DNA from: Limnochordia bacterium
Lineage (GTDB): Bacteria; Bacillota; Limnochordia; DTU080
Direction of reading: 5' to 3'
Length of the DNA: 64,000 nt
NCBI GenBank assembly: GCA_050951545.1
Contig: JBMNJG010000012.1
Location: 288,001-352,000, forward strand
The notes beneath the pieces are model-generated. The model was given only the letters and a program-made list of their open reading frames with translations, ran no database searches and had not been told where the DNA came from. Every line of letters starts with the position of its first letter. The first letter of the stretch is position 1. This document shows positions 1-64,000 of this stretch, one piece after another. The position numbers and the translations under genes were made by a program.

Positions 1-1061
1 CCTCCGGCGATCAAGACAACTGGTCGCGAAAAGGAATGCAAAGCAGCTATCGTACCTGTGGGTGTCGTGGCCTTGGAGTCATTGTAGAAGGCTACACCAT
101 CGAGCTCCTGCACGAACTCTAGGCGATGCTCTACCCCTGAGAAGCTTGTAATCACATCATGCATGATGTCCGATGGGCAGTCTGTGAGGTCTGCCACAGT
201 TACGGCAGCTAGTACGTTTTCCAGATTGTGAGCGCCCAGCAAGCGAATGTCTTGTACGTGACAGACTTCCTCGAGATGTCCTGCTCGCGAGATCATCACT
301 CGTTCGCCTATGACACAGGCCCCCCTGCTGGGCTGTTTCGAACGGCTAAACCAGGCGAGCTGCCCCACGGCTTCGGTTCCCATGAGGCGAGTCGTTCTAT
401 TGTCAGAATTGAGGATGAGCCAGTCTTGGGGATTCTGGAACTGAAAGACCCGTTTCTTTGCTGCAATATACTCATCCATATTCCTATGTACGTCTAGGTG
501 ATTCGGCGAGACATTGGTTATCAGAGCGATCTGTGGAGAACGCTGCAACAGTTGCAGTTGGAAGCTTGACAGCTCTAGGAGAACCCAGGTGTCGCTCGAC
601 AGGGCGTCCACTTCTTCGAGCAAGGGTCTGCCGATATTTCCGCCAACATGAGTTGCCAGTCCCGAAGCCGTGAGAATCTCCGCCAGCAGTAGCGTTGTCG
701 TCGTCTTACCGCTCGATCCGGTGATGCCGATGATCGGAGCTCGGCACTCTGAGAAAAACAGGTTCATCTCACTCGACAGCACTACCCCACGGCGCTCCGC
801 TTCTATGAGTGGGGGGAGACTTAGCGGTACCCCAGGCGCCAGCATCAAGTACTCAAAGCGCTCGAGATTGCCGAGGTAGTCTGGGCCAAGCTGAAACTCG
901 ACGCCAAGCGCAGACAACTCGGTGTATCGCTGTCCTAGCGAGCTCTGGCTTTTCTGATCGCAAGCGGTGATTAGAGCACCCTTACTAGCCAGATATCTGG
1001 CAACCGCAACGTTGCTGATACCTAGACCAACGACCGCGACACGCCTGCCTTTCCACGACAC
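1..1061 (-). CDS. murD: UDP-N-acetylmuramoyl-L-alanine--D-glutamate ligase (3' end runs off the window)
   Basis: Not in the ORF track. Manual translation from GTG at 1061 (RBS GAGGTG) gives MSWKGRRVAVVGLGISNVAVARYL..., with P-loop GITGSSGKTTT, LELSSFQL, NHLD, HRLE and YNDSKATTP motifs. Confidence 0.93.
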   Translation of the reverse strand, partial: MSWKGRRVAVVGLGISNVAVARYLASKGALITACDQKSQSSLGQRYTELSALGVEFQLGPDYLGNLERFEYLMLAPGVPLSLPPLIEAERRGVVLSSEMNLFFSECRAPIIGITGSSGKTTTTLLLAEILTASGLATHVGGNIGRPLLEEVDALSSDTWVLLELSSFQLQLLQRSPQIALITNVSPNHLDVHRNMDEYIAAKKRVFQFQNPQDWLILNSDNRTTRLMGTEAVGQLAWFSRSKQPSRGACVIGERVMISRAGHLEEVCHVQDIRLLGAHNLENVLAAVTVADLTDCPSDIMHDVITSFSGVEHRLEFVQELDGVAFYNDSKATTPTGTIAALHSFSRPVVLIAG

Positions 1062-1148
1062 TAGTTCACACCTCACCTTGCGGAACAATCGCTTTAGTGG
1101 GAGACTGATCATTGCCCTCGACAGCTCCTGAACTCTGGGGCACTTGCA

Positions 1149-3317
1149 TTATACGTCTGGTTCTGGCTTAGAGTGCCCAGGGCCCTGATTCTCTAGACGA
1201 AGGGCGAGGGTACTGCTAACCCCGACGTTAGTAGTAGGCAGATAGATGCGCTCTGGAATCTCCTGAAGGCGTTGCCACAATGCTCTTGATTCGGCTTGTG
1301 GCAAAGCAGCATCCTCTGCGACGAATCGAAGTAGCCCGTTGTAAATACCCTGAGCAGCTTTCTGCCGAAAATCCTCGTTGGCAAGGTTCTGCTCCTCCTC
1401 GGAATGGCTGAGGAAGGCTATCTCGACAAGGGCCGCTGGTACCTGTGATGCACGCAAGACGAGCAACTGTACCTGCTTGACGCCGCGGTCTTTGGTACCT
1501 AGGGTCTTGACGAGCTCTGCTTGCAGGCTTCGGGCTAACTCGATGCTACCGTTATCTGAGTTACTATACAGGGTTTCGGTACCGGAAGCTTCACTCTGCT
1601 GAGCGGAGTTGCAGTGAATGCTCACGAATATCTCCGAATTGTGCTGAGCTACCAGCTGAGGCCGGTCCGCCAGCAAGACGAGTCGCTCATCAGGACGCAC
1701 CATTAGTGCTTCTGCTTCTGCTTCTCCCAGCAGAGCGAGCAGTCTCTGTGCGATGTCGAGATTCACATCCGCCTCACGAACCCCCAGCACGCGCCCGATT
1801 GCGCCCGGGTCAGCCCCCCCATGTCCTGCATCCACGGCGACGCGAACACCTGCCAAGGATGCGGGCTCGATGATCACCCCGACAGCCTCTTGCGAGAAGC
1901 GCACAGAGCGTACGGTAGCCTTGGTAGATAGCTCAGCTACTACGCGATAGACCTGGGGTGAAAACTGCCCTGCTCGTAATGCTCGCACCTGCCCTATGCC
2001 AGCAGCCTGGCCGAAAGTCGCTGTTGGCCAAGCGTTAGCAATATCTAGGACAACGCGTTCGGGATCCCGCAGACGCATGATCTGTGCATTGAGGGAGCCT
2101 TTGCCTTCCACAACGACCACGACACGACCGTCCGCTAGACTGACCAGGCTGACTCCACTTACTTCTGACCTCAAGACGAACTCCAGTCTCGAGCCTGGGA
2201 CCTGAAGTGGAAGCTCGGGCAAAGAATCCACGAGGTCTAGGACGATGCGTACGGTCTGCTGGTCAAACTGACTGGCCCGAACCGCTGAGACAAAGGGACC
2301 GGTTACTGGCAGGTGGCGAGCGCCGCCCAGAAGGGTTGTCCCTTGCAGGTCAATGACGATGCGCTCCGGAGCCACCAGCTTGGTCATCTGGTAAGCGGCT
2401 TGCGCAGGGAGACCAAGACGCAAGCTGCCTCCGGCCACTGATGGTGCGAAATCCACCGCCCGCAGCCCCCTGTTGACTCGTACGCGAACTCCGTCAGCTG
2501 TTGCCTCGATCTGGTAGCCGACTGGGTCGTGCAAATCTAGCACGATTCGCCCTTTTCCCTTGAAGGGGGCGACGCGCACCTGCTTTACCCACGGGTGACT
2601 CAGAATCCATGGGGTGGCCCCAACATCAGGTAGGAAGGCGGTGGTGTCGATGACGAGTCGGGCCGGTGCTTCAAGCACCCAAGACTCCAGCGAATCAAAG
2701 CCTATGCCAGTCAGTTCCAGCACTGTTTGCTCGTGCTCCAGCCAGGCTACAGCCTCCAATTGGGTGCCGTTTTGGGCCTGCCATGTGTGCGACATGGTCT
2801 CCGTGGCAGGCTCAGGCACTGGGATGGGAGGAGCAGGCTGCCTGCTAGTGTCTGAAGGCGCGCGGTCTGGCGACGGGATAGGTAAAGGGGCTGGCAGTGC
2901 CTTGTGTAGCAGCCTCACAACCTCATCACCTTGCTCCCATGATACTCCCAGATCCAACAACTCCGACACAAAGAGTAGGGGAAGGAACAGTATGTTCTGC
3001 CGAGAAAGCGCTGTTCCTCCCATCTGCATACCTCTGTCATCTACAGAGGCAGTAGCCTTTCCCGCTTCTACCGTCACAGTTCTCGTCCCTAAGCGAAAAC
3101 GAAGCACAGACTCGGAAAGCTGATCGACTTGCCCTCCCAAGGAGCCGATTACATTAGCGGGAACAAACACGTTGCCCCCACTGACAATCGGCTGTGGGAG
3201 CACGGGCTTTTGATTGGTGCCCACAAACAACTCAATACCCGCAGCTCTGCATGAAAAGGAAATTGACAGGAGCAGTATTAGTGCTGCCAGTAGCCTGAAG
3301 CTGCGCACGAGCATCAC
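1149..3317 (-). CDS. N-acetylmuramoyl-L-alanine amidase: signal peptide, copper-amine-oxidase-like N-terminal domain, 3 AMIN domains, Amidase_3
   Basis: Zn ligands and catalytic motifs DAGHGG, READVN, SIHCN, LVEIAF. Three repeats of P-x-R-[LIV]-V-[IL]-D...VR...Q/F...RIVLDL (AMIN). Confidence 0.9.
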   Translation of the reverse strand: MMLVRSFRLLAALILLLSISFSCRAAGIELFVGTNQKPVLPQPIVSGGNVFVPANVIGSLGGQVDQLSESVLRFRLGTRTVTVEAGKATASVDDRGMQMGGTALSRQNILFLPLLFVSELLDLGVSWEQGDEVVRLLHKALPAPLPIPSPDRAPSDTSRQPAPPIPVPEPATETMSHTWQAQNGTQLEAVAWLEHEQTVLELTGIGFDSLESWVLEAPARLVIDTTAFLPDVGATPWILSHPWVKQVRVAPFKGKGRIVLDLHDPVGYQIEATADGVRVRVNRGLRAVDFAPSVAGGSLRLGLPAQAAYQMTKLVAPERIVIDLQGTTLLGGARHLPVTGPFVSAVRASQFDQQTVRIVLDLVDSLPELPLQVPGSRLEFVLRSEVSGVSLVSLADGRVVVVVEGKGSLNAQIMRLRDPERVVLDIANAWPTATFGQAAGIGQVRALRAGQFSPQVYRVVAELSTKATVRSVRFSQEAVGVIIEPASLAGVRVAVDAGHGGADPGAIGRVLGVREADVNLDIAQRLLALLGEAEAEALMVRPDERLVLLADRPQLVAQHNSEIFVSIHCNSAQQSEASGTETLYSNSDNGSIELARSLQAELVKTLGTKDRGVKQVQLLVLRASQVPAALVEIAFLSHSEEEQNLANEDFRQKAAQGIYNGLLRFVAEDAALPQAESRALWQRLQEIPERIYLPTTNVGVSSTLALRLENQGPGHSKPEPDV

Positions 3318-3444
3318 CTGCTCATCGAGGAGTCACGCATGCTTCCGGCTTGGGCCTCGAAGTTTGCATCAAAGTGATGGATGTGCCGAAAGCAATAGAA
3401 ATAGACTTCGACGTAAAGCGTCGGTAGCCTGCTTCTCCTCGTGA

Positions 3445-3482
3445 ATAGCATACAGGGATTCTCGCGAATCCCTGTATGCTAT
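3445..3482. terminator. Perfect 17-bp inverted repeat after the ABC operon (probable terminator or stabiliser)
   Basis: ATAGCATACAGGGATTC-tcgc-GAATCCCTGTATGCTAT; no clear U-tract. Confidence 0.6.
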
Positions 3483-3514
3483 CGAGCTACTGGCTCTACT
3501 TCAGAACTCCGTCC

Positions 3515-4936
3515 CTACGCCTCAGCTGCAGGCGGCGAGGTGCTCGGCAATTCAGTCCCTTCGGGAAGATCGCTCTTTAGGCTCCGCCGCCAGGCAACGA
3601 CGGCCAGACCGACGAGCAAGGGCAATAGGGGAATCGTGTAGAGCGGCCATGAGGCCACACGCACCGAACGGATCACCCTCTCACTGCCGGGGATCACCGC
3701 TCCCTCAGAGTCGACGAGGCGCATGACATACTTCCCCTTGGCCTCAAGGTCGATCCTAAAGGCCTCAAATGTGGGTTCGCGTTCACTGTACTCGCCCTCT
3801 GCCGGTGGTGTGAACTCTACGATGTTGTACCCCAGAGCGTAGCCAGGGGTCTGCTCTACGTAGTACGGCTTGCGCTCAATGGTTTGCACAACCGCACCGT
3901 CTTTGAGGATCTCGACCTTGGCATCCTCGATCTCCTCTGTATGCACCCACATCCATGCACTGCGAGTGCCCAGACCCTCCAGTGGTTTGTGCAGACTAGA
4001 CATCTTGAGGTACTCGTACTGGTTGTACTCAAGTTCGTGAGCAGGTTTCATGTAGAATGTACGTCTGCCCTCGAGGTAGAGAACCTGACTGCGATCGTCT
4101 GACAGCACAGGCTTTGTCCACTTGCTCTCTGGGATGATCTCATAGCCCACCCCGGAACGCCGTGGCGAGAAGACTACGAGGTTCTTTTGGGTATTCGGAA
4201 CCACTTGCCCGTTGGAGTCGACAAGGCGGACACGGTACTTTCCCGCGGGCAGCTCAAACACAAAAGCTTCTACCGGGCTAGTCACATAGAGCTTCGGTGC
4301 CTCCGGTTGCTGGGGAGAGGCAGGTATTTCCTCAGGTTTGGCATACTTGCCCGTCTTGCGCACCCGTTCGAGGAGCTTGTCCATCTTCTCCTGCCACTTC
4401 GCTTGTGCGTCGTAATATGCTGATACAGCATCGTAGTAATCGTCCTGCAGTTTTTCATAGCGGGCAAATGCCTCGGGTGCTTCTGGGCCTGTGACAAGAT
4501 CGACCTTACTGTAATAGCCCTGTGGATACGAGTAGACGTAGGGGGTTTTCTCAACCGTCTTGTACACTGAGCTCCCTCTGAGAATCTCAAGCTTGCCGTC
4601 TACTTCCTCCTTGGAACCAAACCAGTCTGCCATGTACTCCTGAGTGATGTCCCAGTAATAGATCTCCGAACGCAAGCTGTTCATGATGTTCGTGACATCT
4701 GCCAGAACGTAGATGGTATTGACCTGCCGAGGGGCAAAGCTTCCACCATACTCTTTTCCAGTCCACGGGCTGAGGCTCCACACAAACTGGTGCTCTTTCT
4801 TAGGCGTACCTTGGCCTTCTTTGACCTCTTGCGGTACCTGGGTGACAGATTCACTGGGGTCAGCAGCCCAGACGGACCCAACAGCCAAGAGCATTATGAG
4901 ACAGAACAAGACAAACGGACTTCTGGGGCGCATCAT
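3515..4936 (-). CDS. Hypothetical exported protein with C-terminal membrane anchor, ABC-associated
   Basis: Signal peptide (..AVGSVWA), C-terminal TM helix followed by WRR, internal two-fold repeat; overlaps the permease stop. Confidence 0.8.
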   Translation of the reverse strand: MMRPRSPFVLFCLIMLLAVGSVWAADPSESVTQVPQEVKEGQGTPKKEHQFVWSLSPWTGKEYGGSFAPRQVNTIYVLADVTNIMNSLRSEIYYWDITQEYMADWFGSKEEVDGKLEILRGSSVYKTVEKTPYVYSYPQGYYSKVDLVTGPEAPEAFARYEKLQDDYYDAVSAYYDAQAKWQEKMDKLLERVRKTGKYAKPEEIPASPQQPEAPKLYVTSPVEAFVFELPAGKYRVRLVDSNGQVVPNTQKNLVVFSPRRSGVGYEIIPESKWTKPVLSDDRSQVLYLEGRRTFYMKPAHELEYNQYEYLKMSSLHKPLEGLGTRSAWMWVHTEEIEDAKVEILKDGAVVQTIERKPYYVEQTPGYALGYNIVEFTPPAEGEYSEREPTFEAFRIDLEAKGKYVMRLVDSEGAVIPGSERVIRSVRVASWPLYTIPLLPLLVGLAVVAWRRSLKSDLPEGTELPSTSPPAAEA

Positions 4937-5766
4937 CGCTTAACCCCCCTGCGATCAAAGATGGTCACGGCGGCCCCAAGCAGAACCGTCGTATAGATCA
5001 ATGACGAGATGATACTCAGCAGATACTGTCCGAAATTCCCCTGGTTCACAGCCACCATGCCCCGCACGAAATAGGCAAGCGGTGAAATCCACTGCACCAG
5101 AACGTTGATGTTATCAAGGATCAAACGAGTGTAGAGAAGCACTGTGGTCAAGTTCTTCCCGGGCAGCGACATGATCAAGCTATGTGCTCCCCAGAAAATA
5201 ACAAAGAAAAGCACGAGTGAGATAAACAACACCACAGCGAAGATGGTTCGTTTGGCCGCCGCCGACAGGAAGATGCCGAAGGCGATCATACATGACGCCA
5301 GAAACACAGACAGAATGAGGAGTCCGAAGAAGTTGCCTGAGAACCCCAAGTTAGTTAGCTGCGATAGCAGGAAGAAGTTGACCAAGCTAAAGGCCAGCAC
5401 AACAAGAAACGTCAGGACTTGCTGGGAGTACTTGCCCAGGACATAGGAGACTGAATCGACCGGCCCGTAAAACAGAACTTCCAGCGTCCCCTGCTCTCGC
5501 TCTCGTGAGATAGCAATGGCCGAGCATAGTCCCAGATAGGTTGCCGCCAGGAAAACCGTAAGGTAGAACGGCGATGTGATGGGGTTAGGTAACGCTTCTA
5601 GACCGTTGTTGACGACATTTAGCAAGGAGACGCGAATAGAGCCATACGCTGTGAGCAAGAAGATCACGAACAAAACCACGTAGAGTCCCAACCCATACAG
5701 GGTCGAGAACAGCTCGCGTTTTGCCGTGACCTTGATGGCGTTGGCTCGGTACGACGAAGTATTCAT
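4933..5766 (-). CDS. ABC-2 type transporter permease
   Basis: About 6 TM helices; ISREREQGTLEVLFYGP...VLGKY motif. Confidence 0.88.
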   Translation of the reverse strand: MNTSSYRANAIKVTAKRELFSTLYGLGLYVVLFVIFLLTAYGSIRVSLLNVVNNGLEALPNPITSPFYLTVFLAATYLGLCSAIAISREREQGTLEVLFYGPVDSVSYVLGKYSQQVLTFLVVLAFSLVNFFLLSQLTNLGFSGNFFGLLILSVFLASCMIAFGIFLSAAAKRTIFAVVLFISLVLFFVIFWGAHSLIMSLPGKNLTTVLLYTRLILDNINVLVQWISPLAYFVRGMVAVNQGNFGQYLLSIISSLIYTTVLLGAAVTIFDRRGVKR

Positions 5767-6710
5767 GCGGTCGCGCCCTCCTTCGTGAGAAGCGTGATAT
5801 TCTTCTCCGTAATAGTGACAAAGGCTTCTTCAAGTGTCATCTCATGGCGACGCATCGATACAGTGACACCGCCAGCACCTGCGATGGCCCGTGATATCTC
5901 AGCACGGTAATCCTTGTCAGCCTTGGTTGTTACGGTGTACTTGGCACTTGCTCCCTGCACTTTGGTGATGAATGGCAACGCACCTAGAACCTTGCTAAGC
6001 TCCTCGAGAGGTGTCTCCAGTTCAATAGAGATCTCCGTTTCCTCTGTGAGGCGACGGCGGAGGTCGCTCATTGAGTCCTCAGCCACTAGGCGGCCCTTGT
6101 TCAGGATCCCAATGCGGTCGCAAGTCCTCTCAATCTCCGAGAGTATGTGTGACGAGATAAAGAATGTGCGTCCTCTGTGGTTTTCTTCCATGATAATATC
6201 CCGAACTTCTTTAATGCCATAGGGGTCTAGTGATGAAACAGGCTCGTCAAGAATGACAAGCTCAGGATCGTGCAACATAGCCCGCGCCAGGCCGAGCTTT
6301 TGCTTCATACCTTTGGAGTATCCGGCGAGCAGTTCGTGTTTTCGGTGATCGAGATTGAAAAGCCCTAGGGTGTTGGTGATCCGGTTGTCGATGTCATCTA
6401 CCTGGTAAAGCTGACCGAAAAACCGCAGATACTCGTATGCGGTCATTTCTTCATAGAGATACTGAAACTCGGACAGAACCCCGATGCGTCGTTTGACACT
6501 GAAATAATCAGATGTCAGATCTGTGCCAAAAAGACGCACCGTACCAGCAGTGGGCTTGAGCAAGCCCAGAATCATCATAGCTGTTGTGGTCTTACCTGCT
6601 CCGTTGGGCCCGAGAAAGCCGTAGATTTCTCCCTGTTCCACGTGGATGTTGAGGTTTTCCACGGCTGTTAGTTGCCCAAACCGCTTGGTAAGGCCTTCTG
6701 TTCGGATCAT
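5763..6710 (-). CDS. ABC transporter ATP-binding protein (ABC-2 exporter type)
   Basis: GPNGAGKTT, YSKGMKQ, ILDEP, SSH; start set at ATG 6710 after RBS GAGGAGG. Confidence 0.93.
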   Translation of the reverse strand: MIRTEGLTKRFGQLTAVENLNIHVEQGEIYGFLGPNGAGKTTTAMMILGLLKPTAGTVRLFGTDLTSDYFSVKRRIGVLSEFQYLYEEMTAYEYLRFFGQLYQVDDIDNRITNTLGLFNLDHRKHELLAGYSKGMKQKLGLARAMLHDPELVILDEPVSSLDPYGIKEVRDIIMEENHRGRTFFISSHILSEIERTCDRIGILNKGRLVAEDSMSDLRRRLTEETEISIELETPLEELSKVLGALPFITKVQGASAKYTVTTKADKDYRAEISRAIAGAGGVTVSMRRHEMTLEEAFVTITEKNITLLTKEGATA

Positions 6711-6999
6711 GGCGGCTAACCCTCCTCTTTGAGCTGCAGTATTGACATGAGCGCCCGACATTCAGGTTACGAAACAGCCACTTGCAGGGTGGGCACCCAT
6801 GCGTTGACTCCCTAAGCAAGCCACTTGACGAAGTAGAACGCTAGGCCATCGCTCCGTCCCAATGGCCATCTGCAGATTCGCCGCGTAGGCTATTGCTGCA
6901 TATATGGTCCCTATATTCGCTGTCTTCTTGGTATCCCCTTTCTGCAGAGTGTACCATGATTGGTGTGATTGTCCATTGTGCCGTTTTGGAGTTGTGCCA

Positions 7000-7040
7000 A
7001 TCACGAAAAGCTCTGCATGTTGTGGCAGAGCTTTCGTGAT
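7000..7040 (-). terminator. Hairpin immediately 3' of tmRNA
   Basis: ATCACGAAAGCTCTGC...GCAGAGCTTTTCGTGAT on the minus strand. Confidence 0.7.
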
Positions 7041-7041
7041 A

Positions 7042-7400
7042 TGGTGGAGGCGGCGGGGAGTCGCACCCCGCGTCCGACCAGGAACCAACAGCACTTTCTC
7101 CGGGCGCAGCTTCCCGTTAGTTTCGCCTTCTGGATGGCCGGGAAGCTTGCCTTCCAGAAAGCTATCTCGGTTTAGTGTCGATCCTTTCCTCCGAGCGTAG
7201 GAAAGGGGACCAAGCCTGTTTTAATGACGCCCTTTTCCGCAATCACAGGCCCATCGCGGAGAGGACGGCGACCTATTCTCTAGGCCGCGAGTGCGTACTG
7301 ATTGTTGGCAGTTGTGTTTCTTGCCGCTGTTTATCGAGACCGCGGCGATCTCGGCCCGCTTATACTGCCTGAACGCTGACCGTCGAGCCTACTCGCCCCC
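7042..7400 (-). ncRNA. ssrA: tmRNA, 359 nt, tag (A)ANNQYALAA
   Basis: 5' GGGGGCG pairs with 3' CGCCTCC-ACCA including the G3-U alanine determinant. Tag frame GCC AAC AAT CAG TAC GCA CTC GCG GCC TAG at 7309-7280. Adjacent to smpB. Confidence 0.97.
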
Positions 7401-7892
7401 ATACTGACGTTGGGAGTCACGCTTGAGTGAACGACTGACTTCACGTAGTGTTTCCCGTTTGGCAATAGCCTCGCGCTTATCCCACTGTCGTTTTCCACGA
7501 GCAAGTGCTAGCTCTACCTTGGCATACCCTTGGGGTGTGAAGTAGGCCCGCAAAGGAATCAGAGTAATGCCTTGCTCGCGCGTCTTGCCTATGAGACGTC
7601 GAATCTCAGAGCGGTGCAATAGCAGCTTGCGCGGACGTGTGGGTTCATGATTCCAGCGATTACCGTGAGTGTAGGGAGCTATGTGCGCGTTATACAACAG
7701 CACTTCGTTTCCCTCTATGCGAGCAAAGCTGTCCTGCAGGCTCATTTTCCCGGCACGCATTGACTTGACCTCAGTGCCCCAAAGAGCGATGCCAGCCTCT
7801 AGAGTTTCCTCGATATGGTAGTCGTGACGAGCCTTCCGGTTCGTGGCGACAAGCTTTTCCGGCTGGTGGTTAGATGAACCCGTTGTAGACAA
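7389..7892 (-). CDS. smpB: SsrA-binding protein SmpB
   Basis: NRKARHDY, EAGIALWGTEVKS, RKLLLHRSEI, GKRQWDKRE; TTG start with RBS GGAGG. Confidence 0.97.
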   Translation of the reverse strand: MSTTGSSNHQPEKLVATNRKARHDYHIEETLEAGIALWGTEVKSMRAGKMSLQDSFARIEGNEVLLYNAHIAPYTHGNRWNHEPTRPRKLLLHRSEIRRLIGKTREQGITLIPLRAYFTPQGYAKVELALARGKRQWDKREAIAKRETLREVSRSLKRDSQRQYGGE

Positions 7893-7921
7893 CCAGAAAA
7901 CCTCCCTGCCACCGCATGCGT

Positions 7922-7949
7922 ATTATACCATCTCGCCTACGACAGTCAA
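7922..7949 (-). promoter_or_regulatory. Sigma-A promoter of smpB-ssrA
   Basis: TTGACT-16 nt-TATAAT with extended TG. Confidence 0.75.
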
Positions 7950-7987
7950 GCAGGCATCCGGTTACGTCACCAGATCCGGTTAGATCA

Positions 7988-8212
7988 CTAGATGATGATA
8001 GCTAAGACCATGGAGAGCACCATGAAAGCTATCGCGGCAGCCGTGGTTGCCTTTTCGAGACCAGCGTCAAGCCCTTTGGCCTTGTCAAAGAACATCTGGG
8101 CCCCTCCGCCTATCGAACCCAGTCCCTCACCTGCACTTTGCTGCAGCAGGACAACGAAGATAAGGAAGACAGCGACGATAAACTGGATAACCATCAGAAC
8201 TGTTAGAAGCAC
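7988..8212 (-). CDS. secG: Preprotein translocase subunit SecG
   Basis: Two TM helices, VLLQ...GLGSIGGG; GTG start at 8212 after GAGGTG. Confidence 0.92.
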   Translation of the reverse strand: MLLTVLMVIQFIVAVFLIFVVLLQQSAGEGLGSIGGGAQMFFDKAKGLDAGLEKATTAAAIAFMVLSMVLAIII

Positions 8213-8244
8213 GATGAACACCTCGACCTGCATTCTGCTGACGT

Positions 8245-8273
8245 AGTATAGCACACTCCGGCTCGAGTCACAA
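8245..8273 (-). promoter_or_regulatory. Sigma-A promoter of secG
   Basis: TTGTGA-17 nt-TATACT with extended TG. Confidence 0.55.
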
Positions 8274-8324
8274 CCCCGAGGCCCTCCATGTGACCCCGGG
8301 GTTGCATGCTTTTTCTTGATATGC

Positions 8325-11170
<2,846 letters not shown>

Positions 11171-11230
11171 GCTCTTTCTCCTTTGGTGGGTTGGGGGGAG
11201 CACAGAAGTGCTCCCCTCCAAACGGCCCTA

Positions 11231-11983
11231 TCAGTATTTCACGATCTGAGCGAATGAAGAGGCGTCTAGGCTGGCACCGCCCACCAAGGCCCCATCGATC
11301 TGTGACTGAGACATGAACTCTTTTATGTTCGCTGCCTTCACGCTGCCACCATACAGGATACGGATGTCAGCAGCCGTTTGGGCTCCAAAGAGTTCGCCCA
11401 AGGTGTTCCGGATGAAAGCGATAACTGCGTTCGCGTCTTCTCCCGTGGCGTTGAGCCCCGTACCGATGGCCCATACGGGTTCGTAGGCGATGACAAGCCG
11501 ATCCGGTGATTCTACGTTCAGGCCATCCAGTCCCTGAACCAGCTGTGTGTGTATGAGATCCTCTGTTTGTCCTGTCTGACGCTGCTGCTGTGTCTCACCT
11601 ACACAGACAATGAGCCCGAGATCATGCGTTCTCGCCGCCTTTGCTTTCTTGTTGACGGTGTCATCAGACTCCCCAAAGAACTGCCTTCGCTCGGAGTGAC
11701 CGATAATGCAGTACTCCACCCCTACATCGACCAACATGGCTGGCGAGATCTCTCCTGTAAAGGCTCCTTCAGCCTCCCAGAAAAGATCCTGGGCCCCCAG
11801 TTTGATACCGGAGCCGCGCAGCACCTCCCCCACTGCCTGAAGAGCAGTGAAAGTGGGACAGACTACCATGTCCCTGTTCTCGACCTCATCAGCAAGCATG
11901 ACTTTCAGCTGTTTGACCAAGCGCACAGCCTCAGGTATCGTCTTGTGCATTTTCCAGTTACCGGCGATAAATGGCCTACGCAT
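11231..11983 (-). CDS. tpiA: Triosephosphate isomerase
   Basis: AGNWKM, GHSERR, AYEPVWAIGTG, YGGSV, LVGGASL. Confidence 0.99.
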   Translation of the reverse strand: MRRPFIAGNWKMHKTIPEAVRLVKQLKVMLADEVENRDMVVCPTFTALQAVGEVLRGSGIKLGAQDLFWEAEGAFTGEISPAMLVDVGVEYCIIGHSERRQFFGESDDTVNKKAKAARTHDLGLIVCVGETQQQRQTGQTEDLIHTQLVQGLDGLNVESPDRLVIAYEPVWAIGTGLNATGEDANAVIAFIRNTLGELFGAQTAADIRILYGGSVKAANIKEFMSQSQIDGALVGGASLDASSFAQIVKY

Positions 11984-12025
11984 TGCACTAACCTGCTTTC
12001 TACTGCAACTTGCCCCGGTTTCCGT

Positions 12026-13207
12026 TCAGCAGTCCGTAAGGGCTGCTACCCCAGGGAGGGTTTTGCCTTCCAGAAACTCTAGGCTGGCTCCACCGCCTGT
12101 GGAGACGTGGCTGATACGATCAGCTAGGCCAGCCTTTTCTACGGCTGAGGCCGAGTCACCTCCGCCGATGATTGTGGTGCCCGTGGAATTCGCCAACGCT
12201 GTCGCGACTGCATTGGTGCCTCCAGCGAAAGCCTCCATCTCAAAGACCCCCATCGGGCCGTTCCAGATGATCGTCTGTCCTCTCGCGATGGCCGCGACAA
12301 ACAGTTCGCGTGTCTTGGGCCCTATGTCAAGCGCCTGCCACCCGACGGGTATCTGCTCGACATCCACTACACGAGTCTTGGCGTCGGGGGCAAAACGATC
12401 AGCGATGACCGCATCCACTGGAAGCAGTAGATCCACCTGGCGCGCTTTGGCATCTTCCATTAGTTGGGCAGCAAGACCTACGCGCCCGGCATCCAAGAGG
12501 GAATCCCCTACCTCGAAGCCTTTGGCTTTGAGAAAGGTCCACCCCATCCCGCCGCCAATGATCAACACATCCACTTTGGAGAGCAGGTTCGTGATCACCC
12601 CGATTTTGTCTGACACCTTGGCGCCACCCAAGATGGCAATAAAGGGCCGCTCGGGACTGTGTAGGGCCTTTCCTAAGACAGCAATCTCTTTGGCTAGCAG
12701 ATGGCCAGCCGCGGCAGGGAGATGATGCGCTACTCCTTCGGTACTCGCGTGCGCCCGATGGGCTGCCCCAAAGGCATCATTGACGTAAACATCTCCGAGT
12801 CGGGCGAGAGAAAGGGCGAAATCCTGCTCGTTGTGCTCCTCTTCTCTGTGAAAGCGCAGGTTCTCAAGAAGCAGCACTTCCCCTGGACGTAGGGCCTTTG
12901 CTCTTGCCTCCACCTCCGGGCCCACACAGTCATGGGTCTTTTGCACAGGGCGTCCTAGGAGCACCTCCAGACGATCGCGGACACGATCTAACCGCAGGTT
13001 CTCGGTAACACCTTTGGGACGCCCCAGATGGGACATCAGCACAAGGCTGGCTCCGCGCTCCAGCAGATCGTTTAGTGTTGGCAACGAAGCTTTGATGCGA
13101 GTATCGTCCGCAATTCCACCCGTTTTATCAAGGGGTACGTTGAAATCCACCCGGACTAAGACACGTTCCCCTCGCACGTCCAGATCATTTATCGTTAGTT
13201 TGGCCAC
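12026..13207 (-). CDS. pgk: Phosphoglycerate kinase
   Basis: [31 protein letters not shown]. Confidence 0.99.
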
Positions 13208-13241
13208 CTATTCCCTCCTCCCCGGGCACTGCACGAGAGCA

Positions 13242-14243
13242 CTACCTGCTGTTCATATACTTGATGAGATCGATCACTCGCACCGAGTAGGCCCACTCGT
13301 TGTCGTACCAGCCGATCACCTTGGCGAGATTCCCATCCATGACGGTAGTGGTGGCTGAATCGACAATCGCCGAGCGAGCATCGCCGATGAAATCGACCGA
13401 AACCAACGGTTCATCTGACACGCCTAGAATCCCACTAAGTGCGCCAGTTGAAGCCTTACGGAAGGCTGCGTTGATCTCTTCACTTGTTGTATTCCTTCCC
13501 AGCTCGACCACAAGGTCGACCATGGAGACGTTAGGAGTAGGAATACGCATGGAGTAGCCATCCAGTTTGCCCTTCAGCTCCGGTAGCACGAGCCCGACAG
13601 CGAGTGCAGCTCCAGTAGTCGTCGGGATGATGCTCATGGCAGCTGCCCGGGCCCGTCGCAGATCATCATGCGGCAGGTCTAGGATGCGCTGGTCATTGGT
13701 GTAGGAGTGGATGGTGGTCATCAGCCCACGCTTGATCGAGAAGGTATCATGCAGCACCTTGGCCACTGGAGCAAGGCAGTTGGTGGTGCATGAGGCGTTG
13801 GACAGGATGTGATGCCGAGTAGGGTCATACTGATCATGGTTCACGCCCATCACAATGGTGATATCCTCACCCTTGGCTGGTGCGCTGATGATGACTTTCT
13901 TAGCTCCAGCATCCAGATGCAGCTGAGCCTTATCTCGGCTCCGGAAAAAGCCCGTCGATTCCACGACATAATCCACACCCAGACTACCCCACGGCAGGTC
14001 CGCTGGGTTTCGTTGGGCCATGACCTTGATTGGCTTGCCGTTGACGATGATGGCCTCTTCACTCGCTTTTACGTCACCCGGGAAGTGGCCGTGAACCGAG
14101 TCATACTTGAGAAGATGAGCTAGTGTCTTTGGACTCGTTAGGTCATTGACTGCCACAAACTCGATGTCACTGTCGTTGAAGGCTGAACGAAATACATTGC
14201 GTCCGATACGACCAAACCCGTTGATGCCGACACGAATACTCAT
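13242..14243 (-). CDS. gap: Type I glyceraldehyde-3-phosphate dehydrogenase
   Basis: [25 protein letters not shown]. Confidence 0.99.
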
Positions 14244-15286
14244 TGCATATCCTCCCCATCTGTGTCCTTGCTTAGTTCAAGCATGCGCCGGGCTGCACCC
14301 TCGTCGGTTATGTAGATGTCTTGGTGACCAGTCGACATCACAGCAAGCGCAGCCTCCGCCTTGCTTTGGCCTCCACCAACCGCGATAACCATGTCGACGC
14401 TGCGGAGATCATCCAGACTCAGCCCTACGCTCCTTGTCGTGTACACAATCTCTCCATGGCTGTCAAAGTAGTACCCGAGGGCCTCGCCTACAGCCTGCTT
14501 CTCCTCGAGATGTCGCTGTAGTTCGGGCGATAGGCCCCGCCGTCTGGCCATGTCGGCAGCTGTGCCTATGCCATGTAACACGACTCGCGCTGAGCGGATA
14601 CACTCCAGTAGCTGACGGATCTTCGGATCACAGGCTATAGACGCCATAGTCTCCTCTCCGAGATCATCCGGGACATGCAGCAGTCGGTAGTTGCCACCTA
14701 GCCTCTCTGCAATCCGAGCAGCAACGCTGTTAGCTTGCAGCTCAACCTCTTCACCCAGCCCGCCCCGCGCAGGCACCACCCACAGATCGCGGTCTCCATA
14801 TTGAGTGGGAAGGCTATTGGCAACTTCGGCCAGTGTCGTTCCGCCAGTGACCGCCAGCACATCGCCCTCTTTCAAGACTTCATCAAGCAGCCTCGCCGTC
14901 GCTCTGGCAATCTCTTTTTTCACCGTTTCGTCGCGATCTGCATCGCCGGGAACAACGACCACTTTCTTCAGCGTTAGTCGCTGTGTCAACAGCTCTTCTA
15001 GTTTCACCAGGTCGTGCAAATCCCTAATAACACTCTTCAAACCCAGCAACACGCTTTCGCCAGTTGCTGTGACGACCATTCCCGCGGGCTCAGTCTCAAT
15101 GAGCCCTGCCTCGCGCAGAAAGCCAATCTCTTTGCGCACCATACGCTCTGGCCAGGCCAATCGGGTAGCCAAAGCACGGCGACCTATCGGCTGCTGCATA
15201 AACACGTGTTGCAGCACGACGTGCCGCCGCTCGATTAACTCGGCCACTTCGGGTGCGATCTTACACAACATTTGGAGCCGATCCAT
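14240..15286 (-). CDS. cggR: Central glycolytic genes regulator (SorC family)
   Basis: [35 protein letters not shown]; first gene before gap. Confidence 0.93.
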
Positions 15287-15340
15287 TCAGTACCGCTCCC
15301 GACTTGGTGATACATGTGCGGAAGGCGTACACGCCGCCAA

Positions 15341-15378
15341 GCTAATATCCGTCCCACCCGGGACAAAATCTAGACCGC
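15341..15378 (-). promoter_or_regulatory. Putative CggR operator
   Basis: CGGTCtagattTTGTCccggGTGGGACggatat loosely resembles the B. subtilis CGGGAC-N6-TGTC direct repeat and lies upstream of cggR. Confidence 0.45.
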
Positions 15379-15387
15379 CATGGCAGG

Positions 15388-15415
15388 ATTCTCCACCCTC
15401 CTGGCTCTATCCTGC
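15388..15415 (-). promoter_or_regulatory. Putative sigma-H promoter for the cggR-gap operon
   Basis: GCAGGA-18 nt-GAAT. Confidence 0.5.
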
Positions 15416-15439
15416 CGGACTGCCGAATATCATTCGGCT

Positions 15440-16354
15440 CTAGCGGTGATATTCTTCCCCATGAGACGTGTTTCTCTCCTCGGAATGCTCGAACCCCATT
15501 TCCATGGCCATAGTCAGTAGCTTCCGCAAGCGGTAGTTTACAGCTGATTTCGAGAGTCTCGGTTCCAGGCTCTCACCCAACTCTGCCAAAGTGGCGTAGG
15601 GCATAGCAAGCCTGGCTCGGGCCACAGTGCGCAGGCGGTATGGCAGGGCCTCAAGGCCTATCCTCTCGGTCAGGAAATCAATGGCCGCCAACTGGTGCAT
15701 ACTGGCAGTGACGGTTTTGTCGACATTGGCGGTTTCGGCGTTGACCAGGCGGTTGACGCGGTTCTTGACGCCTTTCATGACCCGGATGTTTTCCAGCTTG
15801 AGAAGAGCCTGATGCGCCCCCACCAGGCGTAGGAATTCGCATATATGATCCCCGTCTTTTAAGTAGACCACATAGCCCTGGCGCTTTGGTGCCAAACCGG
15901 CCGCGGTCAGACCTAGGCCCACGAACAGGGCCATGAGTCCTTGAGCTACCTCTAGCGATTTCGCAGAGATCTCCAAATGGTACATCCGATCGGGCGCAGC
16001 CATTGACCCATATGCTAGAAAAGCTCCGCGCAGATACGCTCTTTGGCAGCACCAGCGTTTCGGAAGAAGGCTTTCAGGGTCCTGATCCACGATTCCCGGA
16101 AAACGCGCCACACAGACGTGATAGCGGCGGGCCCGCCGTGAGCTATCTATTTTTAGCAGAGGTCTGCCTGCATTCTTCCCGTCGAGCAGTATGTACACTT
16201 TTCGGGCGCTTGCCGCATTACCGAGATTGATCTCTAGGCGCTGGGGTCCGCTGCTCATTCGAAGTGCCATTCCAGCTACTTCAGCAAGATGGCAACAGGT
16301 GGTTTCGGGAATGATGCGTGCCAACTCGTCACGCACACTGCTCGAGAAAGACAA
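15440..16354 (-). CDS. whiA: DNA-binding protein WhiA
   Basis: MSFSSSVRDEL, AYLRGAFLAYGS, YHLEI, NRLVNAETAN, SKSAVNYRLRKL. Confidence 0.95.
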   Translation of the reverse strand: MSFSSSVRDELARIIPETTCCHLAEVAGMALRMSSGPQRLEINLGNAASARKVYILLDGKNAGRPLLKIDSSRRARRYHVCVARFPGIVDQDPESLLPKRWCCQRAYLRGAFLAYGSMAAPDRMYHLEISAKSLEVAQGLMALFVGLGLTAAGLAPKRQGYVVYLKDGDHICEFLRLVGAHQALLKLENIRVMKGVKNRVNRLVNAETANVDKTVTASMHQLAAIDFLTERIGLEALPYRLRTVARARLAMPYATLAELGESLEPRLSKSAVNYRLRKLLTMAMEMGFEHSEERNTSHGEEYHR

Positions 16355-16382
16355 CGACTACAGCTCCCGCGATGAGTATTTC

Positions 16383-17711
16383 CTATTTGTGAAAGAGATG
16401 AGAAAGCGGCTGGGGTCTCTTTCCGCAGCGTACCAATTCCATGATAGCCTCAGCGAGCTTCTGGGGATGATGCCGCGCCAGGTCTGATTCATCAATGAGA
16501 GGACGCATAACAGGAGTTATACCCAGTTCCCGAATTTTGGCTGTGTCAGTCGCCACGGCGTGAGCTCCCCGGTTTTCATATCGCTTTGCTACGTGCTGGG
16601 GAATGGCTGCGCTGTTCAGCAGGCAGTAATGGATCAACCCAGGACCGCCATGCTCAAGAATGGCCCGAAGATGCTCGGAGGCGTCGAACCCATCGGTTTC
16701 ACCAGGTTGCGTCATGACATTGCATATGTAGACCTTGAGTGCAGCTGAAGCACGGATGCGGTCTGCTACGCTTTGCACGAGCAGATTTGGAATCACGCTT
16801 GTATACAGACTTCCCGGGCCTAGCAAGATGGCATCGGCTGCATCGATTGCTTCTAGCGCAGCGTTTACAGGCAAGGCGTCTGGTGGTTCGAGATAGACAC
16901 GCTCGATACGCTTCTTGTCCTGGGGTATGTGGCTCTCACCCCTAGCCTCGGTACCATCTTGATAGACTGCGCGCAAGATGACGGATTGGAGAGTACTAGG
17001 TAGTACTCTTCCGCGAATCGCCAGGACTTTTGACGACTGGCGCACTGCGTGCTCGAAGTCGCCGGCGATCTGATGCATGGCAGTAATGAACAGGTTACCG
17101 AAACTATGGCCCTCCAAACCGTGACCTGCGGAGAAGCGGTATTGAAAGAGGGCTTCCATCAATGGTTCGGTATCTGCAAGGGCAACCAGTGTGTTACGGA
17201 TATCACCCGGCGGTAGGGTACCGAAATCCTCACGCAGACGTCCCGAGCTACCGCCGTCATCAGCCATGGCCACGATAGCTGTGATATTGCTGGTATGCTC
17301 TTTCATGCCGCGTAAGAGAGTGGCTAGGCCTGTACCTCCACCAATGACAACCACATGCGGGCCCCGTCGTAGGTGACGACGTTCAAACATGATACTGGCA
17401 ACATCCTCGGCATCCTCCGGCGCTAACTCGCACAGTAGTGTGTGTACGGTCTGTCGGAAGCCCGTGGCCACCAAGAAGATGCCTAGCGCGATTAGAGTGC
17501 CTCCAAGCGTTACTGAGGCGTAGACGGGAAAACGTCCCGTGAAACTAAGCAGCCTGCGCGTGACGAGGCTCTCGAGCCCAGCTAAGATCTCGATGCCGAC
17601 AACAAGCCAGAGACCTCCGCTTATAAGCAAGATGCCTATGATCAGCAGCGCCATCCAACGTTTGACGCGCATGCCCGGGTACAACCATTTGAGAAAACGT
17701 GCCATCATCAA
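16383..17711 (-). CDS. yvcK: YvcK/GlmR gluconeogenesis and UDP-GlcNAc factor with N-terminal TM helices
   Basis: IGGGTGL, DDGGSSG, PPGDIRN, GPGSLYTS, NVMTQPGET; lies between rapZ and whiA. Confidence 0.93.
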   Translation of the reverse strand: MMMARFLKWLYPGMRVKRWMALLIIGILLISGGLWLVVGIEILAGLESLVTRRLLSFTGRFPVYASVTLGGTLIALGIFLVATGFRQTVHTLLCELAPEDAEDVASIMFERRHLRRGPHVVVIGGGTGLATLLRGMKEHTSNITAIVAMADDGGSSGRLREDFGTLPPGDIRNTLVALADTEPLMEALFQYRFSAGHGLEGHSFGNLFITAMHQIAGDFEHAVRQSSKVLAIRGRVLPSTLQSVILRAVYQDGTEARGESHIPQDKKRIERVYLEPPDALPVNAALEAIDAADAILLGPGSLYTSVIPNLLVQSVADRIRASAALKVYICNVMTQPGETDGFDASEHLRAILEHGGPGLIHYCLLNSAAIPQHVAKRYENRGAHAVATDTAKIRELGITPVMRPLIDESDLARHHPQKLAEAIMELVRCGKRPQPLSHLFHK

Positions 17712-17719
17712 TGACCTCG

Positions 17720-18619
17720 CTACGACATCACCCCATCAAAGGCGGGTCGCTCTTCATCTATGTCGCGGTGATCCACGCGACATTGGTAACCTTGTGCGCG
17801 CACATGCTCTGCTAGACGGTTTGCGATGGCTACGGAGCGATGCTGACCACCTGTGCAGCCAATGGCTAAGATAAAATGCGTCTTTCCTTCATTCACGAAC
17901 TGAGGAAGAAGGAAGGTGATTAGATCACATGTCTTCTCCATGAAGCGTTGCGTGATGGGCCAGCGGAAGACGTATTCTGTAACGCCAGGATCATTGCCAG
18001 TCAGCGCCTGGAGAGAAGCTACGTAGTGCGGATTCGGCAGAAATCGAACGTCTAAGACGATATCCGCATCAAGGGGAAGTCCATGTTTGAAGCCAAAAGA
18101 GATGACGTTCACTGTGAGCCGATCAGACTCATTAGTGCCAAACTCGCGGGCGATCTCAGCCTGCAACTGGCGTGGAGTGAGATTAGATGTGTTGATGATG
18201 CGGTGTGAACGCCCGCGCAACCCTTCCAGCCGTCGACGCTCCTGACGCAAAGCTTCAAGAATGCCACCTCCAGGGGTGAGCGGATGGCGTCGACGGGTCT
18301 CTTTGAAACGTCGGATGAGCACGTCATCACTGGCTTCAAGGTAAAGGATCTGGTAGGCAAAGCCAGTACACTCGAGTTCACCGAGTGCATCGGCAAGAGA
18401 ATCAAAGAACTCACCGCTGCGTACATCGCAAACGAGAGCAATGCGGTTAACCCCACCAGTGGACTGCGCACACAACTCAGCGAACTTGGGCACCAAGGCC
18501 GGGGGAATGTTGTCGACACAGAAATAGCCAAGATCCTCAAAACACCGGATGGCCTCGGATTTGCCCGCTCCAGAAAGCCCTGTGATAATGACAAACCGAA
18601 CGTCGCTACCCAAGCTCAC
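17720..18619 (-). CDS. rapZ: RNase adapter RapZ (YvcJ)
   Basis: TGLSGAGKS, ETRRRHPL, SFGFKHG, DVRFLPNP, GCTGGQHRSV. Confidence 0.96.
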   Translation of the reverse strand: MSLGSDVRFVIITGLSGAGKSEAIRCFEDLGYFCVDNIPPALVPKFAELCAQSTGGVNRIALVCDVRSGEFFDSLADALGELECTGFAYQILYLEASDDVLIRRFKETRRRHPLTPGGGILEALRQERRRLEGLRGRSHRIINTSNLTPRQLQAEIAREFGTNESDRLTVNVISFGFKHGLPLDADIVLDVRFLPNPHYVASLQALTGNDPGVTEYVFRWPITQRFMEKTCDLITFLLPQFVNEGKTHFILAIGCTGGQHRSVAIANRLAEHVRAQGYQCRVDHRDIDEERPAFDGVMS

Positions 18620-18720
18620 ACCTCGCGCGCAATGACGTGTGAACTGATTTCGCTTCCCCCGAGCCTATCCCTGCCCCAACATGGGCGTGAGAGCGTCTGC
18701 GGAGGTGGAATCATATGGTC

Positions 18721-19446
18721 CTACACTGAGTCGTCCATCGCGTTGAGCACCTGCTCAGCTTGTAGGCCCGCCCGCTCAACCAGATCCAGGCCATACTGCA
18801 GGTCACCAACTCGTTCTGGCGTGTGGGCGTCGCTGCCAATTGCCAAGCGTGCCCCCTCTTGCGCCACCAACTCCACATAACGTAAGCCAGTGTGGCGATG
18901 CCCGGTGTTTATCTCCAGCGCTGTGCCCGTAGCTGCACAGGCCCGGGCCAGTTCAGCGGTATCTATGGGGAGCCTTAGCCCCGGGTGAGTGACAATAGCG
19001 ATGCGATTACGGTAGACTGCCGAGACCAGAAGGTCCGTGTTGACCACGAGTGCCGACTTCTCACTCATATTTCCGAGCCCTACTTTCAATGCGTCCCACC
19101 ATGCATGTGGTCTAACCATGATATGCAGACCTGCCAAGATCAGATCGAAATCTCTCTGCATGGCAGGCGGGATATCCAGAAGTCCATCCTTTCCCACAAC
19201 GTTGGCCTCCACTGCTAGGAGCACCTGTAGGCCTGGCAACTGAGCGTTTGCTTGATCAACGTCTTTGCGGATGTGCTCGAAGGTATTGAGACTGGCCACT
19301 CCTACCCCGAAAAGACTGGCTGGTCCATGATCTGCGATCGCCACCTGTGACAGCCCCCGGGCTTGAGCGGCTAATGCGTTATCACATACGCTCCCTGAAC
19401 CATGGCTATAGAACGTGTGAGTGTGATAGTCGGCAAACAGGCGCAT
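18721..19446 (-). CDS. PHP-domain phosphatase (YcdX-like)
   Basis: DYHTHT, ADHGP, THPG, GSDAH metal-binding motifs. Confidence 0.88.
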   Translation of the reverse strand: MRLFADYHTHTFYSHGSGSVCDNALAAQARGLSQVAIADHGPASLFGVGVASLNTFEHIRKDVDQANAQLPGLQVLLAVEANVVGKDGLLDIPPAMQRDFDLILAGLHIMVRPHAWWDALKVGLGNMSEKSALVVNTDLLVSAVYRNRIAIVTHPGLRLPIDTAELARACAATGTALEINTGHRHTGLRYVELVAQEGARLAIGSDAHTPERVGDLQYGLDLVERAGLQAEQVLNAMDDSV

Positions 19447-19448
19447 GG

Positions 19449-21440
19449 TCAGGGTACCTTGGGTTCTTTGCGATCAAACTCCTCCACCCACAGACGCAGA
19501 AGCTCTGCCACACTCCAGGCCTGCGCGAAGCACCCACCCGGTCGGTAGGGGGGCTCACCGTCAAAGACTTCGGAGATATGCCCGAGACCAGCCTCGGCAA
19601 GCTGATCCAAGAGCGGAGCTATCATGTGCATGGCTACACCTTCCGTAGCAGGAGATTGCCCAAAGGCATACCGATAGGCACTGACGAAAGGTCCGATAAG
19701 CCAGGCCCAGACAGTCCCTCTGTGATAGGCGCTGTCTCGTGCCCACTGATCACCCTGGTACACTGGTTCATACAGCGCATCGCGATAGGACAAGGAGCGC
19801 AGCCCGACTGGCGTCAGCAAGTCCTCCCACACTCTCCTGACGATGAGGCGCGCTCTGTCTTCGCTGCACAGTGGATAGGGCAGGCTGAGGGCAAACAGCT
19901 GGTTGGGTCGCAAGCTGGAATCGATCTTCCCATCTTGGGTAATAACATCGGCAAGATAGCCTTGCTCCGGCAGCCAGAAGCTCGGTAGGAAGTGCATAGC
20001 GGTCAGCTCGGCCCGCTCTCGGCACGCAGCACTAAAAGCAGCATCCCACTCTCGACCGATCAAAGCTGCGCAGCGCAACGCGTTGTACCACAGAGCAGTG
20101 ACTTCTACTGGATAGCCCTGGCGGGGAGTGACTACCCAATCCCCAACTTTTGCATCCATCCAGGTTAGTTGGAGCCCCGGTGCATCTGCCCTCACTAATC
20201 CCCTTGCATCTACACCGATGCCGAACCTAGTTCCGCGCTGGTAACCTTTGATGATCGCCGTGATGGCGGGCCACAAGGGTTTCATGCCAGCCACATCACC
20301 CGTATAGCGCAAGTACTTGTAGCAGGCATAGATAAACCATAGCGATGCGTCGACAGTGTTATACTCCGGGGTCTCTGAGCTGTCCGGGAAGCGATTAGGA
20401 ATCAGCCCATCACTTTCGGCTTCTGCGAACGTGGTGAGCACTTCCAGAGCTTCGTCTGATCTGCCTGTAGCCAAGAGCAGTCCGGGAATGCAAATCATGG
20501 CATCTCTGCCCCAATCCGTGAACCAGGGGTACCCTGCGACTATGCTTGCACTGCCGCGGCGTTGGATAACGTACGCGTCTGCCGCTACCACGAGATTCGC
20601 TATCGCTCCGGTCGGGCGACCAGCTCGCTGCAGCAGTTTGACCTGGCGTGGAGTAACGCTTTCACAGCCCTGGAACATGGAAATCTTCACCGTGAGCGAT
20701 TCGGTGGGAGTGGCTTCGCTTGTCGCCACAAACCAGGCTTCGCCTCCGGTTTCGAGATCCGTAACGAACGTTCCAGGAACAAAGAGATCCTCTTCGTGGT
20801 CTAGGCCGCGAGAGGCTTCCACAGCATAGGTCACATTGTCATACCATGTCTCACCGGGCTCGAATGCTCCGGAAGAGGCCAGCCACAGTTCGGGTACGTC
20901 TTTTGTGGCCCGCAGGCGCGTCGCTAATGAGCCATGGTCTACTGTGAAACGCACCCCATGGCAGCGCTGTGTCGCGTGGTAGTGGCGAGCTGCCACAAAG
21001 GGTCTTAGCACCAAGCGGATTTTCGTAGGCGCTGTCAACAGGCGGTAGCCCACCATGACGGTGTTCTGCCCGTAATCCATGGCTATGCGCTTCTCCAGCA
21101 TCCATGATCTCGCCGCATAGATCCACGTAGGATTGGGGTACAAAGTGAACCGCTGCAGGAACTCGAAGCCTCTAGGATGGATACTGTCATCTCGGTAGGC
21201 GAAGGCACCCAGATGACAACTGTCCTCTCCTACCTGCACCTCCTCATGCAGCTGTGCGAGCAGCAGGTAGCGATCGGGGCCACCGGGTGCTGCAATCAGA
21301 AGCCCGTGGTAGCGGCGCGTGTTGATACCAGCTACCGTGCCAGAGGCGAAGCCCCCCAGACCGTTGGTGATCAACCATTCCGAGCTAGTGGAACTCTCAA
21401 GGTTGCAGGCTTTGCTTCCTGAAAGTGTTATTTGCCGCAC
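19449..21440 (-). CDS. Amylo-alpha-1,6-glucosidase / glycogen debranching enzyme (GDE_N + GDE_C)
   Basis: EWLITNGLGGFASGT, RRYHGLL, AGYPWFTDWGRD, LTWMDAK, AQAWSVAE. Confidence 0.92.
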   Translation of the reverse strand: MRQITLSGSKACNLESSTSSEWLITNGLGGFASGTVAGINTRRYHGLLIAAPGGPDRYLLLAQLHEEVQVGEDSCHLGAFAYRDDSIHPRGFEFLQRFTLYPNPTWIYAARSWMLEKRIAMDYGQNTVMVGYRLLTAPTKIRLVLRPFVAARHYHATQRCHGVRFTVDHGSLATRLRATKDVPELWLASSGAFEPGETWYDNVTYAVEASRGLDHEEDLFVPGTFVTDLETGGEAWFVATSEATPTESLTVKISMFQGCESVTPRQVKLLQRAGRPTGAIANLVVAADAYVIQRRGSASIVAGYPWFTDWGRDAMICIPGLLLATGRSDEALEVLTTFAEAESDGLIPNRFPDSSETPEYNTVDASLWFIYACYKYLRYTGDVAGMKPLWPAITAIIKGYQRGTRFGIGVDARGLVRADAPGLQLTWMDAKVGDWVVTPRQGYPVEVTALWYNALRCAALIGREWDAAFSAACRERAELTAMHFLPSFWLPEQGYLADVITQDGKIDSSLRPNQLFALSLPYPLCSEDRARLIVRRVWEDLLTPVGLRSLSYRDALYEPVYQGDQWARDSAYHRGTVWAWLIGPFVSAYRYAFGQSPATEGVAMHMIAPLLDQLAEAGLGHISEVFDGEPPYRPGGCFAQAWSVAELLRLWVEEFDRKEPKVP

Positions 21441-21496
21441 GCCATCTCCCCTATGCTAGCGTGGGCAAAAAGGCGACTGCAAATACAGCGGGTTCT

Positions 21497-22882
21497 TCAG
21501 GCGTGTATGGTCAGTCCTGCAATGCCATCCGCTGCCTCCATCAATGCTTCGCTAAGCGTCGGATGGGTGTGAATGGTCTGGGCTAGCTGATCAGCGCGTA
21601 GGCCGTACTCAATCGCCAGGGTAGCTTCTGAGATCAATGTTGCCGCTTGCGCACCGATAATGTGCACGCCCACGATGCGCTGGCTTTCACGATCGGCGAG
21701 AATCTTGACGAAACCTTCAGTCTCGCCCTCAGCGATGGCCTTCCCGTTGCCCATAAATGGGAACTTGGAGGATGAGATATCCATTCCCGCCTCTTTGCAC
21801 TGCTGGGTGGTCAAGCCAACCGAAGCCACTTCTGGAGAGGAGAAGATCGCAGAAGGTATCGCTTGGTAACTCATCTCTACCTCTTCTCCCATGATACGGT
21901 GAGCGGCAACAATCCCCTGTCGTGAAGCTACATGCGCCAGCTTCCAGGGCGTAGCAGCTACATCACCGATGGCATACACGCCAGGCGCAGTCGTAGCCAT
22001 AGTGGCGTCCACCATGATCTCCCCCTGGGCGTGAAGTTCAACGCCCACTCTGTCCAAGTTCAGTCCACTGGAGTTTGGACGACGGCCGATGGCTATCAGT
22101 ACCATGTCACAGGAGATCGATTGTCCTCCGGCGATGGCCACAGTCAGCTCATCATCTTTCTTTACGGCTTCGACCTTAGCACCCATCATTAGGTTAATAC
22201 CGCGACGTTTGAAGTAGCTTGACAGCTGTCGCGATATTTCGTAATCCACCATGGGCAAAAGAGCAGGCAAAGCTTCAATGATGGTAACCTTGGAGCCCAA
22301 CAAGCCAAAGATGGAGGCAAACTCGCACCCAATAACGCCACCGCCAATGATCGCTATACGTGCTGGCAACTGCTTGAGGCGAAGCACTTCGTCGGAGGTG
22401 ACCACCCGCACTCCGTCATAGGCGAAAGCAGGAACAACTATGGGTTTGCTGCCTGTGGCCACGATGACATTGTGGGCTGCGACCTCTACAGACCCACTCT
22501 CTTGTGCAACTCGTAGCAGATGCTGATCCGCAAATGCCGCGTGTCCGGAGATCACGTCTACTTTGCGCTTGCGTAACAGGAACTCGACGCCTTTGGCGAG
22601 ACGCTCAACCGTCGCTGCGCTGCGAGCACTCATTGCTGCGAAGTCTGGCTCCACGTTGTCGGCCCGAAACCCGAACGCCGCGCCATTGCCCGCCTGGTTA
22701 TAGGCTCGCGCACTAGCCACAAAGGCTTTGGTGGGAATGCAGCCCCTATTGAGACAGGTCCCCCCCAGTTGCGCTTTTTCCACCAAACAGACTCGAGCCC
22801 CCAACTGGGCGGCCCTAATCGCCGCAACATAGCCCCCTGGTCCGGCACCGATTACCGCTACATCGTAGGTGTTTTCTGACAT
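21497..22882 (-). CDS. lpdA: Dihydrolipoyl dehydrogenase
   Basis: GAGPGGYVAAI, GGTCLNRGCIP, HTHPTLSE. Confidence 0.95.
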   Translation of the reverse strand: MSENTYDVAVIGAGPGGYVAAIRAAQLGARVCLVEKAQLGGTCLNRGCIPTKAFVASARAYNQAGNGAAFGFRADNVEPDFAAMSARSAATVERLAKGVEFLLRKRKVDVISGHAAFADQHLLRVAQESGSVEVAAHNVIVATGSKPIVVPAFAYDGVRVVTSDEVLRLKQLPARIAIIGGGVIGCEFASIFGLLGSKVTIIEALPALLPMVDYEISRQLSSYFKRRGINLMMGAKVEAVKKDDELTVAIAGGQSISCDMVLIAIGRRPNSSGLNLDRVGVELHAQGEIMVDATMATTAPGVYAIGDVAATPWKLAHVASRQGIVAAHRIMGEEVEMSYQAIPSAIFSSPEVASVGLTTQQCKEAGMDISSSKFPFMGNGKAIAEGETEGFVKILADRESQRIVGVHIIGAQAATLISEATLAIEYGLRADQLAQTIHTHPTLSEALMEAADGIAGLTIHA

Positions 22883-22930
22883 GATCTTCTGCCCCTTTCC
22901 AGTAGACATCGCAGATGAGGCTGGTGAACC

Positions 22931-24055
22931 CTAGCTTTGTGTATATAGCCGAGGTACCCGCGGGCTCAGTGCACAGATGATTTCGTAGCTAATCGTCCCG
23001 GCGGCATCTGCCAGATCGTCAGCGGTGATCTGTTCTCCGCCTTGCCTACCCATGAACACGACCTCTTCACCCACGCGTGCCGGGTATTCCCCAACATCAA
23101 TCAGGCACTGATCCATGCAGATTCGACCCACGATCGGAAAGCGCTGACCTCCCAGCAGTACGTGACCTCGTGGATGCAAACGTCGGGTTAGCCCATCGGC
23201 ATAGCCCATAGGTAATGTAGCAATCGTGGTTTCGGAAGGCGTCACGTAGGTAGCACCGTAACTTACCGGCGACCCTGCGGGTAGCCGACGTACTGCAACG
23301 ACACGCCCGCGCCATGACATCGCGGGCTTCAAGGGTATGACATGGGCGAGGGCTGGTGATGGGCTGTAGCCATAGATACCGATACCGCTGCGGGCGAGGT
23401 TACATCCGTCTGCGAACGACTGCTGCAGACCTGCCGTATTCTGGGCATGGCACCATCGCGGATGCACGCCAGCTGTCGCCAAAGCATCCCTGGCTTGAGA
23501 GAACCTTCGTAACTGGACGAGGGAGTAAGCGGTATTGGGTTCGTCGGCTGTGGCCAGATGGGTGTAGAGTCCTTCTACTAAGACGCCGCTCTCCTGAAGC
23601 TGGCGTCCTGCACTCACCGCTTTTGAGGGGGAGAAGCCTAAGCGAGCCATGCCCGTATCGATTTTCAGATGCGCCTGCAGTTGGTGCCCTTGAGCAGCGG
23701 CGCGACAAGCAGCCTCCACTGCCTCGGGTGTTGCTACAGTGGCCGCCAGCGTGTACTCGACGAAGAGCCGCTCCTGTCCTGGAAACAATGCACCGAAAAC
23801 CAGTATCGGGGCCTCAATACCTGCTTGCCGTAGCTCAACTCCCTCCTCAGGGGTGGCTACACCGAGCCACGAAGCTCCTGCGTCCAGACAGGCTTTGGCT
23901 ACTGGTGCCGCTCCGTGACCATAGGCGTTGGCCTTGACGACTGCCATCAGCTTCCGGTTACCGCAGGCGGTCACGAGGGCTCTTACGTTGTCTTGGATGT
24001 GACCCAGGTGGATCTCTGCCCACAAAGGGCGACGTGTGGCGTCAAGCTTCATCAT
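22931..24055 (-). CDS. alr: Alanine racemase
   Basis: AVVKANAYGHG, KIDTGMARLG, GYADG, GRICMDQ. Confidence 0.97.
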   Translation of the reverse strand: MMKLDATRRPLWAEIHLGHIQDNVRALVTACGNRKLMAVVKANAYGHGAAPVAKACLDAGASWLGVATPEEGVELRQAGIEAPILVFGALFPGQERLFVEYTLAATVATPEAVEAACRAAAQGHQLQAHLKIDTGMARLGFSPSKAVSAGRQLQESGVLVEGLYTHLATADEPNTAYSLVQLRRFSQARDALATAGVHPRWCHAQNTAGLQQSFADGCNLARSGIGIYGYSPSPALAHVIPLKPAMSWRGRVVAVRRLPAGSPVSYGATYVTPSETTIATLPMGYADGLTRRLHPRGHVLLGGQRFPIVGRICMDQCLIDVGEYPARVGEEVVFMGRQGGEQITADDLADAAGTISYEIICALSPRVPRLYTQS

Positions 24056-25613
24056 TGGCGAACTCCCAACACTGAGCGATTGCCTGAGGCACCGCTCTTA
24101 TTAGATCACTGGCTATCAGTCCGGTCTGCCCCACCTGGGAGGCGATGTCCCCTGCACGGCCATGCAGATAGACCCCAGCTATGGCGGCAGCCAGCGGACT
24201 CATCCCCTGGGCCATGAAACCGGCGATTATGCCTGTCAGCACATCACCAGTCCCCCCTGAGGCCATGCCAGGGTTGCCTGTGCTATTGACGTACAGGGTG
24301 CGTTGTGCGTTATCAGTGACCAGGGTGGGGACTCCCTTGAGCACTACTACACAGCCATATTTCTCGGCTAGGCTCTGGCATGCTGCGGGTCGGTTGTCTT
24401 CAATGGTGGCAATGCTGCATCCCAAGAGCCTGGCTGCTTCGCCGGGATGCGGAGTCAGTACCCGTGGAGCATGAGAGATTTCCTGCAGCTGTGCACCCAG
24501 CATAGCCAGGGCAAACAGCGCATCCGCGTCGATCACCGTTGGCACTGTTGTGTGTAGGACAAGCTCTTTGACAAGGGCAATGGTGGCCTCATGTCTCCCA
24601 ATGCCAGGCCCCAAAGCCAGTACGTTTCTGGTCTCAAGGCCTTTTGTGATGACCGCCGCGGCCTCAGCCCCCAGAAACCCGGGTTTGGCCTCGGGAAGCC
24701 CAAGAGTCATCACTTCAGTTACTTTGGCGGCCATCGCACTCCACAGAGAATGCGGACCTCCCCAAGTGACCAGACCCGCGCCACTGCGAGCAGCTGCGCG
24801 GGCAGTAAGCTCTCCGGCTCCCAACATGCCCGCAGACCCCGCTACCACAAGAACGTGTCCGTAGCTTCCCTTGTGCGAGCTGCGATGCCGCGCTCCCATC
24901 AGAGTGGACACGTGTTGCGGTAATAGCCAAAGTCGCTCAGGCATGCCCTCCGTGCGCCAGGCAAGGTGACTCTCTGGAAAACCGATTTTCTCCACAGCAA
25001 TGCGGCCCACATGCTCGGCGCCAGGGTAGAGAAGTAGCCCCAGCTTGGGCAACCCAAAGGTAACTGTATGCTTGGCTCGGATAGCATCGCCAGTTACCTT
25101 GCCCGTATCTGCATTCACACCAGTGGGAATATCTACAGCCAGCACAGGACGTCCGGTCTTGTTGACTGCATCTACCAGAGCTGCCAGTGGCTCGCGGAGA
25201 GGACCTTTGGCCCCAGTCCCCAACAGGGCATCGATGATGAGGTCGGCGAGGCCCAAAGTGAACAGAAGTCGCTCGTTGACGGTCTCGACTTGGGTTATTT
25301 TGCAGCCCATAGAGACGAGAACTCTGTAAAAGTGGGCTGGCTCGCTATGTAGGCGTTCAGCCATCCCTGCCATGAAGACATGCACACGAGCGCCAGCTTC
25401 TTGTAGATAGCGCGCAGCTACAAGTCCATCGCCACCGTTATTGCCCGTGCCACATAACACATGGATGCGCCGTCCGCATACGTTGCCGAGCATGCTGTGT
25501 GCAACCCGAGCTGTAGCCGCACCAGCAGATTCCATAAGAGCTGCTCTTGGCATGCCTTCCCTTATACTGCGGTGATCGATGGCCAGCATCTCGTTTCCGG
25601 TCACGATTCGCAT
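24042..25613 (-). CDS. nnr: Bifunctional NAD(P)HX epimerase/dehydratase
   Basis: GNNGGDG, DALLGTG, SHKGSYG, IDADAL, TPHPGE, GGTGDVL. Confidence 0.95.
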   Translation of the reverse strand: MRIVTGNEMLAIDHRSIREGMPRAALMESAGAATARVAHSMLGNVCGRRIHVLCGTGNNGGDGLVAARYLQEAGARVHVFMAGMAERLHSEPAHFYRVLVSMGCKITQVETVNERLLFTLGLADLIIDALLGTGAKGPLREPLAALVDAVNKTGRPVLAVDIPTGVNADTGKVTGDAIRAKHTVTFGLPKLGLLLYPGAEHVGRIAVEKIGFPESHLAWRTEGMPERLWLLPQHVSTLMGARHRSSHKGSYGHVLVVAGSAGMLGAGELTARAAARSGAGLVTWGGPHSLWSAMAAKVTEVMTLGLPEAKPGFLGAEAAAVITKGLETRNVLALGPGIGRHEATIALVKELVLHTTVPTVIDADALFALAMLGAQLQEISHAPRVLTPHPGEAARLLGCSIATIEDNRPAACQSLAEKYGCVVVLKGVPTLVTDNAQRTLYVNSTGNPGMASGGTGDVLTGIIAGFMAQGMSPLAAAIAGVYLHGRAGDIASQVGQTGLIASDLIRAVPQAIAQCWEFANDEA

Positions 25614-26008
25614 AGGCTATCCCCCCACGGCTCTACCTCTGTGGTGGCCACTGCAAAGGCCACAGCGCACTCTTTTTCGTGAGCAAGGCTTATATGTATG
25701 TGGCGTACTCGTAGCTGCTCGGCCAACACACGTGCTTGTCCATGAAGTTTCACCCGCGGGGGGCCCCCAGAACCGATCACTTCCACATCGATCCATCGCA
25801 CGCCGTGGGCCCAACCAGTGCGTAGGGCTTTCATCACCGCCTCCTTGGCCGCGAAGCGGGCAGCGAGGCGGGCACTGCAATTGGCTTGGCTGCAGACATG
25901 CTGCTCCTGTTGGGTGAACACGCGATCCAAGAAACGATCAGCAAAACGCTGTACGGCAGCCTCTATACGAGAGATCTTCACGATGTCCACTCCAACGCCA
26001 ATCACCAA
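25601..26008 (-). CDS. acpS: Holo-ACP synthase
   Basis: GVGVDIV, ARFAAKEAVMKAL, ISLAHE. Confidence 0.95.
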   Translation of the reverse strand: MVIGVGVDIVKISRIEAAVQRFADRFLDRVFTQQEQHVCSQANCSARLAARFAAKEAVMKALRTGWAHGVRWIDVEVIGSGGPPRVKLHGQARVLAEQLRVRHIHISLAHEKECAVAFAVATTEVEPWGDSLCES

Positions 26009-26021
26009 CGTCAGGCACCTC

Positions 26022-27353
26022 TCATACTTTGGCTCCCAACTCCCGCTCGATTACGGCAGCCACGCCTTCTGCCAGCTCTTCTACTCGCACGGCGTCCAAC
26101 CCTTCAGCCATCACTCGCACCAAGGGTTCCGTGCCCGAAGTACGCACCAGCAAGCGCCCTTGGCCGGCAAGCTGCCGTTCTGCTTCGGCTATGGCTTGAC
26201 GAATAGCCTCATTGTTCTCCCAGCCTTTTGAGCAGACGTGAGCATTTACCAGACGCTGAGGCACTCGCTCCATCTGTGCGGCGAGCATTGAGAGCTTCTG
26301 ACCAGTGCGCTGCATGACACCGAGGAGCTGCAGCGCACTCAACACGCCGTCTCCAGTGGTAGCGTGATCCAAAAAGATGATGTGTCCGGACTGTTCGCCG
26401 CCGAGGTTGAGCCCGGCGTCCAGCATGGCCTCCAACACATAACGATCGCCAGCGTTGGCGGTCAGAACGTGCCCTCCGTGTCTTTCTAGGGCTCTGTGTA
26501 GGCCCAGATTACTGTAGAGTGTGGCGGCAACCGTCTTCTTCTTCAGCTCGCCTTGGCGCAGCATGTCGAGACCGAAAATGACAAGAAGGTGATCACCATC
26601 GACAATCTGGCCGCGTTCATCGACCGCTATCAGTCGGTCAGCGTCCCCGTCAAAAGCCAAGCCAGCGTCGGCCCGATGCGCTAGGACGGCTCTTTGCAGC
26701 GTCGCAGGGTGCGTGGAACCACATTCCACGTTAATGTTAGTTCCGTTCGGCTCGACGTGAATGGGGATAACTTCAGCCCCGAGATGCGATAGCACATAGG
26801 GTGCGATATGCCAGGCAGCTCCATGAGCTGCGTCGATAACTATCCTGAGCCCCTGCAACGACGAACTCAAGGAGACTAAGAACGCGGCATACCCTTTCCA
26901 GGCTTCGTCGTCGGTGTGGGCCCGCCCAACCCCCTCACCTATAGGCAACTCGCTAGTGGAGCCTATCCGGGCTGCAATCTCGTCCTCCAAGCTCTCCGAA
27001 AGCTTGAGGCCGCCTTCAGCAAAGAACTTTATGCCATTATCAACAACCGGATTATGCGACGCCGATATCACCACGCCAGCCGCTGCCTTCATGCTCTTTG
27101 TGAGATAGGCTACTGCCGGCGTCGGGATCACCCCTACGAGCACTGCGTCTACACCCGCGGAGGTAATTCCAGCCACAAGCGCCGCTTCCAGCATATCACC
27201 AGAGATACGCGTGTCGCGCCCCACAAGAATCGGGCTATCTCCATGGCGTGCCAACACAGAGGCTCCGGCGCGACCGAGTCCTAGGGCGAGTTCGGGTGAG
27301 AGTTCACGGTTTGCTATGCCGCGCACTCCGTCGGTGCCAAACAAGCGTGCCAT
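26022..27353 (-). CDS. glmM: Phosphoglucosamine mutase
   Basis: FGTDGVRG, SASHNP, DGDADR, GGEQSGH; follows cdaA-cdaR. Confidence 0.96.
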   Translation of the reverse strand: MARLFGTDGVRGIANRELSPELALGLGRAGASVLARHGDSPILVGRDTRISGDMLEAALVAGITSAGVDAVLVGVIPTPAVAYLTKSMKAAAGVVISASHNPVVDNGIKFFAEGGLKLSESLEDEIAARIGSTSELPIGEGVGRAHTDDEAWKGYAAFLVSLSSSLQGLRIVIDAAHGAAWHIAPYVLSHLGAEVIPIHVEPNGTNINVECGSTHPATLQRAVLAHRADAGLAFDGDADRLIAVDERGQIVDGDHLLVIFGLDMLRQGELKKKTVAATLYSNLGLHRALERHGGHVLTANAGDRYVLEAMLDAGLNLGGEQSGHIIFLDHATTGDGVLSALQLLGVMQRTGQKLSMLAAQMERVPQRLVNAHVCSKGWENNEAIRQAIAEAERQLAGQGRLLVRTSGTEPLVRVMAEGLDAVRVEELAEGVAAVIERELGAKV

Positions 27354-27394
27354 TACGCGATACACCCCCCATACAGTATGCGCAGCAGGAACTG

Positions 27395-28144
27395 CTATCT
27401 CCCAGTGAACCGAGTAGCGCCCGGAGGCTGAGCCTCTGCTTTGGGAGGACTCGGCAACGGAGTCTCCGGCTCAGGCAGCTCTGGCTCTGCAGGGGGCGAC
27501 TTGGTGTTCATCACCACGCGCACTTGCGTGGGCTCTATGGTTAGGTCAGCTACGTCGCGATCAGTACCATCCACGACCCTGACTTCGGTGAGTACCGAAT
27601 CCTCAGAGGTGTCGTAAGTGGCGATGGCGTAGACTCGGGCCACCCGTTCAATGTCGCTTTTGGCACCCGAAACGGTCACCTCTGCGGGCTCAGGCTGGCC
27701 GATCACCACTTCGACACCAGGCGGCAGGCCGATCAGCGCTGTCACCACCGAAAAACGTCGGGTGGTCTCCGGTTCCAGACGGACGGCTATGTGTTCCGGT
27801 TTCACTGCTAGCACAGAGAACCGGGATGGCACGCTGACATGTACGGCGAGGTGGTACTGACCAGCCCTCTTGCCTCGCATGTCGATGTAGGCCTCGAGTT
27901 GCTCAGGAACGGGCACATTGCTAGGGCCGCGCAAGCGCACCTCCACCTGTGGTACGTCCTGGAAGGGAATGAGCTCCTTTGCTACCCCAACCAAACGGAC
28001 GGTGGCGGGCAATACGCGCTCTTCCATGGCCACCGGTTCTGTACGAAGATCCTCGGAAGCGACAAACCACAAAGCTACCGCGAGTGCCAAGGCGAGCAAG
28101 CGGATACCTATGTCTCGCTTCCAGTTAGGTTTCAACGCAACCAC
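27395..28144 (-). CDS. cdaR: CdaR (YbbR-domain) regulator of diadenylate cyclase
   Basis: N-terminal TM (ALAVALW), two YbbR-like repeats, Pro-rich tail; synteny with cdaA and glmM. Confidence 0.85.
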   Translation of the reverse strand: MVALKPNWKRDIGIRLLALALAVALWFVASEDLRTEPVAMEERVLPATVRLVGVAKELIPFQDVPQVEVRLRGPSNVPVPEQLEAYIDMRGKRAGQYHLAVHVSVPSRFSVLAVKPEHIAVRLEPETTRRFSVVTALIGLPPGVEVVIGQPEPAEVTVSGAKSDIERVARVYAIATYDTSEDSVLTEVRVVDGTDRDVADLTIEPTQVRVVMNTKSPPAEPELPEPETPLPSPPKAEAQPPGATRFTGR

Positions 28145-28908
28145 CCCCTCAGCAAGCCACCGTTTTGGTTGAGTACCGAGGCCAGGGTGGTCCGCAGAGC
28201 GTTCTCATCAAGGTTTCGGTGCAACTGACCTCCCACAGCGACAGAAACGATGCCCGTTTCCTCGGAGACTGCCACGACAAGAGCATCAGAGACCTCGCTC
28301 ACCCCTAGAGCGGCGCGATGGCGAGTACCCAACTCGGCTGGCATGGGTGACTCCGTAAGTGGGAGAAAACAGCCTGCCGCAACGAGGCTCATACCACGCA
28401 AGATAAGAGCACCGTCATGTAGGGGTGTCCTCGGAACAAAGATAGTGAGAATCAGCTCCGGGGAGATAGTGCCCTCGATGCGCACGCCGGATTCGATGTA
28501 CTCCTCAAGTCCGACATCTCTTTCGAAGACAATGAGCGCTCCCGTTTGGGATTGTACGAGCTGACGGACCGCTCGCGCCACCACATCAATGACGGCATCC
28601 GTATCGTCTTGGCCTAGCGTTGACAGACGGCTGAAGAGCTGCCCGCGTCCTAGATGCTCGAGGGCGCGGCGTAGCTCTGGGTAGAAGACCACCGGAAGGG
28701 CTACCAAGATTACCGTTGTTCCCTGCGTAAGAATCCAGGTTACCGTCCGCAAGCCCAAATAGCGGGCGACAACATTGGCCGCAAGGATAATGCCGAGGCC
28801 TTTTATGATACTCGTGGCCCTGGTTCCCCGAAGGATAAGCATGAGTCGAAAAACAACATAGGCGACGATGAGAATGTCAATAAGGTCAATGGTGGTCAAT
28901 GCGGGCAT
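28132..28908 (-). CDS. cdaA: Diadenylate cyclase CdaA
   Basis: 3 TM helices, PELRRALE, PLHDGA, GTRHRAA, VSEETG. Confidence 0.96.
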   Translation of the reverse strand: MPALTTIDLIDILIVAYVVFRLMLILRGTRATSIIKGLGIILAANVVARYLGLRTVTWILTQGTTVILVALPVVFYPELRRALEHLGRGQLFSRLSTLGQDDTDAVIDVVARAVRQLVQSQTGALIVFERDVGLEEYIESGVRIEGTISPELILTIFVPRTPLHDGALILRGMSLVAAGCFLPLTESPMPAELGTRHRAALGVSEVSDALVVAVSEETGIVSVAVGGQLHRNLDENALRTTLASVLNQNGGLLRGWLR

Positions 28909-28948
28909 CAGGGCCTCCCTCTTTCGAAAAAAAGCTCCCCTGGACCCG

Positions 28949-30544
28949 CTACTTCCCAGTCACCGCCAGACCAGTCTGTGGCTCAACGTCACAGATCATC
29001 AGGCCATACTCCATCGAGTCCACCAGAGCTCTCCAGCTAGCTTCTATAAGGTTCGCAGACACTCCTACCGTATTCCAAGAACGCCCGTGGGCGGCCGACT
29101 CGATGAGGACACGAACGACGGCTTCAGTACCAGCTTCTTCGTTGAGGACTCGGACCTTGTAATCCGTAAGGTGAATCTCGCTGATCATTGGGTAGTGACC
29201 CTCGAGCGCCCGACGCAAAGCCACGTCCAAAGCGTGCACGGGGCCATCTCCTTCAGCAACAGTATGCACTAGATGGTCGCCTATACGCACCTTGATCGAT
29301 GCCTCGGCAATGGGATCTTGGCTGAGACTGTGCTTGTCTATGATCACTCGCAGGCCGAGCAGTTCAAAAAACGGCTTGTAGAGGCCGACAGCCTTCTTTA
29401 GCAGAAGCTCAAACGAGCCTTCGGCGCCTTCAAAGGTATACCCTTCGTGCTCGAGATCCTTGACCGCCCGGAGCACGCGCTCCAGGGCGCTTGAACCTTT
29501 CTCCAGTCTTACTTGGTACTCCTGCGCCTTGTAGATCACGTTTCCCGCCCCTGAGAGTTCGCTTACCAAGACTCGTCTTCGATTGCCCACCAGGGTGGGA
29601 TCAATGTGTTCATACGTTTCGGGCTGGCGCAGCATGGCAGAGACGTGAACGCCTCCCTTATGGGTAAAGACACTGCGCCCCACGAAGGGCCGTCGGCTAT
29701 CGGGCTTCACATTGGCTAGGTCATCGACATAACGAGAAAGCTCAGTGAGGCTCGAGAGATCAGCACGACACGTACACCCCATCTTGACCACGAGATTTGG
29801 GATGATCTGACACAGATCCGCATTACCTGAGCGCTCTCCATAGCCATTGATCGTCCCTTGCACATGCGTGGCCCCGGCCTTGACAGCCATGAGCGTATTG
29901 GCTACGCCCACTCCGCTGTCATTATGGGCATGAATACCAATCGGTAGGCTTACAGCGCTTTTTACACGTTGGGTTACCTCGTAGACGTCATGCGGCAAGT
30001 AGCCGCCATTGGTGTCGCACAGAGTGATAGTGCGGGCACCCCCTCGGGCAGCTGCTTGCAGAGTCTCCAGAGCATACGCCGAGTCAGCCTTGTAGCCGTC
30101 GAAAAAATGCTCAGCATCGTAGATCACGCTCAAGCCCCGCGCCACTAAGAAGGTGATACTCTCCTCGATCATGCGAAGGTTCTCGTCAAGGGTCGTGCGC
30201 AAAGCTTCGCGGACATGAAAATCCCAGCTCTTGCCGAAGATGGTGGCCACCTGAACACCCGATCCCGCGATAGATGCGAGGTTGGGGTCATCGTCCGCAC
30301 TACGGCTTCGATGCCGCGTGCTACCAAAGGCTGTCAGTCGGGCGTGTCTCAACTCGAGTTCTTGGGCTCTAGAAAAGAACTCAGCGTCCTTCGGATTTGA
30401 CCCGGGCCATCCTCCTTCGATCAAGTCTACTCCCAACTGATCAAGGCGGCGGACAATGTTCAGTTTGTCTTCCACAGAGAACGAGACGCCCTCGCCTTGG
30501 GTACCGTCACGTAGCGTAGTGTCGTACAGTTCGACTAAGAGCAC
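28949..30544 (-). CDS. cimA: Citramalate synthase
   Basis: DTTLRDGTQGEG, IEGGWPGSNPKD, DAEHFFDG, HKGGVH; GTG start at 30544. Confidence 0.92.
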   Translation of the reverse strand: MLLVELYDTTLRDGTQGEGVSFSVEDKLNIVRRLDQLGVDLIEGGWPGSNPKDAEFFSRAQELELRHARLTAFGSTRHRSRSADDDPNLASIAGSGVQVATIFGKSWDFHVREALRTTLDENLRMIEESITFLVARGLSVIYDAEHFFDGYKADSAYALETLQAAARGGARTITLCDTNGGYLPHDVYEVTQRVKSAVSLPIGIHAHNDSGVGVANTLMAVKAGATHVQGTINGYGERSGNADLCQIIPNLVVKMGCTCRADLSSLTELSRYVDDLANVKPDSRRPFVGRSVFTHKGGVHVSAMLRQPETYEHIDPTLVGNRRRVLVSELSGAGNVIYKAQEYQVRLEKGSSALERVLRAVKDLEHEGYTFEGAEGSFELLLKKAVGLYKPFFELLGLRVIIDKHSLSQDPIAEASIKVRIGDHLVHTVAEGDGPVHALDVALRRALEGHYPMISEIHLTDYKVRVLNEEAGTEAVVRVLIESAAHGRSWNTVGVSANLIEASWRALVDSMEYGLMICDVEPQTGLAVTGK

Positions 30545-30569
30545 GTTTACCCCCCTTTCATTTCTCATG

Positions 30570-31157
30570 CTATACGACACGCTCCGCTTCATAGCGGCGA
30601 ATCTTCTCCTCGAGTCTCAGCGTGACGTCGATATCGTCTAGTCCCTCGAGAAGCCGCTCTCGTCGCGTGCTGTCAACAGCGAATGGAAGTGTGAGATCAA
30701 CCGCATCGGTAAGACGGCACTTCTCCAGGTCGACGGTGATCTCATAGCGGCGGGCCTGTGCCCTAGCCATAAGCAGATCCACGTCCTTGGTACTTAGGCG
30801 GATGGGCAACATGCCATTCTTAAAGCAGTTGTTGTAGAAGATGTCGGCAAACGAGGGCGCGATAATGATCCGAAATCCATAGTCCGATAGGGCCCAAGGG
30901 GCATGCTCGCGCGATGAACCGCAGCCAAAATTATGGCGAGCGATGAGGATGCTGGCGCCCTGATACTGAGCTTGGTTCAGCTCAAAGGCAGGATTTGGCT
31001 CGCCCGATTCAAGGTAACGCCAATCAAAGAACAGGTACTTGCCAAAACCAGTCCGCTCGATGCGCTTGAGAAACTGCTTTGGGATGATCTGGTCGGTATC
31101 TACATTAGCCCGATCAAGAGGCGCCACCACACCAGTATGTGTCACAAATCTCTCCAA
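30570..31157 (-). CDS. leuD: 3-isopropylmalate dehydratase small subunit
   Basis: [26 protein letters not shown]. Confidence 0.97.
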
Positions 31158-31216
31158 ACCGGATACCCTCCTAGAAAATGACGTGACGCCGTGCAGCCAT
31201 GTCTGCGGCTTCCCTG

Positions 31217-32629
31217 CTACGATCTAGCTCGCCAATGGCGTACGTCCACAAAATGCCCAGCAATGGCTGCTGCTGCGGCCATTGCCGGGCTGACCAGATG
31301 CGTACGCCCCAGGCGGCCTTGACGTCCTTCGAAATTGCGATTAGACGTCGCAGCGCATCTTTCGCCTGGCTTCAGAACATCAGGATTCATCGCTAGACAC
31401 ATGCTGCAACCGGGTTCGCGCCATTCAAAGCCAGCCTGCTGAAAGACAGAGTGCAACCCTTCTGCCTCTGCCTGTAGCTTGATGGCTCGAGAGCCAGGCA
31501 CCACCATCGCTTGCACGCCGGGAGCCACCTGCCTGCCTTCAGCCATGGCAGCGGCGGCTCGCAGGTCTTCTATGCGCGAATTCGTGCATGAGCCGATGAA
31601 CACGCGGTCGATGGCTATCTCAGCAAGCGGGGTGCCCGGCCGCAGTCCCATGTACTCCAAAGCCTTTGCAGCGGCCTGGCGCTCCATGGCCGAGGCGAAA
31701 CTAGCGGGATCGGGCACCTGCCCCGAAATTGACGTGACCATGCCCGGGCTTGTACCCCACGTCACCTGGGGCTCAATGCTGGAGACGTCAACGACGAGAG
31801 TGCGGTCGTAGTGCGCCCCGGGATCGGAAGCCAAATGGCGCCACCTGCGCAGCGCTACCTCAAGAGCGCTGCCACGGGGAGCGTACAGCCGATCTTTTAG
31901 GTAGGCGAAGGTGGTTTCGTCAGGAGCCACCATCCCCGCCCTAGCTCCAGCTTCGATCGTCATGTTACAAAGGGTCATGCGTTCTTCCATAGAGAAGGAG
32001 CGCACGACAGAACCCGTATACTCGATAACAGTCCCGGTAGCTCCGTCTGTACCTATCTGCCCGATAATGGCTAGGATGATATCCTTGGCGCCCACCTCGG
32101 GGTCGCGTTCGCCCTCAACGCGTATCTCAGAAGTCGCCGGAGGATCCTGCCACAGGCACTGTGTAGCCAATACGTGCTCTACTTCACTAGTGCCGATGCC
32201 GAAAGCTAACGCACCGAAAGCGCCGTGGGTTGAAGTGTGGCTGTCGCCACACACGATGGTCTTGCCCGGCTGGGTCAGACCCAATTCGGGTCCGATCACG
32301 TGCACAATACCATGATGCGGACTATCGAGATTGAACAACGTTACTCCAAAATCCTGACAGTTGCGAGCCAGAGTCTCCATCTGACGACGTGCTGTCTCAT
32401 CGGCGATGGGCAGATGCTGATCAGATGTAGGAACATTGTGATCCATAGTGGCAAAAGTCAGATCGGGACGACGCACTGCACGCTTCGCCATCCGTAGGGC
32501 CTCAAACGCTTGGGGTGAGGTGACCTCGTGGACGAGATGCAGATCAATGTAGAGCAGCGAGGGTTTGCCCTCCTCTGCGTAGACGACATGATCATCCCAG
32601 ATCTTCTGAAACATTGTACGTGGCCGCAT
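31217..32629 (-). CDS. leuC: 3-isopropylmalate dehydratase large subunit
   Basis: [41 protein letters not shown]. Confidence 0.98.
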
Positions 32630-32649
32630 TTCATCACCTCAAATACTGA

Positions 32650-34167
32650 TCAAGCCGTCCTTTGGCGAGACTGTACCATCTTGTTGATGGCTTGCAGGTA
32701 GGCGCGTGCACTAGCCTCAATAACATCCGTACTGGCACCCCGGCCCACAAAAGTGAAGCCATTGTCACGCACTTGCACGGTCACTTCGCCCAAGGCGTCC
32801 TTGCCACTAGTCACTGCGCCCAAGCTGTAACTTGCGAGATCGGTCTCGATCCCTGTGACTCGGTCAATTGCTCGGTAGACAGCCTCCACTGGGCCATCTC
32901 CGCAAGCTGCCTCCTGGCTGGAGTCATCACCGCGACGAATTCTCACAGTCGCCGTGGACACAGTCGTATTGCCACTGGTCACCTGCAGGTACTCCAAGCG
33001 AAAGGTTTCGACCACAGAGAGCATCTGCTCATCCACCAACGCCTGGATGTCACGGTCATCAATGCGTTTCTTGCGATCACATAGGTCAATGAATCTCTCG
33101 TAGGCCTTGTCAATTTCCTCAGGGCTCATCTCGTAGCCCAGCTCTGCTAGTCTATCTCTGAAAGCATGCCTTCCCGAGTGCTTGCCGAGCACCAATCGAC
33201 TCTTCGGTAGCCCGATGGACTGTGGGGTCATGATCTCATAGGTCGTGGGTTCCTTGAGCATGCCGTCCTGATGGATACCAGACTCATGCGCAAACGCGTT
33301 CTCACCGACGATAGCTTTGTTTGGCTGAACCTGCATTCCCGATAGGCTACTTACCAGTCGACTGGTTCGGTACAAGTGCTCTGTTACGATGTTGGTCTGA
33401 ACATGATAGCGATCTGCTCGCGTATGCAGCGCCATGACCAGTTCCTCCAAAGCTGCGTTACCAGCTCTCTCGCCCAGTCCATTCACGGTACACTCCAACT
33501 GCACCGCCCCTGCATCCAGGGCACTCAACGTGTTGGCCACAGCTAATCCCAAGTCGTTATGGCAATGCACGCTGATGACAGCTTTCTCAATGCCGGGAGT
33601 ATGCTCACGGAGATGGCCAATGAGCTGTTGAAACTCTGCGGGAGTGCTGTAGCCAACTGTATCGGGCACATTGATGGTGGTCGCTCCAGCAGCGATCGCC
33701 ACACCAACAACCTCACAGAGAAAACCGAGATCGGATCGAGTGGCATCCTCAGCCGAGAACTCGACATCAGTGACGAGCGAGCGAGCCAGACGGACGGCTC
33801 TATCTGTCATCTCGAGAACCTCATCGGGTGACCTGCGTAGCTTGTACTGCATATGAATCGGCGACGTGGCAATGAAGGTGTGAATACGCGGCCGGGCTGC
33901 ATCCTTTAGGGCTTGTGCTGCGCACTCGATATCCTTGGCGGTGGCCCTGGCTAGGGCGGCGATAACCGGCCCTTGCACCTCACGGGCGACACAGGCCACT
34001 GCCTCGAAATCGCCGGGCGAGGCTATCGGGAACCCTGCTTCGATGACGTCAACTGCCAAGCGGCCCAGCTGCTTGGCAATCTCCAACTTCTCTTGCCGAT
34101 CTAAGTTAATGCCTGGTGATTGTTCGCCGTCACGAAGTGTCGTGTCAAAAATGATGATCTTACGCAT
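32650..34167 (-). CDS. leuA: 2-isopropylmalate synthase
   Basis: [34 protein letters not shown]. Confidence 0.96.
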
Positions 34168-34194
34168 CTTTCTTCACCCCTCGGGTATCGCAGG

Positions 34195-34232
34195 AAAAAA
34201 GAGCCTGGGAGGTGGCACATCGCCCCCCAGGC
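34195..34232 (-). terminator. Rho-independent terminator between ilvC and leuA
   Basis: GCCTGGGGGGCG-atgtgc-CACCTCCCAGGC-TCTTTTTT. Confidence 0.65.
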
Positions 34233-34253
34233 GTCAGTGCCAGTATGTCCCGA

Positions 34254-35265
<1,012 letters not shown>

Positions 35266-35324
35266 TCATCGCTCCTTGGAGAGTTGAATTGTGTTGTCCG
35301 GGCATGTTGGCGGTTGAGCCTGTG

Positions 35325-35846
35325 CTACCTTAGTGCCGAGCGCCGTGATGCGGGTGCTTTCGCTTTCTGCTTGGGTCCCCGTACCAAGGCGATCTTGCCC
35401 GTGCGTGCGAGCTCCTTAATGCCGTATGGATGCAGAAGCTGCACCATGGCATCCACCTTTCCTTCATCGCCAGTGACTTCCACGATGACGGAGTGCTCGC
35501 TTACGTCCACTATCCGAGCCCGAAAGATATCGACTATCTGTAGAATTTCAGAACGGTTGCTCGCGTCGGCGGTCACCTTGATTAGTGCCAACTCCCGGTC
35601 CACTACATCCTCCGAAGTGATGTTAGAGACCCGCAGGACATCAATCAGTTTGTGGACGTTCTTGGTGATCTGCTCAACGATGGTCTCATCGCCTTCCACC
35701 ACAATCGTCATGCGCGATATCTCGGGATCCTCCGTAACACCTACGGCAATGCTTTCAATGTTGTAGCCACGCCGAGAGAACAGCCCTGCGACTCTTACCA
35801 AGACTCCCGAGCGGTTGTGTACCAGGATGGACAGAGTGTGTTTCAC
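35325..35846 (-). CDS. ilvN: Acetolactate synthase small subunit
   Basis: GLFSRRGYNIESI, RELALIKV, ELARTG. Confidence 0.96.
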   Translation of the reverse strand: MKHTLSILVHNRSGVLVRVAGLFSRRGYNIESIAVGVTEDPEISRMTIVVEGDETIVEQITKNVHKLIDVLRVSNITSEDVVDRELALIKVTADASNRSEILQIVDIFRARIVDVSEHSVIVEVTGDEGKVDAMVQLLHPYGIKELARTGKIALVRGPKQKAKAPASRRSALR

Positions 35847-35849
35847 GAG

Positions 35850-37571
35850 TCACCTTCCCTCCAAGCCGATCATGTCTTTGAGGGCTGCGCCGCTAGGAAC
35901 CATCGGAAGAACATCGGCCTCACGCGATACGTGGACATCGACCAGCGCCGGACCATCTATCGCTCGGGCCTGTTCGAGAGCGTCCCGTAGCTCATTCGCT
36001 TGAGTCACGCGGAAAGCGGGTACGCCATGGGCTGCGGCGAGTTTTACGAAATCAGGGTTCTGCATAAGATCCGAGTGGCTGTAGCGTTTGCCATAGAACA
36101 TCCCTTGCCATTGCCGCACCATACCCAGGTAGAAATTATTGCTGATGGCAATCTTCACAGGTATCTTGTAGCTGGCTACGGTGATGAGCTCCTGCGCGTT
36201 CATCTGGAAACTACCGTCGCCACTGAGACACCACACCTCCCGATTCGGGTTGCCCACTGCCGCACCGATGGCTGCAGGGAAGCCAAACCCCATCGTGCCC
36301 AATCCCCCAGAGGAAATGTGTCGCCGTGGCGCGTCGAATCTGTAGTACTGCGCTAGCCACATCTGGTGTTGGCCAACATCACTAGCCATGATCGCCTCGC
36401 CTTTGGTCACGGCGTAGATCTCCTCAACCAGTCGCTGAGGCATGATCTCCCCAGTACCTGGGTCGTCGTAACGAAGTGGGTACTGCTCCTTCCAACCTTG
36501 GATCTGCGACAGCCATTCGTGCTCTATCTTGCTATGTGTCTTTTCCACGAGGACCTGTAGCACTGCCCTGCAGTCGCCTACGATTGGAATGTCTACAGCC
36601 ACGTTTTTGCCGATCTCCGCCGGGTCAATGTCGATGTGGACAACCTGGGCACCTGGCGCGAAGCGTTCCAGACAGCCCGTAACTCGATCATCGAAACGTG
36701 CTCCTATGGCGATAAGCAGGTCACAGTGACAGACCGCCCAGTTGGCATAGGCCGTGCCGTGCATACCCAACATCCCCAGCGAAAGGGGGTGGTTGCCAGG
36801 AAATCCTCCCATACCCATCAGCGTAGTGGTCACTGGGATATGCGCCTTTTCAGCCAAAGCCTTTACTTGGTCATGTGCGTTTGAAGAGATCACACCGCCG
36901 CCCACATAGAGCACAGGACGCTTTGCCGCGGCGATTGCCCTCGCGGCCTCCAAGACTTGCCGCACATGACCCTCATAGGTTGGCTTGAAGCCGGGGACGT
37001 CGACATGGGTAGGGTAGCTGTACTCGACATCCTCTACACAGATATCCTTGGGGAGATCGACCAATACTGGACCAGGACGTCCAGCCGTCGCAATGTGAAA
37101 AGCCTCTTTGACTGTTCGAGCGAGCTCATGGACGCTACGGACCAGGAAGTTGTGCTTAGTGATCGGAAGCGTAATGCCAGTAATATCGGCCTCTTGGAAG
37201 GCATCTCGGCCAATCAGCGGTCGCGCCACGTTCCCGGTGAAAGCGACCACGGGAACCGAGTCCATCCATGCAGTGGCAATGCCAGTGACGAGATTGGTCG
37301 CTCCAGGCCCAGAGGTAGCAAGGCAGACCCCTGGACGCCCCGTCGAACGTGCGTATCCATCTGCAGCATGGGCGGCCGCTTGCTCGTGACGGACCAAAAT
37401 GTGCCGGATATCGGCGCTGTACAGCGCGTCGTATATGGGCAGCACAGCTCCACCGGGTAAGCCGAAAACCGTGGTTACTCCTTCATCGATCAGGGCCTGT
37501 ACAAAGGCCTGGGCTCCTTGGAGCATTTTAGCTCCTCCCCGTTTTCTTGCTGCGGCCAGCTCCATTGCCAT
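35850..37571 (-). CDS. ilvB: Acetolactate synthase large subunit
   Basis: FGLPGGAVL, RHEQAAAH, TSGPGATN, GDGSFQMN. Start is 37571 or 37526; the ORF extension to 37676 runs into the T-box. Confidence 0.96.
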   Translation of the reverse strand: MAMELAAARKRGGAKMLQGAQAFVQALIDEGVTTVFGLPGGAVLPIYDALYSADIRHILVRHEQAAAHAADGYARSTGRPGVCLATSGPGATNLVTGIATAWMDSVPVVAFTGNVARPLIGRDAFQEADITGITLPITKHNFLVRSVHELARTVKEAFHIATAGRPGPVLVDLPKDICVEDVEYSYPTHVDVPGFKPTYEGHVRQVLEAARAIAAAKRPVLYVGGGVISSNAHDQVKALAEKAHIPVTTTLMGMGGFPGNHPLSLGMLGMHGTAYANWAVCHCDLLIAIGARFDDRVTGCLERFAPGAQVVHIDIDPAEIGKNVAVDIPIVGDCRAVLQVLVEKTHSKIEHEWLSQIQGWKEQYPLRYDDPGTGEIMPQRLVEEIYAVTKGEAIMASDVGQHQMWLAQYYRFDAPRRHISSGGLGTMGFGFPAAIGAAVGNPNREVWCLSGDGSFQMNAQELITVASYKIPVKIAISNNFYLGMVRQWQGMFYGKRYSHSDLMQNPDFVKLAAAHGVPAFRVTQANELRDALEQARAIDGPALVDVHVSREADVLPMVPSGAALKDMIGLEGR

Positions 37572-37589
37572 GAAGAACCTCCCGACTAA

Positions 37590-37912
37590 TAAAAAAGACC
37601 TTCGCGCCCGAGGGAACACCTCGGGGCGAAAGCCTGCTTCGCGATACCACCCGATTCGCCACATACCTTGCAGCATGCAGCCTCAGAGTCCTCTTACTGG
37701 TAAGTAGGGGACAGCTGGATAACGGGTGCTTCCCAATAGGGTTCAACCCGGCGAGGTATACTCCAGCCAAGCCCCGGCTCTATGTGATGCCAGCCTCGCC
37801 GTTTCCACCTGCAGCTCAGGGGGGAGTTTCAGTTCACTGTGGGCGCCGACTCGCACCAGATGCCGGCTCTCTGCAACCCTTCCAGATGACCTACTTGACC
37901 CCGTCATCGCTT
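37590..37912 (-). promoter_or_regulatory. T-box riboswitch, probable Leu (CUC) specifier, with terminator
   Basis: Stem I with GA motif, AGUA, AGAGA and GGUG boxes and GAAA-CTC specifier; CCGTTA; T-box AATCGGGTGGTATCGCG; terminator hairpin followed by TTTTTT. Confidence 0.92.
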
Positions 37913-37975
37913 CTACGTACTGAACCGACGTGCTAATCGCTGCTATCCGTGCAGCCGTCGGTGAATGTTGTTTAG

Positions 37976-38004
37976 AGGATAGCTGACCAGTTGCTTCTTG
38001 TCAA
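37976..38004 (-). promoter_or_regulatory. Sigma-A promoter of the T-box/ilvB operon
   Basis: TTGACA-17 nt-TATCCT. Confidence 0.7.
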
Positions 38005-38018
38005 GGGGTCATTTCGGT

Positions 38019-39716
38019 CTATATCTTGAGAACTGCTCCAGTGTCAGCAGAGGTCACCATGCGCGCGTAGCGTGCCAGGTATCCGCGGTCAAGCTTCGGG
38101 GCAGGCGCTTGCCAGGCAGCTTTGCGGCGAGCCAGCTCCTGCTCAGAGAGTTCAACCGCAATGAGGCCTTTCTCGAGGTCGATGACCACCATATCTCCAT
38201 CTTGCAGAAGTCCGATGGGGCCTCCTGCAGCTGCTTCTGGTGAAATGTGACCAATCGAGATGCCACGGGTTCCTCCTGAAAAACGCCCATCAGTGATCAG
38301 AGCCACTTCCTTCTCCAGACCCATTCCGGCAATGGCAGCCGTGTGGCCCAGCATTTCGGGCATGCCCGGACCACCTCGCGGTCCTTCATAGCGGATGACG
38401 ATGACGTCCCCTGCCTTGGCACGGCCCTCGGAAATCCCGGCAAAGGCTTCCTCTTGCGAGTCAAAGATCACAGCTGGCCCTGCATGGCGCCGTACGGCTG
38501 GATCTACAGCTCCGCTCTTGATCACCGCACCGTCGGGAGCCAAGTTACCGAACAGCACTTGCAGCCCGCCCCACCCGCTGTACGGGTTTGAGAGCGGACG
38601 GATGACCTCAGCATTCAGCGAGTGAGCGGCTGCCACGTTTTGCCTCAGGCTGTGCCCGGTGACAGTCATGCACTCCCCGTGCAATGCATCCGGTTTCTTG
38701 AACAGTTCCCCCAAGATGGCGCTAATGCCCCCGGCCCGGTGTACATCCTCCATATGCCAGTTCGAAGCGGGACTTACCTTGCACAAGTGAGGTATGCGCT
38801 GGGCAACCTGGTTGAGTCGTTCTAGGGGGTAGTCCACGCCAGCCTCTTGGCACAGAGCTAACGTATGAAGAACGGTATTGGTTGAACCGCCCATAGCCAT
38901 GTCTAGAGCAAAGGCGTTATCGATGGCTTCCGCTGTGACGATATCGCGCGGCTTGAGATCCATCTCAATCAAGTGCATCAGGCGGTACGCCGCCTGCTTC
39001 GCCAACTCCAAGCGAGCGGGGTCGCGGGCCAAAATAGTCCCGTTCCCTGGCAATGCCATACCCAGAGCTTCACATAGGCAGTTCATCGAGTTGGCCGTGA
39101 ACATGCCTGAACACGAGCCACAACCTGGGCAACTGGCATCCTCGAGCCTCTTCAGTTGAATGTCGTCTATTTTGCCCGCTTGGTGCGCCCCGACACCCTC
39201 GAAGACCGATATCAGGTCGACGGGTTGGCCATCAAGCTGGCCAGCTTGCATGGGCCCACCGCTGACGAAGATTGTGGGAACATTTACCCGCAATGCGGCC
39301 ATGAGCATCCCCGGGACGATCTTGTCGCAGTTGGGAATACAGATCATCGCGTCAAAGCAATGAGCCATGAGCATCGTCTCTACCGTGTCAGCGATCAGCT
39401 CGCGGCTGGGAAGTGAATAGCGCATCCCGATGTGCCCCATGGCAATGCCGTCGTCAACACCTATGGTGTTGAACTCAAAGGGCACCCCCCCAGCTTCTCG
39501 GATAGCCTCTTTGACGGCCGTACCGAATGCCTGAAGATGCACATGCCCGGGAATGATATCTATGTATGAGTTGCAGACCGCCACGAACGGCTTATCCATG
39601 TCTTCATCGCGAACACCAGTAGCCTTCAGCAGACTGCGATGTGGTGCGCGCTCGACGCCGCGTGTGATGCGATCACTGCGCATAGCACGGTGCTCTGATT
39701 CCTTTGACATCCGCAT
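38019..39716 (-). CDS. ilvD: Dihydroxy-acid dehydratase
   Basis: [46 protein letters not shown]. Confidence 0.97.
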
Positions 39717-39729
39717 GACCTCCCGTGGG

Positions 39730-40149
39730 CTAGTTTCCGACGATGTTGGCTAGCCGTTTTCCAAGGTTCTCCGCGTCCACTGGCCTGGAGACAGCGGCGA
39801 AATCTTGAACCAAGGCACCTTGTTTTTCCAACTCAGCCATCAAAAGGCGCAGGCTGCGGGCGTTTCCCCACAGCAGTTTGGGCCGAACAAAGGCCACACA
39901 TGCTTTGCCTTCCAGGCGTGAGAGGCGTTTGAGCATTTGCCCGATGTCGTCCGCGATAGCACCACCGAAAAACCCAATCACCGGACTACCTACACAGACA
40001 AGATCGAATGGTGCGGCAGAGAAATGAATTGCAGAATCCTGTGCTTCAAGCAGCTGTACGTCGTAACCGACAGTCCGCAAACCACGCCCAAGCGCCTGAG
40101 CTAGCAAGGCCATACGTCCCACTGCACTGTAGACTACTAAAGCACGCAT
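39730..40149 (-). CDS. Flavodoxin-fold protein
   Basis: ALVVYS.., [18 protein letters not shown]; ATG start at 40149 after GGAGGTG. Confidence 0.65.
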
Positions 40150-40196
40150 CTCGACACCTCCAACAGGCGCGCCCGACCATACCCGGAACCCTTTCG

Positions 40197-41648
40197 TCAA
40201 GGCAGGCTATACACTTGGCGAGCTGCACATATCTCCATAGCATACGAGCTAGATGAGATCGTGTCCCCCATCCCGACAGTGCTCACTGGATTGGTTACCA
40301 CGTGCGCTGGGGTCACCAGTACGTAGTGATCATCCTGTTCCCATGCCCCTTGGCCTAGGTAACGAGCCATATCACGCATCTCATGCGTGAAACCCTTCAG
40401 CTGCATGTCACCGATCTCTGAGAAAGGAATCTCCGCTGCAGCTGGCATGTCGCTTATGGTGGGGTATCCACCGTGCATCGCTTTCATGGCGTTCAGAGCG
40501 GAAGCGTACAGCGAGGCATCAATCACATCGTCGACCGAAATGAGGTACGGCTTGCGCAAAACGATCACGTAGTAGCCAAGGTTATGCAGATGCACTCGAT
40601 CGAGCTGGAGTTCACGAAGGAGCGCTAACGCACCTCTGTAGAGCGTATAGGCCCGTTCTGAGGCATCAATGTCATCTGCGAGTTTCTCGTAGCCCAGCTT
40701 ACGCAAGGCGCGGCGCACTTCATTCTCATTGATGCCGAAGCTGTTCACTTGCTCGCAGACGCTACGCAAGAGTTCACTCTCTAAGTCCTCATGCTTCAGA
40801 GGAACATACTCGTAGTGCATGCGTAGGCCCGGGTTGCAGCGAGTCAGATCACATAGAGACTGGCGAATGTACGCTAGATAGGAGACGAAGTCGCGTCCGT
40901 CGTTGTCGTGAGGGGCGGCATAGTGGTAACCCGCCATAAAGGCAACGTCTATGGCTTGGCCCAGTGATGTTAGGTGCGGGTCGAGCTCGTTGGAGAAGGC
41001 CATCACTGCCCCCTGGGGCCGAGTCGCCATGATCACCCGATTGGCCCGAGAGGTTGTGATCTGTTGTGTACCGAATTGGAACGTGACATCCTTCGCATAC
41101 TCAAATATCCAATTCACTTTCACCTCATCGCCCGGACGTGCCACTTGTCGTACAGGCAGCAATGAGAGCTGATCATCCAGCAATACTGGCGTAACAACAC
41201 GTTCGTCAAACATTTGCGCTTGCTCTGGCGGTAAGAGGCGGGTATAGACTACAGAGGTGGCCTGAAGAGCCGCCATCTGATTGGCGATGATCCCGGCCTG
41301 TCCCCCCATCCTCTCTACGCAGTCGCTGAAGACCTGTTTGATCCAGGGCAGCAACTCTTTTTCGACAACGATGTGACATGACTTTCCCTCGGCAAGCTGA
41401 ACACGCAGCACGTGCAAGAAGTCCGTGGGGGATTTTACCGAAACAGGCAACTCATCACAGGCCTTGCGCTCTACGAGAGCCAGATCCGCGCCGCTTTTCG
41501 CGATGGAATGCGAGAGAATCTCGGGTGATAGATGCACTACAGCATCAATATTGGTATTAAAAGCGGCAAAAGTACGCACTTGTGGGATGCGTGCGCTAAC
41601 ATTCCTGAGCCTCTCCTGCCAAAAGCCGCGATCTACCATATACTTCAC
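40197..41648 (-). CDS. ADP-dependent phosphofructokinase/glucokinase (PfkC family)
   Basis: FNTNIDAV, RMGGQAGIIAN, VNWIFEY, ANR, SFGINENE, HLHNLGYY, PVSTVGMGDTISS. Confidence 0.9.
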   Translation of the reverse strand: MKYMVDRGFWQERLRNVSARIPQVRTFAAFNTNIDAVVHLSPEILSHSIAKSGADLALVERKACDELPVSVKSPTDFLHVLRVQLAEGKSCHIVVEKELLPWIKQVFSDCVERMGGQAGIIANQMAALQATSVVYTRLLPPEQAQMFDERVVTPVLLDDQLSLLPVRQVARPGDEVKVNWIFEYAKDVTFQFGTQQITTSRANRVIMATRPQGAVMAFSNELDPHLTSLGQAIDVAFMAGYHYAAPHDNDGRDFVSYLAYIRQSLCDLTRCNPGLRMHYEYVPLKHEDLESELLRSVCEQVNSFGINENEVRRALRKLGYEKLADDIDASERAYTLYRGALALLRELQLDRVHLHNLGYYVIVLRKPYLISVDDVIDASLYASALNAMKAMHGGYPTISDMPAAAEIPFSEIGDMQLKGFTHEMRDMARYLGQGAWEQDDHYVLVTPAHVVTNPVSTVGMGDTISSSSYAMEICAARQVYSLP

Positions 41649-41825
41649 CTCGCTCGTTTGTCACGCCTTCTTGGCATGGGGCAAGAACCCTCACTTGGAG
41701 GGCTCGTAGCGCGCGACACTGTGCGGTTCATTAGAAGAACATGACGATTTATCATTTCTCCACCTGCTGCCAGATAACCTGCCATGTACACTGATAAGCG
41801 AGCCAAGCAGATCTGGCGTGCGTAT

Positions 41826-44800
41826 CTAGCTTCTCCCTGCCATGGCCAGATACTCCGATAGGCTGGCAGGCTCCAGGGCCTGTCCTGCTCGCCGCGCCCG
41901 TAGTACCTCCAAGACAGCTCTCGCTGTGTCAAGCGAGGTGAAACAAGGCACTTTGTACTCCACAGCTGTCCTGCGAATCTGGAAGCCATTGCGCTCCGGA
42001 ACCTTTCCCCGAGTAGGGGTATTGATGATCAGGTCCACCCGACCTTCCTTGATGTAGCTCAGTACGTTGGGTGTGCCTTCTGTTACTTTCTTTACTTGCT
42101 CCACACGCATTCCCAGAGCTTCCAGTGCCTTTGCTGTTCCCTCAGTAGCGACGAGCTGGTAGCCAAACGAGTAGAACTCCTGCAATAGCTCTATGCCTTC
42201 AGCCTTGTCTTTGTCCGCCAATGTCGCCAAAATGGTGCCGCCCGCCGGAATCGGAGCACCACTGGCAGCGATAGCTTTGAACAAGGCCGGATAGTACTCT
42301 CGCGCCATGCCGAGAACCTCGCCAGTCGATTTCATCTCTGGGCCCAGAAATACGTCTACTTCCCCGAGTTTCTCAAAGGAGAAGACGGGAGCTTTGACAG
42401 TCACGAATGGCGGAGGAGTCATGAGCCCGGTAGTGTACCCGTGACTTGCCAAGCTTTCTCCCAGCATGGCACGTGTAGCGAGTGCGACCATCGGAACTCC
42501 AGTGACCTTAGACATGAAGGGCACTGTCCGACTGGCCCGTGGATTGACCTCGAGCACGTACACACGGTCTTCATACACGACATACTGCACATTCATCAAG
42601 CCGACGATACCAAGGGCTCGGGCGATTTGCACAGTGTAGTCTGTGATGATCTGTTGTTCCCATTTGCCTAGAGTGCGGGGCGGGAAAACGGCGTTGGAGT
42701 CGCCAGAGTGCACCCCGGCCCGTTCAATGTGTTCCATGATACCGGGGATGACCACCGTATCACCGTCAGATATGGCGTCGACTTCGACCTCTTTACCCGC
42801 CAGGTAGCGGTCGATCAGAACCGGGTAGTCGGGCGTGACCTCTACCGCAAACTTCAGATACTCAAGAAGCTCTATCTCGTTATGGACAATCTCCATGGCG
42901 CGACCTCCAAGCACGTAGGAGGGACGCACTACCAATGGGAAGCCGAGTTTGAGGGCGACCCCCATGCCTTCCTCGAGTGAAGTGACCGTGCGTCCTTCAG
43001 CCTGAAGAATACCGCGCCTGCGAAGAAACCTCTCCCACTTGTCGCGATCTTCCGCCATGTCGATTGCTTCCACAGGCGTGCCTAGAATGCGTACTCCGGC
43101 CTCCATCAATGGACCAGCCAGGTTGATGGCAGTCTGACCACCAAATTGGACGATCACTCCGACAGGACGTTCCTTCTCGATGACGTTAAGCACGTCTTCA
43201 TATGTCAGCGGCTCAAAGTAGAGTCTGTCAGAGGTGTCGAAGTCTGTGCTCACCGTCTCCGGGTTATTGTTGATGATCACTGATTCATAGCCTGCAGCCT
43301 GCAGTGCCCATACGGAATGCACAGAGCAGTAGTCGAACTCGATTCCCTGACCAATACGGATAGGCCCTGAGCCAAGCACAATCACGTTTTGGCGTGTGGA
43401 GGGCTTTACCTCATCTACAGAGCCGTAGGTTGAGTAGTAGTAGGGCGAGATAGCATCAAATTCGGCAGCACAAGTGTCGACCATCTTGAACACAGGCGTG
43501 ATACCTCTGCGGTTTCGTTCGGCACGTACGTCGCCGAACGAGACTCCCACGAGTTCTGCCAAGCGGCGGTCAGCGATCCCCGCCGCCTTGGCGTTTCGCA
43601 GGAGTTTGACCCACGTCAGATCTTCGGCGGCGCGAAGCTCCTCTTCTAGCTTTACAATGCCTTCGAGCTGATGAACGAACCACGCGTCAATGTGGGTTTT
43701 CCCGCAGACCTCCTCGACAGGCATGCCGCGACGCAGCGCTTCTGCCATCACGAAAAGCCGACGATCATCAGGGATTTCCACGCGGCGGAAGACCTCGGCG
43801 TCGCTTACTTTGTCGATGCCCGGCAGTGACAGACTATGAAGGCCAATCTCCAATGAACGGACAGCCTTAAGCAACGCGCCCGCAAAGGAACGGTCGATGG
43901 CCATGACTTCGCCAGTCGCTTTCATCTGTGTCCCTAAGACACGGTTAGCTGACTCAAACTTGTCGAAAGGCCAGCGAGGAATCTTTACTACGCAGTAGTC
44001 TACCGCAGGCTCGAAACAAGCGGTCGTCTTTCCGGTGACTGCATTCTGAATCTCGGGCAAGGTCAAACCTGTGGCTATCTTGGCGGCCACCCTGGCGATA
44101 GGATACCCGGTCGCCTTTGAGGCCAGTGCAGAGCTACGGCTCACGCGCGGATTGACCTCGATGACGTAGTAATTCGCACTGTAGGGGTCGAGTGCAAACT
44201 GCACGTTGCAGCCGCCCTCGATACCCAACACACGGATGATGCGCAACGCAGCCGCACGCAGCATCTGATGCTCCCTATCAGACAGTGTTTGCGTCGGAGC
44301 TACAACGATCGAATCACCTGTATGGATCCCTATTGGGTCCAGGTTCTCCATGTTGCAGACCACAATGCAGTTGTCTGCACCGTCACGCATGACCTCGTAT
44401 TCTATCTCTTTCCAGCCAGCCACACTACGTTCCAAGAGCAGTTGGTGAATCAGGCTGTGTTTCAAGCCACGGCCAGCTATCTCGACTAGCCGCTCCGGTG
44501 TATCAGCGATACCTCCGCCCGTACCACCTAAGGTGTAGGCAGGACGGATAATCACCGGATAACCTATCGAATCGGCGAAGACTCGAGCTTCGTCCAGAGT
44601 GCTCACTATCGCCGATTCCGGCACTGGCTCTCCGATTTCTTGCATCGTAGCTTTGAACAGCTCGCGGTCTTCAGCCTTTTCGATGGCGGACAGAGGAGTG
44701 CCCAAAAGACGGACGTTGTAACGATCGAGCACCCCCGACTTGGCCAGATCAAAAGCCAGATTCAGGCCTGTCTGTCCGCCGAGGGTAGGCAAGAGACCTT

Positions 44801-45050
44801 CAGGCCGCTCTCTCGCCACGATCTGTGCTACCACATCCGACGTTAGCGGTTCCAGATACACCTTGTCTGCGATCCCCGGATCGGTCATGATGGTGGCTGG
44901 GTTGGAGTTGACTAACACAACCTCCAACCCCTCCTCACGCAGAGCCTTACATGCCTGCGTACCAGCATAATCGAATTCAGCGGCCTGCCCGATCACAATC
45001 GGCCCGGAACCTATCACCATAACGCGCCCTAGACCCTGGCGCCCGGTCAT
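41826..45050 (-). CDS. carB: Carbamoyl-phosphate synthase large subunit
   Basis: [15 protein letters not shown], two ATP-grasp halves, MGS domain. Confidence 0.98.
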
Positions 45051-45105
45051 CTGTTCGCCCCCTTGAAAACTAGCGCATGCATCGACAGAGCTAGGCGATA
45101 AGAGC

Positions 45106-46323
45106 TCACTCTGCCTTAGTCTCCGTCTTGGCCATTGACTCCAGCACGTCTTCGAAGGTCGACAATGCTTCGTTCATCTGTGCTGTCGTGACATTTAGTG
45201 GTGGCAGAAGCCTCACGACTTGGGGCCCGGCAGTGATCAGCAGGAGCCCACGCTTCATGGCCTCTGAAACAAAGGATGCAGCGGGAACCTGCAGCTCAAC
45301 ACCGATCAAGCACCCGGCTCCGCGCACTTCTCCAATGAGCTTTGGATAGCGCTCAGCCATCAGACGGAGGGCATTCTGCAGATACTCACCAGCTGCAGCT
45401 GCCGCTGCCACCAGCTGCTCGTCTTCGATAGCCTGCATGGCTGCCAACGCGACGCGCGTGATGAAGGGACCGCCTCCAAAGGTCGAGGCATGGGTGCCGG
45501 GCTCGAATCCCTGGGCTACGCGATCGCTGGCCAGTGTACAACCTATCGGAAGTCCTCCGCCTAAGGCTTTGGCCATCGTGACGATGTCAGGCTTGACCCC
45601 ATAGTGTTCAGATGCGAACCACTTGCCCGTACGCCCCAATCCCGTCTGCACCTCGTCAAAGATCAGTGGAATGCCCGCTTCGTCGCACAGCTGCCGAGCC
45701 TGCTGCATGAACTCTATCGTACAAGGACGCACGCCGCCCTCGCCCTGTATAGGCTCTAACATGACAGCGGCAGAAGACGCACTGACCGCTCCCCGCAGTG
45801 CAGAACAATCGTTGAGCGGAATGTAGCGAAAGCCGGGTAGCAGTGGCTCAAAACCTTTCTGATACTTCGTTTGGCCAGTGGCAGTTACTGTGCCCAGCGT
45901 CCGTCCATGGAAGCTGTTCTCTGCCGTGATCACCTCAAAGCGGTCTGGGCTCACGAACAGCTTCACATAGCGCCGAGCCAGCTTGATAGCGGCCTCATTG
46001 GCCTCTGCTCCGCTATTACAGAAAAACGCCTTACCTAAGCCAGCTTTCTCCGTCAGAAAGGCTGCCAGTTGCGCTTGTGGCTCTATGTGGTACAGATTTG
46101 AGCAGTGCAGAATCTGGCTGGCTGCTTCGTGGATCGCTTCCACCACCTTCGGATGGCAGTGCCCCAACGAGTTTACAGCGATTCCACTCACAAAGTCTAG
46201 GTATTTTCTGCCGTCAGCATCCCACACCCAGCTACCTGCCCCTCGCACCAAAGCCAGTGGCAGACGGCCGTAGTTCCGCATGAGATGTGCCGAACTCATC
46301 TCGATGATCTCGCGCGTGTTCAC
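45106..46323 (-). CDS. argD: Acetylornithine aminotransferase
   Basis: [26 protein letters not shown]. Confidence 0.95.
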
Positions 46324-46350
46324 ATTGCTACCTCCAAGGCTCGCAAGCCT

Positions 46351-47217
46351 CTAGTTGATGACCATTGTGCCTATGCCTCGATCAGTAAATATCTCAAGCA
46401 AGAGTGAGTGCAGACCCCGACCGTCGATGATGTGCGTACGTGTCACACCGCTTTCCAGAGCCCGGATACAAGCTTCGACCTTGGGAATCATCCCGCCGGC
46501 GATGTGCCCTGTACTTATCATCTGCCTGGCCCGTTCCACTTTGAGCGCAGAGATGAGGGTGCTCGGGTCTTGTGGGTCGTCGGCTATGCCCTCTACGTCG
46601 GTGAGCATAATCAGCTTATCGGCTTTCAGAGCCGCAGCCAGTTCTCCGGCCACGGTGTCAGCATTGATGTTGTAGCTTTCTCCCTCGTAGCCAACGCCGA
46701 TAGGGGCGATAACCGGGATGTAGCCTTCATGGCTCAGTAGGTGGATCATCTCTGGGTTAACCTTCTCGACTTCTCCCACAAAACCGAGGTCTGTCTTAGA
46801 GGTCTCGCGCAGATACTTGCGGGCGATGATCAAGTTGCTGTCTTTGCCAGAAAGCCCTACGGCCTTTCCGCCGTAGAGGTTGATCATGCTCACGATCTCC
46901 TGGTTGATCTTTCCTACTAGTACCATCTGAGCAATATCCATCATGTCCGCATCGGTTACACGTAGCCCATCGACAAACTCAGATGTCTTTCCGAGTTGCT
47001 TAGCCATCTTGTTGATTTCCGGGCCGCCACCATGCACTAACACTGGCTTGACCCCAACGTATCTAAGCAGTATTACATCGAGGGTTACTGCCTTCTTTAG
47101 CTCTGGGTCAACCATGGCGTTGCCGCCATACTTGATCACAAAAGTTTTGCCGAAAAACGTACGGATATAGGGGAGTGCCTCAATGAGTACGCTTGCCTTC
47201 TCAACTAGACCGTTCAC
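46351..47217 (-). CDS. argB: Acetylglutamate kinase
   Basis: IKYGGNAM, VHGGGP, NINAD, GGMIPK; GTG start at 47217. Confidence 0.96.
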   Translation of the reverse strand: MNGLVEKASVLIEALPYIRTFFGKTFVIKYGGNAMVDPELKKAVTLDVILLRYVGVKPVLVHGGGPEINKMAKQLGKTSEFVDGLRVTDADMMDIAQMVLVGKINQEIVSMINLYGGKAVGLSGKDSNLIIARKYLRETSKTDLGFVGEVEKVNPEMIHLLSHEGYIPVIAPIGVGYEGESYNINADTVAGELAAALKADKLIMLTDVEGIADDPQDPSTLISALKVERARQMISTGHIAGGMIPKVEACIRALESGVTRTHIIDGRGLHSLLLEIFTDRGIGTMVIN

Positions 47218-47278
47218 CGCACCGCCTCCTTGATAAGCCCTGCTATGCTCCTTAACGACATACGCCATATTATCTGCA

Positions 47279-48517
47279 TTACGAACGATAGCTGGCGTTG
47301 ATCTTCACATAATCGCCCGTGAGATCGCAAGTCCAGGCAGTGGACTCCGCGTCTCCGCTATGGAAGTCGAGTGTGATGACTACAGCTTCTTTGCCCAACA
47401 CAGCCTTGGCAGCTTCCTCGTCAAAAGGCCGCGCCATGCCCTGAGCGGCTACTTGCACATCGCCCAAGAAGATATCGACTTGCGTTGGTGCAAACTCTGC
47501 GCCCGAGTAACCAGCCGCACAGAAAATGCGGCCCCAGTTGGCGTCTTGTCCATAGATCGCGGTTTTCACCAGGTTGGAGGTGCTGATAGACCTCGCGATT
47601 TTGCGGGCGTCAGTTTCCGTGCGCGCACCCTTGACATGGATCTCGATCAGTTTAGTGGCGCCTTCGCCGTCCCTAGCGATCATCTTGGTTAATTCCACAC
47701 AGACATGGGTCAAACCCTCTTCGAAAACGGCAAGATCCGCCTCTGATGTGACAGAAACACCTGAGGTTCCGTTGGCCAGAGCAACAACCATGTCATTCGT
47801 GCTGGTGTCTCCGTCCACAGACAGCATGTTGAAGCTCTTGTCAGCAGCGCGGCGCAACAGTGTTTGCAGAGCTTCATGACCCAGCTCCGCATCGGTGGTG
47901 ATGTAGGTCAGCATGGTCGCCATGTTAGGATGGATCATGCCCGAACCCTTAGCCATCCCGCCGATGTACACGCTGCCCCCACCAAGCCTTAGCTTCAGGG
48001 CGATTTCCTTGGGATTGGTATCAGTTGTCAAGATGGCCAAGGCGGCTTCGGCTCCACCATCGACAGAAAGAGCCTCTGCAGCCATCTCGATTCCTGTTTC
48101 TACCTTATCCATGTCGAGCGGCTGGCCGATGACCCCCGTGCTGCCAACAACCACCTGTTCAGGCAGGAGGTTGCAGAACTTGGCCGCGACATGGGCCATA
48201 CGGGTCGCATCGGCGATGCCCTGGGGGCCGTTGCATGTGTTAGCGTTGCCGCTGTTGACCACCACTGCTTGGGCGACCCCGTTTTTCACTACTTCCTGAG
48301 TCCACACCAGGGGGGCTCCTTTGACCAGGTTGGTTGTAAACAAACCAGCACACGTGGCTGGCGCGGCGCTGACGATGAGCGCCATATCGTGCTTAGACCT
48401 CTTCAGCCCACAATGTACCCCTGCTGCTCGATAGCCTCGTGGTGTAGTCACTCCTCCAGTCGGTATCACTTCATGGACTCCAGTCGTTGCCACGTTGTCT
48501 ACCCCGCTTTCTTCCAT
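47279..48517 (-). CDS. argJ: Ornithine acetyltransferase
   Basis: KGSGMIHPNMATML, DGDTSTND, DGEGATK, DANWGR. Confidence 0.97.
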   Translation of the reverse strand: MEESGVDNVATTGVHEVIPTGGVTTPRGYRAAGVHCGLKRSKHDMALIVSAAPATCAGLFTTNLVKGAPLVWTQEVVKNGVAQAVVVNSGNANTCNGPQGIADATRMAHVAAKFCNLLPEQVVVGSTGVIGQPLDMDKVETGIEMAAEALSVDGGAEAALAILTTDTNPKEIALKLRLGGGSVYIGGMAKGSGMIHPNMATMLTYITTDAELGHEALQTLLRRAADKSFNMLSVDGDTSTNDMVVALANGTSGVSVTSEADLAVFEEGLTHVCVELTKMIARDGEGATKLIEIHVKGARTETDARKIARSISTSNLVKTAIYGQDANWGRIFCAAGYSGAEFAPTQVDIFLGDVQVAAQGMARPFDEEAAKAVLGKEAVVITLDFHSGDAESTAWTCDLTGDYVKINASYRS

Positions 48518-48530
48518 ATCCGCACCTGCT

Positions 48531-49577
48531 CTAAGGCATGAGACCTGGCGATGACAGGCCTGTGGTCTCGGGTAAACCAAAGAGCACGTTCATATTCTGC
48601 ACTGCCTGCCCGGCAGCGCCTTTGACAAGATTGTCAATGACAGCTTGGGCCAGTACGCGACCAGTACGAGCGTCACAACGTACCGAGACGTGGCTGTAGT
48701 TGCTGCCCCACACTGCCTTAGTCTGTGGCAAGCGGTCTGGGCCCAGAACAACTACGAATGGTTCGTTCTGATAGAACGCCTCATAGAGACGTGTGAGCGA
48801 ATCGTTCGTCCAGTTGTCACCGCGTAGAGTGCAGACAGCGGTCGTCAGGATGCCTCGACTCATAGGCACCAAATGCGGAGTGAAGCTGATGCGTACGTCT
48901 TTGTCGCCTGTAAGCATGGCCAGTCCTTGCTCAATTTCCGGCGTATGGCGATGTGTCGCCGTACCGTAGGCTTGTACATTCTCGGTACAGTCCGGGAAAT
49001 GGTTCATGGGTTTGGGCGTGGCCCCAGCACCCGAAACACCTGACACCGAATTGATGACGATACTCGACGTGTCGATGGCCCCTTGGCGGGCCAGTGGGGC
49101 CAGTGCCAGTAGTGCACTGGTGGGATAGCAGCCTGGGTTGGCTACGAGCCTAGCATCTGCGATAGGCTCCCGAAAAAGCTCAGGTAATCCATATACCGCT
49201 TCTGCGTTGAGCTTGGGCTGAGTATGAGGAAGCTTGTACCACTGTTCATACACCGCCAGGTCGCGAAAGCGAAAGTCAGTCCCCAAGTCAATGAGCTTCT
49301 TCCCTGCCGCAAGAGTAATCGCAGCTGGCTCCATAGCCGCTCCATGAGGTACGGCGGTGAAGACCACATCGCAACGCTCTGCCATGTCCGCAAGGTCCAG
49401 AGGTTCGTAGCTCCATTGGGCCCAGCCCGCCAAAGACGGCTGGTGCATGGCTACCGTCTGTCCACCCAAGGTGCGCGAGGCAAGGCATTCCAGTGTCACA
49501 TGGGGGTGTTCACCCAGAAGACGTATTAGCTCATTGCCCGTGTATCCTGAGGCTCCCACGATACCAACCTTAATCAC
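48531..49577 (-). CDS. argC: N-acetyl-gamma-glutamyl-phosphate reductase
   Basis: GASGYTG, ANPGCYPT, HRHTPEI, DNLVKGAAGQA; GTG start at 49577. Confidence 0.97.
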   Translation of the reverse strand: MIKVGIVGASGYTGNELIRLLGEHPHVTLECLASRTLGGQTVAMHQPSLAGWAQWSYEPLDLADMAERCDVVFTAVPHGAAMEPAAITLAAGKKLIDLGTDFRFRDLAVYEQWYKLPHTQPKLNAEAVYGLPELFREPIADARLVANPGCYPTSALLALAPLARQGAIDTSSIVINSVSGVSGAGATPKPMNHFPDCTENVQAYGTATHRHTPEIEQGLAMLTGDKDVRISFTPHLVPMSRGILTTAVCTLRGDNWTNDSLTRLYEAFYQNEPFVVVLGPDRLPQTKAVWGSNYSHVSVRCDARTGRVLAQAVIDNLVKGAAGQAVQNMNVLFGLPETTGLSSPGLMP

Positions 49578-49646
49578 AAATTCGTCCCCCCCAATATACA
49601 TACAGCACCTGATCACCGAGAGAGCGTCAGGTGCTTGGACGCAAGC

Positions 49647-49684
49647 ATGGAATGATTATACTCCCATATGCATAACTATGCAAG
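49647..49684 (-). promoter_or_regulatory. Sigma-A promoter overlapped by tandem ARG boxes (ArgR/AhrC)
   Basis: TTGCAT-17 nt-TATAAT; palindrome TGCAT-aact-ATGCA (49669-49682) plus a degenerate second box 20 bp away. Confidence 0.8.
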
Positions 49685-49757
49685 GCGGAATCGCAAAACG
49701 TGATGCCGGGATTGTTCTGTTGTGCCAAGGCAAGCCTGTCACTGGACCTGGAAGGTA

Positions 49758-51020
49758 TCACCCAGCGGCCTGTGACTTGCCTTGCCAGCGTATCTCTGAC
49801 CCCAACTGCGCGAGGTGATCACACGGTGCGGGAAACCACGCCAGCAGCTCGTCCGCCTTCTCTATGCAACTGGTTCCATCAGCCATCAGGGCCGCGATGA
49901 TCAGGGCGGCTGCAGAGCCTGGATCTTGAGCTCGAACACGAGCGGCACCCAGTGGCGCTCCGCCTCGGATGACAGCGATCTGACCGTCACGTGTGATCTG
50001 GGCACCCATGCGTTCCAGTTCGTCAAGGTGGTGCAGACCGCTTTCGATAACGGTTTCAGAGATCACGCTGGTACCGTGGGAGCGCAACAACAAGCTGCAC
50101 ATGGCAGGCCTGAGCAACGAGGGGAAAGAGGGGTAGAAGCCTGTACGCAGGCTCACTGGCTTTGGTCGGCTACTGCCGCGTACTCGAATGCAGTCAGATG
50201 TCATCTCTACTTCCGCACCAGTTTCCTCTAGCTTTGCAGCGAGAGCCCGTAAGTGATCGCTGATCACGCCTTGCACGCAGACCTCGCCTCCAGTGGCCGC
50301 ACCCGCGATGAGGTAGAAGCCACCGGCGATGCGATCGGGGATCACCTCATGCACTCCGCCTGTCCAGGACGTTCCGCCCGCAATGGTGATCGCTTCGGTT
50401 CCGGCACCTACGATACGTGCACCCATGCGGTTAAGCAGGTTCACTGCATCCACCAACTCAGGTGCCCGTGAGGCACCGATGATCCGAGTGCGCCCGCGAG
50501 CTCTGGTGGCCGCTGTAATGGCAGTCCACGTTGCACCAAAATGAGGGATGTCGAGATATACCTCACCGCCTTGGAGCTGATGCGTTGCCACCCGTACTTG
50601 GCCAGCGTCCATCTCGATAGTCGCCCCGAGAGCTCGCAATATTTTACCATAGGGATCCAGTGGGCCCGATCCTACACAGGGTCTGGGCAGCGGCAGGCAG
50701 CATTCGCCTCTATGTGCTAATATTGGCCCCAGGAACAGAAGGGCTGACCACGGGAGATCGAGGGGCCCCTCCAACGAAGCCTGACAGGCACCGGGATGCA
50801 CTCTCCAGCCATCTTCTGTTTGCTCGACGGTACGGCCAAACTGCCGTAGCACATCTGCTTGGCGGGCGATGCTCCGCGTAAGCGGTAGACCCGACAACTG
50901 CACCTCATGCGTCGTGGCAGCACAGGCCGCGAGCAAAGCGAGACCCGCTCCACAACTGCCAGTTATGGCGAGTTCACCCCGCAACGTCGTCCCGCCGCAT
51001 ACGTGCAGAACACTAGACAT
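49758..51020 (-). CDS. MurA-like enolpyruvyl transferase fold protein, catalytic residues degenerate
   Basis: 420 aa, colinear with MurA (LRALGA, GRTRI, PE..D..NLLNRMGARI.GAGT, VIPDRI, ELERMGA). See finding. Confidence 0.85.
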   Translation of the reverse strand: MSSVLHVCGGTTLRGELAITGSCGAGLALLAACAATTHEVQLSGLPLTRSIARQADVLRQFGRTVEQTEDGWRVHPGACQASLEGPLDLPWSALLFLGPILAHRGECCLPLPRPCVGSGPLDPYGKILRALGATIEMDAGQVRVATHQLQGGEVYLDIPHFGATWTAITAATRARGRTRIIGASRAPELVDAVNLLNRMGARIVGAGTEAITIAGGTSWTGGVHEVIPDRIAGGFYLIAGAATGGEVCVQGVISDHLRALAAKLEETGAEVEMTSDCIRVRGSSRPKPVSLRTGFYPSFPSLLRPAMCSLLLRSHGTSVISETVIESGLHHLDELERMGAQITRDGQIAVIRGGAPLGAARVRAQDPGSAAALIIAALMADGTSCIEKADELLAWFPAPCDHLAQLGSEIRWQGKSQAAG

Positions 51021-51051
51021 GCCAGCTCCCCCCCCATTGTCACCACATAGC

Positions 51052-51651
51052 TCAGTTATGTCTTCTGGCCGCATAGACCCGGTAACCACTGGCCCGAGCC
51101 ACATCCTCTACGTTGCCGAAAATGCGCTCTGCATCTGTGGCGAGCCTCTTGGCTCCCTGCTGCGTACGGGCCACAAAGGCGAAGAGTCCGCCCTGACGCA
51201 ATCGTTGTCGGGCACCTTCAAATAATTCCAACAGAATCGGCCGGCCAGCACGGATCGGTGGGTTGGTTGTGATTAGGTCAAAGAAGAGATCGCGATCGGC
51301 TGGGAAGGCACCACTATGTACTACGACATTTGTGACGCTGTTTCGTGCGGCGTTCTCACGACTCAGCGCGACAGCACGTTCATTGACATCACTCATGTGT
51401 ACTGTACAGCTTGGACAGCGCGCCGCATAGAACAGGCCGATGGGCCCGTAACCACAGCCGATATCAAGAACATGACCTCCGCTGGGAGACGGTATGTGTG
51501 ACAGCAGCAACAGTGTCCCCGTGTCTATGGCATGGCGCGAAAACACTCCGGAATCTGAACTGAGAGCCAGACTCACGCCATGGAGTTCTAGCCTGAGCTC
51601 ATGCCGGCGATGCGCCGCCTTAGGCTGTTTGGAGTAGTAATGATCGTGCAC
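51052..51651 (-). CDS. Class I SAM methyltransferase (RsmC/YbxB-like)
   Basis: HYYS, GVFS...IDTGT, LDIGCGYG, TNPPIRAG, GYRV. Confidence 0.9.
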   Translation of the reverse strand: MHDHYYSKQPKAAHRRHELRLELHGVSLALSSDSGVFSRHAIDTGTLLLLSHIPSPSGGHVLDIGCGYGPIGLFYAARCPSCTVHMSDVNERAVALSRENAARNSVTNVVVHSGAFPADRDLFFDLITTNPPIRAGRPILLELFEGARQRLRQGGLFAFVARTQQGAKRLATDAERIFGNVEDVARASGYRVYAARRHN

Positions 51652-51669
51652 AATGAGACCTCCACGCGC

Positions 51670-52641
51670 TCAGCTGTCGCTGCCTACTGCCTTCTTCAGC
51701 CATCCTCGATCACCAGGGAACAAGAAAGTCACATCAAGAAGCCTGCACACATCCTCCAGGTCCCTTGCATTATGTGTAAGAATGGGAAGCAGCAGCTCGG
51801 GACGCTGGTCTTGCACATAACGGTAGTATAACTCCGGTACCAGGTGGCCAGGAATATCGTCTCCTCGATCCAAGCCAAACATGTGCTGTGTCACCGTGGG
51901 CAGTCGACAGTCACCAAAGGCATCGCGCAGCTGACGAGTTTCTTGGTAGATATCGTAATGCAACAAGAACGAGGGACGAGGCATGCCGTGGAAAGCCAGA
52001 CGGGCCCCAACGAACGGCTCATCAAATGCCCGGCCGTTGTAGCTGACGATAGCCGGACGGTCGGCCAAGAACGACGAAGCCAGATGCAGAACCCCTCCCT
52101 CCTCGTCGAAGTGACGAGCCACGAACTGCCTTCTGTACCAGCGTTGACCATTTGGCCAAGCCACGCCGATCAGGAAGACAGGCAAGGCCCTAGCCAGCCC
52201 AGCGGTTTCGATGTCTATTACGGCAATCTCATGGGGCCCGAAAAACGTGAGTAGCTCGCTATCACGAGCTCCAGCGAGGCGCAGACGTGCCACGTCACGA
52301 TTCTCTATATGCGCCACGACTTGTTTTGCTCTCGGTCCCCAGCGGGGATGGTCGCAGAGATCCCTGAGATCGTTGTATCCTTGTGTCCGCAGTTGAGATG
52401 CGATGACCGGACCAATACCATAGACGAGTTGCAGACGTTGCCACAGATGCGAACTGGGGCCGGGACTAGGCGGTCTGACAGCTGCGAAAGTGGGCAGATC
52501 GATTACGTAGGCAGAGCCAACCGAAGTGGTCACTTGACGACCATTGAGAAGGTCATGCTTGGGCTGCACAGGAGTCAAACCGCCCCACGCACTCCGCAAC
52601 GCCGCCCGGCTGCCCAGACGCCTATGTAGCGACATGTGCAC
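51670..52641 (-). CDS. YprB/MrfB-like RNase_H_2 (DEDDh) exonuclease with N-terminal HhH
   Basis: LVYGIGP, DIETAGL, SYNGRAFD, DIPG, HNARD. Confidence 0.85.
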   Translation of the reverse strand: MHMSLHRRLGSRAALRSAWGGLTPVQPKHDLLNGRQVTTSVGSAYVIDLPTFAAVRPPSPGPSSHLWQRLQLVYGIGPVIASQLRTQGYNDLRDLCDHPRWGPRAKQVVAHIENRDVARLRLAGARDSELLTFFGPHEIAVIDIETAGLARALPVFLIGVAWPNGQRWYRRQFVARHFDEEGGVLHLASSFLADRPAIVSYNGRAFDEPFVGARLAFHGMPRPSFLLHYDIYQETRQLRDAFGDCRLPTVTQHMFGLDRGDDIPGHLVPELYYRYVQDQRPELLLPILTHNARDLEDVCRLLDVTFLFPGDRGWLKKAVGSDS

Positions 52642-52647
52642 GCCTCC

Positions 52648-54036
52648 CTAGACGCCTCCTGGTAGCAGTGCGGCTATGCTAGGCACCACGAAATGGGGGT
52701 AAACCTTTTCTCGCTGTATGGACGCCTCGTCAGAGGCACCACTCAACACGAGTGCCGTTTCCATGCCCGCTTTCAGGCCCATGGCGATGTCGGTCTCTAC
52801 GCGATCACCGATCATCAAGCAGTCCTCGGGACGCACACCCACCCTCTTAAGGGCTGCCTCGGCGGTGAGCGGATGCGGCTTACCGACTACGATTTCCGGA
52901 GCGACTCCTGAGGCTCCGCTAATCGCTCCGATCATGGCTGCACAGTCAGGGATCTCACCTTCCTCAACAGGACAGGTGCGATCTGCGTTGGTAGCTACGA
53001 AGCGGGCCCCTCGCTTGATACATTGGTAGGCGTTGTTTAGCTTCGCGTAATCAAACGTACGATCGAAAGCGGCGACCACCACGTCTACACGATACTCTTC
53101 TTGTGCGGGATCCTCAAGCACGCGAAAGCCTGCCTCTGCCAGTTCCTGCCGGAGAGGAGCCTCGCCTACGCAGTAGATTGACGCTGATGGTAGTTCACTG
53201 GCTAGGTATCCAGCAAGCACTGCGGAGGAGTTGATGACATCGATTGGCTGAGTGGGGATCCCTAAGCGGGTCAGTTTCTCTGCATAGTCTACACGCGTGT
53301 TGATTGGTTTGTTAGACAAAAAGACTGTGCGCGCTGTTTCACGCAAGGCGGAGATTGTCGCTGCAGCTCCCGGAATAAGGGCTGGCCCCAGGTAGACTGT
53401 ACCGTCAAGATCAAAGATATAAGCGTCATAGGAGCGGTCAGGGGCTGTCATAGTGGGCTGGCGCTGTACACCCTCTTCGGTAACTAGACATAAGAGCCTA
53501 ACGTCTTGCTTAGCTCGCGGCACGCGGCTTACACGCTGACCAGCGAAGGCGATACCAGCTACAAACGCATCAGGGCGCAGCAGTGGCAGGAATCTATCGT
53601 AGTAGCCAGCCCCATAGCCCACGCGGTAGCCGAGGGCATCGAATGCCAAACCGGGTACAGCCACGACATCGATATCACCGGGATCAACGATAGGCGCAGC
53701 ACTGCTTGGCTCAAGTATGCCAAAGGATGAGCGCACAAGCTCACTGAGATCTGTGACCAGATGGGCGTTGATGACGCCTGCTGTTGAGTCGACCCTGGGC
53801 AAAGCAAGCTGCTTCCCTGAGGAAAACACATGCCCTAGTACAGTTTCTGTTGATACTTCGCTGCGAATCGCGGAATACAGCATGACCGTGTGTGCTTCTG
53901 CTACCTCGGACAGCTTAGCGAAGTGTCTCCAGATGGCGAGGCTCTTCGCCTGACGTTCTGCGGCTGATTGCGCGTCTCGCCAAGCGGCTATTTTTGCCCG
54001 TATCTGACGCTTGGCTTGTACTACATCAGCTGTCAA
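52648..54036 (-). CDS. Fusion of 5-formyltetrahydrofolate cyclo-ligase and HAD-IIA (NagD-like) phosphatase
   Basis: N-half has FGILEP, VPGLAFD, RVGYGAGYYDRFL; C-half has DLDGT, LSN, TNAD, GKP, IGDRVETDI. Confidence 0.9.
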   Translation of the reverse strand: MTADVVQAKRQIRAKIAAWRDAQSAAERQAKSLAIWRHFAKLSEVAEAHTVMLYSAIRSEVSTETVLGHVFSSGKQLALPRVDSTAGVINAHLVTDLSELVRSSFGILEPSSAAPIVDPGDIDVVAVPGLAFDALGYRVGYGAGYYDRFLPLLRPDAFVAGIAFAGQRVSRVPRAKQDVRLLCLVTEEGVQRQPTMTAPDRSYDAYIFDLDGTVYLGPALIPGAAATISALRETARTVFLSNKPINTRVDYAEKLTRLGIPTQPIDVINSSAVLAGYLASELPSASIYCVGEAPLRQELAEAGFRVLEDPAQEEYRVDVVVAAFDRTFDYAKLNNAYQCIKRGARFVATNADRTCPVEEGEIPDCAAMIGAISGASGVAPEIVVGKPHPLTAEAALKRVGVRPEDCLMIGDRVETDIAMGLKAGMETALVLSGASDEASIQREKVYPHFVVPSIAALLPGGV

Positions 54037-54096
54037 TGCTGTCTCCTCCCCTCAAAGCCTTCTACGCTGCGGCATCGACATGAGCGCCCCTCATTA

Positions 54097-54975
54097 TCAC
54101 AACTCGTGGCGGGCCGCCGACACGCGTACTTCTGTATCTAGAGCAGCAACCGCATTGTAGGAACTGCGCACAAAGGGCCCACTTGCCACATAGCGAAACC
54201 CTAGACCTTGCGCTGCTCGATGGTATTGCTCGAAAATCGCCGGGGGCACGTACTCTACGACAGGCGTATGGTGTCGCGATGGTTGCAGGTACTGTCCAAT
54301 CGTCACGAAGTCACAGTCGACGTTACGCAGATCCTCTAGTGTGGCGATTGTCTCTTCTTCGGTTTCTCCTAAGCCCACCATGATACTAGATTTCGTATAG
54401 ATCAAGGGCGCCAGGTGCTTCGCATGCGCAAGAATGGCCAAGGAGCGATCATAGCTAAAGCGAGGTCGCATCCGACTGTGAAGGCTGCGCACGGTCTCTA
54501 CGTTATGTCCGAGAATAGCAGGCTGTGCGGCTAGTACAACTGCAAGGCAGTCGATATCGCCCGAGAAGTCAGGAATCAAGACCTCCACAGTGGTCTTGGG
54601 ACAGGCCTGCTGTATCTCACGGATGGTTGCGGCGAAATGCTCAGCCCCACCATCGGCCACATCATCGCGGGTGACTGAGGTGATGACGACATGGGCAAGA
54701 GCCAGAGTTCGCACCGCCTGCGCTACACGAGACGGCTCCTGTGCATCGAGTGGCAGAGGCCGACCGGCAGGTACATCACAGAAACCGCAATTGCGGGTAC
54801 ATACATCCCCTAGGATGAGGAAAGTAGCCGTGGAGTTGGCCCAACACTCACCCAGATTGGGGCAGTTTCCACTTTCGCAGATGGTATGTAGCCCCAGACC
54901 GCCCAGCAGTTCGCGCATGCGCTTGAGAGCTTGAGCATCTGGAAGCGGCTTTACAAGCCAGTTCGGTTTGCGCAA
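54097..54975 (-). CDS. lipA: Lipoyl synthase
   Basis: CX4CX5C, CX3CX2C, GQYLQP, RSSY. Confidence 0.97.
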   Translation of the reverse strand: MRKPNWLVKPLPDAQALKRMRELLGGLGLHTICESGNCPNLGECWANSTATFLILGDVCTRNCGFCDVPAGRPLPLDAQEPSRVAQAVRTLALAHVVITSVTRDDVADGGAEHFAATIREIQQACPKTTVEVLIPDFSGDIDCLAVVLAAQPAILGHNVETVRSLHSRMRPRFSYDRSLAILAHAKHLAPLIYTKSSIMVGLGETEEETIATLEDLRNVDCDFVTIGQYLQPSRHHTPVVEYVPPAIFEQYHRAAQGLGFRYVASGPFVRSSYNAVAALDTEVRVSAARHEL

Positions 54976-55063
54976 TGGGGGAACCTCCGTTCGTACGCAC
55001 AGGATTCGCTGTCATTGTGTGAATTACCTGCTCGTTCGTCTGCGAAATCCCTCTATCATGAGT

Positions 55064-55089
55064 CATCGACATGAGCGCCCCTCATGTCG
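55064..55089. repeat. Dispersed hairpin repeat family B (other copies at 54073-54094 and about 6733-6756)
   Basis: CATCGACATGAGCGCCCCTCAT is identical at 54073 and 55064. Confidence 0.8.
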
Positions 55090-55090
55090 T

Positions 55091-57373
55091 CTAGAGAAGA
55101 ATCGACACTTCGTCACGATCCATCTTTTCAATGGCAGAACTAACCTTTGCAGCCAGAGAGGTGTCTTCGCGGGCAGCATTGCGCACCTGGCGGAGGATAT
55201 CGATGGCCCGCCGGAAGGCGTAGACGATATCGCCTTCGTCAACAGGCAAGCCTTGCATGATCTCCGCGAAGCGCTCTCCGCGACTCCATCGGTTCGCTAC
55301 GTCCGCTAGGTGTGCGTGAAGGTGCATGTCAGAGAAACCCAGGTAGGCTTCTTCCATGCTCTGGATCAGGGCGATGGTGCGGCGCACAACTCCCTCATCG
55401 AACGAGCGTTGACGGGCGCGGCCTTCCCCCTTGCGAGGCTCATAGTCGAGTGACACGCACAAAGCATTGAGCTCATCCTCATTCCAGTCGTGGAATAGAC
55501 CGCGGAAGAAAAGCTCTGTGATCAGAAGCTCATGTCCGTTAATCTGTGCTGCAAACTGACCCCGTGCTGTCAGCTTGCCTTCCCGCAAGTAGTCCAGCGC
55601 CTCCAAGAGCGCACGCTTCTCACGGAACTCCTCCACGTAGGTATCTGCAGGTGAAACCTGCTTCAGCCGTCGTCTGAGCGCACTCAGTCTCGAAACTATC
55701 CTACGATACTCCTTGAGGGAAGCTCGACAAGCCGAGATCACCTGTGGCGAGCACTTCTTCGCGTCGATGCCCTGCAATTCTTTCCCTAGTTGGCGCGCGG
55801 AGTGCCGAAGCGCCTTGACATTGTTGCGCCCTTGAGCCTGACGTTGCTGTATGCGACGCTCGAGATCACCCAATCTGCGTCGTGTGCGCTGATACTGCAG
55901 TGGACAACTGCGAGAGTCCATGAGCTCGCAGCCCATCAGTGCCTGACGCTGTTTCTCGAGTGTGCCTATCTCACTCTGAAGGCGCTGACGCTCTTCAGAG
56001 GCCTGAAAAGAAGCGTAGTTTTTCTGGAGAACTTCCTCAATCTCTTCCTCAGAGTAGCTGCGTACCAGATTGAGCACCGTGTTGTAGCTAAGGGAAAACC
56101 TGCTGCGTAGGGGCTCTACGTCGCGTTCCTGCATAGAGGGGAATTCATTGGGGTTAAAGTAGTTCATGTCGACCAGGGCAAACACATACCCCTTGTCGTC
56201 AATGCCACGCCTACCCGCGCGGCCCGCAATCTGGAAGTACTCACGATTGGTTAGCGATCGAAACGTCGTGCCATCCCACTTGGTCATAGCATCAAAGCAC
56301 ACAGTCTTGCATGGGAAGTTGAGGCCCACAGCAAAGGTCTCTGTGCAGTACAGCACATACGTCAGCTTCTGCTCAAATAGCTCTTCTACGATATCTTTCG
56401 CTACGGGCAGCAAGCCAGCGTGATGAAAGCCAATGCCCCGCATAAGTAGCGCCTCGAGTTCACCTAGGCGGCGGACACCAGCGCCAGCATGCCGAACCAC
56501 CTGCTCCTCGATGACAGCCTTGACCTGCCGCTTCTGCCTCGCGTCAAGAAAGTCGAAATGCTCAGCCAGTTGCTTGGCGTGCGACTCACAGCGCCTGCGG
56601 CTAAAGGCGAAGAAAAGACAGGGTAAGTGCTCCTGTGTGAGCTCTGCCATCAGGTGCAAGTGAGTAGTGGGCGGGAAATCTCCCGCCAGCTTGCCAGAAT
56701 CGGTTACCCCGAGTTTGCGTGCATAGCGGCGAAAGCGATGAGTCAGTTGCTGGAGGGTAGTGAGACCCTGACCCGATTCGAAGAGCTGATGCTCCAAGGG
56801 AACCGCGCGCTCATAGTGGCGTATCACTTTTACGGTCTTGCCTTGCACGCTACTGATCCAGCGAGCCAACTCGTCAACGTTGGGAATGGTTGCCGACAGA
56901 CCAAGAAACTGCATATGGGGGGGCATGAAAATAAGGCTCTCTTCCCAGACACTTCCCCGAGTGGGATCATCGATGTAATGTATCTCATCGAAGATTGCGT
57001 GGGTCGCCTTCTGTAGACGATCAGGGTCCTGGTGCAACAGATTCCGGAAGATCTCGGTGGTCATGATAAGGACAGGCGCCTCAGGGTTGATCACCACATC
57101 GCCTGTTAGGATGCCCACGTGGTCTTCACCCAGGAGCTGTTTGAACTCCTTGAACTTCTGATTACTTAAGGCCTTGATAGGGGCGGTGTAGATGACCGAG
57201 TTTCCTGCTCGGAAGGCTCGCTCAATGAGGTAATCCGCGATCAGGGTCTTTCCTGTACCGGTCGGCGCTGACACGAGTACTGATGCGTTTTCCTCAATAC
57301 CCTGAATCGCCTTGATCTGGAACGGATCGAGTACGTACCCGCGATAGGTCGAGATAGTCATGGTATAGGACAA
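55091..57373 (-). CDS. Ski2/HelY-like DExH helicase with DSHCT-type C-terminus
   Basis: APTGTGKT, PIKALSNQK, MTTEIFRN, DEIH, LSAT, HHAG, QIAGRAGRRG, DEGDIV. Confidence 0.92.
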   Translation of the reverse strand: MSYTMTISTYRGYVLDPFQIKAIQGIEENASVLVSAPTGTGKTLIADYLIERAFRAGNSVIYTAPIKALSNQKFKEFKQLLGEDHVGILTGDVVINPEAPVLIMTTEIFRNLLHQDPDRLQKATHAIFDEIHYIDDPTRGSVWEESLIFMPPHMQFLGLSATIPNVDELARWISSVQGKTVKVIRHYERAVPLEHQLFESGQGLTTLQQLTHRFRRYARKLGVTDSGKLAGDFPPTTHLHLMAELTQEHLPCLFFAFSRRRCESHAKQLAEHFDFLDARQKRQVKAVIEEQVVRHAGAGVRRLGELEALLMRGIGFHHAGLLPVAKDIVEELFEQKLTYVLYCTETFAVGLNFPCKTVCFDAMTKWDGTTFRSLTNREYFQIAGRAGRRGIDDKGYVFALVDMNYFNPNEFPSMQERDVEPLRSRFSLSYNTVLNLVRSYSEEEIEEVLQKNYASFQASEERQRLQSEIGTLEKQRQALMGCELMDSRSCPLQYQRTRRRLGDLERRIQQRQAQGRNNVKALRHSARQLGKELQGIDAKKCSPQVISACRASLKEYRRIVSRLSALRRRLKQVSPADTYVEEFREKRALLEALDYLREGKLTARGQFAAQINGHELLITELFFRGLFHDWNEDELNALCVSLDYEPRKGEGRARQRSFDEGVVRRTIALIQSMEEAYLGFSDMHLHAHLADVANRWSRGERFAEIMQGLPVDEGDIVYAFRRAIDILRQVRNAAREDTSLAAKVSSAIEKMDRDEVSILL

Positions 57374-57382
57374 TGTCTGCAG

Positions 57383-57443
57383 CTCCCTTGAAAATCGTGT
57401 TGCGCTGTGCGGGCATGTCGGCGGCTTCCGACACGCGTACTCC
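57383..57443. repeat. Dispersed palindromic repeat family A (other copies at 31168-31213, 35272-35313, 54111-54130, 60886-60929, 61061-61114)
   Basis: Shared GAAAAT..TGT...GCTGTGCGGGCATRTCGGCGGC and CCGACACGCGTACT blocks. Confidence 0.75.
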
Positions 57444-57522
57444 TCCGCAGAACTCTCCTACCATAGTGATTAAGGATGCCATTACCGTCAGTCTAACACG
57501 TTAGTCCGGTTGGGATCCACTC

Positions 57523-57551
57523 TTGCGGCACTTTGCTTTCTCACGTATAAT
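57523..57551 (+). promoter_or_regulatory. Sigma-A promoter of queG
   Basis: TTGCGG-17 nt-TATAAT, followed by RBS AGGAG. Confidence 0.6.
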
Positions 57552-57579
57552 CCGCCTTGATGAATAGGAGATCTGCCAG

Positions 57580-58701
57580 TTGCCACTTAGAGACGACCTT
57601 GAGCAGTATGCACACAGCATCGGCATCGATAGTTTGCGGGTAGCAGGCTCATATCCCTTTGCTAAGGAGGAGGCCCTTTTGGTACAAATGGCGGCCTCCG
57701 GGGAGTACCCGCGTCTTGCCCCGCAAGACATTCCCATGCGCTGTCACCCCAGGCAGATACTGCCAAACGCTCATTCCATTATCAGTGTAGCCGTTTCCTA
57801 CCTTCTCCCCGACCAACCAACCCATGAGGTCGAAGGCCCACATGGCTCGATCGCCCGCTTTGCTCGCGTAGGCGACTACCACACTATCTTGGCAGGAAAA
57901 TTGACTCAACTCGCTGCTCACTTGCAGGAAAAAGCAGGTAGGCCCATCCGATATCGCGTGTGCGTGGATAGTGGCCCCCTTGTAGAGCGCGCCGTCGCTC
58001 GGAGGGCGGGAGCGGGCTGGTTCGGCAAGAACAGCATGCTTTTCGTGCCCCGACTCGGATCTTGGGTGGTACTGGGGGAGATCATCACTGATCTGGCTCT
58101 TCCAGCCGACGAACCTGTTTCTCAGGAGCCCTGTGGAGATTGTCAGCGGTGCCAGCTGGCTTGCCCCACAGGAGCTCTCGCACGTCCGTACCGGGTAGAC
58201 GCTAGCCGTTGCCTTTCTGCCATCACCCAAACGCCCGGATACATCCCATGGCAGTTTCGCAAACTCCTGGGACGTCGTGTCTGGGGCTGCGACACCTGCC
58301 AAGCCGTGTGTCCTTGGAACATCCGAGCTGTTCCGGGCCGTCTCTCGTGGCCGCCCGGGGCCGAGGCAGAAGTGGATCTGATTCGCTTGCTGACCCTGTC
58401 AAAGGCGCAATTTGGTCGTCTTTTCGGAAATACCGCTATCGCTTGGCGAGGAAGAACGACGCTGCAGCGCAACGCAGCCCTCGCGTTGGGCAATCTACGC
58501 GATCCGTACGGCGTGGACGCGTTGGCGAGCCAACTGGATCACCCCAGTCCCGTTGTGCGCGAGACGTGCGCGTGGGCACTCGGCGAGATCAATGACTCAC
58601 GGGCCCGCCGTGCACTAGAGCGTGCTCGCCAGTGTGAGCGCGCCCCAGAAGTCCTGGAGACCATTCTCCGGGTCATGGGCAGGGGCTCTACTGCGGAATG
58701 A
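57580..58701 (+). CDS. queG: Epoxyqueuosine reductase
   Basis: DYH, VDSGP, GWFGKN, CGDCQRCQLACP, GCDTCQAVCPWN, C-terminal HEAT repeats. Confidence 0.92.
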   Translation: MPLRDDLEQYAHSIGIDSLRVAGSYPFAKEEALLVQMAASGEYPRLAPQDIPMRCHPRQILPNAHSIISVAVSYLLPDQPTHEVEGPHGSIARFARVGDYHTILAGKLTQLAAHLQEKAGRPIRYRVCVDSGPLVERAVARRAGAGWFGKNSMLFVPRLGSWVVLGEIITDLALPADEPVSQEPCGDCQRCQLACPTGALARPYRVDASRCLSAITQTPGYIPWQFRKLLGRRVWGCDTCQAVCPWNIRAVPGRLSWPPGAEAEVDLIRLLTLSKAQFGRLFGNTAIAWRGRTTLQRNAALALGNLRDPYGVDALASQLDHPSPVVRETCAWALGEINDSRARRALERARQCERAPEVLETILRVMGRGSTAE

Positions 58702-59401
58702 CAGCAAGCTTTGCTGGAATGTCCTTGAGAGAGATGATAGGTACGTAGCGAGGATGCTGCAGGTCCAACGGTGCTTCATCGTACTCCCATGTGGCATGCT
58801 GAACATGCAGCGCCCAAGCTCCTACGGCTAGAGCTGGCACGATATCCGCCCGTGGGCTGTTGCCAATCACGCAGACACGCGCGGGATCTCTGGTACCAAT
58901 GGCCCTGCGTAGGGAGTCAGCATCTTTCTCAGGTACCACACACACTCTGTCGATGAGCGCTCTGTAGCCCGAGCGCTCCACCTTAGCTTCTTGCACGCGA
59001 CTGTCTCCTGCGGTCCAGATAGTCACTTCCCATCCGCCCCTGCGCAAAGCGATCAGCAGGTCCCGGGCTCCGGGGTAGTCTGGCTGCGGTAGGTGCACTA
59101 CCTGTGCTGCCCGCCGGTATAGAGCACAGGCCACCTGCGGACATGCCTGCTTCCCGTACTCTCGAGCCACGTCGTGGAAAGTCTCTACCCATGCCTCTGG
59201 ATAGTTGTGAGGGTTTAGCCCGATGGCCCGGGCCTTAGCCAAATCGATCGCGTGTGCTCGCTTCCGCAGGCTCTCGATACACAGGTTTGCTGGTGGCAAG
59301 AACTCTAGGATCTGACGCGCGTTTTCTCGACTTGCTGCGTCGTAGAGGGCATTCGTAACCTTCAGGGTATCATCCCAATCCACGAAGGCAGAGCGTCGCA
59401 T
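58688..59401 (-). CDS. HAD-family hydrolase
   Basis: DWDDTL, WTAGD...QEAK, IGNSPRADI. Confidence 0.85.
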   Translation of the reverse strand: MRRSAFVDWDDTLKVTNALYDAASRENARQILEFLPPANLCIESLRKRAHAIDLAKARAIGLNPHNYPEAWVETFHDVAREYGKQACPQVACALYRRAAQVVHLPQPDYPGARDLLIALRRGGWEVTIWTAGDSRVQEAKVERSGYRALIDRVCVVPEKDADSLRRAIGTRDPARVCVIGNSPRADIVPALAVGAWALHVQHATWEYDEAPLDLQHPRYVPIISLKDIPAKLAVIPQ

Positions 59402-59433
59402 GAAGAACCTCCTGTGCCGAACCTCAGACAGAC

Positions 59434-60378
59434 TCAGTCAACCACGAAAACTATGGCAAAGCGTCCAAGGAAATCGTACTGGTCGGTGGCCCTACGGATA
59501 CGCCTGCCATCCTCCTCACCCACAATAACCGCGGTCGGAGGACTCCCGGTCGCCTGTTGGGCATCCAACACAAGTGGCAGGCGCAGGGGGTATTCTGGAT
59601 TCACTGCGACGCGAGGATGGGCTGTGGCCTCCTCAAGCGATCGCACGTAGGCGACAATGCCTTTTCGAATCAGCTGGTCATAGGAGGCGCTCTCGCCAGC
59701 AAAGACGAGACGACCAAAGGCATCGTAGATTTTGGGGCTCATGCCGCGTTCGAGGCCAGTGCCTCGGGCGTCGATGACTAGGCCAGTGTAAAGAGGCTGC
59801 TGCTCTGTCTTTAGGCGTGCTTCCCATTCGCCAGCCAAACGCTCCATGACCGTATCGCTTGCGTAGAGGGCCACATCATCCCAGAAGACCATGGCCTCCG
59901 CAGTGCAACTGAGCACCACCTGAGCCCAGCCTTCGCTCGCGGTAAAGGCGAGCTCGATACGTTCCCACCCATCCCCGGACAAGCCTCGATAGATGCGAGG
60001 ATAGCCGTTCTGCATGCGCACGCCCAAAGATGCCTGAGCTGGGGTGTCTCCTTGCAGGCGTACCCAGGCGGAAAGCACGTATTCATTTCCGGTGGTAAGC
60101 GGTAGAAGAGGTTGCACCCATTCGGAGGCGTAGTCGGTCGGTGGCATCAGGCGAGCCGCATAGGCTGTCTCGTCAGCATTATCAGACGAAGGCCGCCCTA
60201 CTCCCTTTTCGATGCTGGCTCCAGCCCCACGAGAGATCCAGACTGCGGCCTCAGGCTGGTGTCCGCTCAGCCCAAACCCCCCATCTACCAGAAGGTTCTG
60301 GCTACTGACTCCAAGTGAGAAGAAAAGCACCAAACAAAGTATCCCAATGTACCGGAGTGACCGACAAGACACAAACAC
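59434..60378 (-). CDS. Exported protein: CBM_4_9-like domain plus LPP20-associated-type C-terminal domain
   Basis: Signal peptide; NLLVDGGF, Y.LSAWVR, W.RIELAF, WDDV; then YTGLVIDARG...MSPKIYD. Start approximate. Confidence 0.65.
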   Translation of the reverse strand: MFVSCRSLRYIGILCLVLFFSLGVSSQNLLVDGGFGLSGHQPEAAVWISRGAGASIEKGVGRPSSDNADETAYAARLMPPTDYASEWVQPLLPLTTGNEYVLSAWVRLQGDTPAQASLGVRMQNGYPRIYRGLSGDGWERIELAFTASEGWAQVVLSCTAEAMVFWDDVALYASDTVMERLAGEWEARLKTEQQPLYTGLVIDARGTGLERGMSPKIYDAFGRLVFAGESASYDQLIRKGIVAYVRSLEEATAHPRVAVNPEYPLRLPLVLDAQQATGSPPTAVIVGEEDGRRIRRATDQYDFLGRFAIVFVVD

Positions 60379-60474
60379 GGACTCCGACACCCCCCCGCAC
60401 GTCATTCTTACGGGATCTTCGACACACTGCCCGCCGGGCCCTTTCTCCCATGCAGAGGCAGGGCTTATTGTGAA

Positions 60475-60502
60475 GGGAATCCGGCGTTTCCGCCGGATCC
60501 CC
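60475..60502. terminator. Hairpin after trxA
   Basis: GGGAATCCGGCG-tttc-CGCCGGATCCCC. Confidence 0.5.
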
Positions 60503-60528
60503 GAGAGAAGGCACTCCACCTCGAATTC

Positions 60529-60846
60529 CTACTTGACGGTATCCTTGATCCACTCCACTAATTGAGCCTGCGGACGAACACCAACTGTGCGCCCTACCTC
60601 TTTGCCGTTCTTGAAAGCTATCAGTGTGGGGATGCTCATTACTCCGTACTTGCTGGCAGAAGCAGGGCTCTCGTCCGTGTTGAGCTTGACGACTGAAACA
60701 GTATCGCCGAGCTCAGCAGCCACTGCCTCCAGGATCGGAGCCAACTGACGGCACGGACCGCACCATGGCGCCCAGAAGTCGACGATGACTGGTTTTGTGG
60801 AGTCCAGTACAGTAGCCTTGAAAGTTGCATCTGTCGCTGTCTGCAT
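60529..60846 (-). CDS. trxA: Thioredoxin
   Basis: WAPWCGPC, MSIPTL. Confidence 0.97.
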   Translation of the reverse strand: MQTATDATFKATVLDSTKPVIVDFWAPWCGPCRQLAPILEAVAAELGDTVSVVKLNTDESPASASKYGVMSIPTLIAFKNGKEVGRTVGVRPQAQLVEWIKDTVK

Positions 60847-61144
60847 TGGCTAGGGCCTAAGGGAATCGTTCCCTCGAGCCGACACCTCCCGAGAAAATGA
60901 TGTGATGCTGTGCGGGCATATCGGCGGCCTTGGATTTCCGCCAGCGATGGTGTCGGCAGCTGCTCTCAGTGTTCGCTGTTCTGTGACGGAGCAGCTTCTT
61001 ACCGACAACATGCATTACGGCGTACACCTACCGCAGCCGTCTCTACTCCCGCGCGTCGTTGGCCGCCGACACGCGTACTCCCTTGAAAGTGTTGTTTCGC
61101 TGAGCGGCGGCTCCCCTCATATCAGGAAAAGCCAGATCTTCGTT

Positions 61145-61174
61145 ATTCTAGCTTTTCCATATGCTAGCCGTCAA
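61145..61174 (-). promoter_or_regulatory. Putative sigma-A promoter about 300 nt upstream of trxA
   Basis: TTGACG-18 nt-TAGAAT. Confidence 0.55.
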
Positions 61175-61186
61175 CTCACATGCCGC

Positions 61187-61221
61187 AAAAAAGCGTCTCC
61201 CGGCCAAGCCAGGAGACGCTT
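61187..61221 (-). terminator. Rho-independent terminator of metNIQ
   Basis: AAGCGTCTCCTGGC-ttg-GCCGGGAGACGCTT-TTTT. Confidence 0.85.
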
Positions 61222-61251
61222 CGTGTGCTATGCCGTTCTGCCTGGAAGATC

Positions 61252-62067
61252 CTAGAAGGCTGGCACCACGGCGCCCTTGTACTTGCTGCGGATGAACTCC
61301 CTGACCGCAGAGGACTGCAGGGCTTTCGCTAGCTTGGCGATATCCGCGTTGTTCTTGTCGGCATTTCTTACAGCCAGTACATTGGCGTAGGGCGAATCGG
61401 CACCCTCAATCAGAATGGCGTCCTTTAGGGGATCGAGCTTGGCCTCTAAGGCGAAGTTGGTGTTGATTACCGCCGCGTCCAGATCTGGCAGTGAACGGGG
61501 TAGCTGAGCAGCTTCCAGCTCCCTGAATTTGAGGTTCTTGGGATTCCCGACGATGTCAAACACCGTGGCACTCAGGCCTGAACCTGCTTTCAGCTTGATC
61601 AGTCCGGCCTTCTGAATGAGCAGCAGGGCTCGTCCCCCGTTGGTGGGGTCATTAGGGATACCGATAAGTGCGCCGTTCTTGAGACTTTTAAGGTCCTTTA
61701 CCTTGCGAGAGTAGACGCCCATCGGTTCCACATGCACCTTGGCTACCCAGGTGAGGTTCAACCGGCGTTCTGTGGAGAAGGTCTCTAGATATGGAACGTG
61801 TTGAAAGAAGTTGGCGTTTAGTTCCCGATCTGCCAGAGCAAGGTTCGGGCGCACGTAGTCGGTAAACTCGATGATCTGCAGGTTGATCCCATCTTTAGCC
61901 AGAATCGGCTTAACTACGTTCAGAATCTCCGCATGCGGTACGGGGCTGGCCCCCACTTTGAGCACTTTTGCGGCAGCTCCCGCAAACACACTACCACCGA
62001 CAACGACCAGACACAATACAGAGAAAACGAGACTGCGACGACGGATACCTGCAAGACTCGACTGCAT
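61252..62067 (-). CDS. metQ: Methionine ABC transporter substrate-binding protein (MetQ/NlpA)
   Basis: PVPHAEIL, FTDYVRPN, ANFFQH, PNDPTNGGRAL, SPYAN. Confidence 0.93.
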   Translation of the reverse strand: MQSSLAGIRRRSLVFSVLCLVVVGGSVFAGAAAKVLKVGASPVPHAEILNVVKPILAKDGINLQIIEFTDYVRPNLALADRELNANFFQHVPYLETFSTERRLNLTWVAKVHVEPMGVYSRKVKDLKSLKNGALIGIPNDPTNGGRALLLIQKAGLIKLKAGSGLSATVFDIVGNPKNLKFRELEAAQLPRSLPDLDAAVINTNFALEAKLDPLKDAILIEGADSPYANVLAVRNADKNNADIAKLAKALQSSAVREFIRSKYKGAVVPAF

Positions 62068-62105
62068 GTTCTTATTCCCCTTTCCTGATGCTGCAGATGA
62101 TCATC

Positions 62106-62789
62106 TTATCTCACGCGGTGATCCAAGCGGCGGGCCAACCTGTTGCCCAGTGCTTGCATCACTTGTACCAAGAGCACGAGAACCAGGACCGTGGCCAACA
62201 TGATGTCACCGCGAAAGCGCTGGTAGCCATAACGAATGGCCAAGTCACCGAGCCCGCCTCCTCCTACTGCGCCTGCCATCGCCGAGTACCCGATTAGGTT
62301 GACCGCAGTTATGGTGGCTCCCAGTACCAGCGACGGTAAGGCTTCCGGCAAGAGCACCTTCCAGATGATTTGCCTTGGTGAAGCTCCCATGGCTTGAGCG
62401 GCTTCGATCACACCGCTGTCTACCTCCAGTAGCGATGATTCCACCAATCTGGCCACAAAAGGAATGGCCGCTGCCGTCAAAGGTACCATTGCCGCTGCCG
62501 TACCTATTGACGTGCCCACGATAAGACGCGTGAGCGGGATGATCGCTACGAGCAAGATAATGAAGGGAATCGAGCGCCCGACATTGACGATGATGCCCAG
62601 TATCTGATTGAGCCAGGAACATGGCCACAAATGGTTTGGTCCAGTGATCACGAGAGCAATCCCCAGAGGTATTCCGCCGAGCTCGGCCAGCACGAGGGAA
62701 AGGCCTACCATGTATAGGGTTTCCTGCAATCCCTGTGCAAGCAGGGATCGCGTCATTGGGTTGAATACACCCTGTAGAAGATCTGCCAC
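62106..62789 (-). CDS. metI: Methionine ABC transporter permease
   Basis: NVGRSIPFIILL, GYSAMAG.VGGGGLGDLA.RYGY.RF; start approximate. Confidence 0.94.
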   Translation of the reverse strand: MADLLQGVFNPMTRSLLAQGLQETLYMVGLSLVLAELGGIPLGIALVITGPNHLWPCSWLNQILGIIVNVGRSIPFIILLVAIIPLTRLIVGTSIGTAAAMVPLTAAAIPFVARLVESSLLEVDSGVIEAAQAMGASPRQIIWKVLLPEALPSLVLGATITAVNLIGYSAMAGAVGGGGLGDLAIRYGYQRFRGDIMLATVLVLVLLVQVMQALGNRLARRLDHRVR

Positions 62790-62803
62790 CTTGTCCACCC
62801 CCC

Positions 62804-63940
62804 TCACTTATCCAGCGCAGCGAATCGATCTGAGCGTATATGCTCGGAGTTGCCTAGGACCTCCACATCCACGCCAGCGCGACTGAGATGCAGCAAGGCT
62901 GCTTCCACGTCCGACGGCTCTCCTGCTAGTTCGACGATCAGGGTTCCCCACGGCTGCTCTTGCACGCGATCAATGCGGCCGTAGAGAATATTGGGCATTA
63001 CAGGAAGCTGCCGGGCTAGCTCAGCAATGATGGGTCTCTCAGCGACGTCACCAAGGAAGGTGAGCTTGACCAGCCTTCTACCCGGATGAGTCCCCCGATC
63101 TAGCAAAGCCGGAGGTATCTCAGCCTCCATCTGTCCCTTGAGCAGCCGACGAGCCATCTTGCTTTGAGGATGCGTGAAGACCCGTGGGGTGTCACCGACC
63201 TCGACCAAGTGCCCCTCATCGATGACCGCCACCTTATCGCAGATTTCCCGAATGACGCCGAGTTCGTGGGTGATCATCACAATGGTGAGACCCATACGTC
63301 GGTTGATGTCGCGTAACAGGTGCAACACCTGTAGCGTTGTCTCGGGATCAAGCGCTGAGGTAGCCTCATCTGAGAGCAGCACATCCGGTTCGTTCGCTAG
63401 TGCCCGAGCAATACCGACACGCTGTTTTTGACCACCAGAAAGCTGTGTTGGATAGGCGTCGGCTCGTTCGGCTAACCCCACAAGCTCTAGGAGTTCCCTC
63501 ACACGCACCTGAATCTGGGGCTTCGCAACCCCCGCAATCTCGAGTGGAAAGGCCACGTTGCCAGCTACGGTCCGGGACGCGAGAAGGTTGAAGTGCTGGA
63601 AGATCATTCCGATTCGCCGCCGCGCCACCATTAGTTCTGACCCGGACAGGCGCGTCATTTCCTGACCTGCTACCTCAACCACGCCGCAATCAGGCCGTTC
63701 CAGCATGTTGATACAGCGGATAAGCGTGCTTTTTCCCGCTCCTGAAAGACCCATGATGCCAAAGATGACTCCCCGGTCGATATCGAGGCTTATTCCGCTG
63801 AGGGCTTCGATGCGTCCAACACCCGAGCCGAAACTCTTGGCGACATCGCGCAAACGGATAATCGGTGAGTCCGTGGCACATGACGAACGTCCATCCGGAA
63901 AAAGAACAACCTCTCCGGATGGAAGAGGTTTATTTCTCAT
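62804..63940 (-). CDS. metN: Methionine ABC transporter ATP-binding protein with NIL domain
   Basis: GLSGAGKS, MIFQHFNLL, LSGGQKQRV, DEATSALDP. Confidence 0.94.
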   Translation of the reverse strand: MRNKPLPSGEVVLFPDGRSSCATDSPIIRLRDVAKSFGSGVGRIEALSGISLDIDRGVIFGIMGLSGAGKSTLIRCINMLERPDCGVVEVAGQEMTRLSGSELMVARRRIGMIFQHFNLLASRTVAGNVAFPLEIAGVAKPQIQVRVRELLELVGLAERADAYPTQLSGGQKQRVGIARALANEPDVLLSDEATSALDPETTLQVLHLLRDINRRMGLTIVMITHELGVIREICDKVAVIDEGHLVEVGDTPRVFTHPQSKMARRLLKGQMEAEIPPALLDRGTHPGRRLVKLTFLGDVAERPIIAELARQLPVMPNILYGRIDRVQEQPWGTLIVELAGEPSDVEAALLHLSRAGVDVEVLGNSEHIRSDRFAALDK

Positions 63941-63954
63941 AGTCCTACACCTCC

Positions 63955-64000
63955 TCTCATCTCCCTGGAGATAACAATGCTATCCCCAGCAGGAATTGGC
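63955..64000 (-). promoter_or_regulatory. SAM-I (S-box) riboswitch, 3' half (5' part outside the window)
   Basis: GCCAATTCC...P4 hairpin...AGATGAGA directly upstream of metN. Confidence 0.8.

Follow-up and report, generated by a model that had tools for sequence, protein, structure and literature searches.

Organization of the smpB and ssrA genes

The window analysed here, i.e., the whole stretch of 64,000 nucleotides, belongs to the genome of a Limnochordia bacterium (G000, of family f1), and its minus strand carries in this region the genes eno, secG, smpB, and ssrA (Table 1). The product of smpB matched the Pfam SmpB family (PF01668) with an E value of 1.4e-59 and 200.6 bits, well above the curated cut-off of 27, and the match, from residue 15 to 157, covered essentially the full-length profile (positions 1–142 of 143), as expected of a member of this family. 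Beyond it, the protein has a further C-terminal tail of 10 residues, ending in QYGGE. No second SmpB match was found in the G000 genome, smpB being single-copy.

Table 1. Features of the secG-smpB-ssrA region; positions are those of the window.
Feature	Position	Strand	Details and basis
secG, directly upstream of smpB	7988..8254	-	Pfam SecG, 2.8e-20
Promoter-like site upstream of smpB, TTGACT-16-TGgTATAAT	7922..7949	-	Consensus scan, 11 of 12 matches, TG present
Ribosome-binding site, AGGGAGG	7901..7907	-	8 nt before TTG start (7892..7890), read from sequence
smpB CDS, 167 aa	7892..7389	-	ORF list; stop TAG 7391..7389
Degenerate promoter-like site inside smpB, TAGAGG-17-TATAAC	7689..7717	-	8 of 12; last -10 base is C
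smpB/ssrA overlap, 12 nt	7400..7389	-	Codons Gly165-Gly166-Glu167-stop are tmRNA nt 1–12
ssrA (tmRNA), CCA encoded	7400..7042	-	Rfam RF00023, full model
Reading frame of the tmRNA tag, from GCC (resume codon) to TAG	7309..7280	-	ANNQYALAA and stop; read from sequence and Rfam alignment
Strong hairpin directly after the CCA end	6997..7044	-	-27.1 kcal/mol, z -8.2; equalled in stability by 0 of 200 shuffles

Alignment of the tmRNA to Rfam RF00023 with Infernal gave 159.7 bits (gathering score 47) over model positions 1–374, and the molecule showed all the marks of a standard one-piece tmRNA, namely a full-length match to the model, the G3-U pair, a tag reading frame, and the CCA end. Its acceptor stem is formed by the 5′ sequence GGGGGCG paired with CGCCUCC, which is followed by ACCA, adding up to 7 bp with the G3-U pair included. 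The encoded tag is of the same type as those called by ARAGORN in relatives, such as ANDNYALAAA, and no second tmRNA match above the cut-off exists in the G000 genome. The hairpin that follows the CCA end lacks a U-run and was absent from the list of a simple terminator scan; it is likely the transcript end or a 3′ processing signal.

Read along the minus strand, the junction between both genes is CAA CGT CAG TAT/GGG GGC GAG TAG, where the first nucleotide of the mature tmRNA (G1, position 7400) is also the first base of the Gly165 codon, right after that of Tyr164, and the smpB stop codon corresponds to nt 10–12 of the tmRNA. Thus, there is no spacer between the genes, no in-frame stop codon precedes nt 1 of the tmRNA, and the stop lies within the mature tmRNA on the same strand, an arrangement of the type described in Carsonella. 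The initial annotation of this DNA had placed the smpB stop inside the tmRNA, with the 5′ end of the latter at 7400 deduced from pairing with CGCCUCC-ACCA, and every one of these anatomical details held in the ORF, Pfam, and Rfam analyses: smpB ends 12 nt inside the tmRNA.

No tmRNA was called by ARAGORN in the window, and the tmRNA coordinates used here were taken from Rfam/Infernal. Of 40 class loci, the same program missed the tmRNA in 12, among them those of all six genomes of the G000 family; in Rfam, the missed tmRNAs score between 114 and 171 bits. Annotation pipelines dependent on ARAGORN would overlook these tmRNAs, and hence the overlap. The loci concerned are positions 7042–7400 of the window and L028, L031, L032, L033, L035, L036, L037, L041, L043, L044, and L046.

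Distribution of the overlap among related genomes

The class comprised 95 species genomes, 86 of them with a tmRNA match and 9 without it, and the junction could be obtained for 83, leaving out G048, whose tmRNA has its first nucleotide at base 7 of the contig, as well as G054 and G046, where 25 and 0 nt, respectively, remain upstream before the contig end. The smpB gene was located directly upstream of ssrA on the same strand in 82 of these 83 genomes, and G079 showed no smpB match in the 700 nt upstream. The median spacer was 39 nt, and the 82 junctions included 8 overlaps, 16 spacers of 0–20 nt, 37 of 21–60 nt, 16 of 61–120 nt, and 5 longer than 120 nt.

The eight overlaps were of three different forms. 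The first one, of 12 nt in frame and ending in GGE, was found in G000, G001, and G002, which belong to one genus, and in G003 and G004, from two other genera of the same family. The second, of 13 nt in another frame and ending in LAGAR, was present in G011, a member of another family of the same order, of which all 12 species were sampled. The third, of 8 nt and ending in TRG through a TGA codon, was detected in G012 and G017, from a distant family. The comparison of junctions between related genomes, proposed when the locus was first described, found the overlap conserved in five of the six species of the G000 family, spread over three genera, with SmpB identities to that of G000 from 63 to 81%. 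The residues that precede GGE are not conserved among the overlap genomes.

The sixth species of the family, G005, has a 4-nt spacer. A tree of the locus (smpB plus ssrA, 856 columns, midpoint root) gave the topology ((G000,(G001,G002)),(G005,(G003,G004))), with support of at least 95/92, which fits equally well with one gain and one loss of the overlap or with two gains. At the G005 junction (L028), the end of the spacer, consisting of the stop TAG and GCT, repeats the TAGGCT of the tmRNA itself 16 nt downstream; the spacer may have arisen by a small duplication, which would have moved the genes apart and undone an ancestral overlap, an unproven possibility with 8 of 16 matches.

Outside the class, 80 loci were fetched by SmpB similarity, 52 of which had a tmRNA called downstream, and removal of 4 class members left a diverse sample of 48. 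No overlap between smpB and ssrA was found in these 48 loci, and spacers of 4–16 nt appeared in 9 of them, in counts that include three doubtful rows: L101, where two callers disagree, L085, with an early smpB stop, and L115, with an odd 5′ end.

Within the class, two genomes of one genus, G057 (locus L140) and G058 (L144), showed around 540 nt between smpB and ssrA versus 97 nt in their congener G040, with an unchanged promoter adjacent to the tmRNA; something is inserted between both genes in these two loci.

Promoters and probable transcription across the junction

A consensus scan of the minus strand from 6700 to 8400 yielded three promoter-like sites, located upstream of smpB, upstream of secG, and downstream of the tmRNA (6975..6948). 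The good promoter upstream of smpB noticed in the first reading of the sequence was thus recovered, and it is the best site within the 700 nt upstream of the tmRNA G1, at 521 nt from it. At 60 nt or less from G1, the best site of G000 scored 5 of 13, and consensus scans found no promoter dedicated to ssrA, again as anticipated.

Extension of the scan to the class detected no site with a score of 9 or more at 60 nt or less from G1 in any of the 8 overlap genomes or of the 16 genomes with short (0–20 nt) spacers; sites of this score were found near G1 in 26 of the 37 genomes with spacers of 21–60 nt and in all 21 with longer ones. Of the class genomes that have an overlap or at most 20 nt of spacer, 24 in all, 22 showed a strong site just upstream of smpB. 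The scan, which is a consensus match that leaves promoters of other sigma factors outside its reach, is imperfect, as illustrated by G001 and G004, where it gave no sites of 9 or more upstream of smpB.

The stretch was partly present in six RNA runs, and the contigs of four of them, corresponding to metatranscriptomes, were aligned to it. Contigs from two studies, which as assembled sequences show neither ends, strand, nor level and may include DNA carry-over, cross position 7400: one from X15 (7371–7615) and two from X16 (7345–7412 and 7383–7491). The most two-sided of the junction contigs (X15, record 5) reaches 30 nt into the tmRNA, 1 nt under the 31 that the alignment tool requires of a bridging contig. 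In addition, secG and smpB are joined by contigs of both runs (X15 record 6, 7586–8235, and X16 record 12, 7462–8222). No contig ends at 7400/7401, which in assembled contigs is uninformative on RNA ends, and the contig-free parts, e.g., 8258–8400 or the tmRNA in X16, X17, and X19, are likewise uninformative. Another contig (X15, record 1) matches the 3′ end of the tmRNA (7042–7079) and positions 6929–6968, and differs over the 73 nt between them, in the hairpin region; it may come from a related strain with a different sequence after the tmRNA.

Considering the missing spacer, the lack of promoter-like sites within 60 nt of the tmRNA start, the near-consensus promoter upstream of smpB, and the contigs that cross the junction, smpB and ssrA most likely form one transcript. 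In our proposal, both genes would constitute a tight transcription unit served by the promoter upstream of smpB, probably together with read-through from secG. Regardless of where the promoters lie, every complete smpB mRNA is also a pre-tmRNA, because its stop sits 12 nt inside ssrA and nothing halts transcription before the end of the tmRNA.

Predicted fate of the smpB message

The smpB frame, devoid of a stop codon of its own, would borrow the UAG at nt 10–12 of the tmRNA. The G000 genome encodes an RNase P RNA of type A (107.7 bits for a gathering score of 100), and RNase P would cut the common transcript at the tmRNA G1 once the tRNA-like domain has folded, a cut expected only after the whole transcript has been made, because this domain needs both ends of the tmRNA. 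The upstream fragment would be an smpB mRNA ending in CAG UAU-3′ and lacking a stop codon. As proposed in the initial annotation, the predicted truncation at Tyr164 falls at a codon boundary; it also lies beyond the whole Pfam match.

A ribosome stalled where an mRNA ends, its A site empty, is what tmRNA-SmpB typically acts on. Ribosomes reaching the end of the smpB fragment would stall with Tyr164 in the P site and the A site empty, and their rescue by tmRNA-SmpB would add the (A)ANNQYALAA tag to that copy of SmpB, which would then be degraded. In turn, translation finished before the cut would terminate at the UAG and give normal SmpB ending in QYGGE. Since normal SmpB would arise only from this pre-cut translation, its synthesis per transcript would be self-limiting. 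From the arrangement of the genes, the layout very probably yields a stop-less smpB message; we further infer that the co-transcript is the main source of tmRNA, that the cut takes place on it, and that tagging and decay follow. If such a message is indeed made and its product tagged, the ribosome-rescue system would limit the synthesis of its own protein.

RNase R is the usual partner for the decay of non-stop mRNA. A search for RNB-domain genes (RNase R/RNase II) found none in the G000 genome, and among the 95 class genomes only G023 has one, with none in the three single-contig genomes; therefore, this usual partner is missing class-wide.

Origin and possible role of the overlap

A stop codon lies within nt 1–15 of the tmRNA in at least one frame in 80 of 83 class tmRNAs versus 11 of 40 from outside the class; in G000, the three reading frames of the tmRNA have their stops at nt 12, 70, and 41. 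As class spacers are short and the tmRNAs carry these early stops, the loss of a spacer is cheap, and a small deletion is enough to fuse the frames, with a price of only three residues added to the protein. We propose that the layout arose in this way, by loss of a short spacer in an ancestor of the family, was permitted by the early in-frame stop of the tmRNA, and has been tolerated since. Taken as a whole, the reading that combines a single transcription unit, an RNase P cut leaving a stop-less smpB mRNA, tagging of SmpB, and an overlap kept as tolerated packing is in our opinion the probable one.

The interpretation put forward in the initial annotation was, overall, partly supported. Its argument that an overlap in an unreduced genome suggests regulation rather than compaction found no backing, given the short spacers throughout the class (16 of 82 at 0–20 nt) and the frequent early stops; local packing is enough. 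In each of the five f1 overlap genomes, between 4 and 7 single-base changes in the last 10 codons of smpB would create an earlier stop. Escape from the overlap is thus easy, yet it is absent in these five genomes, and the overlap is at least harmless, having been kept despite these one-step routes. Inheritance alone may account for its conservation in the family; both the branch lengths and the event count are too small for a formal test of neutral persistence. In conclusion, the overlap is more likely to be a side effect of local packing, tolerated and limiting the synthesis of SmpB, than an evolved sensor.

We considered whether the overlap could instead be a selected control circuit, in which the dose of SmpB is coupled to that of the tmRNA, perhaps with an added negative feedback like that of arfA/brfA, where more trans-translation leads to more tagged SmpB. 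The idea of a feedback is in print, in the passage devoted to Carsonella in PMC4131195. The persistence of the overlap in five species and three genera despite the divergence of SmpB and the easy routes of escape, its appearance in three independent forms within one class, and the position of the cut after the entire SmpB domain all speak for such a circuit. However, the non-overlapping G005 is nested inside the family, gain plus loss or two gains fit its history equally, and neutrality is not rejected. Moreover, spacers of 4–14 nt are common both inside and outside the class, and a cut there would leave nearly the same unprotected smpB mRNA, so that the overlap adds little, and the variable residues before GGE also argue against it. 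The analogy with arfA/brfA proposed from the first reading of the sequence has evidence against it on a more specific point, as it needs a route for the release of untagged product when tmRNA-SmpB becomes limiting. No gene encoding an RF-1-domain protein of ArfB size, able to release SmpB untagged upon failure of rescue, was found in the G000 genome (93.9% complete), where the only two frames with this domain, of 353 and 361 aa, are as large as RF1/RF2. The genome does have an RqcH-like gene, but RqcH-type pathways also mark their products for decay. We regard the selected circuit as rather unlikely.

A more elaborate version would see in the overlap a selected device for dose coupling, in which each transcript gives one tmRNA, SmpB is made only before the cut, and the surplus is tagged and cleared, holding SmpB near a 1:1 ratio with the tmRNA in a lineage devoid of RNase R; with at least three origins in the class, this version seems to us equally doubtful. 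An adaptive role of some kind is therefore possible, with a low probability, but not indicated over tolerated packing.

Less probable still is that tmRNA comes mainly from a promoter inside smpB, with full-length smpB transcripts rare or poorly cut, in which case little stop-less mRNA would be formed and the overlap would have no effect. Such a promoter-like site, located at the codons for VENGE..LYN (79 of 82 loci scorable), is strikingly conserved at the nucleotide level where a spacer promoter is missing: TTGAAA-17-TATAAT was found in all 11 f8 genomes and both f5 genomes, and TTGACA-17-CATAAT in G012 and G017. The families that keep it lack a spacer promoter for ssrA, the exceptions among medium spacers being mostly of f8, and in these families the site looks like a real internal ssrA promoter. 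Examples from families f8, f5, and f4 can be seen in loci L012, L013, L009, L011, L015, and L018. The contig depth of X15, of 237 on the tmRNA interior versus around 12–13 on smpB, points in the same direction, although it is a weak measure and the stability of the tmRNA would give the same result. However, in the genus of G000 the homologous site has decayed to 8, 8, and 7 of 12 matches in G000, G001, and G002, respectively, with a C replacing the last -10 base in G000, and therefore the genus has probably lost this internal promoter and depends on the one upstream of smpB. The scan found no site of 9 or more of 12 inside smpB of G000. Furthermore, the smpB mRNA would not escape the cut even if an internal promoter were used, since any message that reaches its stop codon already extends into ssrA, with no terminator before the end of the tmRNA, and would still be a substrate of RNase P.

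Finally, an artefact, whether a mis-assembly, a sequencing error that deleted the real smpB stop, or a misplaced tmRNA 5′ end, is extremely improbable, for although the G000 assembly is a draft of 16 contigs and its tmRNA escaped ARAGORN, the identical 12-nt junction is found in four further species genomes (G001–G004) from independent assemblies, 71–92% of the sampled words of the stretch are present in each of fourteen DNA-type runs, the RNA contigs over 7345–7491 list no differences at 7389–7412, and G1 is fixed by the Rfam alignment, in which the acceptor stem spans 7 bp and includes the G3-U pair.

Comparison with described systems

The precedent of Carsonella cited in the first description of the locus is real: in the passages on this symbiont, Hudson, Lau, and Williams (2014; PMC4131195) describe that its smpB overlaps ssrA, crediting the first notice to Mao et al. 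(2009). There, the authors state as an expectation that tmRNA maturation should leave a non-stop smpB mRNA on which the protein that it encodes would itself act, “an interesting feedback situation”, and report that among 2031 genome projects they “found it nowhere else”. According to the same passages, the overlap is present in just half the strains of Carsonella, partly with ssrA pseudogenes, and the SmpB protein has neither the central loop nor the C-terminal tail. The locus analysed here resembles that of Candidatus Carsonella ruddii, as described in these passages, in that the smpB coding sequence runs into ssrA on the same strand. Unlike what they describe for this extremely reduced symbiont, the genome of G000 has 3.6 Mb and encodes an SmpB with a near-full Pfam match plus its C-terminal tail and an intact tmRNA, and the overlap is kept in most of its family, with two further forms in the class.

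In the full-text literature searched, “non-stop smpB” appeared only in PMC4131195, and no other report of an smpB/ssrA overlap or of a stop-less smpB was found among the records listed; in the passages seen of a 2025 paper on a tmRNA database, the term “non-stop” is absent and the mentions of “overlap” concern other matters. The idea itself was thus published for Carsonella, and what is new here is the overlap in a non-reduced, Bacillota-type class with the full SmpB tail. In terms of what is in print, it is the first one found in a bacterium that is free-living and whose two partners are intact, with several origins within one class. The overlap of Carsonella could be dismissed as genome decay, and here it occurs in a free-living bacterium of anaerobic digesters with a genome of normal size and both partners intact, which makes the idea of self-targeting testable where both genes clearly work.

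The genes arfA and brfA encode back-up rescue factors able to free themselves upon failure of tmRNA. The fate predicted here for smpB is similar to that of these genes in that processing removes the stop codon and, as long as tmRNA-SmpB is active, the protein made is tagged and eliminated. Unlike them, the product would be part of the rescue system itself, the cutter would be RNase P, and no release factor of ArfB size was found. For arfA, PMC4131195 attributes the high frequency of non-stop mRNA to an RNase III site.

The order of the genes also recalls the secG-rnr-smpB(-ssrA) cluster of Gram-positive bacteria, as presented in the relevant part of PMC3534368, with secG preceding smpB and ssrA and, in our case, contigs joining secG and smpB. 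Unlike that cluster as presented there, no rnr gene lies between secG and smpB, which are separated by a spacer (7893–7987), and smpB and ssrA not only touch but overlap.

Other same-strand overlaps between coding sequences and tRNA or tmRNA genes are listed in Table 4 of PMC4131195, such as that of an FtsW-family gene with tRNA-Ile in Helicobacter. As in the locus described here, the coding sequence lies upstream of, and overlaps, a substrate of RNase P and is a candidate source of high-frequency non-stop mRNA; the smpB/ssrA junction differs from the overlaps of that table in involving the rescue system's own protein.
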